A stretch of 64,000 bases of DNA from Eledone cirrhosa. Lineage: Eukaryota. Positions within the stretch are counted from its first letter, which is position 1, and every line of letters starts with the position of its first letter. The stretch covers positions 173,352,001-173,416,000 of the forward strand of contig OZ024741.1 in assembly GCA_964016885.1 (NCBI GenBank). The letters run 5' to 3'. Below are positions 1 through 64,000 of this stretch, in pieces. The position numbers and the translations under genes are program-made. The notes under the pieces are model-generated. The model was not told the DNA's origin. It was given only the letters and a program-made list of their open reading frames with translations, and did not search any database.

Positions 1-457
1 TTACTCTAGAGTTTCACCTGTTTATCACAGGGTCATTAGACAAGTATGTATATGTGAATGTACATCATGTATATGTGTGTGTTTGTTTGTGTGTTCATAT
101 ATACATATTTTAAATTTACACTGCAACCAAACAAAATCTTGTTAAACCTATTGATTTGAAAGAAAAAAAAAACAAAGAACAAGAAAAATACAGAAAATTA
201 TATTGAAAGATATTTTGCTACAGTATTTATTGCAATAATCTTAATACTAGTTTCACCAAACTATAATTAAAGAAAAATGATAATAATTGTTTTGCAAATA
301 TAATATTCTCCTGCTCATTAAGTTTAACAGAACTGCTTCTGTTGATGATGGTTTTGTTGAGCTTAACCACAATCCTTAATGTGTTCAACATTTTAACCAT
401 TTCCATACCAACCTGGAAAAAGCCAGTTCTGGTTCTATAAATCAGAGTCACTCATTT

Positions 458-664
458 TAACTCTTAACATCCTGTAAATAATTTAGCAGAAAATATCTGA
501 AAATAGTTTTGTTAATTTAAATGTATATAGTGTGGACACATTATTGTTAAAATTTGTTGTTGACTCATGTAAATTTTTAATGTGATGCAATCATAGTGCT
601 GCTTTGTACTTTTCAAAAATGATTTACTAATGTGAATTTATGTGGTATAGGATGTTTAGAGTTC
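458..664. mobile_element. degenerate TTAA-type (piggyBac-like) MITE
   Basis: TTAACTCTTAACATCCT at the left end and AGGATGTTTAGAGTTCA at the right end form imperfect TIRs; the right part is similar to ~19020-19113, which ends GGACATTAAGAGTTAA. Confidence 0.45.
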
Positions 665-868
665 AAGAGTACGAATTTAAATTAAAATCTTCCCGCATAA
701 TTTTTTATATAAGAACCATGTGTTAAGTTACTATCTTAATAATGAAATTATCATTGTCACATTTTCTCTGCAAGCAAGGTTTGAACAAATTAATAATGTT
801 AGTAAGTTCCTAAAAATTATTAATTAATTAATTGAAATACAGTGTTTATTTTATTAGAAATACAGTCA

Positions 869-1102
869 TTAACCCTTTAGCATTTACATTACTCTATGTA
901 TATATATTATTATATTTTCATGATAAAGACTTTACCTCATACAATTATGTCACATGACATCGAATCTATGATATTTTGATATTATGATATTTTGAGAACA
1001 ATACCTTAACATAAGTATGAGCAGACAGTTACAGCCAGTTTTAATAGAAAGAAGTGAGAGAATGGTGGCTGGATATGACCAGTTTAAATGCTAAAGGGTT
1101 AA
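869..1102 (+). mobile_element. piggyBac-derived MITE (uninterrupted reference copy)
   Basis: TTAA|CCCTTTAGCATTTA ... TAAATGCTAAAGGG|TTAA TIRs with TTAA target duplication; homologous copies at 25108, 36244 and 36606. Confidence 0.8.
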
Positions 1103-1422
1103 GTCAACAGTACACTTATCATCAGTTATAGGGTGTCTCAAATATTTGCAACAGTGAACTATGTAATATCTTTCTTATTTTGATTCTCTTGGAAGGAAAG
1201 AGTTGGAATCGGTGTTATCAATGGTTTTGATTCTCTCTCTACCATTTCTGGCACTGTTTGTGGCTATATGGAGGCATTTTCGAATTATTTAGGATCTTGT
1301 GACTGTTTTATTTGATTTGTATTAAGGCTTCAGGAATATTTCATTAAACTGAGTCACTATCTAGACTCAAATCAGCTGTGTTGTGTTTGTGTTATACTGA
1401 GTCTGTATATCTGTGATTTGGA

Positions 1423-1560
<138 letters not shown>

Positions 1561-1561
1561 A

Positions 1562-2807
1562 CTATAAAGTTCTAGTATGTAGAAAGGAAAATAGGGTACA
1601 GGTACCCTCTGGGAAATGGCCATGCTCAGTGTGTAGGAAAGGAGTAGGCAGAAATTCCATATTATGTCCCAAATGCAAACTATGGGTACATAAAAGATGT
1701 AGTGGGATCACAGGTAAGCTATCTAAGAACGTAGATTTTATATGTGGCCGATGCTCAGGTGCAATAAGTAGCAAGTGCCCACAGGATACTAACTCTTTCT
1801 ATTGCCCAGATGGTTCTATAGAAATAGTGGACACCTTCCGTTACCTGGGTGACAAAATCAGCAGTGGTGGAGGGTGCTCTGAAAGTACAGTAGCCAGAGT
1901 CAGAACTGGATGGAAAAAGTTCAGAGAGCTTATACCACTATTGGCTACTAAAGGTTTCTCTCTAAAAATGAAAGGCAGATTGTATGATGCCTGTATACGA
2001 ACAGCAATGTTACATAGCAGTGAGACATGGGCTTTGTGTGCAGAGGATCTGCGCAGACTGGAGAGGAACAAAGCATCCATGCTCCGTTGGATGTGTAATA
2101 GTAATATACGCGAACGGCAAAGCATAAATGAACTAAGTGAGAAATTAGGAATAAGAGGGATCAGATGCTGTTTACTCGAGAGAAGACTACGTTGGTATGG
2201 TCACGTGATGCGCATGAAAGACGACAGTTGTATAAAAAAGTGCAGGGCGATCAAAATTAATGGAAGTTACAAGTAGGTAGACCCAGAAAAACCTGGGACA
2301 ATTTGATAAATTCCGACCTTACACACTTACACCTCTCTAAGACAATGTCACTGGACCGAGATCTTTGGCGCTACACAGTAATACAGAAGACCCGCCTTGC
2401 CTATGTACAAAGCAAAACCTACAGTCAGTAGGCACCTCTTAACCGAATATATACCCCAATCCCACTACCCCTACACCCCCACCCCTACTCCCACCAACAC
2501 CACCCTTTCTCCGTTGGTACCATAACATCCAGTCCAAAATAAATGAAGTCGTGTAGGTGTCACAACAAAAAAAACATAGTCCACGCTGTAATGTGGCTGT
2601 GTAGGTAACACGGTAGAAACCTCCCAGTCCACACTGTAAACGTGGTTGGTGTTAGGAAGACATCCAGCCGTAGAAAACCTGCCAGACAGTCCTATATGAG
2701 CGAGACATGGTCACTCGACCAATCTTGCACCAAGTAGGACAATTCCCATCTAAACCCATGCTAGCATGGAAGATAGACGTTAAACGATGATGATGATGAT
2801 AATGATG
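1562..2807 (+). mobile_element. 5'-truncated RTE-clade LINE (RT C-terminal part with PHD finger, 3' UTR, (GAT)n tail)
   Basis: ORF with [18 protein letters not shown] and GRPRKTW-type motifs typical of RTE ORF2; ends GGAAGATAGACGTTAAAC(GAT)n. Confidence 0.9.
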
Positions 2808-2892
2808 TGATTAATGCAAAAAGAAAACCAAGGCTGTTATTCAAATTCCATCTTTAATTTCTACAATTGCTTCTATAGAAATAAATGTAGCG

Positions 2893-2934
2893 CCAGTATA
2901 CCAGTATACCAGTATACCAGTATACCAGTATACC
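2893..2934. repeat. (CCAGTATA)5 tandem octamer
   Basis: five direct 8-bp units visible. Confidence 0.85.
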
Positions 2935-2981
2935 GAGTCAATCAGTCCAACAATTAAAAATAGAATTTGAATAACAACCTT

Positions 2982-3165
2982 GCAGTATCGGTAGAGCATC
3001 AGATGCCATGCTTTGCAGCATAGAGTTATGTCCCTTTACGTTCTGAGTTCAAATCCCGCTGAGGTTAACGTTGCCTTTCATCCTTACGGGGTTGATAAAA
3101 TAAAGTACCAGTAATGCACTGGAATAATTGCTGGCCTTGTGCCAAAAGTAGAAACAATTAATTAT
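2982..3165 (+). mobile_element. tRNA-derived SINE, Nin/Deu-like central domain
   Basis: A-box-like GCAGTATCGGTAGAG, B-box GAGTTCAAATCCC, central GCCTTTCATCCTTACGGGGTTGATAAAATAAAGTACCAG, ATT-rich tail. Confidence 0.85.
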
Positions 3166-3606
3166 TTATACTCGGCAGCTTTCACTTTCTTCATCTACCA
3201 GTATTGTAACCCATCGGAGTACACCTTTGACTTAGATTCCTGCATGCTGTCGACTTTAATAATGCATCAAGCTTGACGCACCTTACCAAAATATTAATGA
3301 ATTATTCCACTCTTATTCTCTCTCACTCTCTCTCTTTCTCTCTCTCTCTCTCTATATTTGTATATATACAAATGGAAGTTCAGCATAATCGAAGCTCTGG
3401 CTGCAGCTAAGCTAATGAATGCAATCGGAATGTGCAGCTAAGCACTCAATAAGGTATTTTACCTTAGAGTGATAACATTACGTTTAGACAGCTTTGCAAA
3501 TTGAAGATTGCGACCGGTAAGCCAGCCGTAGGGACCAAAGCAACGAGAAAACTGACTGAGGATAATTTGACAAACTTCTATATATATATATATGTATGTA
3601 TATGTA

Positions 3607-4983
3607 TCATCATCATCATCATCATCGTTTAACGTCCATCTTCCACGCTAGCTTGGGTTAGACGGTTTTGTTCCATTTGATGCGGGAATGGTTGGGAGAC
3701 CATGTCTCGGTTGTACAGAAGTGTCTCTGGCAGGTTTTTTTACAGCTGGATGCCCTTCCTAACACCAACCACATTTACAGTGTGGACTGGGAGCCTTTTT
3801 ACCGTGTCTCCTACATGATCACCTTTCAGTGTGGACTGTTGTGTCATCAACACAGTGGATCGAACAGGAAAGGGGGGGATGGGGTAGGATGTGTGGGGTG
3901 GGATGTACATTGGGTTAAGAGGTGCCTACTGACTCTAGGTTTGTATGAAAGGGAAGGCGGGTCTTCTGTACAACTGCATGGCGGCAAAGATCTTCATTGT
4001 CTTAGAGAGGTGTAAGTGAGCAAGGTCAGTTTTTATCACCTCATCCCAGGTTTTTCTTGGTGTACCTACTCCATAGCTTCCATCAATTTTCATTGCCCTG
4101 CACTTTTTTATACAGCTGTCGTCCTTCATACGCATCACATGTCCATACCAACGCAATCTCCTCTCCAGAACAAAAACATTTGACACCTCTTATGCTTAGT
4201 CTCTCTCTCAATTCATTTATGCTTCGTCATTCATGCACATTACTATTACACATCCAACCGGAGCATGCAAGCTTCATTACTTTCTAACCTATGCAAGTCT
4301 TCAGCATACAATGCCCAGGTCTCACTACCATGTAATATTGCCATTCGTATACAGGCATCATACAATCTGCCTTCACTTTTAGAGAAAAACTCCTTCTGGC
4401 CAACAGTGATATTAGCTCTCTCAATTTTTTCCATCCCGTTCTAACTCTGGCTTCTATACTTTCAGAGCACCCTCCTCCACTGCTGATTTTTTCACCCAGG
4501 TAATGGAAAGTGTCTTATTTCTATAGAACCATCTGGGCAGTTGAAGGAGATAGCATCCAGTGGGTCCTTGCTACTTACTACACCTGAGCATCGGCCACAT
4601 ATAAAATCTACATTCTTAGATAGCTTACCTGTGATCCCACTACATCTTTTATGTATCCATAGTTTGCATTTTGGACATAGAATGGAATTACTACCTACTC
4701 CTTTCTTACACACTGAGCATGGCCATTTCCCAGAGGGCACCTGTGCCCTATTCTCCTTTCTACATACTAGAACTTTAGTCTTAGATAAGTTAACTCTAAG
4801 GCCTTTTGATTCAAGGCCATGCTTCCATGTTTGGAACTTCTTCTCTAGTTCAGTCATGGATTCAGCTATGAGAGTTAGATCTGCATATAGAAGTTCCCAT
4901 GGGCAGCCAGTCTTAAACCCTTCTGTTATAGCCTTTAGGACAATAATAAACAGGAGGGGGCTAAGGATGGAGCCTTGTTGAAC

Positions 4984-4987
<4 letters not shown>
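3607..4987 (-). mobile_element. 5'-truncated, frameshifted RTE LINE
   Basis: minus-strand QGSILSPLLF, ELLYADL, PHD finger and ERRLRWYGH motifs; (CAT)n on + strand is the 3' tail; both ends abut (TA)n. Confidence 0.9.
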
Positions 4988-5016
<29 letters not shown>

Positions 5017-5024
<8 letters not shown>

Positions 5025-5385
5025 GGAAAGTGAGGTTCTATACAAAACAGTGGATATAGAGAAAAGATGAAGTTGGAAATAGCACGGGAGATATATTTAA
5101 GGGTCTGTTTTTCTTTTTTGTAAAAAGTTATTTAACTTTTTACACTACATTTGACAAGATGGATTTTAATACATCGAAACCGGTCATTTTCTCATATACT
5201 TTATATACTTCATAAAAAAATGTTTAAAAAAGAATTGTCCCTTTCTTCTTTTAATAACATTATCTTTTTAATAACACTATCTTTTTAATAATGTCACTTT
5301 GACGAATCAAAAAAGAAAAACAGACCCTTAAATATATCTCTCGTGCTATTTCCAACTTCATCTTTTCTCTCTCTCGCTCTCTCTC
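5017..5385 (+). mobile_element. Penelope-like pLTR fragment with inverted repeat and decayed hammerhead
   Basis: 5058-5120 is the reverse complement of 5308-5370; internal TTGACAA-GATG..CATC-GAAAC-CG-GTC (5151-5185) resembles a mutated hammerhead core. Confidence 0.5.
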
Positions 5386-5405
5386 TATATATATATATAT
5401 ATATA

Positions 5406-8400
5406 TCATCATCATCATCATTTTACGTCCGCTCTTCCCTGCTCGCAAGGGTGGGATGGGTCTTATTCGGCACAGCATCTCTCCACTCGTCACGGTCCTT
5501 CGTCATCTCCACCGTGAGTTTCAACGATCTGAGGTCTGTTCTCACCACCTCCGCCCACATGTTTTTCGTGGTCTACCTCACCCACGTCTTCCTTCAACTG
5601 GCATTTCCTGGTACTTCTTCACCCATCGCTCATCCTCCATGCGCATCACATGTCCATACCACCTCAGTCTCCTCTCCCGTACACTACATTCTATCCCTCT
5701 CAGACACAGTTTCTCTCTCAACACATTTATGCTGGGTCGTTCACGCACATTTACATTGCACATCCAACGGAGCATGCTTGCCTCATTTCTCTTCAGCCGT
5801 TGCATATCCTCTGCAGTTGCTGCCCATGTCTCACTACCATGCAGCATCGCGCTCCTCACACAAGCCTTTCGTACGCAGGGAGAAACCCTTCTTCGTCAGC
5901 AGAGGAAGCAGCTCGCTAAACTTCTTCCAACCCATCCTTATTCTAGATACTATGACCTCGGAACACCCTCCTCCCATGCTAATCTGATCTCCTAGGTACC
6001 GGGAGCTATCCACCACTTCTATAGCACTCTCCTGCATTTGAAAAATGTGTCTATCAATGCAACTTCTACTGTCTAATTTCCCTGTACATCTACTGCATAC
6101 ATATTTCTCCCTTACCCAGGATCTGCATTGTGTGCATTTTATAGAATTTATGCCAGTTCCTTTTCTGCGTATCAAACATGGCCATTTCCCTGACGGAATC
6201 AGAGTTTTGTCCTCTTTTCTACTCATCAACACTTTTGTCTTAGCTAGGTTCACTCTCAGTCCTCTTGCTTCCAACTGCTGTTTCCATAGCCAGAATTTAT
6301 TCTCTAGCTCCTCTACTGATTCTGCTATAAGAACCAGATCATCAGCATAGAGAAGTTCCCATGGACAGCCAGTCTTAAACTCCTCTGTTATGGCTTGGAG
6401 GACTATAATGAACAAGAGCGGGCTGAGAACCGAACCTTGATGTACTCCTACTTATATCTGGAATTCCTCACTAAACTCCATTCCTACCCTTACTTTAGTG
6501 AGAGTACCTCTGTACAAAGTTTGCACTATCCTCACAAGCCATTCCTCAACACCTAGTTTCCTTAGGGACCACCAGATGGCAGATCGGGGTACCCTATCAA
6601 AGGCCTTCTCTAAGTCAACAAAGGCTAAGTATAGTGACTTATTTTTCTCTAAGAACCTCTCTTGCAATTGTCTCACCAAGAAGAGGGCATCTGTTGAACT
6701 CTTCCCAGGCACAAAACCAAACTGCATCTCATCTAGTTTTACCCTTTCTCTAATTAGTTGTGTTAATATCCTTTCTGCCACTTTCATAACCTGATCCATC
6801 AGTTAACCCCTATAATTGCTCCACTTTGTAGCAATTTATGAGAATACTGCTGCACCAGTCTTTGGGTATGACACCACCATATATAGCCTGATTGATGATG
6901 TGTGCAACCAGTTTAGTGCCTACGTCCCCTGATGCCTTCAGCATCTCAGCAACTATTCCCGATGGTCCAGCAGCCTTACCATTTTTCATTTCCTTAATCG
7001 CCTCTTGGACCCTATATTCGTCAATCTCAATAGCTGGTCCCTCTGTCAGATCTACTAAGGGTAATTTCTCTCTCTCCCATTCGTTCTCCACATTCATCAG
7101 TCTCTCATAATGACATTTCCAGGCCTCCTTTTTCAGATCATTCGTGACACTAAGTACACCGGCATCATCCCGGACCCACTTATCTCCAACAACATCCTGA
7201 TTTGCATTGACACACTGTCTGCAATGTGGAACACCGCATGCCTCTGATCTTCCCGTCGCAGAACATTGGCAAACCTCCTACTCTTAGCCTCCCTGTGTGC
7301 TAAGTACACCTGATGTCTAGCTTCTCTCTTAGCGGCTGTATATTCTTCCCTACTCCCACCCTTTTTCCAAGCCTTCCATGCTAGTCTTTTGTCTCTAATG
7401 GCCTTATCTACTGTGCTGTTCCACAACCAGGTTACTCTCTGTCTGGTTGGAGCTCTGCTCCAGCCACAAGTTTCATCAGTAGCCTGCAGCAAGTTGTCAC
7501 GTAAGAAATTCCAGTTATTTTCTATGTCATACGTCTCTAAATCGTCTTCTTTTTCGTCATATACATCTTGAAGGGCTTTCCTAAATTTGTATTTTAGTGA
7601 AAGGTCTTTTAGCTTCCAGACCTTTCTTTTCCACACCTTCCTGTATGTCTCATTCCATCTCTTGCTTACTGAGATATCACTAATGACTAACCTATGCTGT
7701 GGGGTACATTCTTCCCCAGGGTATGCCTTGGTATTAGACACTATCTGCCTGTCCCGCTGCCTAACTAGTAAGAAGTCAATCTGGCTTATGTGCTCACCAG
7801 ATTTGTAGGTTATTAGGTGATTGGCAGGTTTCTGGAAGTTTGTGTTGCAAATATTCAGTGTACTTGCATCACAAAATTCAAGATGTCTCATTCCTTCTTC
7901 ATTTCTTGAGCCGTAACCGTGCTCACCATGTACCCCAGTGTAACCATCCTGGAGCTGTCCAACATGACCATTGAAGTCCCCCTGCTAGCATAACGATGTC
8001 TCTGTCCTCTGTCATTGCGGTTGTTTGTAAAAGTTGCTCGTAAAAGCAGTCTTTCTCATCTTTGCCTAGGCCTGCTTGGGGAGCATAGGCAGAGATGATT
8101 GTCAGTAGTCTCCTGCCTACAACTAATCTAAGCTTAATCATTCGATTACTAACTCAAACTTCCTCTATTGTCTTATTGATCCATCTCTCAGTCAGGAAAA
8201 TGCCTACTCCCCCTAACCCATCATCCTTACCTACCCAGAAAAGCTTATAGCTAAGATGTTTGCCTGCGACTAGTCTCGCAGAGGCACCTCTCCATCTCAC
8301 CTCTTGCACGCAGCACACATCCACATGCCTTCTCTCCAGCATCTCCGCTATTTCAGCAGATCTACCTCTGAGAGTGCAAACATTAAGTGTTGCAGCTCTG

Positions 8401-8461
8401 AGATGCAACGTCTTCATATTTTGTTGTTGTTCCTATTTGTTGCTGTGCTGATAAGCGTTTT

Positions 8462-8465
<4 letters not shown>
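5406..8465 (-). mobile_element. near full-length RTE LINE ORF2 (AP endonuclease + RT), pseudogenised
   Basis: successive frameshifted ORFs: TLNV..QEVRW, SAYAPQ, SQIDF..PQHRLV (APE); KAAGPSG, QFGF, FVDLEKAFD, YADDLVL, RYLG (RT); (CAT)n tail at 5406. Confidence 0.95.
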
Positions 8466-8505
<40 letters not shown>

Positions 8506-8508
<3 letters not shown>

Positions 8509-8597
8509 GGACTCGAAATCGTAAGGTTGTGAGTTCAATTCCTGGACCAGGTGATGCGTTATGTCCTTGAGCAAGACACTTTATTTCACGTTGCTCC
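8506..8597 (+). mobile_element. CORE-like SINE head fragment
   Basis: GTGAGTTCAATTCC B-box followed by GTCCTTGAGCAAGACACTTTATTTCAC. Confidence 0.7.
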
Positions 8598-8769
8598 TTC
8601 TACCTGGAGTTGCGACCGATAGATAGTATTAGCAATTGGAAAGACCAACGGAAACATTGTTCCCTCGGTCCGATTTGACGAAAGTCGATCGTTCCTATAT
8701 ATATAAAATATTAAAAAAATAATGAATAAAACAATGAAACAGTTCCTTATATTAAACAAAAAAAGTTCA

Positions 8770-8914
8770 TTATTTAACGATCGTTTCTAGGACATATATG
8801 TGTTAGAATTGGCATGCATATTCAACAGATCTATGTACAAAATTATACAAAATTATACAAACTATCAAATAGAATATACATACCAACACATACATATGCC
8901 GTCTTCAGAAATAA
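8770..8914 (-). ncRNA. type I hammerhead ribozyme
   Basis: minus strand: TTATTT-CTGAAGA-[114-nt stem II region, GGCATATGTATGTGTTGG pairing with CTAACACATATATGTCC]-GAAAC-GATC-GTT-AAATAA; stem I TTATTT/AAATAA; palindromic stem III CGATCG. Confidence 0.75.
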
Positions 8915-8915
8915 T

Positions 8916-9097
8916 TGTTTCTACTTTTGGCACAAAGCCAGCAATTATCCCAGTACATTACTGGTACTTTATTTTATCGACCCCGTAAGGATGAAAGGCA
9001 AAGTAAACCTCGGCGGGATTTGAACTCAGATCGTAAAGGGACGTAACTATGCTGGAAAGCATGGCGTCCGACCTTCTACCGATACTGCCAATCCACC
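8916..9097 (-). mobile_element. young Nin-like SINE with 18-bp TSD
   Basis: TSD GCCGTCTTCAGAAATAAT at 8898-8915 and 9098-9115. Confidence 0.9.
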
Positions 9098-9390
9098 GCC
9101 GTCTTCAGAAATAATGAAATATATTTATTGATAATAACAACAATTCAAAATTACAGGTCTGTTTGGGAACAGAGTTCAAATAGACCAATGAAATACACAA
9201 AAATATATCAAGAAAATACAGTTAGGTGTGTGTATATATGTAAGTAACTTCGTTCACAGATATGCATAAAAATATATAAAGTGATTTTTGAATGCATCTC
9301 TTCTTTCCATGATATCCGGATTACATTGAGTTCTTCATACGGATTGGACACTACCGTAAACTACCGTAAACTTTTGGTAGATTTATCTAC

Positions 9391-9447
<57 letters not shown>

Positions 9448-9475
9448 TAAATTTATATATATATATATGCTAGAT

Positions 9476-9820
9476 GGAGGCACATGGCTTAGTGGTTAGA
9501 GCATTGGCCTTGCAATCGAAAGGTTGTGAGTTCAATTCTCAGACCGGGTGATGTGTTGTTTCCTTGAGCAAGACACTTTATTTCACATTGCTCAAGTTTA
9601 CTCAGCTGTAGAAATGAGATGATAGGGACTGGGGTTCCTATCATTCCACTGCAAAGTGGCCGTGGAGGTGCCACGGCAAAAAAAACACCCAGCACTCACT
9701 GTAAATGAGGTTGGTGTTAGGAAGGGCATCCAGCTGTAGAAATCAAGCCAGAATCAGTTCCCGTCCCACCCTTGCAAGCAGGGAAAAGTGGACGTAAAAT
9801 GAAATGATGATGAATGATGA

Positions 9821-9823
<3 letters not shown>
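9476..9823 (+). mobile_element. tRNA-derived CORE-like SINE with RTE-derived 3' tail
   Basis: GGAGGCACATGGCTTAGTGGTTAGAGC A-box, GTGAGTTCAATTC B-box, CCTTGAGCAAGACACTT, tail CCCACCCTTGCAAGCAGGGAAAAGTGGACGTAAAATG(ATG)n matching the RTE 3' end at 5406-5460. Confidence 0.85.
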
Positions 9824-9858
<35 letters not shown>

Positions 9859-9884
9859 GGAAACTATATTTATAAAACCATAAT

Positions 9885-9950
9885 TATTTTATTTTATATA
9901 TTTCAAGGGCGACCAAGGTAAATTATGGTGGGCTTTCATCAGATAAAATA
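9885..9950 (-). ncRNA. type I hammerhead ribozyme (U16.1 mutated)
   Basis: minus: TATTTTAT-CTGATGA-AAGCCCACCA..TGGTCGCCCTT-GAAA-TATATA-AA-ATAAAATA; paralog at 54811. Confidence 0.65.
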
Positions 9951-10129
9951 CAGATTTGTTTTATAAATAAATATTGACACACCCGGAAAAAAAGACAACC
10001 TCAACGGTTGAAATTCGCTGGATAGTGGAAATAATTGAGGGTGATACAAAGTTCTGAGTGAGTATGCAAATGAGTGTCAGAAAAATTGAAAAAAACGGTT
10101 TATTTAAATTAAACTGTTGAAAGAAAATA

Positions 10130-10420
10130 GATGTAAAAGGGAGAGAGACAAAAAATTGAGAGGGAGAGAGATAAAGAGAAAAAATATATTGAAAGGGAGG
10201 GAGATAGAATAGTGAGATGGGAAAGAGAAGAGAATAGAAAGAGAAAGAGAGAGATAGAAGAAAAAAGATATAATATTGAGAGAGAGTGAAGGAAAGTACA
10301 AATATTGAGATGGAGAGAGAAAGGAAAAAGTATTGAGAGGGAGAGAGAAAAGAATATTGAAAAAAAGAGGGAGAAAGAGTAGTGAGAGGGAGAGAGAAGA
10401 AAGAGAGAGAGAAAGAGAGG
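10130..10420. repeat. GA-rich low-complexity tract
   Basis: purine-rich (GA)n-like sequence. Confidence 0.8.
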
Positions 10421-10840
10421 CGAAGTGAGCGAAGAAATAAATTTTATATGGATGAGTAGTCAGAATGTAAATATATTCATTATGTTATGTTTATATTATT
10501 TCATCCTTACGGGGTCGATAAAATAAAGTACCAGTAATGCACTGGGTATTTGCTGGCCTTGTGCCTAAAGTAGAAACAATTATTTATAAAGGTAAAGTTA
10601 AAAAATTAAATTAATGATAAAAAATCTTTACAAAGAATATTGTTATAATTTAGTTAAAAATTTAACCAGAAATTTAATTAAAATTTAATTAGAATTTAAT
10701 TAAAATTTAATTAATTACAATAAGATATATTACAAAAAGAAGTATTTTTTTCTTCTATCTCTCTCTTTCTTCTTGAGTGCTTTATATCAGTTATAAAAAT
10801 GTTTAAGCTTGTTGAATCCCAACAAATTAAATATAACCTC

Positions 10841-10877
<37 letters not shown>

Positions 10878-11118
10878 CACAGAAAAAAAAGAATCAGTGT
10901 TGTGATGAAAGGAATTTATTCCCACTGTTTGGTTCTTCTCGTTCTCCACATAGGGTTGTAGACCTAATCCCGTAGGATTAGAAATACCAGTGGGCTAGAA
11001 ATCCCGGTGACATGTACAATTCTTGACCACTCATGGAATGTCAACAATAGGATCTAAATCAACAAACGAAGGAATTCGATGTTAAAGGACAATAGGAAAA
11101 TCTGCTTCGTAGAATCGA

Positions 11119-11213
11119 GACGTATCCGAGGACTGCACGATTTCAGAGTCAGGTTTGATCACCATATCGATCGTGCCTCGAGCTGGTCGCCCGAGAAACA
11201 ATTGTAATATGTC
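11119..11213 (+). ncRNA. type I hammerhead ribozyme variant (CCGAGGA core)
   Basis: GACGTAT-CCGAGGA-[62 nt incl. GCACGAT/ATCGTGC stem]-GAAAC-AATT-GTA-ATATGTC; stem I GACGTAT/ATATGTC; lies within inverted repeat 10875-10920/11215-11260. Confidence 0.6.
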
Positions 11214-11749
11214 CAATAAATTTCTTTCGTCGTTACACTGATTCTCTTTTTTCTGTGATATCATACTCTGCTCTACGAGGGCATCGAGTACTCATACAGC
11301 CTACCGCATACAGACGCTTTAAGCATCCAACACTAGTTATATATATATGTATATTAGCATACCAAATAACAAAATACTAATTACACATAAATAATCTGAC
11401 AACTCATAAAATCAAGATATGAATGTGTAGAACTAGAGGGACATGATCTCTGAAACAAACCTGTAACAACATGAAGTGGAGGTAAGATCTACTGATAGGA
11501 ATGATATAACTGATACCAAAAAATGCAAGAATGATGGATGGAGTTTTTACATTATGATATGTAAACCACACTACTCCAATCAAAAACAAGGGATAAATGT
11601 ATGCATGGTCATTAAAAACTAACATTCCATATTATATTTTATAGAGAATCAGAGAGGAAAGCAGATCAAATATCAATGGAACAAGAACATGTTAATTAAG
11701 TACAATGGAAAAAGGCCAATATATTGGAAATTACTTAATACCTTAATAC

Positions 11750-12520
11750 TAATCTTCTTTTTCTACATATCCATTACCAGTGCCATGATAAAGTTCCTCC
11801 TCTAGGTTACTCTGTCCAGCATTGCCATGTGAAGTTTCCCAGCCTTCAACACATTATCATCTTCAAGTACTTCCTTCAATGTGATGTGTGGTTTCCCAAT
11901 TCGACTGTATACATTTGGTTTCCAGAGAAGAACTCTGTTTGCAGGTTCATTTGGACGATTCACATGTCCAACGAATGTAATCCTCCATTGCTTTATGAAA
12001 GGCGAGGATGTGAATCGTAAAGCATTTTATTTGCTACATGGGCTTTCCAGAAGATGTTCTGGACCTTTCTCTGCATTTGCATGTATATGCCATTGATCTT
12101 CTTTGTGAAGGTTTTTGTTAATGTCTATGGCTCACATTTGTAGAGGATAATTAACTCAACTATTGTTTTAAATAGCTTTATTTTCATTGTTTTCTTGATC
12201 TGAGACACTCAGACCTTCAATAGGGAATTGAAAGTTCTCCATGCCTTGCCTATCCTGGCATCCAGATCATGTTCTGTGTTCATGTACCTGCCTAGGTACA
12301 AGAAGTCATCTACTTCTTAAATCTCTAAACCATCTAGTGCATGCCTTTGGTTATTTAATGTTTCATTGAGATACATGAATAGTCCAATGGACTGCACTGT
12401 AGCTTCAACTCTGTGTAATACGTCATTAGCTTCTTTGATGGTGTTTTCAAAGAGAGCTATGTCATCTGCATAAGCCAGTGCAGATAGAACTTCCTCCAGA
12501 TGTCTGGTAGTTAGCCAACT
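11750..12520 (-). mobile_element. old RTE-like LINE RT remnant
   Basis: LAYADDIAL and FLYLG-like motifs on the minus strand, many stops. Confidence 0.7.
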
Positions 12521-12539
12521 TTCCTGGTAGTTTGCCAAC

Positions 12540-13220
12540 TTTGTCAGCATATTTTTAGAAGAGTTTCTATATCAACATAATGTGTATCTAGGAATACCAT
12601 TTTCCAAAAATACAAATGAAAATTATGAATTTGGAGAAACCCAGCTGGGCATCACTCCTAAATTGACTACATCATTTATTGGAAACGATGAAGGAACAGC
12701 ATTCATGATTGTCAGATACACACTTTCTTTCTAGTTGTAGGGGGAGATCACAACTTTATCACCAGAAGAGCCAGTAAGAAACAACTTTACTAGAAGGTGC
12801 TAAGGGAAGATGCAAACTTTGCATTTGAAAAAATTTGATGACTTCACTGCTGATAAATTTGAATCCTTGCCAGCTGAAGAGAAAAATTATACTTCATTTA
12901 TATCCATCTGTAATGAAGTGGGTAAGGAAAACTTATCAAGATGTCCACTGTGGAAAGTACAATGGCTACAGTTATAATTCACAACCTCAAATCTACAATT
13001 TTTAAAGTACAGCATCACCAGAAAATTCAGCACTCAACTTTAAACCATCTGGAAGATGAAAGAATCAACCAACTTTCTGATAAGAAGACAAATGTGGTAT
13101 ATATCCAAGGGTATGACCACCTTGCAACTTGGAAGGAACACTTTCACAAACTCCTATCAGCAGATAATCCATGTGACCCAGATGTAGTGATTAATATTAG
13201 TACCAGTACTAATACCTAAT
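12540..13220 (+). mobile_element. old LINE endonuclease/linker remnant
   Basis: degenerate (Q/K)LDYI-like and WKEHFHKLL motifs typical of the LINE ORF2 N-terminal half. Confidence 0.5.
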
Positions 13221-13611
13221 ACTTTTGAACAGGCCTTTTATATATGCAAGGTTGCAACTGATATTTTCATCACAATGCAAAATTGTGAGCAAACCAGTGA
13301 GAACATTTTTATATGATTACATGACTTTGAGAAATAGCAATAAAATCTCCCTTCACAGCCATGAAAAGAGAGGTACACTTTGGATAATGTAGTCCTAGAT
13401 ATGCAGTGGTAAAGAGAAGGATAGGGTGGTCCTGGTTGGAATAACTTTGTATGTCTAGTCAGGGCTGACCTTGAGCTAAAATAGAACAACAATAACAACA
13501 CTGTTCATAAGGGTGTCTCTGTGGCCATTCTACCTACAAGAAATAGCAGCCAAATCTCTCTCAAATCACACTCTACCATATTAAAAAAGGACACATTAAA
13601 TAATGGGTTCT

Positions 13612-13805
13612 TATATAGGCACAAGGCCAGCTATTTTAGGGGATGGGAAGTCGATTAAATCGACCCCAGTGCGTGACTGGTACTTTATTTTATCGACCCC
13701 GTAAGGATGAAAGGCAAAGTTAACCTCGGCGGGATTTGAACTCAGATCACAAAGGGCCATAACTCTATGCTGCAAAGCATGGCGTCTCACCCTCTACCAA
13801 TACTG
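13612..13805 (-). mobile_element. Nin-like SINE
   Basis: reverse-complement match to the 2982 SINE. Confidence 0.8.
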
Positions 13806-14729
13806 AATAGTGCAATTGAAGATACATTCTACCCAAGTACATAATGGAATAGCCATAGCTGGAACTCTATTGATCATGTATCTACTCAATGTGGGTTGAA
13901 GGGGTTAAACATATGTACACAACACTACCATTAGTAGTGCTGCCAAAGCCTCTGCTCCAATTTTTACTGTTATTACTATAGTTGTAGTTAATAGATAGCA
14001 ACAAAACCAGCATTCCTTGTCATTTTGTTATACTCTTAATCTTGAAAGGAAGGCTAACATCAACGACCCTATATTTTGTTCAGGACTTCTGATACTGGTA
14101 GGATAAAGTTGTCTTCAAATCAGACACCCCACCAAAATACTTTCAACAGAGTGAACTCCACTAAAATTACACATGCACCGGGTTGTGGTCTTAAACTGAG
14201 CAACAGATTAAGTTTACTACCTAAAAAGTCAGAACAAATACTGCTAGGCATCTAATGCACCAATGCTCTAACAATTCTGACAATGCAACATATTAGACTG
14301 GTACTTTATTTTATCATGCAAAGTTAACCTAAGTAGGTTTTGTGCTGGAACAAATATCATGAGGCATTCTTCCCACATTGCCACTTTGCAGCATTTTGTT
14401 TCCTGGTTACTTTCTATTTCTTCAATGTATTTTCACCAATGTAAGTTCATATGTTTAACATTCAAAAGATGTTGCTTTAACATCTATATTTTCTTATCAT
14501 AGTAACTTGATTCTTCAATCTGTTTTCTCAATAATAATTATCATTGAAATGAATAAGTTAGACATAATTTATACATTATTATTTCTTTACTGTTAAACAC
14601 AAGATCATCTACTAATATATAATGCTCTTGTGTTTTTGTACGTCACGCAAAGGGAGTATCTCATCTATGTTTCAGTATATAAATATAAATACATACATAT
14701 ACATAAACATATACATTATACAAAATAAT

Positions 14730-14914
14730 TGTTTCTACTTTAGGCACAAGGCCAGCAATTACCCAGTGCATTACTGGTACTTTATTTTATCGACCCCGTA
14801 AGGATGAAAGGCAAAGTCAACCTCGGCGGGATTTGAACTCAGATCGTAAAGGGACGTAACTATGCTGGAAAGCATGGCGTCCGACCCTCTACCGATACTG
14901 CCAATCCACCGCCC
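14730..14914 (-). mobile_element. young Nin-like SINE with 14-bp TSD
   Basis: TSD TTATACAAAATAAT at 14716-14729 and 14915-14928. Confidence 0.9.
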
Positions 14915-15321
14915 TTATACAAAATAATGATTACATACCCACACATCTATGTGATGAGTGTGGAAGCAAGGGGGCTGTGACAAACTATAGAAAACAGAGA
15001 ATAGTGTTCACTACACCTGTGTTTCTCATACATATGCACACACACATACTCACATACACGTGTGTGCATGTAATAATTATTTTCTCTGAGTCTGTTTATG
15101 TGTATGTTTGTGTAGATCTGTGCATATTTAATAATTATTTTTAACTAGCATGCTTAGATTGGCTACACTTTTGTGAGTGTATGTGTGTCCCTAGTAATAT
15201 TGAAATAAATCAGAATTATCAAGAATATAAAACAACCGCAGTTGAAAGCTATATAAAAATACACATCTACCTATTAGCCATCATTTTTGACAGCATGGGG
15301 CCAGCTAGTATATATAATAAT

Positions 15322-15508
15322 TGTTTCTAGTTTTGGCACAAGGCCAGCAATTACCCTAGTGTATTACTGGTACTTTATTTTATCGACCCTGTAAGGATGA
15401 AAGGCAAAGTTAACTTCAGCGGGAATTGAACTCAGATCATAAAGGGAGGTAACTCTATGCTTGAAAGCCTGGCGTCCGACCCTCAACCGATACTACCAAT
15501 CCACCGCC
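15322..15508 (-). mobile_element. Nin-like SINE with 17-bp TSD
   Basis: TSD CTAGTATATATAATAAT at 15305-15321 and 15509-15525. Confidence 0.9.
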
Positions 15509-15623
15509 CTAGTATATATAATAATGGTTTCTAAATCAAGCACATGATCCTACATTATTGGTGCATGTGTACTCAGGTAAATTTCTGATAGTACTTTTAT
15601 CAATCCTAGAAGAAATTATCTAG

Positions 15624-15880
15624 CTATCTGATAGCTTGCCCATTTGTATTTACATGTGCTCTCCAAAGATCTCTATCCACCTTCAGCATTCTGAGTTCTC
15701 CTGCACGATCCACTCTGGTAATTTTCAGTTGGCTATCAATGTAATTTCTTTTCCTTCTACCACTGTTTCTGTATCCATCAAATGGTTCCCACAGAATAAG
15801 ATCACTTGTTATCTCCTTATGATGACAAACACAGTGACCTGCAAATCTCATTCTCTTTTGCCATATCTTTTCTGTTACTG
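15624..15880 (-). mobile_element. RTE LINE 3' ORF remnant
   Basis: RFAGHC..LILWEP..GRR..DRDLWR, typical RTE ORF2 C-terminus. Confidence 0.75.
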
Positions 15881-16050
15881 GTAGAAAGTGCTGATCAATT
15901 GACAGGATTTAGACTTGGAATGTAAAAGCAAATCACTAAATATTGCAAAGCATTTTCTTTAATACTGCCTTTTGTATGAGGGAGGGGGGTGTTGAAAAAT
16001 TTGTGAGAGTGTGTTTAGCTGAGAACTTTTCAGCAACCTCTCATAACAAC

Positions 16051-16237
16051 AATAATTGTTTCTACTTTAGGCACAAGGCCAGCAATTACCCAGTACATTA
16101 CTGGTACTTTATTTTATCGACCCCATAAGGATGAAAGGCAAAGTCAACCTCGGCGGGATTTGAACTCAGATCGTAAAGGGACGTAACTATGCTGGAAAGC
16201 ATGGCGTCCGACCCTCTACCGATACTGCCAATCCACT
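16051..16237 (-). mobile_element. Nin-like SINE
   Basis: near-identical to the 14730 copy; a partial copy also lies at 16444-16550. Confidence 0.85.
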
Positions 16238-19200
16238 AGCTTTATTACAAAGTTAGGGATTCTAGGAAAGAAGTACAGTGCCTGATGAGAGAGGTGGAGA
16301 TTGGTAAGCAAGTTGACATTGGCCTACAATTTTGATGTGTGTGCAGATATCTATGAAAACAAGGAAATATACTAATTATTTGTTATTTGGTTTTATGATG
16401 AAGAAGCTCATTTTGTTTACGTTTTGTGACAAAATACAAACAAATAATTGTTTCTACTTTTGGCACAAGGCCAGAAATTACCCCAGTGAATTACTGGTAC
16501 TTTATTTTATCGACCCCGTAAGGATGAAAGGCAAAGTTAACCTCGGCAGGATTGGCATCAGCAAAATTATGGAGACAAATGAAAACAGACTTATACAGAT
16601 GTTCTAAACACCCTAACAGACTGGATTTTGCATCAGATATGCAGATTCAATTATCAAATCTTAAACCAACTTTTCAGAGGATTCTGGAGTTCAAGAAGTT
16701 GCAACATTCTTCGTAATTTTTTTCCCCAACAATTAAAATTTTATAACAATGTAAAACAGAGTTGTTTCTTTTTAAATTTCAATCTGTAGAATTACATGTA
16801 AATTTCAATTAGATTATAGATTGCAGACATGATAAATTTTCACTCAGTGTCCTCTGTAAAGCAGTAGTGCTGGAGCCACAACAAAAGCACTCAGTTCACC
16901 CTATAAAGTGGTAGTGCCAGAGTGATGATAAAATGTTCCTAGTACATGCTGTAAAGTGGTTGGGGTTAGATAGAGCATCCAGCTGTAGAAACCATGCTCC
17001 CAGTACATTCTGTAAAAGGGTTGGCATTAGGAAGGCCATCCTCCCATATAAATCATGCTCCCAGTATATGCTGTAGAATGGTTGGCACTTGGAAGAGCAT
17101 CTAGCATCACAAATGAAGCCAAAACTAGAACATGATCAAGACATAGCCACCTGACTTGTCTAGTCTCATAATGTGACAACTTATCTAACCTATGCAAGCA
17201 TGGAAAATAGTTAAATGGTGATGGTGATGATTACAGTTAAGTAAATGGATAATAATAATAAAAATAAGTAAGAAAAAAGGCATGTGCACTCCATCAATTC
17301 TACACTACAGCATGAAATACTGGCATTGCCCACTAAAACCTTTTGAGGCAACCTAAAACACTCTCAGCCTTAGCATAACTGAGGCAGTGAAACATATGCA
17401 AGCACCCACATGAGCATCACCTGATATTTCAGGAAGACGAGACCATTTATGGATAGTAAAAGTTAAAGAAATAGATAGATTTATGTATGTGTGAGAAAGG
17501 AATATGAAGCATCATATATTTTTTCATAAATATTACCATTTTTATTTTGTTATTTTTTTTTGTAAAAAAGTGCTGTGTTATTAAAATTTAAAGAGGAAAT
17601 GTTACTGAAAATAAGGGGAATAAGTGACTTAAACAATATGCTGTATCAAGAAGCAAACTTATAGATCAGTGTTTCCCAAAAAGAATTACACAAAAAAATT
17701 CTGAAGTTACAGCCATTTAAGATCTGAGTTCAAATCACATTAAGTTCAATTTTAGTTTTCATCCCCTTGTGGCCAATAAAATAAAACTCCAATCAAGGCG
17801 TGGGCTAGTTTAACTGACTATATCCATCTTCCAAATGTGAGGCTTTGTGCCTATGTCAGTTTTATAAAATAAATGAAATAAACTGAAATAGTTTATTAAT
17901 TCAACCCATTTGTCCAAAGAATAATATATAGATATTGGCAGCAGAAGAATAAAAAAAAAACTATTTATTATACACAAGTATAATAATATTGTCAATTGAG
18001 GTAATTTTGCATTTAACATAAGAGAAACAGTTGAGAATGTGAAGTTGAATGCTTATAATTATACATACCTGGTAGAAAATAGGCAAACTAAAATAACCAG
18101 AACAATCACAAATGAAAACAAAGAAGACCCACTAGATATCTACATATAGTTCAATTGTTTCCATTAACAGAATATGACAACTAAATCACAACACACTTTT
18201 AGAAATGGAGTGATTATAGCCCAAGGAGAAGCATTTGGAAAAATAGGAACACTTTATCTAATGCATGAAAGGGGTTCATTTCAAACAAAAGACTTTCAGA
18301 AGCAACAAGGAGTTCAAAACAACACAAACACCAGCAAAAATAATTAAAATTCAATTGAGATTTCTGGCTACACTTTAATAAATACAGCAGTCAGAAAAAT
18401 TATATAGAACCCCACAAATTAAATATGATATTATTGAATCACCAATCACAATATAATACAACAGTGTAGAAAGTTAGAACTATGGATAACCCAATCAACC
18501 GTCACTGGTATTTTCAGTTGCCTGCAGCAAATCCAGAGAGAAGTACATTGCCCTCCTGAAAGAAACTAACCAGGCAGAGTGAAGTTATATTCATATAAGG
18601 AATTGTGACTTAGTCCTTTCATTATCATATTTCTAGCTTTGTCATTGTACTGTGACCTCTTAGTGCTTATTTACAGCTGGGAAGACCAAATCATTGTGAA
18701 TTGGGTGATTTTGTTATATATGAATTTCATGTGGACATATCATTGTGAATCTAAACTATAATAAAGTAAGAAATGCGGGACTGCGTATGGTTTATAATTT
18801 TTTATCCCATTAGTAAAATAAGTTGGATTACTTTGAATAAATAATGAATGAATATTACATAATTTATCTACTAAATTTCGTGGCTGTTCATTAAATATAT
18901 TTTATTATTTATTTAAAGATTCACTTCTTTAAAATTTTCAAATGTCAACACTTCCGGTGCTCCACATGCCACTGAAGGGTGGTTTTTCTGCCAGTTTTTT
19001 TTAATAAACTAAAGACTTTAATTTCTAATGTGATGCATTCATAGTGAGGTTTGTAACTTTTCAAGAATTCCTTACTAATTCAGTTTCATGTCGTACAGGA
19101 CATTAAGAGTTAAAACAAACAGTTATGTATCATAGAAGCAAGGGCTGTTTTAGGCGTTTTGGTATAAAAAGAGTTAGTATTAAAAACCTACAAAGCACCT

Positions 19201-19320
19201 GTTGCCTACCTTCTACTGCAGGTAACTTTGGGTCAGTCCATACTTGTAAATGAAATTGGTTAAACAGAAACTGTGTGGAAACGTATTGAATGGATTGTAC
19301 TTGTAATTTAAAGGCCCGGC

Positions 19321-19464
19321 CAGTGCTGGATTTAGAACAAATGAGGCCCTGTCATATAAGGCCCTGAAGGAGGTAAAAAAAAATTTGCCAGGAAGATGGG
19401 CTCCCTCTGGTCAACGAGGGCCTTTGCTTAAGCATACCTAAGCACAATGGTAAATCCAGCACTG
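19321..19464. mobile_element. small MITE (hAT-like CAG termini)
   Basis: TIR CAGTGCTGGATTTA/TAAATCCAGCACTG; related copy in the opposite orientation at ~43174-43333; no clear TSD. Confidence 0.6.
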
Positions 19465-19879
19465 GATCCACTTTGTCATGGTACTGTGACCTTTTAGTGC
19501 TTATTTACAGCTGGGCAGACCAAATCATTGAGAATTGGGTGATTTTGTTATATACAAGATTCAAATAATAAATTCTGAGAGTGATAGTCCAGAACAATAT
19601 TGTCTGTACCAGCTGTGACTTTCCAACAAAAAAAGTTTTAAACAATGAAGTGAAATAAAACTAATCAGGGATCAAAGATAAAACAATGAACAATGAAACA
19701 CATTGAGAAAATATTTTATATTGATTATTTGGGGAATAAGAAAGAGTGTGAGATTGATGGGCTTCATATTTAATTTGAACAGCTGTTAGAAAAATGTGTG
19801 TGAGGAGGGAGTGAGAGAATGAATAAGAGATGGGGAAAGAGAACAGGAGAGAGAGAAAAAGTAAATTCTATTATATTAC

Positions 19880-20500
19880 AACTTTGGAGAAGAAGAATTT
19901 GGATGTCTTTGGTCGAAACTGGATTTTGAGGATGATTGTCTTGATGAAGCTTGTCTTCTTAGTACCAATATAGTGGGCTGGTTATTATTACATTATCATA
20001 TATCTTTGGGAAGATTAAATTTGGTTTAGATTATGTCTTGGTTATGAGTTTTAGATTTTTTTGATTAGACATAAATTATTTGATGGTGGACATTTTTTTA
20101 TTATGTTAAAAGTTGTGTTTTGTCGGTGAGTAAAAATATTTGTGTGGTGGGTGTTGGTTGGTTTAAGTTTGTGGTATTCGTTTACTATTATTCTGTTGTT
20201 GGGTGGGGTTATGAGAGAACATTTTATATATATTTTATAGTATTATGCCACTGATACTATGTGGACTGAGATCCTCATTGAAAGGTCTCTGGTACAAAGG
20301 GTTTCTCTCTTGATATGATTAGTTTGGTGTAGTGTTAGTATAGCTAAGATATTAATTGAGTGAAGGGTAGAATGGCTTTCCTTTTTTTAAAGATATATTT
20401 AATATAGGTATAATATGTTTTATTGTAGAAAGAATAATATATTGTCTGCATTAATTTTTATTTTGTCTGCACTATTCAGTTTGTTAATGTGGGTATGGTA
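19880..20500 (-). mobile_element. possible highly decayed Penelope-like ORF remnant
   Basis: minus strand reads HYIGT (GIY-YIG-like) near 19960 with A/C-rich composition; many stops. Confidence 0.3.
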
Positions 20501-21621
20501 TATTGTTAAGGCGGTGAATTGGTAGAGCTGTTTGAATGTTGGATAGAATGCTTTACAGTATTTGTTCTGGCTCTCAACTCTCTGAGTTCAAATATCACTG
20601 AGATCAACTTTGCCATTCATCCATTCAAGGTCGATAAAAAAAGTATCAGTTTAGTACTGGAGTCAATTCTTCTTCTATATCTCTTGCTCACTTCCTTTCT
20701 CTTACTCTCTATCATTCTTTGGAAGAAATCTGCTATATTCAGACCTGGAGAGGAGATGGGATCAGCCAGGTTTTTTTTTAAATGCTATAGAAATGCTGTA
20801 TTTCAATATGGCACCCCTACAACTATACCATATTGTTAAATGGTTAAAGATAATTAATTAATTGTGTTAATCATCATATTTGTAGCTGAGTGTATTTCAT
20901 GTGGTGGGTAATGCTTAGTTTAGGTTTGTTTTATTTATTTACCTTTATTTTGATGTTGGGTGGTGCTAGAAGAGAAGTAATTTTATATATATTTAATGTA
21001 GATATAACTGCACTTTATAAGCTTCACATTGAAAATATAAGTATGAGAAGCATTCTATTACCTTCATCATATACAAAAAACATAAGAGATTACCTTTTAG
21101 TAAAAGTATGTATTTTTCTTAGTTACTAGTCCATTTTTTAAGATGAGGGGTTATAGACAAACTGACACCAGTATATTATTCTTTTATTGGTTACAGTCAA
21201 TGGACTGCACCCATGCTGGGGCATCACCTTCAAGGAATTTAATCAATTACACCAACACCTCTGTACATGGTTACTAGACTTGCAAGAAATATGAACAAAA
21301 TCTATCTGAAATCACATCATACTGTCTAAAAACTAAAAGCTAAAAAAGAAGAAAGGTTACATAAGATAATGCAGTATAAGATACCACTGAAAAGATGGGA
21401 TAGTCATTGTTGGAGTACCTTTGATTATAGGTTTGCTTTGTCATAGTTGACTTGAAGCTAAACAATAATAAATCATGGCTAGTTGTTATTTAAGTACAGG
21501 TGAAGAATTCAATGTTGAGGTGAAAAACAAAAAAACAAAGGTATATTTTCAATATATAAGTAATAATTAAACAAATAGCATGCTCCAAAAATACAAGTTA
21601 TTGTTGTATTTAAATATCAAT

Positions 21622-21812
21622 GGTGGATTGGCAGTATCGGTAGAGGGTCGGACGCCATGCTTTGCAGCATAGAGTTACGCTCCTTTATGATCTGAGTTCA
21701 AATCCCGTCGAGGTTAACTTTGCCTTTCATCCTTACGGGGTCGATAAAATAAAGTACCAGTAATACACTGGGATAATTTCTGGCCTTGTGCCAAAAGTAG
21801 AAACAAATATTA
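21622..21812 (+). mobile_element. Nin-like SINE
   Basis: full head-to-tail match to the family. Confidence 0.85.
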
Positions 21813-24103
21813 AAGAAATGGAAGGGATTAATTACTTATAGAAGGGCAAAGTAAACTCACTCACTTTCTTTTAAAATGTTTAGTCAAAGAGGGAAGCGCC
21901 ATAGCTATGATCTTTTTCAGGCCCTCCAAAACTGGTGAGAGGGAGAGAGGAAGATATCTTCAAACCACAGACCAGGACCAATTATTTGCAAACAAGATTG
22001 GACTCTACTAAAAGTAGGCTACTGTGGGATGTGAACTCAGAATATAAAGGGCCAGAACAAACACGGCAAGACATCTCATCTGACACTAATGTTTCTGTGA
22101 ATCCACTGTTCTGGACTGGTACTTTGCCTTGAAGTAGAGGACATTTTTAACTCACAATTTCACTTGTTGCATGTAGAGAAGATAAGGTGTGAAACTATTA
22201 CAAACTTTCTTTTCAACTTGGCTAAATCGTGCATTGAATGATTTTCTTTCTCATTCTCCCTCTCTCAATTGTTTTCCCTAGTTCCCCCACATTTTATTTA
22301 TCTGCTTTATGGAATCTATCATGAGATAATCGTCCATGCAAAATATTTTAAAAACTACGTGATTTGCTTTATATGGTGTGGTTACTCGGCTTCTAGCAAT
22401 GAAACAATTCAGTTTTTGACTATTTGCCTAATCATTATTCACTTTCCATTTATAACTTGCACATATGTTAAGAACATTATATATTCTATGTCCGAATACT
22501 TGAATTAAACACGATTGCATGTAAAGATGAACAAGAACAGTGCCAATATATAGATCTCTATGGAAAGTCTAGCACTTTCTTTTGTAGATTTATATACATT
22601 TTAAGTTACAAATGTCTATTAAAAAGAAAGGTATTTTATTTTCTAAACATTCTTTAGTCTTTTTTAAAAAATTTGCTCCAGGTAAAATAAAGTTGTCTTT
22701 TTAGAAGAATTGTCATTGTTCTGAAAGGAAAGAAAGAAATGACTTAAGAACTACTTAAAAGAATAGGTGTAGATTGGTAACACACATTAGTTAATGCATA
22801 CATACATACATACACACACACGTTTATAAATGATACTCACACATACACACATACACAGACTTATAAGTATTTTTTCAAGAATAGAGCTGTGTGTGTGTAT
22901 ATGTGTGTGCATGTGTGTGTGTGTATGTGTGTGACAGACCTCAGCCAGTTTTGACAATGAATATTCTTGTTATTTGATCATTGAAACAGCCTGCTCTTGA
23001 AATTAATGTGCAAGTGACACAATTCTCAGGAAGATTCAGTGTGACACAGTCTATGATAAGGTTAATCCTTTGGCTTATAGGTACAACTAATTTTTCTCAG
23101 CTGAGTGGATTAGAGCAATGTGAAATAAAGTGACTTCCCCAAGGACAGAATGCATCACCAGAAATCAAGCTCACAACCTTATAATCATAAACTGAACACC
23201 CTAACCACTAAGCCATGTACCTTCAGAGCAGAGTTGTAGTTAATAAAAGACAATATAGGAATGGAAATAGTTCTAAGCCATGACAAAGTAAGATCAGATA
23301 GAATGATGGTTACATTACCAAAGACCCCTTTTATTTAAATGAATAACTTCCACCTTTGCTTGCACCAGTCTCAAAGATCCTGAAAAAACATAAAGAGCTG
23401 CAAGCTCAGCAACCAAATGCTAAAAAATAAATACACAGTCCCTGGGTATGAACTGCCAATATTTTGGATGGTTATCCACTATCCTACACTTCCAGCCATT
23501 TATTCGCTTGCTCTCTTATTTGAAATATTGTGATAGTGAAAAACTTCAAAGCTACATTAGTTTGGCCTCAATCATTCACATACTAAACCCAACATCAAAT
23601 TTTTTTTTTAAATCCGTTTATGGAGCTATTTTGTTTATTTTCAGTTGGATACTTATTATTAAAGATTTTTGGATTTTTATTAAAAACTGAAAATCGCTTG
23701 AAATATAAGAGGCATATATTTTCTGCCCACCCCCACCCCAAAAAGGAAAAATAATCACCCCAAAATAAACAGGAATTGATCCTGGAAGTCTTTTGAAAGC
23801 TTGTTTGTTAATCTTGATCTAATATTATAGTTTGAAACCTTCTCTCGAGCAAATAAAGCTGAACCAAACTTTAATTTAATACAAAATTCAGTGTTAAAAT
23901 TGATATTATGAATTGGATCAAATTTTGCATTTACAGGAGAATTTGTTGAAGTATTAGCTCACAGCTTTCCCCACAATATATATTATATTTGGGTAAAAGA
24001 ACCAATGGAAAAGATTTTCTTTCTGGATGTCCAATCTGCTAGAAATAGATGCTATATGTCCCTTTAAGCACATATATTTGTTTGTCAATTAATAAAAGTA
24101 GTA

Positions 24104-24136
24104 TCATCATCATCATCATCACCATAAACATCCTCC

Positions 24137-24182
<46 letters not shown>

Positions 24183-24330
24183 CGTCATCAACCATCACCT
24201 CCATCAACCTCACCATCACAATCTCCATCACTGCCATCATCTTCAACATAATTATCACCATCATCACCATCACCTTCACCATCTACACCATCATTGCCAT
24301 CATCATCATCATTATCATCATCACCATCAT
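24104..24330. repeat. (CAT)n microsatellite
   Basis: degenerate CAT/CAC trinucleotide tract. Confidence 0.9.
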
Positions 24331-25176
24331 TAAATATTTACATAAATTAGACTAATCTTCTCCAGTACTCCAGCATCTCTCCACTTGTTTCTTTCCTTTA
24401 ACATCTCCTTTGTGAGGATCACCATCCTGAAGTCAGCTTTCACTACCTCTGCCTAGGTGTTTTTTTGTGTTTTTTTTCCAGAGCTCTCTTCTCCTTTGAA
24501 CTCCTGACAACTCTTCATCATAATCCAGTGCAGTCTTCTCTCCTATTTGCTACATCTGATTCCTCTTGTGCTCAGTTTTTCTTTCAGTTCAGCCACACTT
24601 CATTGTACAAACATTAACATTACACATTCAATAGAGCATGTTTGATTCTTTTCTCTCTGGTCTTTGCATATCCTCTGTATTCACCATCCATTTCTCTCTG
24701 CCATGGATCATTGCCACACATCTCAGACTGGTATCATGTACTGTTTTTTATTTATTCATTTTTTTAATAAATTTAGTTATTCTAAGTTCAAGTCCTGTTG
24801 AGGTCAACTTTGCCTTTCATCCTTCTGGGTTGATAAAATCAAGTACCAGTAAAGTACTGGGGTTGATATAATCAACTTTCTCTACCCACAAATAGATGAC
24901 CTTGTGCCTAAATTACAAATCAGTATTACCAGTCTTTCTATGGAAACTGCATCACAACGGTATGTCTATGTGTACACTACAACAGTTCTCACATCAGTAT
25001 GTCTGTGTGTCCATCACAACAGCCCCCATATTGCTATGTCTATGTGTACACTACAAGAACAATTTTCGTACTTGTGTTGTCTTTCAGTGGGGGAGAACAA
25101 GTTATATTTAACCCTTTAACATTTACATTACTCTATATTTACTATTGTGTTTTCATAGTAAAGGCTTTATCTTACA

Positions 25177-28100
25177 CTAGCAGAAGTGCCCGGCGTTGCT
25201 CGGAGTTTAATTGCTTTAAAGTACTTTTAATGATTCCACTCAATTATGATTATTGAAAGTAAATACGGGTAAGTTTGAAAATATACAACAATAGCATCTA
25301 CTCACTATATGTCAGACCAGCAAGACTGTAGTGGTGCTGAATAGAGGAGTCACAACACCTCTCTGTAGACCACATTTTTTATTCTGCCTTTGGGCGCAAG
25401 TATGAATAATTTCTGCTTGCATCCCACTCTTCAGCATGCGACCTATAATTGGCCGTGTGAGAAGCACGGCTGGGCTAAATGCAGGCCTGCTGTTGATAGC
25501 GTTTGGCCTTGGGACTTGTTGATTGACATCGCGAAGCAAAGTTTAACGGGGAATTGAAGTCGGCGCAGAGTACAGGGGCATTCCGTACCTGATGGAGTTA
25601 ATGGTATTCTGCGTGTGAAGACGTTTTCTCCAGCGCCACAGCCCATGAGAATTGTGGCTTCAATTACAGGCGGCAGGAGGTTTCTTACCACTAACCGTGT
25701 TCCGTTGCAGAGACGTGGTGGTTCCAGGTTCCTCAACAGCATCACTGGAGTCCCAACTTTGACGCGCAGTTCATGAGGTGGCAGTCCAGAGAGGTTGAAG
25801 GAATTGAGGAATTCTGTGAGAAAATCGTCAACCTCATCTGTGTCCACCACTTTGTCCACAGATTTGTAGGTACGGAGGTTTCCAGGAATGCGTTGCAGAA
25901 GGCCCTTATTGATTTTTGCAATAGAGACATTTTTGGGAGCCAATATGGCTCTATCGCACAGCCAACTCGTGTTTTTGTAGTTGATGGCCATATTGGGAAA
26001 GACAGAGGCTGTGAGGTCGTCAACAGGGTCGACAACGGTGCCTACTTACGAGACTGCCATTTCTCCAGCTGCATCTGAAGGTGCAGTGCCGTCACCAACT
26101 GTTAAGAGGTCCTTTGAGCAGTCGGCTGATGAGAGGTCGCCGAGCAGTTGGGCTCTCATGTTTGTTGTGAGGGTCAGGATTGTCACTTCCTTCCACAGGG
26201 GAGATGACTTAATGCAAGCCCCCACAGTGTCGGCCCTGGTGGCTTTTGGAACAACTGGAAGAGTTTGTTGGAAATCGCCAGACAGCAGTAGAGCTACTCC
26301 TCCCATCGGCCGGCTGCATTCCCTGATGTCTCGTAGGGTCCTGTCTAACGCCTCAAGGGACCCTTTATGGGCCATTGTGCATTCGTCCCACAAATTAGGT
26401 GCCATCTTTTCAAGACTTCCGCTTTGTCAGAGTCCTTGGTGATGTTGCAGGTTATTGTCGTCTGAAGTCGTGTTGAATGGCAGTTTAAATGCGGAATGAG
26501 CTGTCCTACCTCCGGGCAGCAGAGTTGTGGCAATCCCAGAAGAAGCCACAGGCAGGGTGATTCTTTTTTGCTGTCGCACTTTGGTGGCCCGCCATTGGTC
26601 CTGCAACAATTTCGGCTCGTTTTCATTGATGAACAGTTCGAGGCCGTGGACGTCGTAGGCAGTTTCCTGAATTATGCCTGTCGGAAGTTTGTTGGAGCCC
26701 GTTCGCTGAACTTTTGGCAGTCCATAGAATGGAAGGTCATTTCCGCCGGCAGTTAGGATTTTGTCCTCGATGTCAATGAGATCATCGCTGAGTCGTACGT
26801 CGGAATGAGGGAGTAGCAGTTGTCCTTGCTGTATGTAGTCATCAGAAAGGTCTTCTTTGTATTTGTCCCATAAGGATGCAGGGTCGCTTAACTCGCATGT
26901 CTGCAGTAGCACCGCAAAGAGTTGCCGAAGAGTTCGTGCTGAGCGTATTGTAGCTGCCTCCGCCAATGTTGCATCCCACTGAATGCCATCTTCCAGTAGA
27001 CCCCGTCTAAGGCAGGCTGCGCGGAATGAAGTACAACCCTCTCCGTTGATTGTTTTCAGATCGTCGAAAGATGTCAGTCCTACCACTTCATGCAGTAGAA
27101 GGCGGAGATAAAAGCCTTCCTGTTGGTTAGGATGAATGGTGTACACTCTCCCAAGGGTAGGGGACATTTTAATGTCTGGATGTCCCTCAACGGATTGTCC
27201 TTTCACCCTTCTTAACCAAATTCTGTTGTCTGTGTTCCATGTGTAGTATGATGGCACCTGAGAGTAGAAGAGGGTCTTGGCGAAGGGATCGTTTCGGCAT
27301 AACTTAAAAAATGCCGTAAGTGTCGTGTCCTTGGGTTCCTCTGCTATCTCAGCAGCGGTGGAGGTGGTGAAGTAGACTCTTTGACCGTTTTCAAGGTGGA
27401 CTGCCAACTGTTTACATAATAGGTCAAACCTGTAAGCCAAGCCCGTCTGAGTTATAGCACAAAAGAGCATAAACAGGGGCGATATTTTGGAGCACACTGG
27501 AAAATAAATCATCGAAATTGGAGGTTCCTGAAAAAAGTTTTCTCATTATTTTTTTGTCTCATATTGCAAAAAACAGAAAAAAATTACAAAAAGGACAACA
27601 ATAAAATATAATGTCTTTGTTGAGATTCAAGTAAATGAATGCTTAAGCGTCGTTATGATTATGTTTGTTGTTTTATAAATTCATCTGTTGCTTTTGAATA
27701 TTTGTTATTTGATGTATAATGTAACGTTGAGAGAGGAGTATGTATTTAGTGTTATCGGCTTTTTAAGTTTTGTTATTTGATGTATGAGCGTCGTTATGAC
27801 TATGTTTGTTGTTGTATAAAATGATGTGTTGCTTAGTTATCAAAGTTTATTTCGCGTTCCTGGACGAAGAAGGGGAATGATCTATTATAGAGAGAGGGAA
27901 GAGCGACAACGAGAGTAAAGCTAAGAAACCATAAGGAGGTGTGTTAAACCTCGAAGCATGAAGAGAGTAAAGCAGTTAAATTATAGAGAGGGGGAATAAT
28001 CTATTTTAGAGAGAGGGAAGAGCGATGGAGAGAGTAAAGCTATTTTTGTTGTTGTATAAATTGATGTGTTGCTTAGTTTTCAAAGTTTGTGTTGCGTTCC

Positions 28101-28559
28101 TTGAAAAGAAGTTTTGTCGCTGTTGTAAATTGTAATGGTGATAGGGTAGTAGACAGAGGCAGTAACCTTTTAAAGAGAGTTGCAGAGGAGATTGAGTGGG
28201 GAGTAGAGGGAGGAATGCACCTTTTAAAGAGAGTTGTAGAGAAAATTGAGAGTGGAGTAGAGGGAGGAATGAACTTTTTAAAGAGAGTTGCAACATGTAT
28301 GTAGTTTCATAGATTGTTGATGGTAGTAGACAGAGTGAATAAGCGTGTAAGAGAGAGGGTTACAGCATGTATTTAGTTTTATCGATTTTTTTTCATAGAA
28401 GCAGGAAATTTTTGTCAAAGTTTATTACGTGTTGACCATCCTTGGTAAATTTGGAGCACATTGGAAAAAAAAATCAACAAAATCGGTCGAGAAATGGAGA
28501 AATGCATAAAAATCATACATACACACAGACAGATCTCTTCCATTTTATATATATAGAGA
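25177..28559 (-). mobile_element. internally deleted Helitron (Rep-Hel remnant)
   Basis: minus-strand 5' TC(TCTATATATA) and 3' hairpin CCGAGCAACGCCGGG + CTAG, inserted between A and T with no TSD. Confidence 0.92.
25443..27410 (-). pseudogene. Helitron PIF1-type helicase, frameshifted
   Basis: AVHLENGQRVYF, FYLRLLL, VASSGIA..GGRTAHS, WDECTM, GDFQQTLPV, LCNGTRL, RLQFPVKLCFAMSINKSQGQT, FSHGQL; Walker A and HUH Rep regions appear deleted. Confidence 0.9.
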
Positions 28560-29121
28560 TAATTATCTCACATAATATTGAATCTATGAGATTTTGATAT
28601 TATTTATTTTGAGAACAATACCTTAACATAAGTATGAGTGGCCAGTTACAGCCAGTTTGAACTGGAAGAGGTGAGAGAATTCTGGCTGGATATAGCCAGT
28701 TTAAAGGCTAAAGGGTTAAACCATGAACATGGTCTGATTGCTTGTAGCAGAATGGGCATAGCTAAAGATACTCAAGGGCTTGTAGTGGATTTTGTCAAAG
28801 GCATACAGGGGCCAGGTGATGTTAAGCTGCATGAATTTTGCTAAAGGCATCCAAGATAGTGGTGTTAAACTGAGTGACATATCATTTAAGAACAAGAATA
28901 CCATTTAAGAACAAGAATGCTCCTTCTGATAGGCTTCTATACAGTCACTGCCAAACAAATTCAACTCACATGGCTTTGGTTGACTCAAGGCTATGATAGA
29001 AATCATTTATTTGCCCAAAGTGCTGCATAGTGGCATAGAACCTCAGACCATAACATTGTGAATCAAATGTCTTACCCAAATAGCCATGTGTCAAAACTAT
29101 GAAGAGTTTCTCATGCTGGGT

Positions 29122-29315
29122 AATAATTGTTTCTACGTTTGGCATTAGGCCAGCAATTACCCCACTACATTACTGGTGCTTTATTTTATCGACCCCATAA
29201 GGATGAAAGGCAAAGTTAACCTCGGCGAGAATTGAACTCAGACCATAAAGAACCATAAATCTATGCTGCAAAGCATGGCATCCGACTCTCTACGAATACT
29301 GCCAATCCACAACCC
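29122..29315 (-). mobile_element. Nin-like SINE
   Basis: family match. Confidence 0.8.
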
Positions 29316-29581
29316 TTATCGTGCTTGATAATAATATACATTTTTTTCATTTATAATGGAATTCAAGCAGAGAACTCCTCCTCCTTCCCCTCCTTCTCCT
29401 CCTCCTCCAATAATCTCATTTTTATATAGAAACTTTCACTTAAAGGACAATCCTACAATTCTGACCATTACTTGAAATAACTAAATAACCGCACACACAT
29501 ACACACACACACCTATATTAATATATATATATAACCAAGTGAGAAAGATATATGTATTTATAGAGATAGAAAGAGCCATAT

Positions 29582-29612
<31 letters not shown>

Positions 29613-29673
29613 TTACATATATTGTCTAGGAGCTGTTTTCTCAACAAAATGTTTTCACTGATAAATACTTTTC

Positions 29674-29733
<60 letters not shown>

Positions 29734-30149
29734 GAAATAAACTAAGCTATCTATTAAGAACTGACGTTCATCCCCTTCAGTTTTTATCTCAACCAACTCG
29801 GTGAAATATTTACTTGAAATATGGAGCAAATACGTTGACATTTTATTCACAGACAGAACTCCAAGAGATAATATTCTCTCACCAATTTACCATACCTCTT
29901 TTTAATGTTGACAACTGGTAATCAAATTAATCACCAATAATAATATTTTTTGTTGTATCTATGAAATAATAAATTTATATTCATTGGTATATTCTGTATA
30001 TATTGGTAGTCGATTGTAGTGAAAGAAAATTTCTTGATAATTTCAAGCTTTTTATTTATATAATATATATATATTTATATATAGAAGTGGTAACACAACA
30101 GTTAGTTCACCATACCGAGAACAATTGTTTTGCCTTAGCGCATCTTCAG

Positions 30150-30184
30150 CTGAAGATCCGCTAAGGTGAAACAATTGTTCTCGG
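30150..30184 (+). ncRNA. minimal hammerhead core within a fold-back palindrome
   Basis: CTGAAGA-TCCGCTAAGGT-GAAAC-AATT-GTT-CTCGG; mirror copy on the minus strand at 30115-30149; palindrome 30109-30190 centred on AG|CT. Confidence 0.65.
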
Positions 30185-30297
30185 TATGGTTTCTACCTAA
30201 CTTGTCCCATGGACTGAGTGCTCTTCCACTATGGATATTACCTTCCAGTGTTCTACCTCTATATATATATATATATATAATATATATATATATATAT

Positions 30298-30437
30298 TTA
30301 GATAAATCTACCAAAAGTTTACGGTAGTGTCCAATCCGTACACATATATGTCCTAGAAACGATCGTTAAATAATGAACTTTTTTTGTTTAATATAAGGAA
30401 CTGTTTCTTTGTTTTATTCATTATTTTTTTAATATTT
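30298..30437 (+). mobile_element. internally deleted copy of the 8.7-9.4 kb hammerhead element
   Basis: reverse complement of 9337-9389 joined to the reverse complement of ~8705-8802; retains only GAAACGATCGTTAAATAA. Confidence 0.75.
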
Positions 30438-30438
30438 C

Positions 30439-30507
<69 letters not shown>

Positions 30508-30565
30508 TGTATATATATATGTATATATATATATAATATAAATATATATATATATATACACACAC

Positions 30566-30600
<35 letters not shown>

Positions 30601-30655
30601 AATATGTATATATATGTATATATATATATATACGTATATATATATACATATATAT

Positions 30656-31045
30656 CATCATCATCATCATCATCATCATCATTTTACGTCCGCTTTTCCC
30701 TGCTTGCAAGGGTGGGATGGGAACTGATTCTGGCTTGATTTCTACAGCTGGATGCCCTTCCTAACACCAACCTCATTTACAGTGAGGGCTGGGTGCTTTT
30801 TTTTTACCGTGGCACCTCCACATCCACTTTACAGTGTGAGCTGGGTGCTTTTTTGCCGTGGCACCTCCACGACCACTTTGCAGTGGAATGATAGGGACCC
30901 CAGTCCCTATCATCTCATTTCTACAGCTGAGTAAACTGGAGCAATGGGAAATAAAGTCTCTTGCTCAAGGAAACACCACATCACCTTGTCTGAGAATTGA
31001 ACCAGGTGATGTGTTGTTTCCTTGAGCAAGAGACTTTATTTTACA
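30656..31045 (-). mobile_element. CORE-like SINE with RTE tail
   Basis: matches the 9476 SINE in reverse; head rearranged. Confidence 0.8.
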
Positions 31046-31049
31046 CATA

Positions 31050-31125
<76 letters not shown>

Positions 31126-31128
<3 letters not shown>

Positions 31129-31398
31129 TCATCATCATCATCATCGTTTAACGTCCATCTTCCATGCTAGCATGGGTTTGGACGGTAATTTTCCACTTGA
31201 GGCAAGATTGGTTGCCTTGCTCGTATAGGACTGTCTGGCGGGTTTTCTATGGCTGGATGCCCTTTCTAATACCAACCACGTTTACAGTGTGGACTGGGAG
31301 ATTTTTACCGTGTTACCTACACGGCCACATTACAGCGTGGACTGTTTTTTTGTCGTGACACCTGATTTATTTTGGACTGGATGTTGTGGTACCAACAT
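31126..31398 (-). mobile_element. RTE 3' UTR fragment
   Basis: reverse complement of the 2515-2800 region, with (CAT)n tail. Confidence 0.8.
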
Positions 31399-31637
31399 AA
31401 TATATATATAATATATATATAATATATATATATATATACATATATATACATATATACAATTATATATACATTATATATATATATATATATAATATATATA
31501 TAAATGTGTATGTGTATATATACATATATATATATATATGTAGGAGGTGAGTTTTATTGTAGTACAATAAAGCAATATGTTGATTTAAAACTGCACTATC
31601 CACAAGTGTTTTTTAGCCTTCATATCATGTTCTCCTG

Positions 31638-31704
31638 TTTTATCTGATGAAAACACAAATATTATTGCATGATGACGTTTGTTTTTGAAATGCGCATAAT
31701 AAAA
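31638..31704 (+). ncRNA. type I hammerhead ribozyme
   Basis: TTTTAT-CTGATGA-AAACACAAAT..GTTTGTTTTT-GAAA-TGCGCA-TA-ATAAAA; stem I TTTTAT/ATAAAA; palindromic stem III TGCGCA; AUA cleavage triplet. Confidence 0.75.
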
Positions 31705-31736
31705 TACATGGAACTCCTTTAACCATCTTTTGATCT

Positions 31737-31768
<32 letters not shown>

Positions 31769-31769
<1 letters not shown>

Positions 31770-31959
31770 ACGAAGGAAATGTGGTAAGGAACCAGGTGGA
31801 CCATAACGCACCAAAGTACTCAATACTTGAGGTAGTAGAGTGGGTAATAGGAACCAGTAAGACCCCGACAGCTGAGCTCAAGCCGTTTCGACGGCTAATT
31901 CTGAGTCCAGAATTAGCCGTCGAAACGGCTTGAGCTCAGCTGTCGGGGTCTTACTGGTT

Positions 31960-31964
<5 letters not shown>
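31769..31964. mobile_element. Penelope-like fragment ending in a perfect 57-bp-arm hairpin
   Basis: 31847-31903 is the reverse complement of 31908-31964; contains GAAAC-GGCTTGAGCTCAGCT-GTC-GGGGTC (hammerhead 3' half); relatives at 33668-33849 and 54928-55090. Confidence 0.7.
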
Positions 31965-32021
<57 letters not shown>

Positions 32022-32043
32022 AATATATTTGTGAAACTTTATT

Positions 32044-32131
32044 TCATATTACAATTGTTTCTATATCAATCAGCTCGGGTTTGATCAGGCAATCGAATCT
32101 TGATTGTTTATCGATACTTCTTCAGATATGA
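32044..32131 (-). ncRNA. type I hammerhead ribozyme, intact core
   Basis: minus: TCATAT-CTGAAGA-AG-TATCGAT..ATTGATA-TA-GAAAC-AATT-GTA-ATATGA; stem I TCATAT/ATATGA; palindromic stem III CAATTG; GUA triplet. Confidence 0.8.
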
Positions 32132-32349
32132 GAGTTTATATATATATATATATAAACACAAACACACACACACATATGGGGAATTTTCAATGTTTTATTT
32201 TTCTTGTTTATTGTTATTGTTTTCCTATTTTTTACTCGATTTCTGTATAAAACCCCCATTGTCCCAGTCTACTGTATTATCCCCTATATGTTGGCCCTTG
32301 TGGCCAATAAATGAAACCATTATTATTATTATTATTACTATTATTATAA

Positions 32350-32790
32350 GGGTGGCAGTATCAGTAGAGGGTCAGACACCATGCTTTGCAGCATAGAGTT
32401 ACGTCCCTTTATGATCTGATCTCACTTTACCTTTCATCCTTACAGGGTCGATAAAATAGAGTACTAGTCATGCACTGGGGTCAATTTAATCGACTTTCCC
32501 CTTCCCCCAAATTACTGGCCTTGTGCCTATATAAGAAACCACTATTACTATTATTATATATAAGGGCAGTGGATTGGCAGTATGAATGGTGCTGTGAGCA
32601 GCATCCTTTGCGACATAGAGTTACATCCCTTTACATTCTGAATTCAAATCCTGTTGAGATTAACTTTGCCTTTCATCCTATCGGGGTCAATAAAATAAAG
32701 TATCAGTAACGTACTGGGGTCGATTAAATCAACTTTCCTCTCCTCCAAAATATTACTAGCCTCGTGCCTAATTTAGAAATCATTATTATT
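32350..32790 (+). mobile_element. two tandem Nin-like SINEs following a Tx1-like 3' UTR fragment (32180-32345)
   Basis: head-to-tail SINE copies, each beginning right after an (ATT)n tail. Confidence 0.75.
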
Positions 32791-33667
32791 AGTAGTAGCA
32801 GCAGCAATAACAGCAGCAGCAGCAGTAGTAGCAGTAGTGGTAGTGGTAGTAGTAGTAGTAGTAGTAGTAGTAGTTATAGTAGTTTCTATGTTACAATCAT
32901 GTTTCACACTGCTGAAATTAAAAAGAAAATGGTTGGTACTTGCCAAGAACTAACAATGCCAGCAAGAAAAAAGTTCCTGTAAATTTGTAATAATTTGATA
33001 AAGTGAATAAAAACTCATGTCAAACTAATGTTGTTAAGAGAAATACAACAAATACCCCCCCCCCCCCCCCCCCCCAAAAAAAAGGAAGACAGGATAGAAT
33101 CTTAAGTTGTGGCAATGCAAATACAACATTTTTTTCTTTAGATATGTTAAAATTGAGAATCAAAGGAATCGTTTATGAATGTGAATGGCAGATTTGCATC
33201 AGAGTTGGCAACAAGTAATCCAGAAGAAATAGTATGATGAATAAATATAGGTGATGGATTGGCAGAAATGGTAGAACATTGGATAAAATTCTATTGCAGT
33301 GTTTGTTCTGACTCTTTTACATACTGACTTCAAATCCTAATGATATCAATTTTGCCTTCTATCCTTCCAGGGTTGACAAAATGAAGTACCAATTAAGTAC
33401 TTGGGTTTATTTAATTAACTTTTCTCATCCCTAAAATTGCTGACCTTGTGCCTAAATTAGAAATCATTACAAATAGATGTAAAAATTATTCAGCCAAAGA
33501 AAGTTATTGACGTCTATACTGAAAAAGGCAGATAAATATATACAGAGACACTGAGTGAAAGATACAATAATAACAGTTTAATAACAACAACTGTTTTATG
33601 GCTATTTTTAACTCTAAAGTAGGGATTACACATGTGGGGATGATAATGAAAACAACTGGTAATTGAT

Positions 33668-33849
33668 GGAACCAGGTGAACCATAACACACCAGAGTACT
33701 CGATACATTGGGTAGTAGAGTGGGTAATAGGAAAAGAGTCAGGACCCCGACAGCAGAGCTCAAGCCGTTTCGACGGCTATTTCTGGAATTGGCCGTCGAA
33801 ATGGCTTGAGCGCTGCCATCGTGGTCCTGACTCTTTTCCTAGGCACCCA
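33668..33849. mobile_element. second fold-back copy of the 31.8 kb family
   Basis: imperfect palindrome 33721-33849 centred near 33785. Confidence 0.7.
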
Positions 33850-34040
33850 TTTACGTGTGTTGTATTGAAGCGAATAACTATGTGTATACTCTGGGAATGT
33901 ATTCTACATTACCTATTGAGTACGCTGAAATACAACCAGTCCTGGCATTGATAAATATGCTGGGTCCGTCAACTCCTTATTATATATATGTATATATATA
34001 TATATATATATATGTGTGTATATATATATATATATATTTA

Positions 34041-35060
<1,020 letters not shown>

Positions 35061-35570
35061 GCAATGCTGCTAGTTAAGATCAGTTGATCATTAGTCAACT
35101 TAGTACTTTATACTTTAAGAAAAGTTTAGTGATGGTGATGATGGTGATGATGGTGATGATGATGAAGGTGATGATGATGATATTGATGTTGATGGGGGAT
35201 TGGTCAATGTAAGGCTATATACTAAAATGCGATACTTTCCCCAAGTTGCTATATAGTGGGTCCGAACCTAAAAGAGCATGGTCATGACATGAACTTCTTA
35301 ATCACACGGCCTTGCTACTACTGAAACATTTACATAATTTTTTTTATATATTCATCAACAATGACAACAACAATGTCAAAACACAGACTACAGTAGCCAC
35401 AAAAGATTTGAATTATATTTTTTTTAGTTAAAAACAGAAGAATTCCGGCAACAAATTGTACATAAAGACATTCATGCAACAGCCAAACTATATCATGAAT
35501 GTTGCCATGAATAACAGAGCAGTATCTGTAAAGAAATCTTGTACTTATATGCATTGACTGTTTACTACAC

Positions 35571-35601
<31 letters not shown>

Positions 35602-35725
35602 TACACATACACATATATGTGTGTGTATGCATACATATATATATATGCACACACACACATGTATATACACATATACATATATATATAAATATATATATAT
35701 ATATGTATGTATGTATGTATATATT

Positions 35726-35789
<64 letters not shown>

Positions 35790-36243
35790 TAAACAAACAC
35801 GTATTATTTCACAAATTTGTTTAGCTTTTATATCTATTGTTGTTGACCTTTTAACGTTTGCTGTGAATAATCAGAGTAAATTAAGCTAGCATTATCACCA
35901 ACAAATCTATCTGATATTCAAATAATGGGACAACATTTTAGTTCAAAGGTGACAGAGAATCAAACAACACCATATTGGAAGTAATTCAATTTAGTTGTCA
36001 ACTAGAATGGACCTCCGTCAGTTTCAATAACAAATGTTCCAGTTGTTTGAGCAATGGAATAGTGTACTCATGAAATTAATATGTAAGTGGCTGAGCAGTC
36101 TAAAGACATATGCACCCTTCATGTAATTCTTGAGGAGATTTAGTGTGACAGAGGGTTTGATGTGGCTGGCTCTTTGAATTACAGGTACAGTCCTTCTTGT
36201 AATATAGAGTGAGAGGTTGAATATTCCATAGACTTGTGTACTC

Positions 36244-36464
36244 TTAACCCTTTAGCATTTAAACCGGCCGTATCCTGCCAGAATTTTCTCACCTCTTTCT
36301 GTTCAAACCAGCCATAACCATCTATTCATACTTATGTTAAGGTATTGTTCTCAAAATAAATAATATCAAAATCTCATAGATTCAATATGATGTGAGATAT
36401 ATTATGTAAGATAAAGCCTTTACTGTGAAAATACAATAGTATATATAGAATCATAAAGGGTTAA
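36244..36464 (-). mobile_element. piggyBac-derived MITE (reverse orientation)
   Basis: TTAA-bounded; reverse complement of the 869-1102 family. Confidence 0.8.
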
Positions 36465-36605
36465 TGTAATTCTCAGGAAAATTCAGTGTGACAGTGTGTG
36501 ACAAGGTTGGTATTTTGAATTACAGGTACAAGCCATCAATCAACTTAACACCAAGCTCATAAATTAATGTGTAATTAACTGAGTATCCCACAGACATGTG
36601 TACCC

Positions 36606-36881
36606 TTAACCCTTTAGCATTTACATTACTCTACATATACTATTGTATTTTCATGGTAAAGACTTTACCTTACATAATTATTGTTTCTACTTTTGGCACA
36701 AGGCCAGCAATTACCCAGTACATTACTGGTATATGTGAGATAATTATAATTATCTCACATAATATCAAATCTATGAGATTTTGATGTTATTTATTTTGAG
36801 GACAATACCTTAACATCAGTATGAGTGGGTGGTTACAGCCATTTTGAACAGATACGGTTGGTTTAAATGCTTAAGGGTTAA
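36606..36881 (+). mobile_element. piggyBac-derived MITE carrying a SINE-tail insertion
   Basis: TTAA-bounded; SINE 3' fragment at 36677-36730 and a short inverted duplication. Confidence 0.8.
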
Positions 36882-39414
36882 ACTAATTGACAAGCTAAAT
36901 TAGCATGATGTAACATGTGTCAAGTTTGGCCTTTTGAATTACAGATACAGTCCACTTGGTGGGGATCCAAATAGGTTCTGTTTACCAAATTTCAGTCCTA
37001 AGATATGGGTCAACTCCAGGCTATGGTAAATAACATGTGCCCAAGATGACATGCAGTGGGATCAAACCCAAGGCTTAATGTTTACAAAGCAAACGTCTTA
37101 ACCATTTGACTATGCTGTGTCCACAATTGCAAACTTAGAAATCATGTCACACACATTTTCAAGCTAATAAGAATCCCAGAAAATGGATTGTTTCTTTAGA
37201 ATTACTCGATCAATATGTGATAAATAGATAATGGCGATAATGGATAATTTGGTTCTATTTTAACTATCGATATTATTGGCATGAGATGATGATGATGATA
37301 ATGAGATAGCTAACTCATTGAATTTGCTCAGATAATGCCCTATGTGTAATGTATGAAATATAGTAACAGCTTGTTGATGAGATCTGAAATTATGCGGTTC
37401 ATATATGATACAGCCTGTAAATATAACTTTCAATAACAGTCTGTAGATGTTAACTGAATGAATTTTCTTCGACATATTGTGTCAGACAAGAACTGCTAAT
37501 TTCTTTTACTTCATTCAAACCAATTTGACAGAGTCACACCTAGCCACACCTCTAATCAATGCATATAAATGACTAAAGTGGCTGCCAATATACTTAATGT
37601 ATTTAGCAAAAGAAAATATAATTAAAAGTACATGCTTAGTAATGACAACTGTCATTATCTAAACGACTAATTCTGTCAAAAACAGCAAGGGAAGACAACC
37701 CTGAAATTTTAATATAATTGTTTCTACTTTAGGCACAAGGCCAGCAATTACCCAGTACATTACTGGTACTTTATTTTATCGACCCCCGTAAGGATGAAAG
37801 GCAAAGTTAACCTAATATAATGCAACATGGAGTGTATCTGATTCTTAGAAGTTTGGTGACAATTCTGGACATGATTTTTCTTATTGGACCTTATCAGCAA
37901 ACCATAATTTAACCATGGCTATTAGATCTTAGAATGACTAGAGGGAGATATAAGTTACTTGTGAATGAAATCTGAGTGGCATAATAACTTAAAAGAATGA
38001 CAAGGTAAAATTAATTAGAGATATCTGCTGCATGGAAACTTAATAATATACAGAGTTTACATACAAGAGTTAAATTCAGCATTGCAAGATAATGCACTTA
38101 TTAATTTTACTATGCTGTGACAACATAGAATTGAAGCCTCTCATGAAAAACCTATTGGATAATGTTGACCTTGAGACATTATGCTTGGAATCAAATAATG
38201 ATTGGAACATCTGCAATTATATGTCTACTTGAACAAAGCTGATATGGGTCTATATAACAACAATAGCAACAACAGCAATGGTACCAAGAACAATGACAAC
38301 AACAACAATAATGGTAGTATTTTGGTCACAAATATAAAGCAGAATCAGTAAAATAATATGTGCCAAATTTTGGGCCGATTATCGGCTAGCATCAGGCATC
38401 TGTACATACCTAGGTATATATGAAATATATATGAGCAAGATCTGGTTCATAGATAACATGGCCAACCCATGTCAGCTGGGAAAACGGATTTTAAAATGAT
38501 GATGATGATGATGAGGATGATGATGATTGCGATATGTGCTTGTCTTTCTGGTTAATCAGTTTTAGCATTGTCTAGAAAGAGTAGTGATAATGAGTGCTAT
38601 CACTGTTTATGTTATACAATATTTTGATTATTATAAAGGGTAGCAGAAATGGCAATATCAGTAGGATGTTCGACAAAATGCTTTTCAGTATTTAGTAGGC
38701 TTGCTATGTTCTGAGTTCAAATCCTGCTTGAGGAGGTCAACTTTGCTTTTCATCCTTCTGAGTTCAATAAGATCAAATAGCCATCAAACACCAGGGTCAA
38801 TATTATTAACCTCTCCTACCACCCACAAGAAATATTGCTGGCCTTGTCTTGTGCTAAAATTATAAAGCATTATTTTTATTACTATACAAGATCCCTGCAA
38901 GTCAAGATAAACAAGCCTAGGTGTGCTGAAGAAAGCAGTGTTTCAGGCATCTCTTTTAGTTCCTTCACCACAAGACATAAATATGTGTCTTCCTATAGAA
39001 AGTTGCTCAGTTCAATTGCTGCTTCAGTTAGTAGATGACCAATATCTTGAGTTGTCAGTATACAGGTTTATAGAGGCAGCTGGTGTAGCTGTCAGTATGC
39101 AGTTCATAACTGCAGCTGTCAGTGTGCGGGTTTATGGATGCAGCTGCCAATGTATCCACACTTGCTAATTTGTCATTTTGCCATTATTTCAGAACCTGGG
39201 TTTACCTTTTGGCAGTTTAGATCCAAAGTTGTAACTTGTATATGATGCATAGCCTCATCAACACTCATACTGAATCAGCTAGACCCAGTGGTAAGACAGT
39301 GATAAGTAATCAAGATGATTTGGGATGTGACTGGATGTAGGGCTTCATGGAGGCTTTGGCTGAATTAGACAGGAAAACACCAATCTCACCCCACACACTG
39401 TAGAATACTAAATA

Positions 39415-40230
39415 ATAATGGTTTCTAATTTAGACACAAGGCCAATAATTTTGGGAAAAGGGAAAGTTAATTATATTATCTTGATTGATGCTTTATTTTA
39501 CCAACCCTGGAAGAATGAAAGGCAAAGTTGATCTTGGTGGGATTTGAACTCAGAACATAGAAAGTCATAATTAAATATGGCAAAGCATTTTCTCCATACT
39601 CTGCAAATCTACCACCTGTGATATTGAATTGTAATTTAGTCACAAGGCCAGAAAATTTGGGGGAAGGACAAATTTGATTAATTTAAACTCCAATACTTGA
39701 CTGGTACTTTATTTTATCAATTCCCAGACGTGTGAAAGAAAGAAGTTGAGCCTGGTGGGATTTGAACTTAGAATATAAAGGATTATAATACTCTAATGAT
39801 TTTGCCACCCCACCTACAATAGAATACTAAATAATAATTGTTTCTACTTTAGGCACAAGGCCAGCAATTACCCAGTGCATTACTGGTACTTTATTTTATC
39901 GACCCCGTAAGGATGAAAGGCAAAGTCAACCTCGGCGGGATTTGAACTCAGATCGTAAAGGGACGTAACTATGCTGGAAAGCATGACGTCCGACCCTCTA
40001 CCGATACTGCCAATCCACCGCCCTAAATAATAATGATTTATAATTTAGGCACAAGGCCAGCAATTTGTAGGGAGGGAAAAGTTGATTATGTTGACCCCAG
40101 TTCTTGACTGGTGTTTTATTTTTTAACCCCAGAATGATGAAACGCAAAGTTGACATCGGTGGGATTTGAAGTCAGAATGTAAAGGCCATAACTGAATCCT
40201 CCGAGGGATTTTAGCTGATGTGCTAATGAT
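39415..40230 (-). mobile_element. cluster of four Nin-like SINEs; youngest 39839-40022 with 12-bp TSD
   Basis: TSD CTAAATAATAAT at 39827-39838 and 40023-40034; older copies on both sides. Confidence 0.85.
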
Positions 40231-40859
40231 TTTGTCAATACTATAATACTAAATAATGAAGACAGTAAATTTAATTACAAATAGATAGAATCATCTTCAT
40301 TGTTTAATGTCCATTTTTCTACACTAGTATGGGTTAGATGAATTATCCTGTTGTGAGAAATGTCAAGTTAGGCGACCATGTCTTGCTCATACAGAACTGA
40401 TTTGGCTTGGTTTCTACAGCTGGATACCCTTCCTAATGCTAACCACATTTAAAGTAAGTCCTGGTGCTTTTTTTCGTATCACCTACATGACCACTTTACA
40501 GTATGGGCTGGGTGCTTTTTGTCATGACACCTACATGACCACTTTATAGTGTGCACTGGGTGTTTTTTATCATGTCACCTACACAACCTCTTTACAGTGT
40601 GGGCTGGGTGCTTTTTGTTGTGACACCTACACAAACAGAATATCTCATGTTATTTGTTCTGCCTCTCAGTAGCCATGAGTTCAAATCCTACTGAAGTCAA
40701 CTTTGCTTTTTACCCATTTGGGGCTTGATAAAATATAAGACCAGTACAGAATTGTGAATTGGCAGAAGTGTTAGAGCATTGGACAAAGATGCCTTGCAAT
40801 ATCTGTTCTAGTACTTCATGTTTTGAGTTCAAATTTTGTATGGGGGATCTGAACCTCAC

Positions 40860-41160
40860 TGATAGCTAGGGCTAATCCCCTGTTCATAAGACCACAACTG
40901 ATTATGAAAGCTACAATAAGTGGAGAAGGATTGTGACCATCTTTCTAGGAGTTCAAATCCTACTGCTAGCCAGTATTAATCCCTTGACCATAGGACCACA
41001 ACTTATTATGAAAGCTGCAATAAATGGAGGAAGATTGTGTTCATCTGTCTAGGAGTTCAACTTCTACTGCTAGCCAGTACTAATCCCTTGACTATGGGAC
41101 CATAACTGATTATGAAAGCTGCAACATGTAGAGGAAGATTGTGGTAATTTTCTACTGTAA
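40860..41160. repeat. ~105-bp tandem repeat, about 3 copies
   Basis: GACCACAACTGATTATGAAAGCT..GGAGGAAGATTGTG recurs with ~105-bp period. Confidence 0.8.
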
Positions 41161-42316
41161 TCAAACGATGATGAATGGTAAAACAAGTGTAAAATGATAA
41201 GGAGGATGGTGACGATAAGGATTTAGATAATGTGCTGCATATGTTCCATTAATCACTAAAATATGCAACTCACAGTTCGAACCATATGTTTTCAATGCTG
41301 TACCACATAAGAACTAATTAACACTATTATCAGTCATCATTAAGAAAGTAGGAATTAATGTCAGCTACGATATTGTTCTATTCTACATCACACATTACAA
41401 TTTATATTCTTTTCTATTCTTTTATTATTTTATAAGTTACATTCATTTGAAATATGGCCTTACCCAAAAGTTTAGCCAATCATATCAACCCCAGTAATTA
41501 TTTTATTGAACATAAATGTTATGATTGAGGAAATTATATTTTCTACACTATAATCTTCTGATATAAGTGAAAATATTTATATGAGATATCCAGCCTTGTT
41601 TATGTGTTTTGGAAGAAGGAAGTGTGTGTAATAACATCAGTATTATTACTGTAATTCAATGGTTTTTAAAAATTCATTTCGTATCCTTGGGTTTCTACTT
41701 ACTGATATGATATTTTTTATTGTAGTGTAAATTTCAATCTCTCTAGAGAAGTACCTATCTAATAAGTGTCTCTACAAATTTAACCTAAACATAGTCTAAA
41801 ATCTTGACTTTTACCTAAGTAAATACAATCTATATATGTAGCAAAATTGTACACATATTACTAACTTTGCAAAATACATATATAAGTTTCACTTTTTCAA
41901 TCATCATTCTTATCTATTGCTCTACTCACTGATAAATCCTTAATGCCCTGAACCATTTTTTTCATTTTCTGGAGGACCTTCCAGAATAATAGGAACACAA
42001 TATAGCCATGATTATTTTATAAACTTACATTTACTGAGTGGTTTTCCATGTTGAGCAATAATCTTTGGAAACTCAGAAATAGCAGTAACTATATTGGAAT
42101 TCCTTGAAACAGATTTCATTCAAATACTTGACTGCATATTTTCGCTGCTGCTTTTTTAAGAAACACATTTGAAAAAAAAAGATTTTTATCTTCTTGTTAA
42201 CTTTTATTGCAAAGCCAATTCTGAACGGTTTTGTAGTGCCACATTATAAAGGAAATTCTGCACATTACTGTTTTGGAACATAAGCTACATAATGCTTTAT
42301 AACCCATTATGATTGA

Positions 42317-42420
42317 TCACGTCAAAGTTTTCACTCCAAATTTCTTAAAAAGTTCTGCTGCTGTTCCCTTCATTTGAAGGTATTCATTTATTTGCTGGTT
42401 GAACTGACATTCTGAAGAAG
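42317..42420 (-). CDS. candidate terminal coding exon, unknown protein (..SSECQFNQQINEYLQMKGTAAELFKKFGVKTLT*)
   Basis: good acceptor TTTACATTTCAG, non-repetitive protein-like frame, minus-strand AATAAA ~110 nt after the stop; no homology recognised. Confidence 0.3.
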
Positions 42421-44343
42421 CTGAAATGTAAATACAATTTTTAAATATTGTCGAACTTATAGTGGTGGAAAGGTCTGTCACCCTCAGTCTCCAAACCACC
42501 CCACAGCTTACTACAATCAAGGTGAAGATAGCCATCCACAAGAACAAGTTCCATATGTTATACTGACTCTTTCAGCACATCTCCATCACTATCATATATT
42601 TTCTGGTTGAGCCTACATTCTAGAGAAGCTGAATATTTTTGTGTAACCGCCAGACTAAACCTCTAGTACATTAGTTATTTTACAGATTGAATATTTTGCA
42701 TATTTAGATAGCTTTAAAGTAACAATTTGCAACAGGTAATTAACACAGGACCCAAGCAGAGAGGTGTTGGGACATCATTAGTTCTGTTGGTGCTCATCAT
42801 TCAACACTACCATATGTCCTAAACCAACCAATAGAGGCAATTTATAATCTCTCCTCATCCACCTTACATCCATATCTTTAATTATCACTGACATCATTTT
42901 AGTGCTTACTTTCCTTATTAGGATCATGATAAACTTTGCTTTTCTTATTTTAAGTACTCCCATCAGGTACTCAGTTTGATTCTTCTCTCTCCCTCTTTCT
43001 CTACAGATTTCACCAGTAATTCAAAGGCCTAGCTTTGTCACATTCAACCTGAGAATTGTTTTTGGAAGATACCTGGCTCTGTAAAATACTCAGGTGTTTA
43101 CATGCTAATTTTATCAGTAGGAATTCAGATGGTTAAAAAAAAAAGGATGGCACTCCAATAGTAACAACAAGTCGGTGCTGGATTTACCATTGTGCTTAAA
43201 CACAGGGCTCCATTGGCCAGGGGTTGGGGTGCCCATCTTCCTGCCAAAACATTTTTTTACCTCCTTCAGGGCCCAAGTAAGGTGCCTCATAACTTAACTA
43301 GCACAGGGTGTCATTTAGTCCTGAATCCAGCTCTTCAACAAATGGTAGGGAATTCTTCAGTCATACCAAGGCAGTGACAACCTCTCTTGTGCTGGAGCCA
43401 TAAGGGTAGAGATGACTCTTCAATTGTGTCAAAGGTATAACTACCTCTCTATTGCTGGAGCCACAATAAAATACACCAAATACACTCGATATTGTGGTTA
43501 GCAATACGAAAAGCACCCAACTGTAGAAACTATGCCAAAATGGAATATATGTAAGCAAGACATGTATTCCAGGCCATCTAGGTGTACAGTAGTTCTGAAT
43601 AATTACTCACCTGGTCTGTAACAACCCATCCAACTCCTGCCAATATGAAAAAGTGGATGATGCCAGTATGGAAATGATGATGATGACAATGATAGTTAAG
43701 TTGATGATGATAATTATGATAATAACCAACTGCATTCTCATTGTTAATACTGAGGGAAAATCCCCCATTAGAGAAGGAAGCTCCTGCTACAATAGATATT
43801 CATAAGAAAAGATAAGAGGCAAACATTATAAGCATTCACAGTAAGTTGACATATTCTTGCATTTTAATGACATCCCAATATGGGGATGGAAGGGTAAAGG
43901 GAAATGTTAAACTCTGAGTGGACAGCTTCTTTTCCTGAATTCTGACAAACTGTATTATTCATAATCTCCCCTACTCTTTCAGTTCCTCAATCTCCACCCC
44001 ACCTCTCTCTCTCTGAATCTCTCTTCTTTAATATTTCTACTATTTCCATATTCTATTATTGCCTTTCTCATCACAAATATTTATATATGTATATAGCTAA
44101 ATATATTCCTCTACTCTTTCTATACACTTACATACACATATGTTTAAATAGTATATATATATATGTAAAAGGTAAACAGAAATAACAACACAATCAATAC
44201 AGTATATGGAAGGAATATATTAGGTTAACACTTGAAATAGCAGGAAGAAAGAATGAAAAATTAGAAAGATTGAAGGGACGGGCAGGGTGGAATCAGAAAA
44301 CATTTTTTAGAGAAAAATAGCAGGTCCATTCATGTTACCATCT

Positions 44344-44345
<2 letters not shown>

Positions 44346-44375
<30 letters not shown>

Positions 44376-44698
44376 TTTACGTCCGCTTTTCCCTGCTTGC
44401 AAGGGTGGGACGGGAACTGATTCTGGCTTGATTTCTACAGCTGGATGCCCTTCCTAACACCAACCTCATTTACAGTGAGTGCTGGGTGCTTTTTTACCAT
44501 GGCACCTCCACGACCACTTTGCAGTGGAATGATATGGACCCCAGTCCCTATCATCTCATTTCTACAGCTGAGTAAACTGGAGCAATGTGAAATAAAGTGT
44601 CTTGCTCAAGAAAACAACACATCACCCGGTCTGAGAATTGAACTCACAACCTATCAATTGCAAGGCCAATGCTCTAACCACTAAGCCATGTGCCTCCA
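44346..44698 (-). mobile_element. full-length CORE-like SINE with RTE tail
   Basis: near-identical reverse complement of 9476-9823. Confidence 0.88.
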
Positions 44699-44718
44699 TC
44701 TATATATATATGTATATA

Positions 44719-45560
44719 TCATCATCATCATCATCGTTTAACGTCCGTGTTCCACGCTTGCATGGGTTTGGACGGAGGGTTTTCCCACTTGAGGCAAGAG
44801 TGGTTATCTTGCTCGCATAGGACTATCTGGCGGGTTTTCTACAGCTGGATGCCCTTCCTAACACCAACCACATTTACAGTGTGGGGCTGGGAGGTTTTTA
44901 CCATGTTGCCTACACGGCCACATTACAGCGTGAACTGTGTGTTTTTTTTTACGTGACACCTACACGATCTCATTTGTTTCGGCCTGGATGTTGTGGCACC
45001 AACATAACTTTACATTGAAAGGGGCGGTGTGGATGGGCTGGGGGTGGTGGGACGGGGTGTATTTTGTTAGAGATGCCTACTGACTGTAGTAGGTTTTACT
45101 TTGTATTTAGGTAAGGCGGGTCTTCTCTATTACTGAGTACCGCCAAAGGTCTCTGTCCAGTGACATTGTCTTGGTGAGGTGTAAGTGTGTGAGGTCGGAA
45201 TTTATCAGCTCGTCTCAGGTTTTTCTGGGTCTGCCTATTCCGTGGCTACCGTCTATCTTTATTGCCCTGCACTTTGTTATACAGCTATCGTCCTTCATGC
45301 GCATCACGTGACCATACCAACGTAGCCTTCTCTCGAGTAAACAACATCTGATCCCTCTTATTTCTAATTGTTTCCTTAGTTCGTTTATGCTTTGCCGTTC
45401 ACGTATATTACTATTACACATCCAGCGGAGCATGCAAGCTTCGTTTCTCTCTAGTCTGCGTATATCCTCTGCACACAATGCCCAGGTCTCACTGCCATGC
45501 AACATTGCTGTTCGTATGCAGGCATCGTACAACCTGCCTTTCATTTTTAGGGAGAACCCT
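44719..45560 (-). mobile_element. 5'-truncated RTE LINE
   Basis: [36 protein letters not shown], 3' UTR and (CAT)n tail; flanked by (TA)n. Confidence 0.9.
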
Positions 45561-45645
45561 ATATATATATAATTGTTTCTACTTTAGGCACAAGGGCAGC
45601 AATTACCCAGCTATATATATATAATGTTATATATATACATCTATA

Positions 45646-45886
45646 TAGGTGTCACAACAAAAAAACACACAGTCCACACTGTAATGTGGCCGTGTAGGTA
45701 ACACGGTAAAAACCTCCTAGTCCACACTGTAAACGTGGTTGGTGTTAGGAAGGGCATCCGGCCGTAGAAAACCCGCCAGACAGTCCTATGCGAGCAAGAC
45801 AACCACTCTTGCCTCAAGTGGGAAAACTCCCATCCAAACCCATGCAAGCGTGGAAGATGGACGTTAAACGATGATGATGATGATGA
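45646..45886 (+). mobile_element. RTE 3' UTR fragment
   Basis: matches 2555-2800; (GAT)n tail. Confidence 0.8.
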
Positions 45887-45898
45887 TATATATAGCTG

Positions 45899-45936
<38 letters not shown>

Positions 45937-45948
45937 CATATACATACA

Positions 45949-46775
45949 GACGCAATGAATTCTCGACAGTTGGATTACGTAACTGTCTTTATCCCATTGC
46001 AGAAACTAATTAGTTGGAGTGAAAATTTAAGTAAGTAAAAAATTTAAAAAAATTTTTTTTTTTTTTAAAGATATTTTCTTATTTTACGTCTTTTATATTA
46101 TTGTTCTGCATTCTCCTGCATTGAACCACCTAGGTACTATGACATAACCTGTGTATTTGCTAGCATGGGCGTGCATCTGTGCGCTTATGTTAGTTGATAT
46201 ATTAAATTATCTATATTTATCTCCAAATCACTGATTTGTCGAGCAAACTTGCCAAAACCACTTCTAAAAAAATTTTTTTTGGGGTGTTAGTAGGCGTCAG
46301 TCATCTTACCATCCCATTCCTTCTAACTAGCCTCTGTGTCACGTGATTGATTCTTTAGAATCGGCCATTTGACTTGAAGCAGTGAGAATTTCGGTACATA
46401 GAATCCAGTCCTCGCAAGCTGTTCGATCTACCGAATTATTATTATTTTTATATGAGCCGCCAGTGTCCGCGCATTGCCTGGAGACTTAACTGAGAATAGA
46501 CTCCCTGATGACGCAATGAATTCTCGACAGTTGGATTACGTAACTGTCTTTATCCCATTGCAGAAACTAATTAGTTGGAGTGAAAATTTAAGTAAGTAAA
46601 AAATTTAAAAAAAAATTTTTTTTTTTTTTTTTAAAGATATTTTCTTATTTTACGTCTTTTATATTATTGTTCTGCATTCTCCTGCATTGAACCACCTAGG
46701 TACTATGACATAACCTGTGTATTTGCTAGCATGGGCGTGCATCTGTGCGCTTATGTTAGTTGATATATTAAATTA

Positions 46776-46780
<5 letters not shown>
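45949..46780 (+). mobile_element. ~1.5-unit tandem (561-bp period) Penelope pLTR/retrozyme-like element
   Basis: 45949-~46215 repeated at 46510-~46780 almost identically; flanked by (TA)n; carries a hammerhead. Confidence 0.8.
46500..46581 (+). ncRNA. type I hammerhead ribozyme, intact core
   Basis: ACTCC-CTGATGA-C-GCAATG..GACAGTT/AACTGTC..CATTGC-A-GAAAC-TAATTA-GTT-GGAGT; stem I ACTCC/GGAGT; palindromic stem III CTAATTAG. Confidence 0.8.
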
Positions 46781-46817
<37 letters not shown>

Positions 46818-47687
46818 GTTTATGAAAATTGTTGATATTAACTCAGTATCTAATATGTGGAGAAATGTTGTACTAGACAGGGCTTATCTAATCCATGCAA
46901 ATATAGAAAAACAAGCATAAAAACAACAATGACAGTGAAAATCATGATGATTATACAAAATAAATATATTGGCACAAGTTTGTATCATTTGCACATCACA
47001 AATGTTGTCAGCCCCTTTTAAACAAAGCAATTTGCTATACTAACTATAGCAAACAAGCAAAGCCAATTGTAAGTTGTCCTGTCTTGTATGTTTGTCAATT
47101 AATTTATTTAAGCAGAATGCAATTGGATTCTTTAAATCATTTTGAATTTAGCCTGCAACATCAACACTTTCACATTTTGCTATTTTATAACTTGCAAACT
47201 TTCTTACAAACAGTTTAGAGTTATTCCAATATTTGAATATTTTTCTTTTATTAATGTGTAAAGGATATTTCAATAATTCTTTTGTTTTCATCTTTCTTGA
47301 AAATGTTGAAGTGTAAATAACTGCGCCTACCTGCTCAATTTACTTTGTCGTCGTTTTTTGTTTTTTTTGTATTATCTTTATAATGAATCAGTTAAAATTT
47401 TAAATATCCATTGTTAATAGTTTGTGGCTAGTGCTCCTTCTCATTTCCCCAGAGCTGGCTAATATTGAATCACTTGTAATGTAACATAATTCCTGTTTCT
47501 AAAAATAGAACAAATGTCTACAGGTGGTCATTATTTTCCACCCCAGAATTAATGGAGTGGATGTTTGAATGTTCTGAAATTCTTTGTTGGGAAAATTAAC
47601 AAATAAAAAAAAATTCTTTTCCATGACTAAATGTAGTAAAATGCAAAATTTTGGCAAACAATATTATCACTATATTTTTATTATTAT

Positions 47688-48140
47688 TGGCAGAATTGGT
47701 AGAGGGTTGGACAACATGCTTCACGGAATAGAGTTAAGGCCCTTTACAATCTGAGTTCAAATCCTGCTACGGTTAACTTTGCCTTTCATCCTTACGGGGG
47801 TCGATAAAATAAAGCACCAGTAACGTACTGGGGTCGATTTAATCGACTTTCCCCTCCCCCCAAATTACTGGCCTTGTGCCTATACTAGAAATCATTATTA
47901 TTATTATTAATTCTTTGTAGGTTGGTGGGTTGGCAGTATCGGTAGAGGGTCGGACGCCATGCTTTGCAGCATAGAGTTACAGCCCTTTAGGATCTGAGTT
48001 CAAATTTCGCCGAGGCTAACTTTGCCTTTCATCCTTACAGGTTCGATAAAATAAAGTACCAGTCATGCACTGGGGTCGAATTAATCGACTTTCCACTCCC
48101 CAAAATTGCTGGCCTTGTGCCTATATAAGAAACCATTATT
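47688..48140 (+). mobile_element. two tandem Nin-like SINEs
   Basis: family match; long-form tail with GGGGTCGATTTAATCGAC hairpin. Confidence 0.85.
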
Positions 48141-48594
48141 AATTCTTTGTCACATAGGCACAAGGCCAGCATTTTAATGTAAGGGGAAAGTCGATTATAT
48201 CAATCAAGTACTTGACAAGTACTTTATTTTATTGATCCTAGAAAGATAAAAGCAAAGTTGACATCAGTAGGATTTGAACTCAGAATGTAAAGAGATATGA
48301 CTGAATGGTGCTATATATTTTGTCTGACACTCTAACAATTCTGCTAATGATGATGATGATGTTGATGATGATGTTGACAATGATGATGACAATAAAGATG
48401 ATAATGTTGATGATGATATTGATAATAAATAAGAATGTCTAGAACTAAGATTATATACCATTGTTACTCCAAGTTTCTTGTTATCACTTCAATTTGATTG
48501 GGGATTTTTGTGGGTGTGGGGGTGTGGGGGTGGGGTGGGGGTTATTTGGTCGAGGAATTACATGGTGTTAAACATTTAGATAAATTATTTTAAA

Positions 48595-49320
48595 TCTGAT
48601 GGTTAATATTTGATGTTCATATTCATTTGTCTACTACCTATGAAATATTCCAGATTCCTTGATTGTTAATGGCTGGGGCACCTATTAATTTGTCTACTTC
48701 CTATGATATGCACTAAATTCTTTGATGGTTGATGGCTGGGTCAACTATTAATTTGTCTACTTCACATATGTACAAAATTCTTTGATGGCTAATGGTTGGA
48801 ATCCTATTAATTTGTCTACTTCCTATATGTACTAAATTCTTTGATGGCTAATGGTTGGGGCTCCTATTAATTTGTCTACTTCCTATATGTACTAAATTCT
48901 TTGATGGCTAATGGTTGGGGCTCCTATTAATTTGTCTACTTCCTATATGTACTAAATTCTTTGATGGCTAATGGTTGGGGCTCCTATTAATTTGTCTACT
49001 TCCTATATGTACTAAATTCTTTGATGGCTAATGGTTGGGGCTCCTATTAATTTGTCTACTTCCTATATGTACTAAATTATTTGATGGCTAATGGTTGGGG
49101 CTCCTATTAATTTTTCTATTTCCTATATGTACTAAATCCTTTGATGGCTAATGGTTGAGGCACCTATTAATTTGTCTACTTCCTATAATATATACCAAAT
49201 TCTTCAATGGTTAATGTTTGAGTTCCTATTTATTTGTCAGGTTCTTATGGAATAATACACATTATTTGATGGTTAATGGATTGGGCTCCTTTTGTTTTGT
49301 CTACTTTCTATGATATGTTT
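48595..49320. repeat. 60-bp minisatellite, ~12 copies
   Basis: unit TTGATGGCTAATGGTTGGGGCTCCTATTAATTTGTCTACTTCCTATATGTACTAAATTCT, near-identical across 48841-49080 and diverged at the edges. Confidence 0.95.
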
Positions 49321-50305
49321 CAGATGCTTCCATTCTGTTATAATTCCTTTACTTAGACATTGCTGTCATACATCAAATTCATTTTTAATTTCTTACTGAG
49401 TACTTTCAGATTAATTGTGTTGGTTGCTGCTGGTACTCATTTATTTCAACTGTGTGAACTAGGGTAATGTGAAATGAAGTGTCTTGTTCAAGGACTCAAT
49501 GCACCATCCAAACTGGGAATTGAAACCACACCCTTATGATCATAAGTTTAGCACTCTAACACCTAGGCCACATGCATTCACTAATGATTATTGTGCAAAA
49601 ATAAATAGGAAACAATTAAAACATCACTTTGTTTTTCGAAAGTTTATTTTTTTAAAGATAATTTTATCATCATCATCACCACATAATGTCCATTTTTCCA
49701 TGCCAGCATGGGTTAAATGAGTTGTTCCATTGTGAGATAGGACAGACCAGATGACCATGTGTTGCTCTTACAAAGCTGTTACTGGCTTGGTTTCCATGGC
49801 TGGATGCTCTTTCTAACACCAACCACATTTACAGTGTAGACTGAGTGCTTTTATCGTGACACCAAAATGATCACTTTACAGCGTTGGCTCTTTTTGTCGT
49901 GTCATCAACACAACCCTTTTACAGTGTGGACTAGACACATTTTGACATATCACCAGCATGACCACTCTACAGTGTGGGCTGGATACTTTTTGTTATGACA
50001 CTATCAGTTGTACAAAATAAATAATGCATTTCCCGTCTAACCCATGCTAACGTGGAAGATGGATGTCAAACGATGATGATGATGATTCCTTTATCCCCCC
50101 TCACTAGATATTACTGTATTTAGTAACACATTCTTATGCTTCATTTCAGTTAAAATCTCCTCATAGGTGACTTTATCTTTTACCATACCAATGTTGATTA
50201 ACTAGGTACAAACTCAAGACTAGAAGGGTTTATCTAATTGACTATTTTCTTTCTCAAAATGTCTGCTATTATGCCTATAATCAGAAAACATTATTGTTAT
50301 CATTA

Positions 50306-50492
50306 TAGGGCAGTGGATTGGCAGTATCGGTAGAGGATTAGACGCCATGCTTTCCAGCATAGTTATGTCTCTTTACGATCTGAGTTCAAATCCCGCCGAG
50401 GTTGACTTTGCCTTTCATCCTTACGGGGTCGATAAAATAAAGTACCAGTAATGCACTGGATAATTGCTGGCCTTGTGCCTAAAGTAGAAACA
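50306..50492 (+). mobile_element. Nin-like SINE with 16-bp TSD
   Basis: TSD ATTATTGTTATCATTA at 50290-50305 and 50493-50508. Confidence 0.9.
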
Positions 50493-50687
50493 ATTATTGT
50501 TATCATTAGGAGCTCCATTCAACTTAGTTCTTTCAATACAAACCAGCCTGAAACCGCCCCTAGTTCTGTGATATAAAACTGTCTATTTTTAGGTATTCTT
50601 CCTTACATTAAAATATTCCCTCATAAGTTTATGTAAGAATGTTTTGTTAAAATATGTTACAAATATCAACATGATCATAAAACAGTT

Positions 50688-51052
50688 ACTGTATTTCTTG
50701 GTGTCGAAGACGCTACTTTTTTCCTAAAATAAGTCTAAAAAATCTACTATGCATCCTGGAGGCCGAAGGTTGTTTATTATTTTTTGGTGGATTGGCAGTA
50801 TCAGTAGAGGGTCGGACACCATGCTTTGCAGCAAAGAGTTACGGCCCTTTATGGTCTGAGTTCAAATCCCGCCGAGGTTAACTTTGCCTTTCATCCTTAT
50901 GGGGTCGATAAAATAAAGTACCAGTAATACACTGGGATAATTGCTGGCCTTGTGCCAAATGTAGAAACAATTATTTTTTTTCAAATTTTTGGTTGTCAAA
51001 ATTAGGGTGCGTTCTCGAGGACAAAATGCCTTTGGCACCGGGAAACTCAGTA
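50688..51052. mobile_element. Tc1/pogo-type MITE interrupted by a Nin-like SINE (50785-50975)
   Basis: TACTGTATTTCTTGGTG at the left end and CACCGGGAAACTCAGTA at the right end form imperfect TIRs with TA ends. Confidence 0.55.
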
Positions 51053-51884
51053 GTTACTTTATTGAATTGTTCTAAATTTTTCATTATTTTCTAAATTAAT
51101 TGAAACATAAAGATAGTGTTTTTGATTGGAAAAATAGTATGAAAAAGTTAGAGTTGCTGGTGTCATGTATAGCTTTTAATAATTTTTCACAATTTGAAAA
51201 AAACTGTAAGTGTAAGGGGAAAATTGTTTAGACAATCTGAAGAGAACAACTCAAGCACAACATCAAAGTTTAAAAATCCTTTTATAAATTTAACAAGGAA
51301 ATATAGACAAAAAAAAAAGAAAGAGAGAGAGGGGGTAAGAGAGAAGGGGAGAGACAGAAAGAGAGAGAAAGAAGGAATAAACAGAGAGAAAGTTAAACAG
51401 AGTGGGAGAGAAAGAGATAGAGGGGTGAGTGAGAGAGAGAGAGAGAGAAGGGAGAAACAGAAAGTTAAACAGAATGGGAGAGAAAGAGAGAGAGGGGAAA
51501 TGAGAAATAATAAGACAAAGAGAGAGTCAGAGAGAGGGGGGAGTGAGGAAGAGAAAGAAAGTGAGGGGATATATTTACATTGATGGCAATGATCGCAACA
51601 GATTTTTGTATCAAACAAATACTGAACAGCGGATGAGTGGCTGAGAGAAAGTCTGAAGAGTGCTCTCAATCATCTGTAGATCTAACGAATTTTCTCCAAA
51701 TAAATTAAAAAATATAAACAAAAGAACAGATGTTGAAAAAAACCTACATTATCCTAACTAAAATGTTTTCTTCTCAGATTTAGATTTGCAAGTGATTTCA
51801 TTGCAATTTCTACATTGATATTTTTTATTGATAACAGTTCCATAGAATTTAATCTGCCTTTGTATATAGAAAATTCCAAACACA

Positions 51885-52570
51885 TGCCATGGCTCCCAAA
51901 AGGCTGTCTGAGTGGTTGATATCTTCAGTGAGTTTAGTGAGGAATTCAAAGTACAGGCTGGAGTGCATCAGGGTTCAATTCTTAGCCCACTTCATTTTAT
52001 CCTTGTTAAAGCTCACAGAAGAGATGACAAAGGATCTCAATGAGTGGAAAGATGCTATGCTGAAAAGGACCCATCCAACCCATGCAAGCATGGAAAAGCA
52101 AATGTAAAATGATTGTAATGATTTATATATGTATGATGCTTGTTTGTGAAGTACGCAATGCTGCATGGTAGTGAAACATAGGTTGTGACTACAGAGGACA
52201 TGTGTAGACTGGAGAGAAATGAAGCAAACATGCCCCTTGGATGTGCAATGTAAGTGTGAGAGAAAGGCAGAGTTTAGTTGAGTTGAGGAAGCCAGGTTTA
52301 AGAGGAATCCGAGGTGGTGTGCAGGAGAGAAGACTGCATTGGTATTGACAATGATCATTGAGTGAAGAAGTGTTAGAGGAAATGCCAGTGGAAGGAAGAC
52401 ACAGTAGTGGTAGACCAAAAAAAACCTGGGCAGAGGTTGTGAGAGCTGACCTCAAATCACTGAGACTCGCAGAGGAGATGACAAAGGATTGCAATGAATG
52501 GAGAGATGCCATGGTGAGAAAGACCCATCCAACCCATGAAAGCGTGGAAAAACGGACATAAAAATTATGA
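51885..52570 (+). mobile_element. two decayed RTE 3' fragments
   Basis: GVHQGSILSPL, MLHGSET, GRPKKTWAEVV motifs and RTE 3' UTRs. Confidence 0.8.
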
Positions 52571-53184
52571 TCATCATCATCATTGTCATTTTAACTTCCT
52601 CTTTTCCTGCTAGCAAAGGTTGGACAGATCTACGTAGACCAAGCTAGTACTGAAGCAGTGGCTACTGATCTCTCAGACAAACCAGAGATCTGTCATCTCA
52701 TTTATGTATTGTCTCATGTTCTTCCTAGTTCATAGGGGCAGTTGTCATGTCTTTGTTACAACTGAGGGTCCTCCTGATCTTTTGTTTGGCAAGCTTTATG
52801 CAACTGGATGCCCTTGCTATCACTAACCACTTTAGAGCGAGGCTGTCACACCTTGGCGCAACTGAAGAGTCCTCCCAACCCTTTGTTTGGCAGGCCCTCC
52901 ACTGTTGGATGCCCTTCCCAGGAGGGTGGGGGAGGCCAAATTGAAATACAGTGTATTTTATCAGATATGTGGTAATGAAAGGATTAAAGTGTTTATCATC
53001 ATCCTCATCATTTTACTTTCACCTTCATTATTTCACTGTTACCAATTTTATATAGCAGAATCAGTGGCTGCTTCAAATGGTTTGGTACAAAAAGAGTTAA
53101 AACAATTACAATATGATGGTAAAAACCTTAGAATTTACACAAGAGTGTGTTTCTTTAGCACCAACCCTCACAATTTTTAGTCAT

Positions 53185-54410
53185 TTCTGTTGGGAGGTTT
53201 AGTTTCTTAAGGTCAGTCTTCACAACCTCATATCATGTCTTCCTGGGTCTACCTCTTCCATTTGTCCCAGAAACTGGGGTTTCCCTGCATTTCTTTATGA
53301 AGCTGTTAGCTTCCATGTGCATCACAGGTTCTCACCAATGCAGTCCCTCTCTTGCATACTACAGCCAATTTCTTTTCTCTCAACTTGCTTATGCTATGTT
53401 ACTCATGCACACTAGCATACTCGACTCCTTTCTTTCTAGCCACTGCAGGTCTGCTGCAGTCAAGGCCTATGTTTCACTGCCATGTAACATTGTAGTTTAC
53501 ACACAAGCATCATACAGTCTACCATTCACTCTGAGAGAAAAGCATTTTGTTATTAGAACTGGTAATAGATCTCTAAGCTTCTCACATTCTGTTCTTACCT
53601 TAGCTATTACACTTTTGGCGCATCCTTCCCTACTACTAATTTGATTGCTTAGGTAGCAAAAGCTGTCAACAACTTCTATGGAGCCCACTTGGCAGCTGAA
53701 GGAATCTATTTCATGTATGCTCTTTGTGCTCACTTCCTCGGTGCATCTGCTGCATGTAAAGTATATCTTTTCTGTTAGCCTGCCTGCAATCCCACTCCAC
53801 TTCTTGTGTGTCCATAGATTCCATTGAGTCCATCTTATGGAATTTCTGCCCACCCCTTTCTGAGATATTGAACAAGGCAATTTCCCTGATGGCATAATCT
53901 TCCTGTATTCTTCCCTACTTATTAGGACTTTTGTCTTTGCTATATTTTCTTTTAGACCTTCTAAATCTAGGTTCTTCTTCCATGCTTGAAATTTTGCCTC
54001 CAATTCTCCTACAGATTCAGCTATGAGGACTAGGTCATTAGTGTATAGGAGCTGCTATGGAGTGCCAGTTTTAAACTCCTCAGTGATGGCCTGAAGCAGG
54101 ATGATAAATAAGAGTGGGCTGAGGACTGATCCCTGGTGTACTCCCACATGCACTTCAAATTCATCACTGTACTCATTGCTAACTCTCACTCTGCTGGTTA
54201 CTCCTCTATACATGGTCATCACAAGCCATTCGTCTACACCTAACTTCCTGAGTGCCCACCTGATTATAGAGTCTGGAACCCTGTCAAAGGCTTTCTCTAG
54301 ATCCACAAATACTTAGCAACTGTCCTGTAGTTGTCTCACAAGAAAAAGTGCACTGGTGGTACCCCTCCCTGACAAAATTCCAAACTGCATCTCATCTTAC
54401 TTGATTCTTT
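53185..54410 (-). mobile_element. decayed RTE LINE (RT half)
   Basis: DLEKAFDRV, GVHQGSVLSPLLF, degenerate PHD finger, FCYL, GRLYDACV. Confidence 0.88.
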
Positions 54411-54810
54411 CCAATATTGTGCCATCAGAACACAATGTATATATTGCATGAGTGAGATGTTGTCATCTGACTTTCCTAGCCCCAGAGTGTGAGGATCTGT
54501 CTAACCCAGGCAAACATGGAAAATAAACATAAAACAGTGATGAGGATGATGAGGATCTCGCTCTCCCTCTCTTTATATATATATATAAATAAACAGAAAT
54601 AACAATGCAAACGACACAAATATATTAGTTTTACGCTTGATATAGTAGGAAATGAGGCTTATATATATATATATATGCAGAGGTTGTATTTAATTAGTTG
54701 GGATTCAACAAGCTTAAACATTTTTATAACTGATATAAAGCACTCAACAGATTAGTGGAGTAAATATTCAATATATTAATAAATGGAAACTATATTTATA
54801 AAACCATAAT

Positions 54811-54876
54811 TATTTTATTATATATATTTCAAGGGCAACCAAGGAAAATTTTGGTGCGCTTTCATCGGGTAAAATA
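54811..54876 (-). ncRNA. type I hammerhead ribozyme (U4 changed to C)
   Basis: minus: TATTTTAC-CCGATGA-AAGCGCACCAA..TTGGTTGCCCTT-GAAA-TATATA-TA-ATAAAATA; paralog of 9885. Confidence 0.65.
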
Positions 54877-54927
54877 CAAATTTGTTTTATAAATAAATAT
54901 TGACATACCTGCATAAAGACAACCTTA

Positions 54928-55089
54928 ACGGCTAATTCTGGACTAAAATTTTAGTCCAGAATTAGCCGTCGAAACGGCTTGAGCTCAGCCATCGGGGTCC
55001 TACTCATTCCTATTACCCACTCTACTACCCTAAGTATTGAATACTTTGGTGCATTATGGTCCATTTGGTTCCTTACCACATTTCCTTTG

Positions 55090-55090
<1 letters not shown>
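54928..55090 (+). mobile_element. third copy of the 31.8 kb fold-back family
   Basis: perfect loopless palindrome 54928-54969, then GAAACGGCTTGAGCTCAGCCATCGGGGTC. Confidence 0.7.
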
Positions 55091-55156
<66 letters not shown>

Positions 55157-55158
<2 letters not shown>

Positions 55159-55659
55159 AATACAAAGTAAAACCTACTACAGTCAGTAGGCATCTCTAAC
55201 AAAATACACCCCCGTCCCACCACCCCACCCCATCCACACCGCCCCTTTCAATGTAAAGTTATGTTGGTGCCACAACATCCAGGCCGAAACAAATGAGATC
55301 GTGTAGGTGTCACGACAAAAAACACACAGTCCACGCTGTAATGTGGCCGTGTAGGCAACACGGTAAAAACCTCCCAGTCCCACACTGTAAATGTGGTTGG
55401 TGTTAGGAAGGGCATCCAGCTGTAGAAAACCCGCCAGACAGTCCACGCTGTAATGTGGCCATGTAAGCAACACAGTAAAAACCTCCCAGCCAAACACTGT
55501 AAATGTGGTTGGTGTTAGGAAGGGCATCCAGCTGTAGAAAACCCGCCAGACAGTCCTATGCGAGCAAGACAACCACTCTTGCCTCAAGTGGGAAAACTCC
55601 CGTCCAAACCCATGCAAGCGTGGAACATGGACGTTAAACGATGATGATGATGATGATGA

Positions 55660-55663
<4 letters not shown>
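55157..55663 (+). mobile_element. RTE 3' UTR with internal duplication
   Basis: matches the 44719-45110 reverse complement; ~110-bp subunit duplicated; (GAT)n tail. Confidence 0.8.
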
Positions 55664-55715
<52 letters not shown>

Positions 55716-56031
55716 ATATATATGTATATATAAATAAATGATTTAGTCAGGAGGAAAACCTGCTCTCATGACCCCAGCTGACCCACCAAAGCTTCCACTT
55801 ACATTTGTAAATTTTATACTTTCTTCATTTATAGGTCTTCTGTATCATGACAGACCTAGGGCTAAACAACAACAGTAACAGAAGCAATTCCATAACAAGA
55901 TTAACAGTGATGTAGATAGAAAGAAAGAAGAAAAACTTCATCAGACATGCTTCTATGTGACCTTCAGAAAATAACAGCTAAATTTCCCTCAAATTTCAGC
56001 CTACCATCATGAATCAGGAATAGTCCAATAA

Positions 56032-57754
56032 TACCGTGTAACATATATTTTGTTCGCCGGTTTTAAGTATGATTTCCTGGTTTATTATATCCCATTATTA
56101 TAAAAAAACACTATTATTTAATCAAAGGTTTGGGTTTGTGGTTAGAAGTTTGATATTTCGAAATAAATTTCATACTTTTCAAGAAAAAACACATTTTAAA
56201 AAAATTTATCAGTTCATATAATTAAATCAACAGAGTATATATTTATTTTATTACACAAGCTTATCAAAAGCAAATAAGTAAAAACAAATAACACTTATAA
56301 AGCAACTTATACACGTCAGAAATGACTGGATTTCCTGGATTTGTGGTTGTAGTCCAGGTCGCATTCCCGCACTAGCCCCCAGATATAGTCCCCCATCATT
56401 TTTTCATTGTAGTGGCCCTGGTACCTCCGCTCTATCTCTTTCACATCTTGGTGGAATCGTTCGCCTTGTTCTTCTGAGTAGGCGCCCATATTGTCCTTGA
56501 ATTTTTCCAGGTGAGCGTCCAGCATATGGAGTTTAAGCAACATCCTGCATCCCATGGCGCCAAAAAGCCTTTATCAGATCCTGCACCAGTTGCTGGTAGT
56601 TTTCAGCTCTGTAGTTGCCCAGGAAGCCCTTAACAACTGCCTTGAAACAGTTCCATGCTGGTCTCTCAATCCTATTCAGCTTATTGGAGAACTCGGTAGA
56701 CTCAAACACCTTCTTTATCTGAGGTCCAACAAAAATTTCACCTTTGATTTTGGCCTCAGATAACTTGGGGAAGAACTCAAGAAGGTACTTAAAAGCGGCT
56801 GATTCTTGGTTGAGAGCCTTCACAAACTGCTTCATCAACCCAAACTTGTGTAGTGGCGGCATGAACACAATCCTGGGATCAACCAGTGGCTCCCACATGA
56901 CGTTCCAGGTCCCAACTACAAATTCTGTTCGCTGCTCCCAGTTCTTTCTTTTGTAGTGGTCAGAGGTGGCTCTGCTGTCCCAAAGGCAGAGGAAGCATTG
57001 GAATTTGATAAAGCTTCCTTGGAGTCCAAGCAGGAAAGCCACCATCTTGAAGTCTCCAATGATTTCCCAGTTGTACTGGTTGTATTGCAGAGAAGAGGAC
57101 TTTCACACTGTAGTAATCTTCCTTCAGGCAGACTGAATGAGCTAGGGGCAGTGTCGGGAACTTGTTTCCATTGTGGAGGAGGACAGCCTTCAAACTTGTG
57201 ATGGAGCTGTCTATAAATAGCACAAACGGCACCCCAATAACGTCAAACAGTCCAGGCACGTCATGGCAGAAGCAGAGGCCATCCCTAAGAATGTAAAAGC
57301 CTGAGAAAGGTTTGTGTCGACTTCTCTGACTTGTCACCTACACTTCCTCCTTGACCAAGTTCCACTGCTTTATCCTGGAAACGAATGCTTAAAACACAAC
57401 TTACCCTTTATTCAGGGTGCGAAAATCCAGTATCAATAAATCTCTTTAATCCACTTTTTAACAATTTTATGCTTTATTGCACTTTTATAATTTTTTTTAG
57501 GTATTACTCTTTATTTTATAATTTTAATTTAACCTGAAACATATATAAAAAAAATCATTTAACATAAGCAAATTAAACTTACATACAACGTAAAATCCAG
57601 CATACAAATAATTCTAGTGAATAGCTTAGAATTTTTACAAACCCAAACTTTTAACTGTTTAATAGCACTTTTTTTTTTATTTGGGACCTAAGCAACACAA
57701 AAAAAGTGATTACAAGCCAGGAACAGAGAAAACATTTTTTTTTGTTACACGGTG
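56032..57754 (-). mobile_element. Chapaev3-like (CMC) DNA transposon, internally deleted
   Basis: termini (C/T)ACCGTGTAACA / TGTTACACGGTG with 3-bp TSD TAA; transposase fragments CFLCLWDSRA, MPPLH.K.GLMKQFVKAL, KLHMLDAH..SEEQGERFHQD..RYQG..DYIWGL. Confidence 0.8.
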
Positions 57755-57836
57755 TAATCTAGTCCTTGTTATATTCCTAAAAAGACTGAAATTACTTTGA
57801 TCATATGTCAACCTAACAAGAGATGGCCTGGGGCTA

Positions 57837-58310
57837 AACAACAACAACATCATCATCATCATCATCACCAATAAAACCTGTCAATATAAGTAACAGCAGC
57901 AATAACGACAATGTGAAAAAGAACAGCAAAAGGTAACAAGAAAAGGTAACTTCAAGAAGAAGACGAACCACAACAGCAATAATGACAACAACGTCAATAA
58001 CAATAATAGAAGACAACAACAACAACAACAACAACAATAACAACAACAACAGTAACAACGTTAATAAGAACAAGAAAAAGAGGACATAGAAGACGAAGAA
58101 GAAGAACAATGACAACGTTAACAACAACAAAATGCCATCAACTACAGCAACAACAACATCAATAACAACAATAGAAGGCAACAACAATGTCATCAAGAAG
58201 AACAGGCAACAAAAGACAGCAGTAACAACAACAAAATATACCAACAACAAGAACAACAACGTTAATAACAACAACAAAAGACAATAGAAGACAACAACAA
58301 TAGTAACAAG
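57837..58310. repeat. (CAA)n-rich low-complexity tract
   Basis: degenerate AAC/CAA repeats. Confidence 0.85.
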
Positions 58311-58636
58311 GAAAGATGTAGCTTGGAGTAATATAATTTCAGGTTGAGGGAAAGTTGCACAAACTACAGTGGCGGGGAGGAGAAGAATTGAACTTTTAGT
58401 CTATGAAATTTAGTAAATAAATAAAGAAATATATAAAGAAATAATAAAGATAATAAAAACATGTAAAAAAATAAAATGTGAAAAAATAAAATGTGAAAAA
58501 ATATGTATGATTGAAAAAATGACAAAACAAGCAACAAAAAATGATTGTTTTAAACAACCAAAACTGATCAACCTATCAATAAGCAAATAGACAAAGAAGA
58601 GGCGGGTAATATTCTCTATAGGGATTGTGTGGTGTC

Positions 58637-58656
58637 TGACGTCACACATGACATCA
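58637..58656. promoter_or_regulatory. CRE (TGACGTCA) plus adjacent CRE-like TGACATCA
   Basis: perfect palindromic CRE in a non-repetitive island ~650 bp upstream of a putative TSS. Confidence 0.45.
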
Positions 58657-59154
58657 TTTGATGATTGACATTCTGAAATGTTAGTGGGTGGAGCCAGAAA
58701 ACATTCCACCTCAAAGAATCACTCCTTAACTAAGTTGAAGAAGCAGAAAAAGTGGTAAGGTGAAATAAAAAGAGAGAGAGAGAGAGAGAGAGAGATGTAT
58801 TAAGTAAGAGAGAGGAGGAGGAGAGGGAGAAAGAAAAATGAAGCGAGTGACAAAGAGATAAAATAAATAAAAGAGAAAAGGGAGAGAGAAGAGAAATAAA
58901 GGAAGTGAAAGAGAAACAGTAAATAGGAGAGAGAGGGAGAGAGTGAGAGAGTGAGAGAGAGAGAGGAGAGATAAAAGAAGAAAATGAGAAAGAATTAGAG
59001 GGGGGGGGTAAAGGAAGGAATGAGAAAAAAATGAGAGGGAGAGGGGGAGATAAAAGAAGTGAATGAAAAGAACAGAGTGAGATAGGGAGAGAAAAGGGGG
59101 GGAGATAAAGGAGGTGAAAGATAAAGAGAGAGAGAGAAAGGAGTTGAATGAGAA

Positions 59155-59204
<50 letters not shown>

Positions 59205-59237
59205 TAAAATTGCAGAGGCGGAGAATGTTTTTGTTAG

Positions 59238-59325
59238 CCCGCCCACATTTTTCAATCTAGTTTGATATATAGGCACTGGTTTTATTCTTAGTCTTAGATG
59301 GCACTAACAAACATTGCTGTGTGAG
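59238..59325 (+). promoter_or_regulatory. putative core promoter and short first exon
   Basis: GC box CCCGCCC 59238-44, TATATA 59266-71, Inr-like TTAGTC 59288-93, donor GAG|GTAGAC at 59326. Confidence 0.5.
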
Positions 59326-59539
59326 GTAGACACCAATAATAAGAATACTACTAAGTATATGACTACCACTACTACTAATAAGAATAAATAAGAATAATAA
59401 GAATTCTTTCTAACATTGGCACAAGGTCAGCATTTAATAATAATACATTTCTATATTGTGGAGGAAAAATCACAAGATTCTCTCTCTTTTACATTAATTT
59501 TTTCCCCTCAAGTTGACACTTTTCTTCAAGAAAGCAACA

Positions 59540-59650
59540 ATGGCAGTATGGTCACCCATTCGAATAATATGTTTGTTTGGTATTTGTTACATTATTCTCA
59601 TGTCCATGGTAAACATCACAGCCAGTGAACCACAATATGACATAGACAAG
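59540..59650 (+). CDS. first coding exon of a secreted/membrane protein (signal peptide MAVWSPIRIICLFGICYIILMSMVNITASEPQYDIDK)
   Basis: polypyrimidine acceptor TTTTTTCCCCTCAAG (exon starts 59513), ACAATGG Kozak context, hydrophobic h-region, phase-0 donor AAG|GTAGGT. Confidence 0.65.
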
Positions 59651-61619
59651 GTAGGTAAACATATCTTTATCAGTCAAATATTGTTTCTTTTCAATGAGTG
59701 AATCTTTTTGGTTCCCATCATGTCTTTCCTTGCTTCAAATGGCAAAAAGCAGGTTCCAGAATGATCCTTGGGTATTTTTAGTAACATTTTTTCAGCCCAG
59801 CCTTGTTCATACAGTCAATTAGTTTATCACTATCTCCTAGTCCTTGAGTAACTTTAGAAGAGTTCACTCTGTTGCTATCTTTTGGGCCATGTTTTCTATT
59901 TGAGGATAACTTTCTTAACTCCCCCATCACCACCAGTCTCAGAGGCTCTGGTTATGGGCACTCTTCTTCTGTCTTTGACTATGTGTTTTCTATGCAAATG
60001 TTCATCTAAGTAAACACTTTAATAAATAGTTCGAAAGAACATTAATTTAAAAGGTCCTTGTTCATGACTGGACTTTTCATCACTGTAATAATCTAATATC
60101 CTTTGTAGTTTTGTTTTCTTCTAATGGAACAATATATTTTTCAGTTGAAACAAAATTGAATTATGTAAATGAAAATTTGTTTATTTGTATTAAATTTATT
60201 CTAATATAAATTGTAAAATACATGTAAAAAATGAACCCAGTACACTCTGTAAAGTGTGCATCTAGCCATAGAAAACTTGCCAAACAAAGATTTGAGAGGA
60301 CTCATCATTTGTGTGAAGGGCATGAAAACTTCCTGTGGTGTATTGGAATATATATAAGTTAAATGTTGGCCCCCAGCTAGTCTGAGAGGTCAGCAGCTTC
60401 GATTTAGCACTGATTTTGGCTGTGATGATGTATCCAATCCCTATCAGCTTGGAAGAACATGTTAACTGATAATGATGTAGATGATGATGATGATGATATG
60501 TAGCTGATGATGAAACATCCAGCAATGAAATATTCTCCCACAATTTATAGCACTACATTGATGAGATCTCCTTAACTTAAACTTCTTGCCATAAAATATT
60601 TATACAAGCCTTATTTGCATAAGATCTATTTTCATTTCAATAGTGAATGAAATGTATGTATTTGGTGACAAATCATTCAGACATGATTTGTGTTAATGAA
60701 GTTCATTTATCTTTGAATTCTTGCTGCATTATTGAACTATTTTTTTTAAATTGTTCTTCATTATACATAATGGTTTCTGATTTAGGCACAAGGCCGGCAA
60801 TTTGGGGGAGGGGAAAGTCTTCTGTCATTTCTGATGACAAGTGCTCCAGTTGATTCAATCAACAGAACAGCTGGCACATGATATTAACATGAAAGTGGTT
60901 GAGCATTCCACAGACATACATATGATATATATACATAATGTAGTCCTAGGTACACTATATCTAAATAAACATAGTTCACAGGGAGATTCAGCACAATACT
61001 TTGTGACAAGGCTGGCCCTGGGTTTGATATAATCGATTTTCTCCTTCCTTCTTCCTCTTGTACTGAAAGTACAAGACTACTCCTTGGGTTTAATACCAGC
61101 CACTGATGCTGTTGCTGGTACACATTTTATTTCAACAGAGTGAAATGAAGTGCTTTGCTCAGCAAAGCAATGTACCACTCGGTTTGGGAATTGGACTCTA
61201 TAACCTTAAGGTTGTGAGCCCAACACCTTAACCAATAGGCCACATGCCTTCATTATCTCTTTTTACACATTTTTACTTATTATAGCGATGAGGGCAGTCC
61301 TTCTTAATTATAATAGTAATGAAGGAAGTTCTGAATTTTCTTCACTAATATGAAAATAAGGATAGTTGTGACCTATTTTAGCTGTTAGTTACAACTATCA
61401 TATGAGCAAAAGAAAAATATTCATATCTTTATTTATGAAGAGTTCTTTCTTGGGATTAATTAAAATGTAAATTTATGTATAATTAGCAAGATATTTAGTA
61501 CACAGCACGGGACAATCTTATTATTATTTAACTATTTATCATGGCCAACTTTGATGTTGTTTGTAGGCCTCTTATTTTAGGGAATACTGGGCTACATCTA
61601 GTAACCTAGGGTAACTTCA

Positions 61620-62990
61620 ACTTTTCCATATCATTCTTTGTTATTCACTGCTGTTAATAGTCCAGAACTTTTCTCTATATTCGGGCTGTTCACAGTAGAC
61701 ATGTCTTCTGGAGCAGTTCAATCCCTGGTACAAAAGCTATTTTCGGCAGGTAGTTTTCAGGGTTCTTTATCACCACTGGGACAATGGTGACTGTCTTCAC
61801 TTCATTACTCCAGCATTTCAAAATCTTGTATTTTAAGTCAGTATAAGCCCCTACTTTCTCCATCTCTTTTTGTTCAATTCTGATGTAGAAAGGACGTGCT
61901 ATATCTATGAGAGTACAGTTTCTCTTCTTTTTCTCAATTACATCAATATCTGGTTTGTTGTGTTCAATCTTCATCTGGGTTTGAATTAGGAAGTCTGATA
62001 AGACCTTTATCTTATCATTCTCTAGCACTCTCATCTCATTTGTGATACCATGTTCATAGCTTTTTTCTGCACATGAAAATCCATTCTATTTACACAAGCT
62101 CCAGTGCAACATGCTAACGACCTTATCATATCTGCCGTTTATTTTAATAATCATTCTGGGCTAACTGCTTACACTCTGAAACGATATGGGTTACCCATAT
62201 CGTTTCAGGTAACAAGTTCTGCATTCAGCTTGAATATCTTTCTTGTCTATATTTCTCATTACCTACCTTGTTTTTATGTCTTGATCTAATATAAGTCCTT
62301 CAATTTTTTCTTAATGTAGCCTTTCCAAGTATTTTTGTTATCACACATGTTTTTATGTCTTGATCTAATATAAGTCCTTCAATTTTTTCTTAATGTAGCC
62401 TTTCCAAGTATTTTTGTTATCACACATGTTTCTTGTTTCCTTAATGAATGCTGAATCATCAAATGCTTTTTCCCTCTTCAGGAATCACAGTCTTTGTGTT
62501 TTCTGCATCTCCATTTGTCTCAAATATGTCTCCCCTGATAACTGCCAATCTAAACTTTTCTTTCTTATTTTTTATGTAGAATCCCATACCACTTTCTTCT
62601 ATTTTGACAGCATCCCATCCTGTACTATCAGTAATCCCCTATCTACCTCCTTTCTTTTCCCATGCAACCTGTCTACATCACCTTGTGGGTGCATATTTCG
62701 ATAGATAGTGAGCATTTTCCTTGTTTTCCGATCAATTTCCTTCAACTCTACATTTATCTATTCTACTATACCTGCCCCATACCTAATTAATGAAACAGTT
62801 CTGGTTTTTATCGCCTACACAGTATTTACACCATTCAAACTGGACTTGAGTGCTCATACCACTGGCTTACTCTTTTGCAGCTGTATTTTCCATATAACTG
62901 CCAATGACTGATTTTTGTATTCTTTGTGTCGGCTGGTGATATGTTACACAGTTTCTCCCTTTTCTCAACATATCCTACACTTTTCTGGGT
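61620..62990 (-). mobile_element. decayed R4/Dong-like non-LTR retrotransposon (restriction-like endonuclease)
   Basis: HNKPDIDVIEK..LIDIARP..EKV..Y.DL..W..VPVV (PD-D RLE), HPQGDVDRL..GGR thumb motif, CRIC..ETV.HI zinc knuckle. Confidence 0.75.
62270..62432. repeat. 79-bp perfect tandem duplication
   Basis: TTTTATGTCTTGATCTAAT...CACACATGT repeated at 62272 and 62351. Confidence 0.9.
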
Positions 62991-62999
62991 CAAGTGAAG

Positions 63000-63832
63000 A
63001 CCAGGAGGAAGTACTTGGAAACTAGAATGTCTTCAAGCAATCATGGCCCTCAGCCACTCGGGTTGTACAATTGGTGGAAACTCCACCTTGGCATTCTATA
63101 GAGGGTTAGAGGCAGGTAAAAGTGATGATGTTCTTGGGGAGACTCTCTGCATTGATGAAATTCAACTAACCACTCTTTTTTAGAGGAAGTTTGGTTCAGA
63201 GCCCATGGATAACTTCCAGAAATCTCTAGCCTGACAGTGTCACCAGGGAGCATTGCCAGTTGGAAATAAACTCTGTAGGCTTGGAAGTGCACTCAGCCGA
63301 GCCTGTCCGAGATGCATGCAGGACAATGAAGCCATACTGCATGCACTCATTGCGTGTCCGAGTATTGCTGACTTGTGGATTTATGTTGAACACCTGCTGT
63401 CACATGTAGGGTGAATCTGGTTATCAGATGAGCCCTTTGTGGAGATCACCCCACTGCCTTCAATTTAGCTGGGAAGGACAGGCAGTTTTTATCTGCCTAG
63501 TGGCCATAGCAATAGAGGTCAAACTTTTGAAAGTGTTGAAAACAAGCACTTTCCTCTTCGATGAAGCCCTGATTAACTTTTTCAGGTTTCAGTTAAAGAG
63601 GAAAATCCAGGTGGAGAGGGAAGTGCTGCCTTCCAACCAGTTTGTTGAAAGGTAGGTGGGAGTGGTGAGCATTGCCTGAGTAAATGGGCCTACTTTGTTT
63701 TGTTTGAATTTTGACATGGGCTTTAAGCATTTATTATTATTAAGTTTTTACACACAGAAACCAACACTCTATTGTCCTTTGCCATCTTTAATGTTTTCTT
63801 AATGTCAGCCCTGTGTGGCTAATAAAGAAATA
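63000..63832 (+). mobile_element. Tx1/L1-clade LINE 3' remnant
   Basis: NFQKSLA*QCHQGALPVGNKL..CPRC..EAILHALIACP..LW (zf-RVT/CCHC); 3' end GCCCTGTGTGGCTAATAAAGAAAT. Confidence 0.7.
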
Positions 63833-63837
63833 TCATT

Positions 63838-64000
63838 AGGGGAATTGGCAGTATCGGTAGAGGGTCAGACGCCATGCTTTGCAGCATAGAGTTACGGCTC
63901 CTTGCTGTCTGAGTTCAAATCCTGCTGAGGTTAACTTTGCCTTTCATCCTTACGGGGTTGATAAAATAAAGTACCAGTAATGCACTGGGATAATTACTGG
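63838..64000 (+). mobile_element. Nin-like SINE (runs off the window end)
   Basis: family match. Confidence 0.85.

Follow-up and report, generated by a model that had tools for sequence, protein, structure and literature searches.

Two kinds of described elements come closest to the insertion analyzed here, namely metazoan non-LTR retrozymes and Penelope-like elements (PLEs). A link between the two has already been argued in a 2026 preprint (10.64898/2026.07.22.740005), and the published systems are compared here on the basis of parts of the cited sources. Retrozymes of coral, mussel, and axolotl accumulate as circles (PMC7229834), and eight of nine Xenopus retrozyme dimers displayed no cleavage in vitro (10.64898/2026.07.22.740005). 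For a PLE of the anole, an internal start of reverse transcription downstream of the ribozyme was shown; in vitro, cleavage was unnecessary and uncut RNA was the dominant substrate (PMC11167929). As the origin of the partial tandems of Penelope elements, circular RNA has been proposed (PMC4209133, PMC7229834), whereas uncut linear RNA is favored in vitro (PMC11167929).

Among PLEs, the Hydra clade is of particular relevance. In the tables covered, 26 of its 27 families target (TA)n, one of them being from Octopus bimaculoides (Hydra-1_Obim); all listed ribozymes have a helix III of 3-4 bp, and counting by eye gave a mismatch at the base of helix II in 15 of 26 and a cut after U in 10 of 26 (PMC8557442). 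Naiads also target (TA)n in octopus; the part of the literature covered describes them as having no canonical ribozymes and as having been inactive for a long time in cephalopods. No description of a cephalopod retrozyme was found in the open literature (Repbase, Dfam, subscription journals, and paper supplements may list the family), and the covered part of the giant squid paper gives only a count of 235 Rfam hammerheads.

The insertion described below very probably belongs to a PLE-type retrozyme family. The family is short, lacks ORFs, and is apparently recent; its 3′ end is fixed, its ribozyme complete, and a candidate partner clade can be named, which makes it well suited for testing the circular against the linear template. 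With it, retrozymes would reach into cephalopods, and one of them would be tied to a named PLE clade outside vertebrates.

Structure of the insertion

The insertion lies in a window of 64 kb (the whole stretch of DNA that was analyzed). Its features are as follows:

45886-45948 (no strand): left target, (TA)n next to a (CATA)n microsatellite, directly preceded by an unrelated SINE-like repeat with a (GAT)n tail
45949-46782 (+): whole insertion, ~833 nt or 1.48 units of a 561-base unit; truncated 5′ within the core of the ribozyme and ending 3′ in TA microhomology (46777-46782)
45949-46216 (+): copy 1 of the repeat (pseudo-LTR-like)
46016-46576 (+): predicted cut-to-cut monomer, 561 nt, 36% GC
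46151-46202 (+): 23-bp hairpin with nine G.U pairs, directly 5′ of the element 3′ end; second copy at 46717-46768
46217-46509 (+): unique body between the repeats, 293 nt, no ORF
46484-46593 (+): complete type I hammerhead of copy 2
46492-46525 (+): predicted 6-bp pseudoknot, GAGAAU 46492-46497 (5′ of helix I) with AUUCUC 46520-46525 (internal loop of helix II)
46510-46782 (+): copy 2 of the repeat, extending ~205 nt beyond the cut up to the recurrent 3′ end of the family
46778-46815 (no strand): right target, (TA)n

A reading made from the sequence alone had described a near-identical direct repeat with a period of 561 bp, flanked by TA and free of ORFs, and all of this was borne out. Copies 1 and 2 align without a single substitution; their sole difference is a homopolymer (A7T14 versus A9T17), so that the period is 561 upstream and 566 downstream of it. 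The sequence-only reading had placed the 3′ end at 46780. This position falls within the range of 46777-46782, but the exact end is ambiguous, since the element's TATAT (46778-46782) fuses with the flanking (TA)n. No target-site duplication was discernible at the insertion, the locus contains neither a tail of 30-40 nt nor an inverted 5′ segment (both optional in PLEs), and no further copies of the unit were found within the 64-kb window.

Copy 1 contains helix II, GAAAC, the palindrome, the predicted cut site after 46015, the 3′ strand of helix I, an A/T tract, and the 3′ hairpin. As had been pointed out previously, it begins inside the core (GA|CGCAATG), and neither CUGAU nor the 5′ strand of helix I is present in it. 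The repeat is a circular permutation rather than an LTR with ends of its own.

No reading frame of the insertion, the circularized monomer included, stays open for more than 48 codons, and the longest ATG-started frame of the circularized monomer on both strands has 27 codons. This frame (46516-46599, +) has its ATG within helix II and crosses the ribozyme; an equally long one occurs on the minus strand, which places it within chance. In the anole PLE, the ORF likewise starts at stem II (PMC11167929). Continuous translation around the circle (561 = 3 × 187) was considered and rejected, as no frame is open beyond the 48 codons.

The hammerhead ribozyme

The complete hammerhead of copy 2 consists of the following parts (all on the plus strand):

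46500-46504/46577-46581: helix I, ACTCC with GGAGT, 5 bp
46505-46511: CTGATGA (CUGAUGA)
46513-46518/46556-46561: helix II, 6 bp followed by a 7×7 loop and 8 bp
46563-46567: GAAAC
46567-46574: perfect palindrome CTAATTAG; the palindrome of helix III is given as 10-12 nt
cut after 46576 (predicted): GUU triplet; copy 1 counterpart after 46015

A strict hammerhead descriptor returned a single match in the window, the one in copy 2, in agreement with the hammerhead and cut site predicted earlier; it had no match in 100 dinucleotide shuffles of the 64 kb (both strands) or in 5000 shuffles of the unit. Three more matches to a loose descriptor in the window failed the strict one and were rejected. 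Rfam did not recognize the hammerhead at the gathering threshold or at E ≤ 10, and the matches that it returned were AT-repeat noise. Helix II has a C.A mismatch at its base (46512/46562); neither this mismatch nor the predicted pseudoknot is part of the sequence-only reading.

Folding energies and probabilities given here are predictions that ignore the pseudoknot. When copy 2 was folded alone (RNAfold), helices I and II formed, and helix III had a probability of only ~0.11. An outer extension of helix I (46484-46489/46588-46593) is complementary, yet its predicted probability was ~0.01, and it was discarded. For the predicted pseudoknot, 1709 of 100,000 loop shuffles reached at least 6 bp in a test devised once the match had been seen. 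Relative to shuffles, the monomer folded more stably on the plus strand (z = −3.35) than on the minus strand (z = −1.69).

The intact core of copy 2 had also been suggested to pair with copy 1 and to cut there. In the fold of the whole insert, the palindrome duplex is predicted with P ~0.64, but helix I across the copies with P of only ~0.08. A constrained crossed fold (copy 2 as enzyme, copy 1 as substrate) reached −212.1 kcal/mol, compared with −209.8 kcal/mol for the own fold and −214.9 kcal/mol for the minimum free energy (MFE). The active folds thus differ from the predicted minimum, the crossed one lying 2.8 kcal/mol and the own fold 5.1 kcal/mol above it. The crossed 'dimer' fold is therefore energetically plausible as a prediction. 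In the circular monomer, helix I was mostly unformed (P 0.07); the models predict a ribozyme that would be on in multimers and off in the circle.

By eye, four features of the ribozyme agree with the PLE consensus: CUGANGA is followed by an extra base, G10.1-C11.1 is present, helix III is palindromic, and the cut at GUU is a frequent one. The ribozyme is of the PLE type and most closely resembles those of Hydra-clade PLEs.

A repeat family in public sequencing runs

The sequence-only reading had named a single-copy unit or an assembly artefact as the case that would speak against it; the unit proved to be multi-copy in public runs. Parts of it occur in 20 of the 24 listed runs, and six contain at least half of its words. 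A share of at least 0.24 was found in 11 of the 24 listed runs (eight organisms, seven studies); nine runs with shares of 0.04-0.17 were kept out of the evidence. The six runs recorded as RNA contain only 0.04 of the unit's words. Four runs (X1, X4, X9, and X24), three of which belong to the 11, were aligned to one permuted monomer (46095-46660, of which 46594-46660 was left out of the alignment). Matches at 80-100% identity comprised 1083 contigs in X1, 36 in X9, 31 in X4, and 7525 raw reads in X24. X9 holds 88 million letters of unrecorded library type; RNA editing as a sign that it is RNA was rejected, the spectrum of changes not being distinctive.

In two X9 contigs, the unit gives way to (TA)n at 46212 and 46220, corresponding to the end of the window copy (46782 minus 566); one of these contigs (record 17) has 16 differences in 108 letters. 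Five listed contigs cross the 3′-end point (X1 record 3, X4 records 9 and 10, X9 records 18 and 19), others span the predicted cut, and the unit is covered continuously over both. Diverged copies either share this 3′ end in (TA)n or continue beyond it, which makes the partial tandem a trait of the family. Together with the multi-copy unit and the anatomy of the ribozyme, this agrees with the earlier suggestion of a retrozyme or PLE-type partial tandem.

In each of the three contig runs, the part from the ribozyme to the 3′ end had about twice the depth of the body (1.99, 1.93, and 2.15), which fits short partial tandems or 5′-truncated copies rather than long arrays. Summed contig depth is a crude measure, as stronger divergence of the body could lower its depth, and contigs are unable to reveal ends or circles. 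In X24, piles of read ends (46205, 46208, 46271, 46434, 46437, and 46522) were rejected as element boundaries. All six are edges of AATT sites, although one adjoins the true 3′ end; they are thus a restriction artefact of a reduced-representation library, and the X24 depth profile was rejected as well.

Only one of the 40 listed variants (138 in all) falls into the ribozyme (46490-46593), where 8.3 were expected (P = 0.001). The body (46217-46509) is the most variable part among the family copies, some of which have internal deletions. Over 46490-46589, the deepest X4 contig matches the window letter for letter, and hence neither the C.A mismatch nor GUU is a private change; as the deepest X4 contigs match the window completely, they may stem from the same species or source and are not independent.

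Further variants were observed. Joints in X9 (46356-46555, 46367-46463, and 46369-46462) correspond to copies with 198, 95, or 92 nt of the body missing; in the first of them, most of the ribozyme would be gone. Loose ends in X4 before 46541 and 46542 look by eye like sister hammerheads with a different 5′ strand of helix II; both retain the extra C and the TTCTC loop, and are likely, from these letters, to represent related subfamilies. A pattern scan of metagenome contigs yielded six loci, all without helices I-II or wider similarity and hence attributed to chance, and a scan of viral contigs gave no matches.

The 3′ hairpin

The hairpin next to the 3′ end folds only on the plus strand, i.e. 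that of the ribozyme (z = −4.19 versus +0.38), and is a candidate recognition site for the reverse transcriptase (RT). Eight variants, among the 40 listed of 138, affect its paired positions: six keep the pair via a one-sided change and two break it, which favors conservation of the hairpin weakly. Two-sided compensatory changes were not seen among the same 40 variants. Judged from sequence, the scarcity of variants in the ribozyme and the strand-specific hairpin point to selection acting on RNA.

Surroundings of the insertion

The window is repeat-rich animal sequence with RT, PHD, and PIF1 remnants. Decayed LINE copies with a PHD finger after the RT lie at 1401-2276 (+), 4492-5016 (−), 5578-7984 (−), 45215-45583 (−), and 53497-54054 (−). 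For one of these RTs, the best named relative is from Octopus bimaculoides (61%), which suggests an octopus-like host genome; the combination of RT and PHD is common to many relatives, and we take the element to be of the RTE type. An inverted pair of SINE-like repeats (44698-44948 and 45659-45907, up to 95% identity over 106 nt) surrounds a LINE fragment directly left of the insertion and is a possible source of double-stranded RNA and read-through transcription. Other observations comprise (i) broken PIF1 helicase frames at 25443-27542 (−), probably a Helitron remnant; (ii) a weak tRNA match (30.7 bits) at 37048-37118 (−), probably the head of a SINE; (iii) a 60-bp minisatellite of 10.9 copies with a homogeneous core at 48654-49311; and (iv) a frame of 131 aa at 61690-62085 (−) without Pfam match, which by eye resembles the C-terminal restriction-like endonuclease of site-specific non-LTR elements. 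Domains of PLE RT or GIY-YIG were not present among the 11 ORFs scanned of the 56 in the window.

Origin of the insertion

In the copy itself, 205 nt lead to the cut junction, followed by the full 561 nt, the junction again, and another 67 nt; it stops at the base of helix II, and the predicted junction is crossed twice. A cut linear monomer cannot template such an insertion without template jumps, whereas a circle or an uncut multimer can. Reverse transcription of a circular or multimeric RNA, as originally proposed, is thus supported as far as the partial tandem goes, but DNA cannot tell a circle from an uncut multimer.

We give about an even chance to the explanation that the family, many-copy and non-coding, is a non-autonomous retrozyme that uses the RT and endonuclease of a PLE, probably of the Hydra clade, and is copied from a 561-nt RNA circle. 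A transcript with two ribozyme halves would pair via the palindromic helix III, and cuts at the GUU sites 46015 and 46576 would free the monomer. Closure of this monomer by a host ligase would follow, judging by coral, mussel, and axolotl retrozymes; in its predicted fold, the circle has the ribozyme switched off. The PLE protein would then nick (TA)n, and reverse transcription would start internally, ~205 nt past the cut, beside the G.U hairpin. As the half ribozyme of copy 1 could be cut by copy 2, the 1.5-mer could regenerate the monomer.

The circle has its closest competitor in a template that was never cut, i.e. a read-through transcript of a tandem master copy in the same non-autonomous PLE-type family, with a ribozyme that is weak or assisted by protein. 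The DNA product would be the same and is explained equally well. Support comes also from the anole PLE, which mainly uses uncut RNA and for which the covered text reports no reads starting or ending at the cut site (PMC11167929), from the mostly inactive Xenopus dimers (10.64898/2026.07.22.740005), and from metazoan PLE ribozymes being described as poor cleavers. However, such a template needs two intact cut sites arranged exactly where the palindrome duplex is predicted (P ~0.64), and conservation within the unit is highest in the ribozyme. Because of this conservation, the predicted switch between multimers and circle, and the circles reported for coral, mussel, and axolotl retrozymes, we favor the circle and consider the uncut multimer possible, albeit the less probable of the two.

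It is unlikely that the insertion is the terminal repeat (pLTR/3′ UTR) of an autonomous PLE, inserted as truncated tandem ends and with truncated autonomous copies accounting for the depth of the family. The ribozyme is of the pLTR type, and several X9 contigs enter the unit from at least 255 letters of other sequence (30 letters of these are visible). Against this, the body of 293 nt between the repeats has no ORF, contigs run continuously over the 3′-end point and the cut, and two of the X9 loose ends resemble by eye the unit's own motif at 46225-46245, suggesting deletion variants. We see very little room for two further accounts. One invokes a retrozyme-like RNA mobilized by a LINE other than a PLE, either of the RTE type or of the R4/Dong type. 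R4/Dong-type LINEs target microsatellites, and RTE-type remnants are plentiful in the window, their SINEs lying in TA tracts as well. Neither a 3′ sequence nor a (GAT)n tail is shared with any repeat of the window, however, and the partial tandem, the internal 3′ end, and the type of ribozyme are PLE traits. The other account, equally improbable, assumes that one inserted monomer was partly duplicated on the spot at the DNA level, or that the assembly is in error. The copies are identical save for the homopolymer, and microsatellites on both flanks could confuse an assembly; but two organisms have diverged family copies with the read-through junction 46216/46217, the 2:1 depth ratio holds across the family, and a conserved ribozyme is not created by an artefact.

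Returning to the RNA circle, a more far-reaching version is rather doubtful at present. It holds that the family is young, present in high copy number in several cephalopod species, and made up of viroid-like RNA circles that would parasitize Hydra-clade Penelope elements. A pseudoknot-stabilized hammerhead would be off in the circle and on in multimers, the G.U hairpin would fix the start of reverse transcription, and the half ribozyme of 1.5-unit insertions would be cut by the intact one, so that truncated copies still make circles. If true, rolling-circle reverse transcription, which has yet to be proven as the source of Penelope partial tandems, would be recorded directly in the genome by thousands of insertions whose 3′ end is fixed and whose 5′ ends vary.

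Comparison with known systems

Hydra-clade PLEs share with the insertion the (TA)n target, a ribozyme near the 3′ end, the mismatch at the base of helix II, the 3-4-bp helix III, and the frequent U at the cut, and the clade is present in octopus (PMC8557442). They differ in that the insertion has no ORF and a much longer helix II, and the distance from the start of the motif to the 3′ end is ~300 nt, compared with ~90-210 nt in most listed Hydra families (PMC8557442). The exact C.A mismatch occurs, among the listed PLE ribozymes, only in PLE-X1 of Chara (PMC8557442). Hydra-1_Obim carries a ribozyme that is different in sequence and nearer its 3′ end (PMC8557442); Hydra is therefore a candidate for the partner clade. 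Two short motifs of the ribozyme were absent from the part of the supplement covered (Craig et al. 2021, PMC8557442).

The window copy lacks the ORF with RT and GIY-YIG that marks an autonomous PLE of this clade; it displays the arrangement of a non-autonomous one, i.e. a 5′-truncated copy followed by a full unit and a fixed 3′ end. Neptune is another conceivable partner clade. Like the non-autonomous Chlamys PLEs (MRC1), the insertion is ORF-less, has pLTRs and a head-to-tail arrangement, and lies in microsatellites; in contrast, the Chlamys elements are mostly without hammerheads and have 3′ ends in common with a known autonomous partner (PMC8557442). The Poseidon element PAc of the anole (Frangieh et al. 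2024) likewise combines a ribozyme upstream of an internal RT start at a stem-loop with an AT-rich target, but it is autonomous, its ribozyme is minimal and protein-assisted, and its start lies in an AC-rich stem-loop with a tail of 30-40 nt (PMC11167929).

As in metazoan non-LTR retrozymes, a type I hammerhead sits in a non-coding head-to-tail unit with a GC content below 50% (36% for the monomer) and many copies, and the palindromic helix III is suited to dimer cleavage (PMC7229834; 10.64898/2026.07.22.740005). Axolotl HHR_Amex2 likewise has a mismatch at the base of helix II (PMC7229834; 10.64898/2026.07.22.740005). At 561 nt, the unit compares with lengths of 170-400 nt among tested invertebrates (Cervera and de la Pena 2020, PMC7229834) and of 51-972 nt in the 2026 survey (Li, Clavereau and Pollet, 10.64898/2026.07.22.740005). 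Unlike these retrozymes, the family is dispersed in (TA)n and has a PLE-type core and a long two-part helix II (PMC7229834; 10.64898/2026.07.22.740005); moreover, a predicted Watson-Crick pseudoknot replaces the canonical contact between loops 1 and 2 reported for them. Copies with at least two consecutive complete ribozymes are termed active in the 2026 survey; as the insertion has one complete and one 5′-truncated ribozyme, this copy is not among them, a verdict on the copy and not on the family. Plant LTR retrozymes, which are defined by a type III hammerhead, paired LTRs, and a 4-bp target duplication, are different: the hammerhead here is of type I, and no duplication is discernible.

Pseudoknots were predicted in ~40% of hammerheads, human C10orf118 included (PMC3088659). 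As in the pseudoknotted hammerheads (Perreault et al. 2011), Watson-Crick pairs would join stems I and II, whereas the predicted partner here is the internal loop of a long helix II in a type I ribozyme of the repeat type (PMC3088659). What the family offers through its predicted pseudoknot, Hydra-like core, and fixed 3′ end is a useful test case rather than a surprise: this kind of element is already known from other animals, and the family is an added member.
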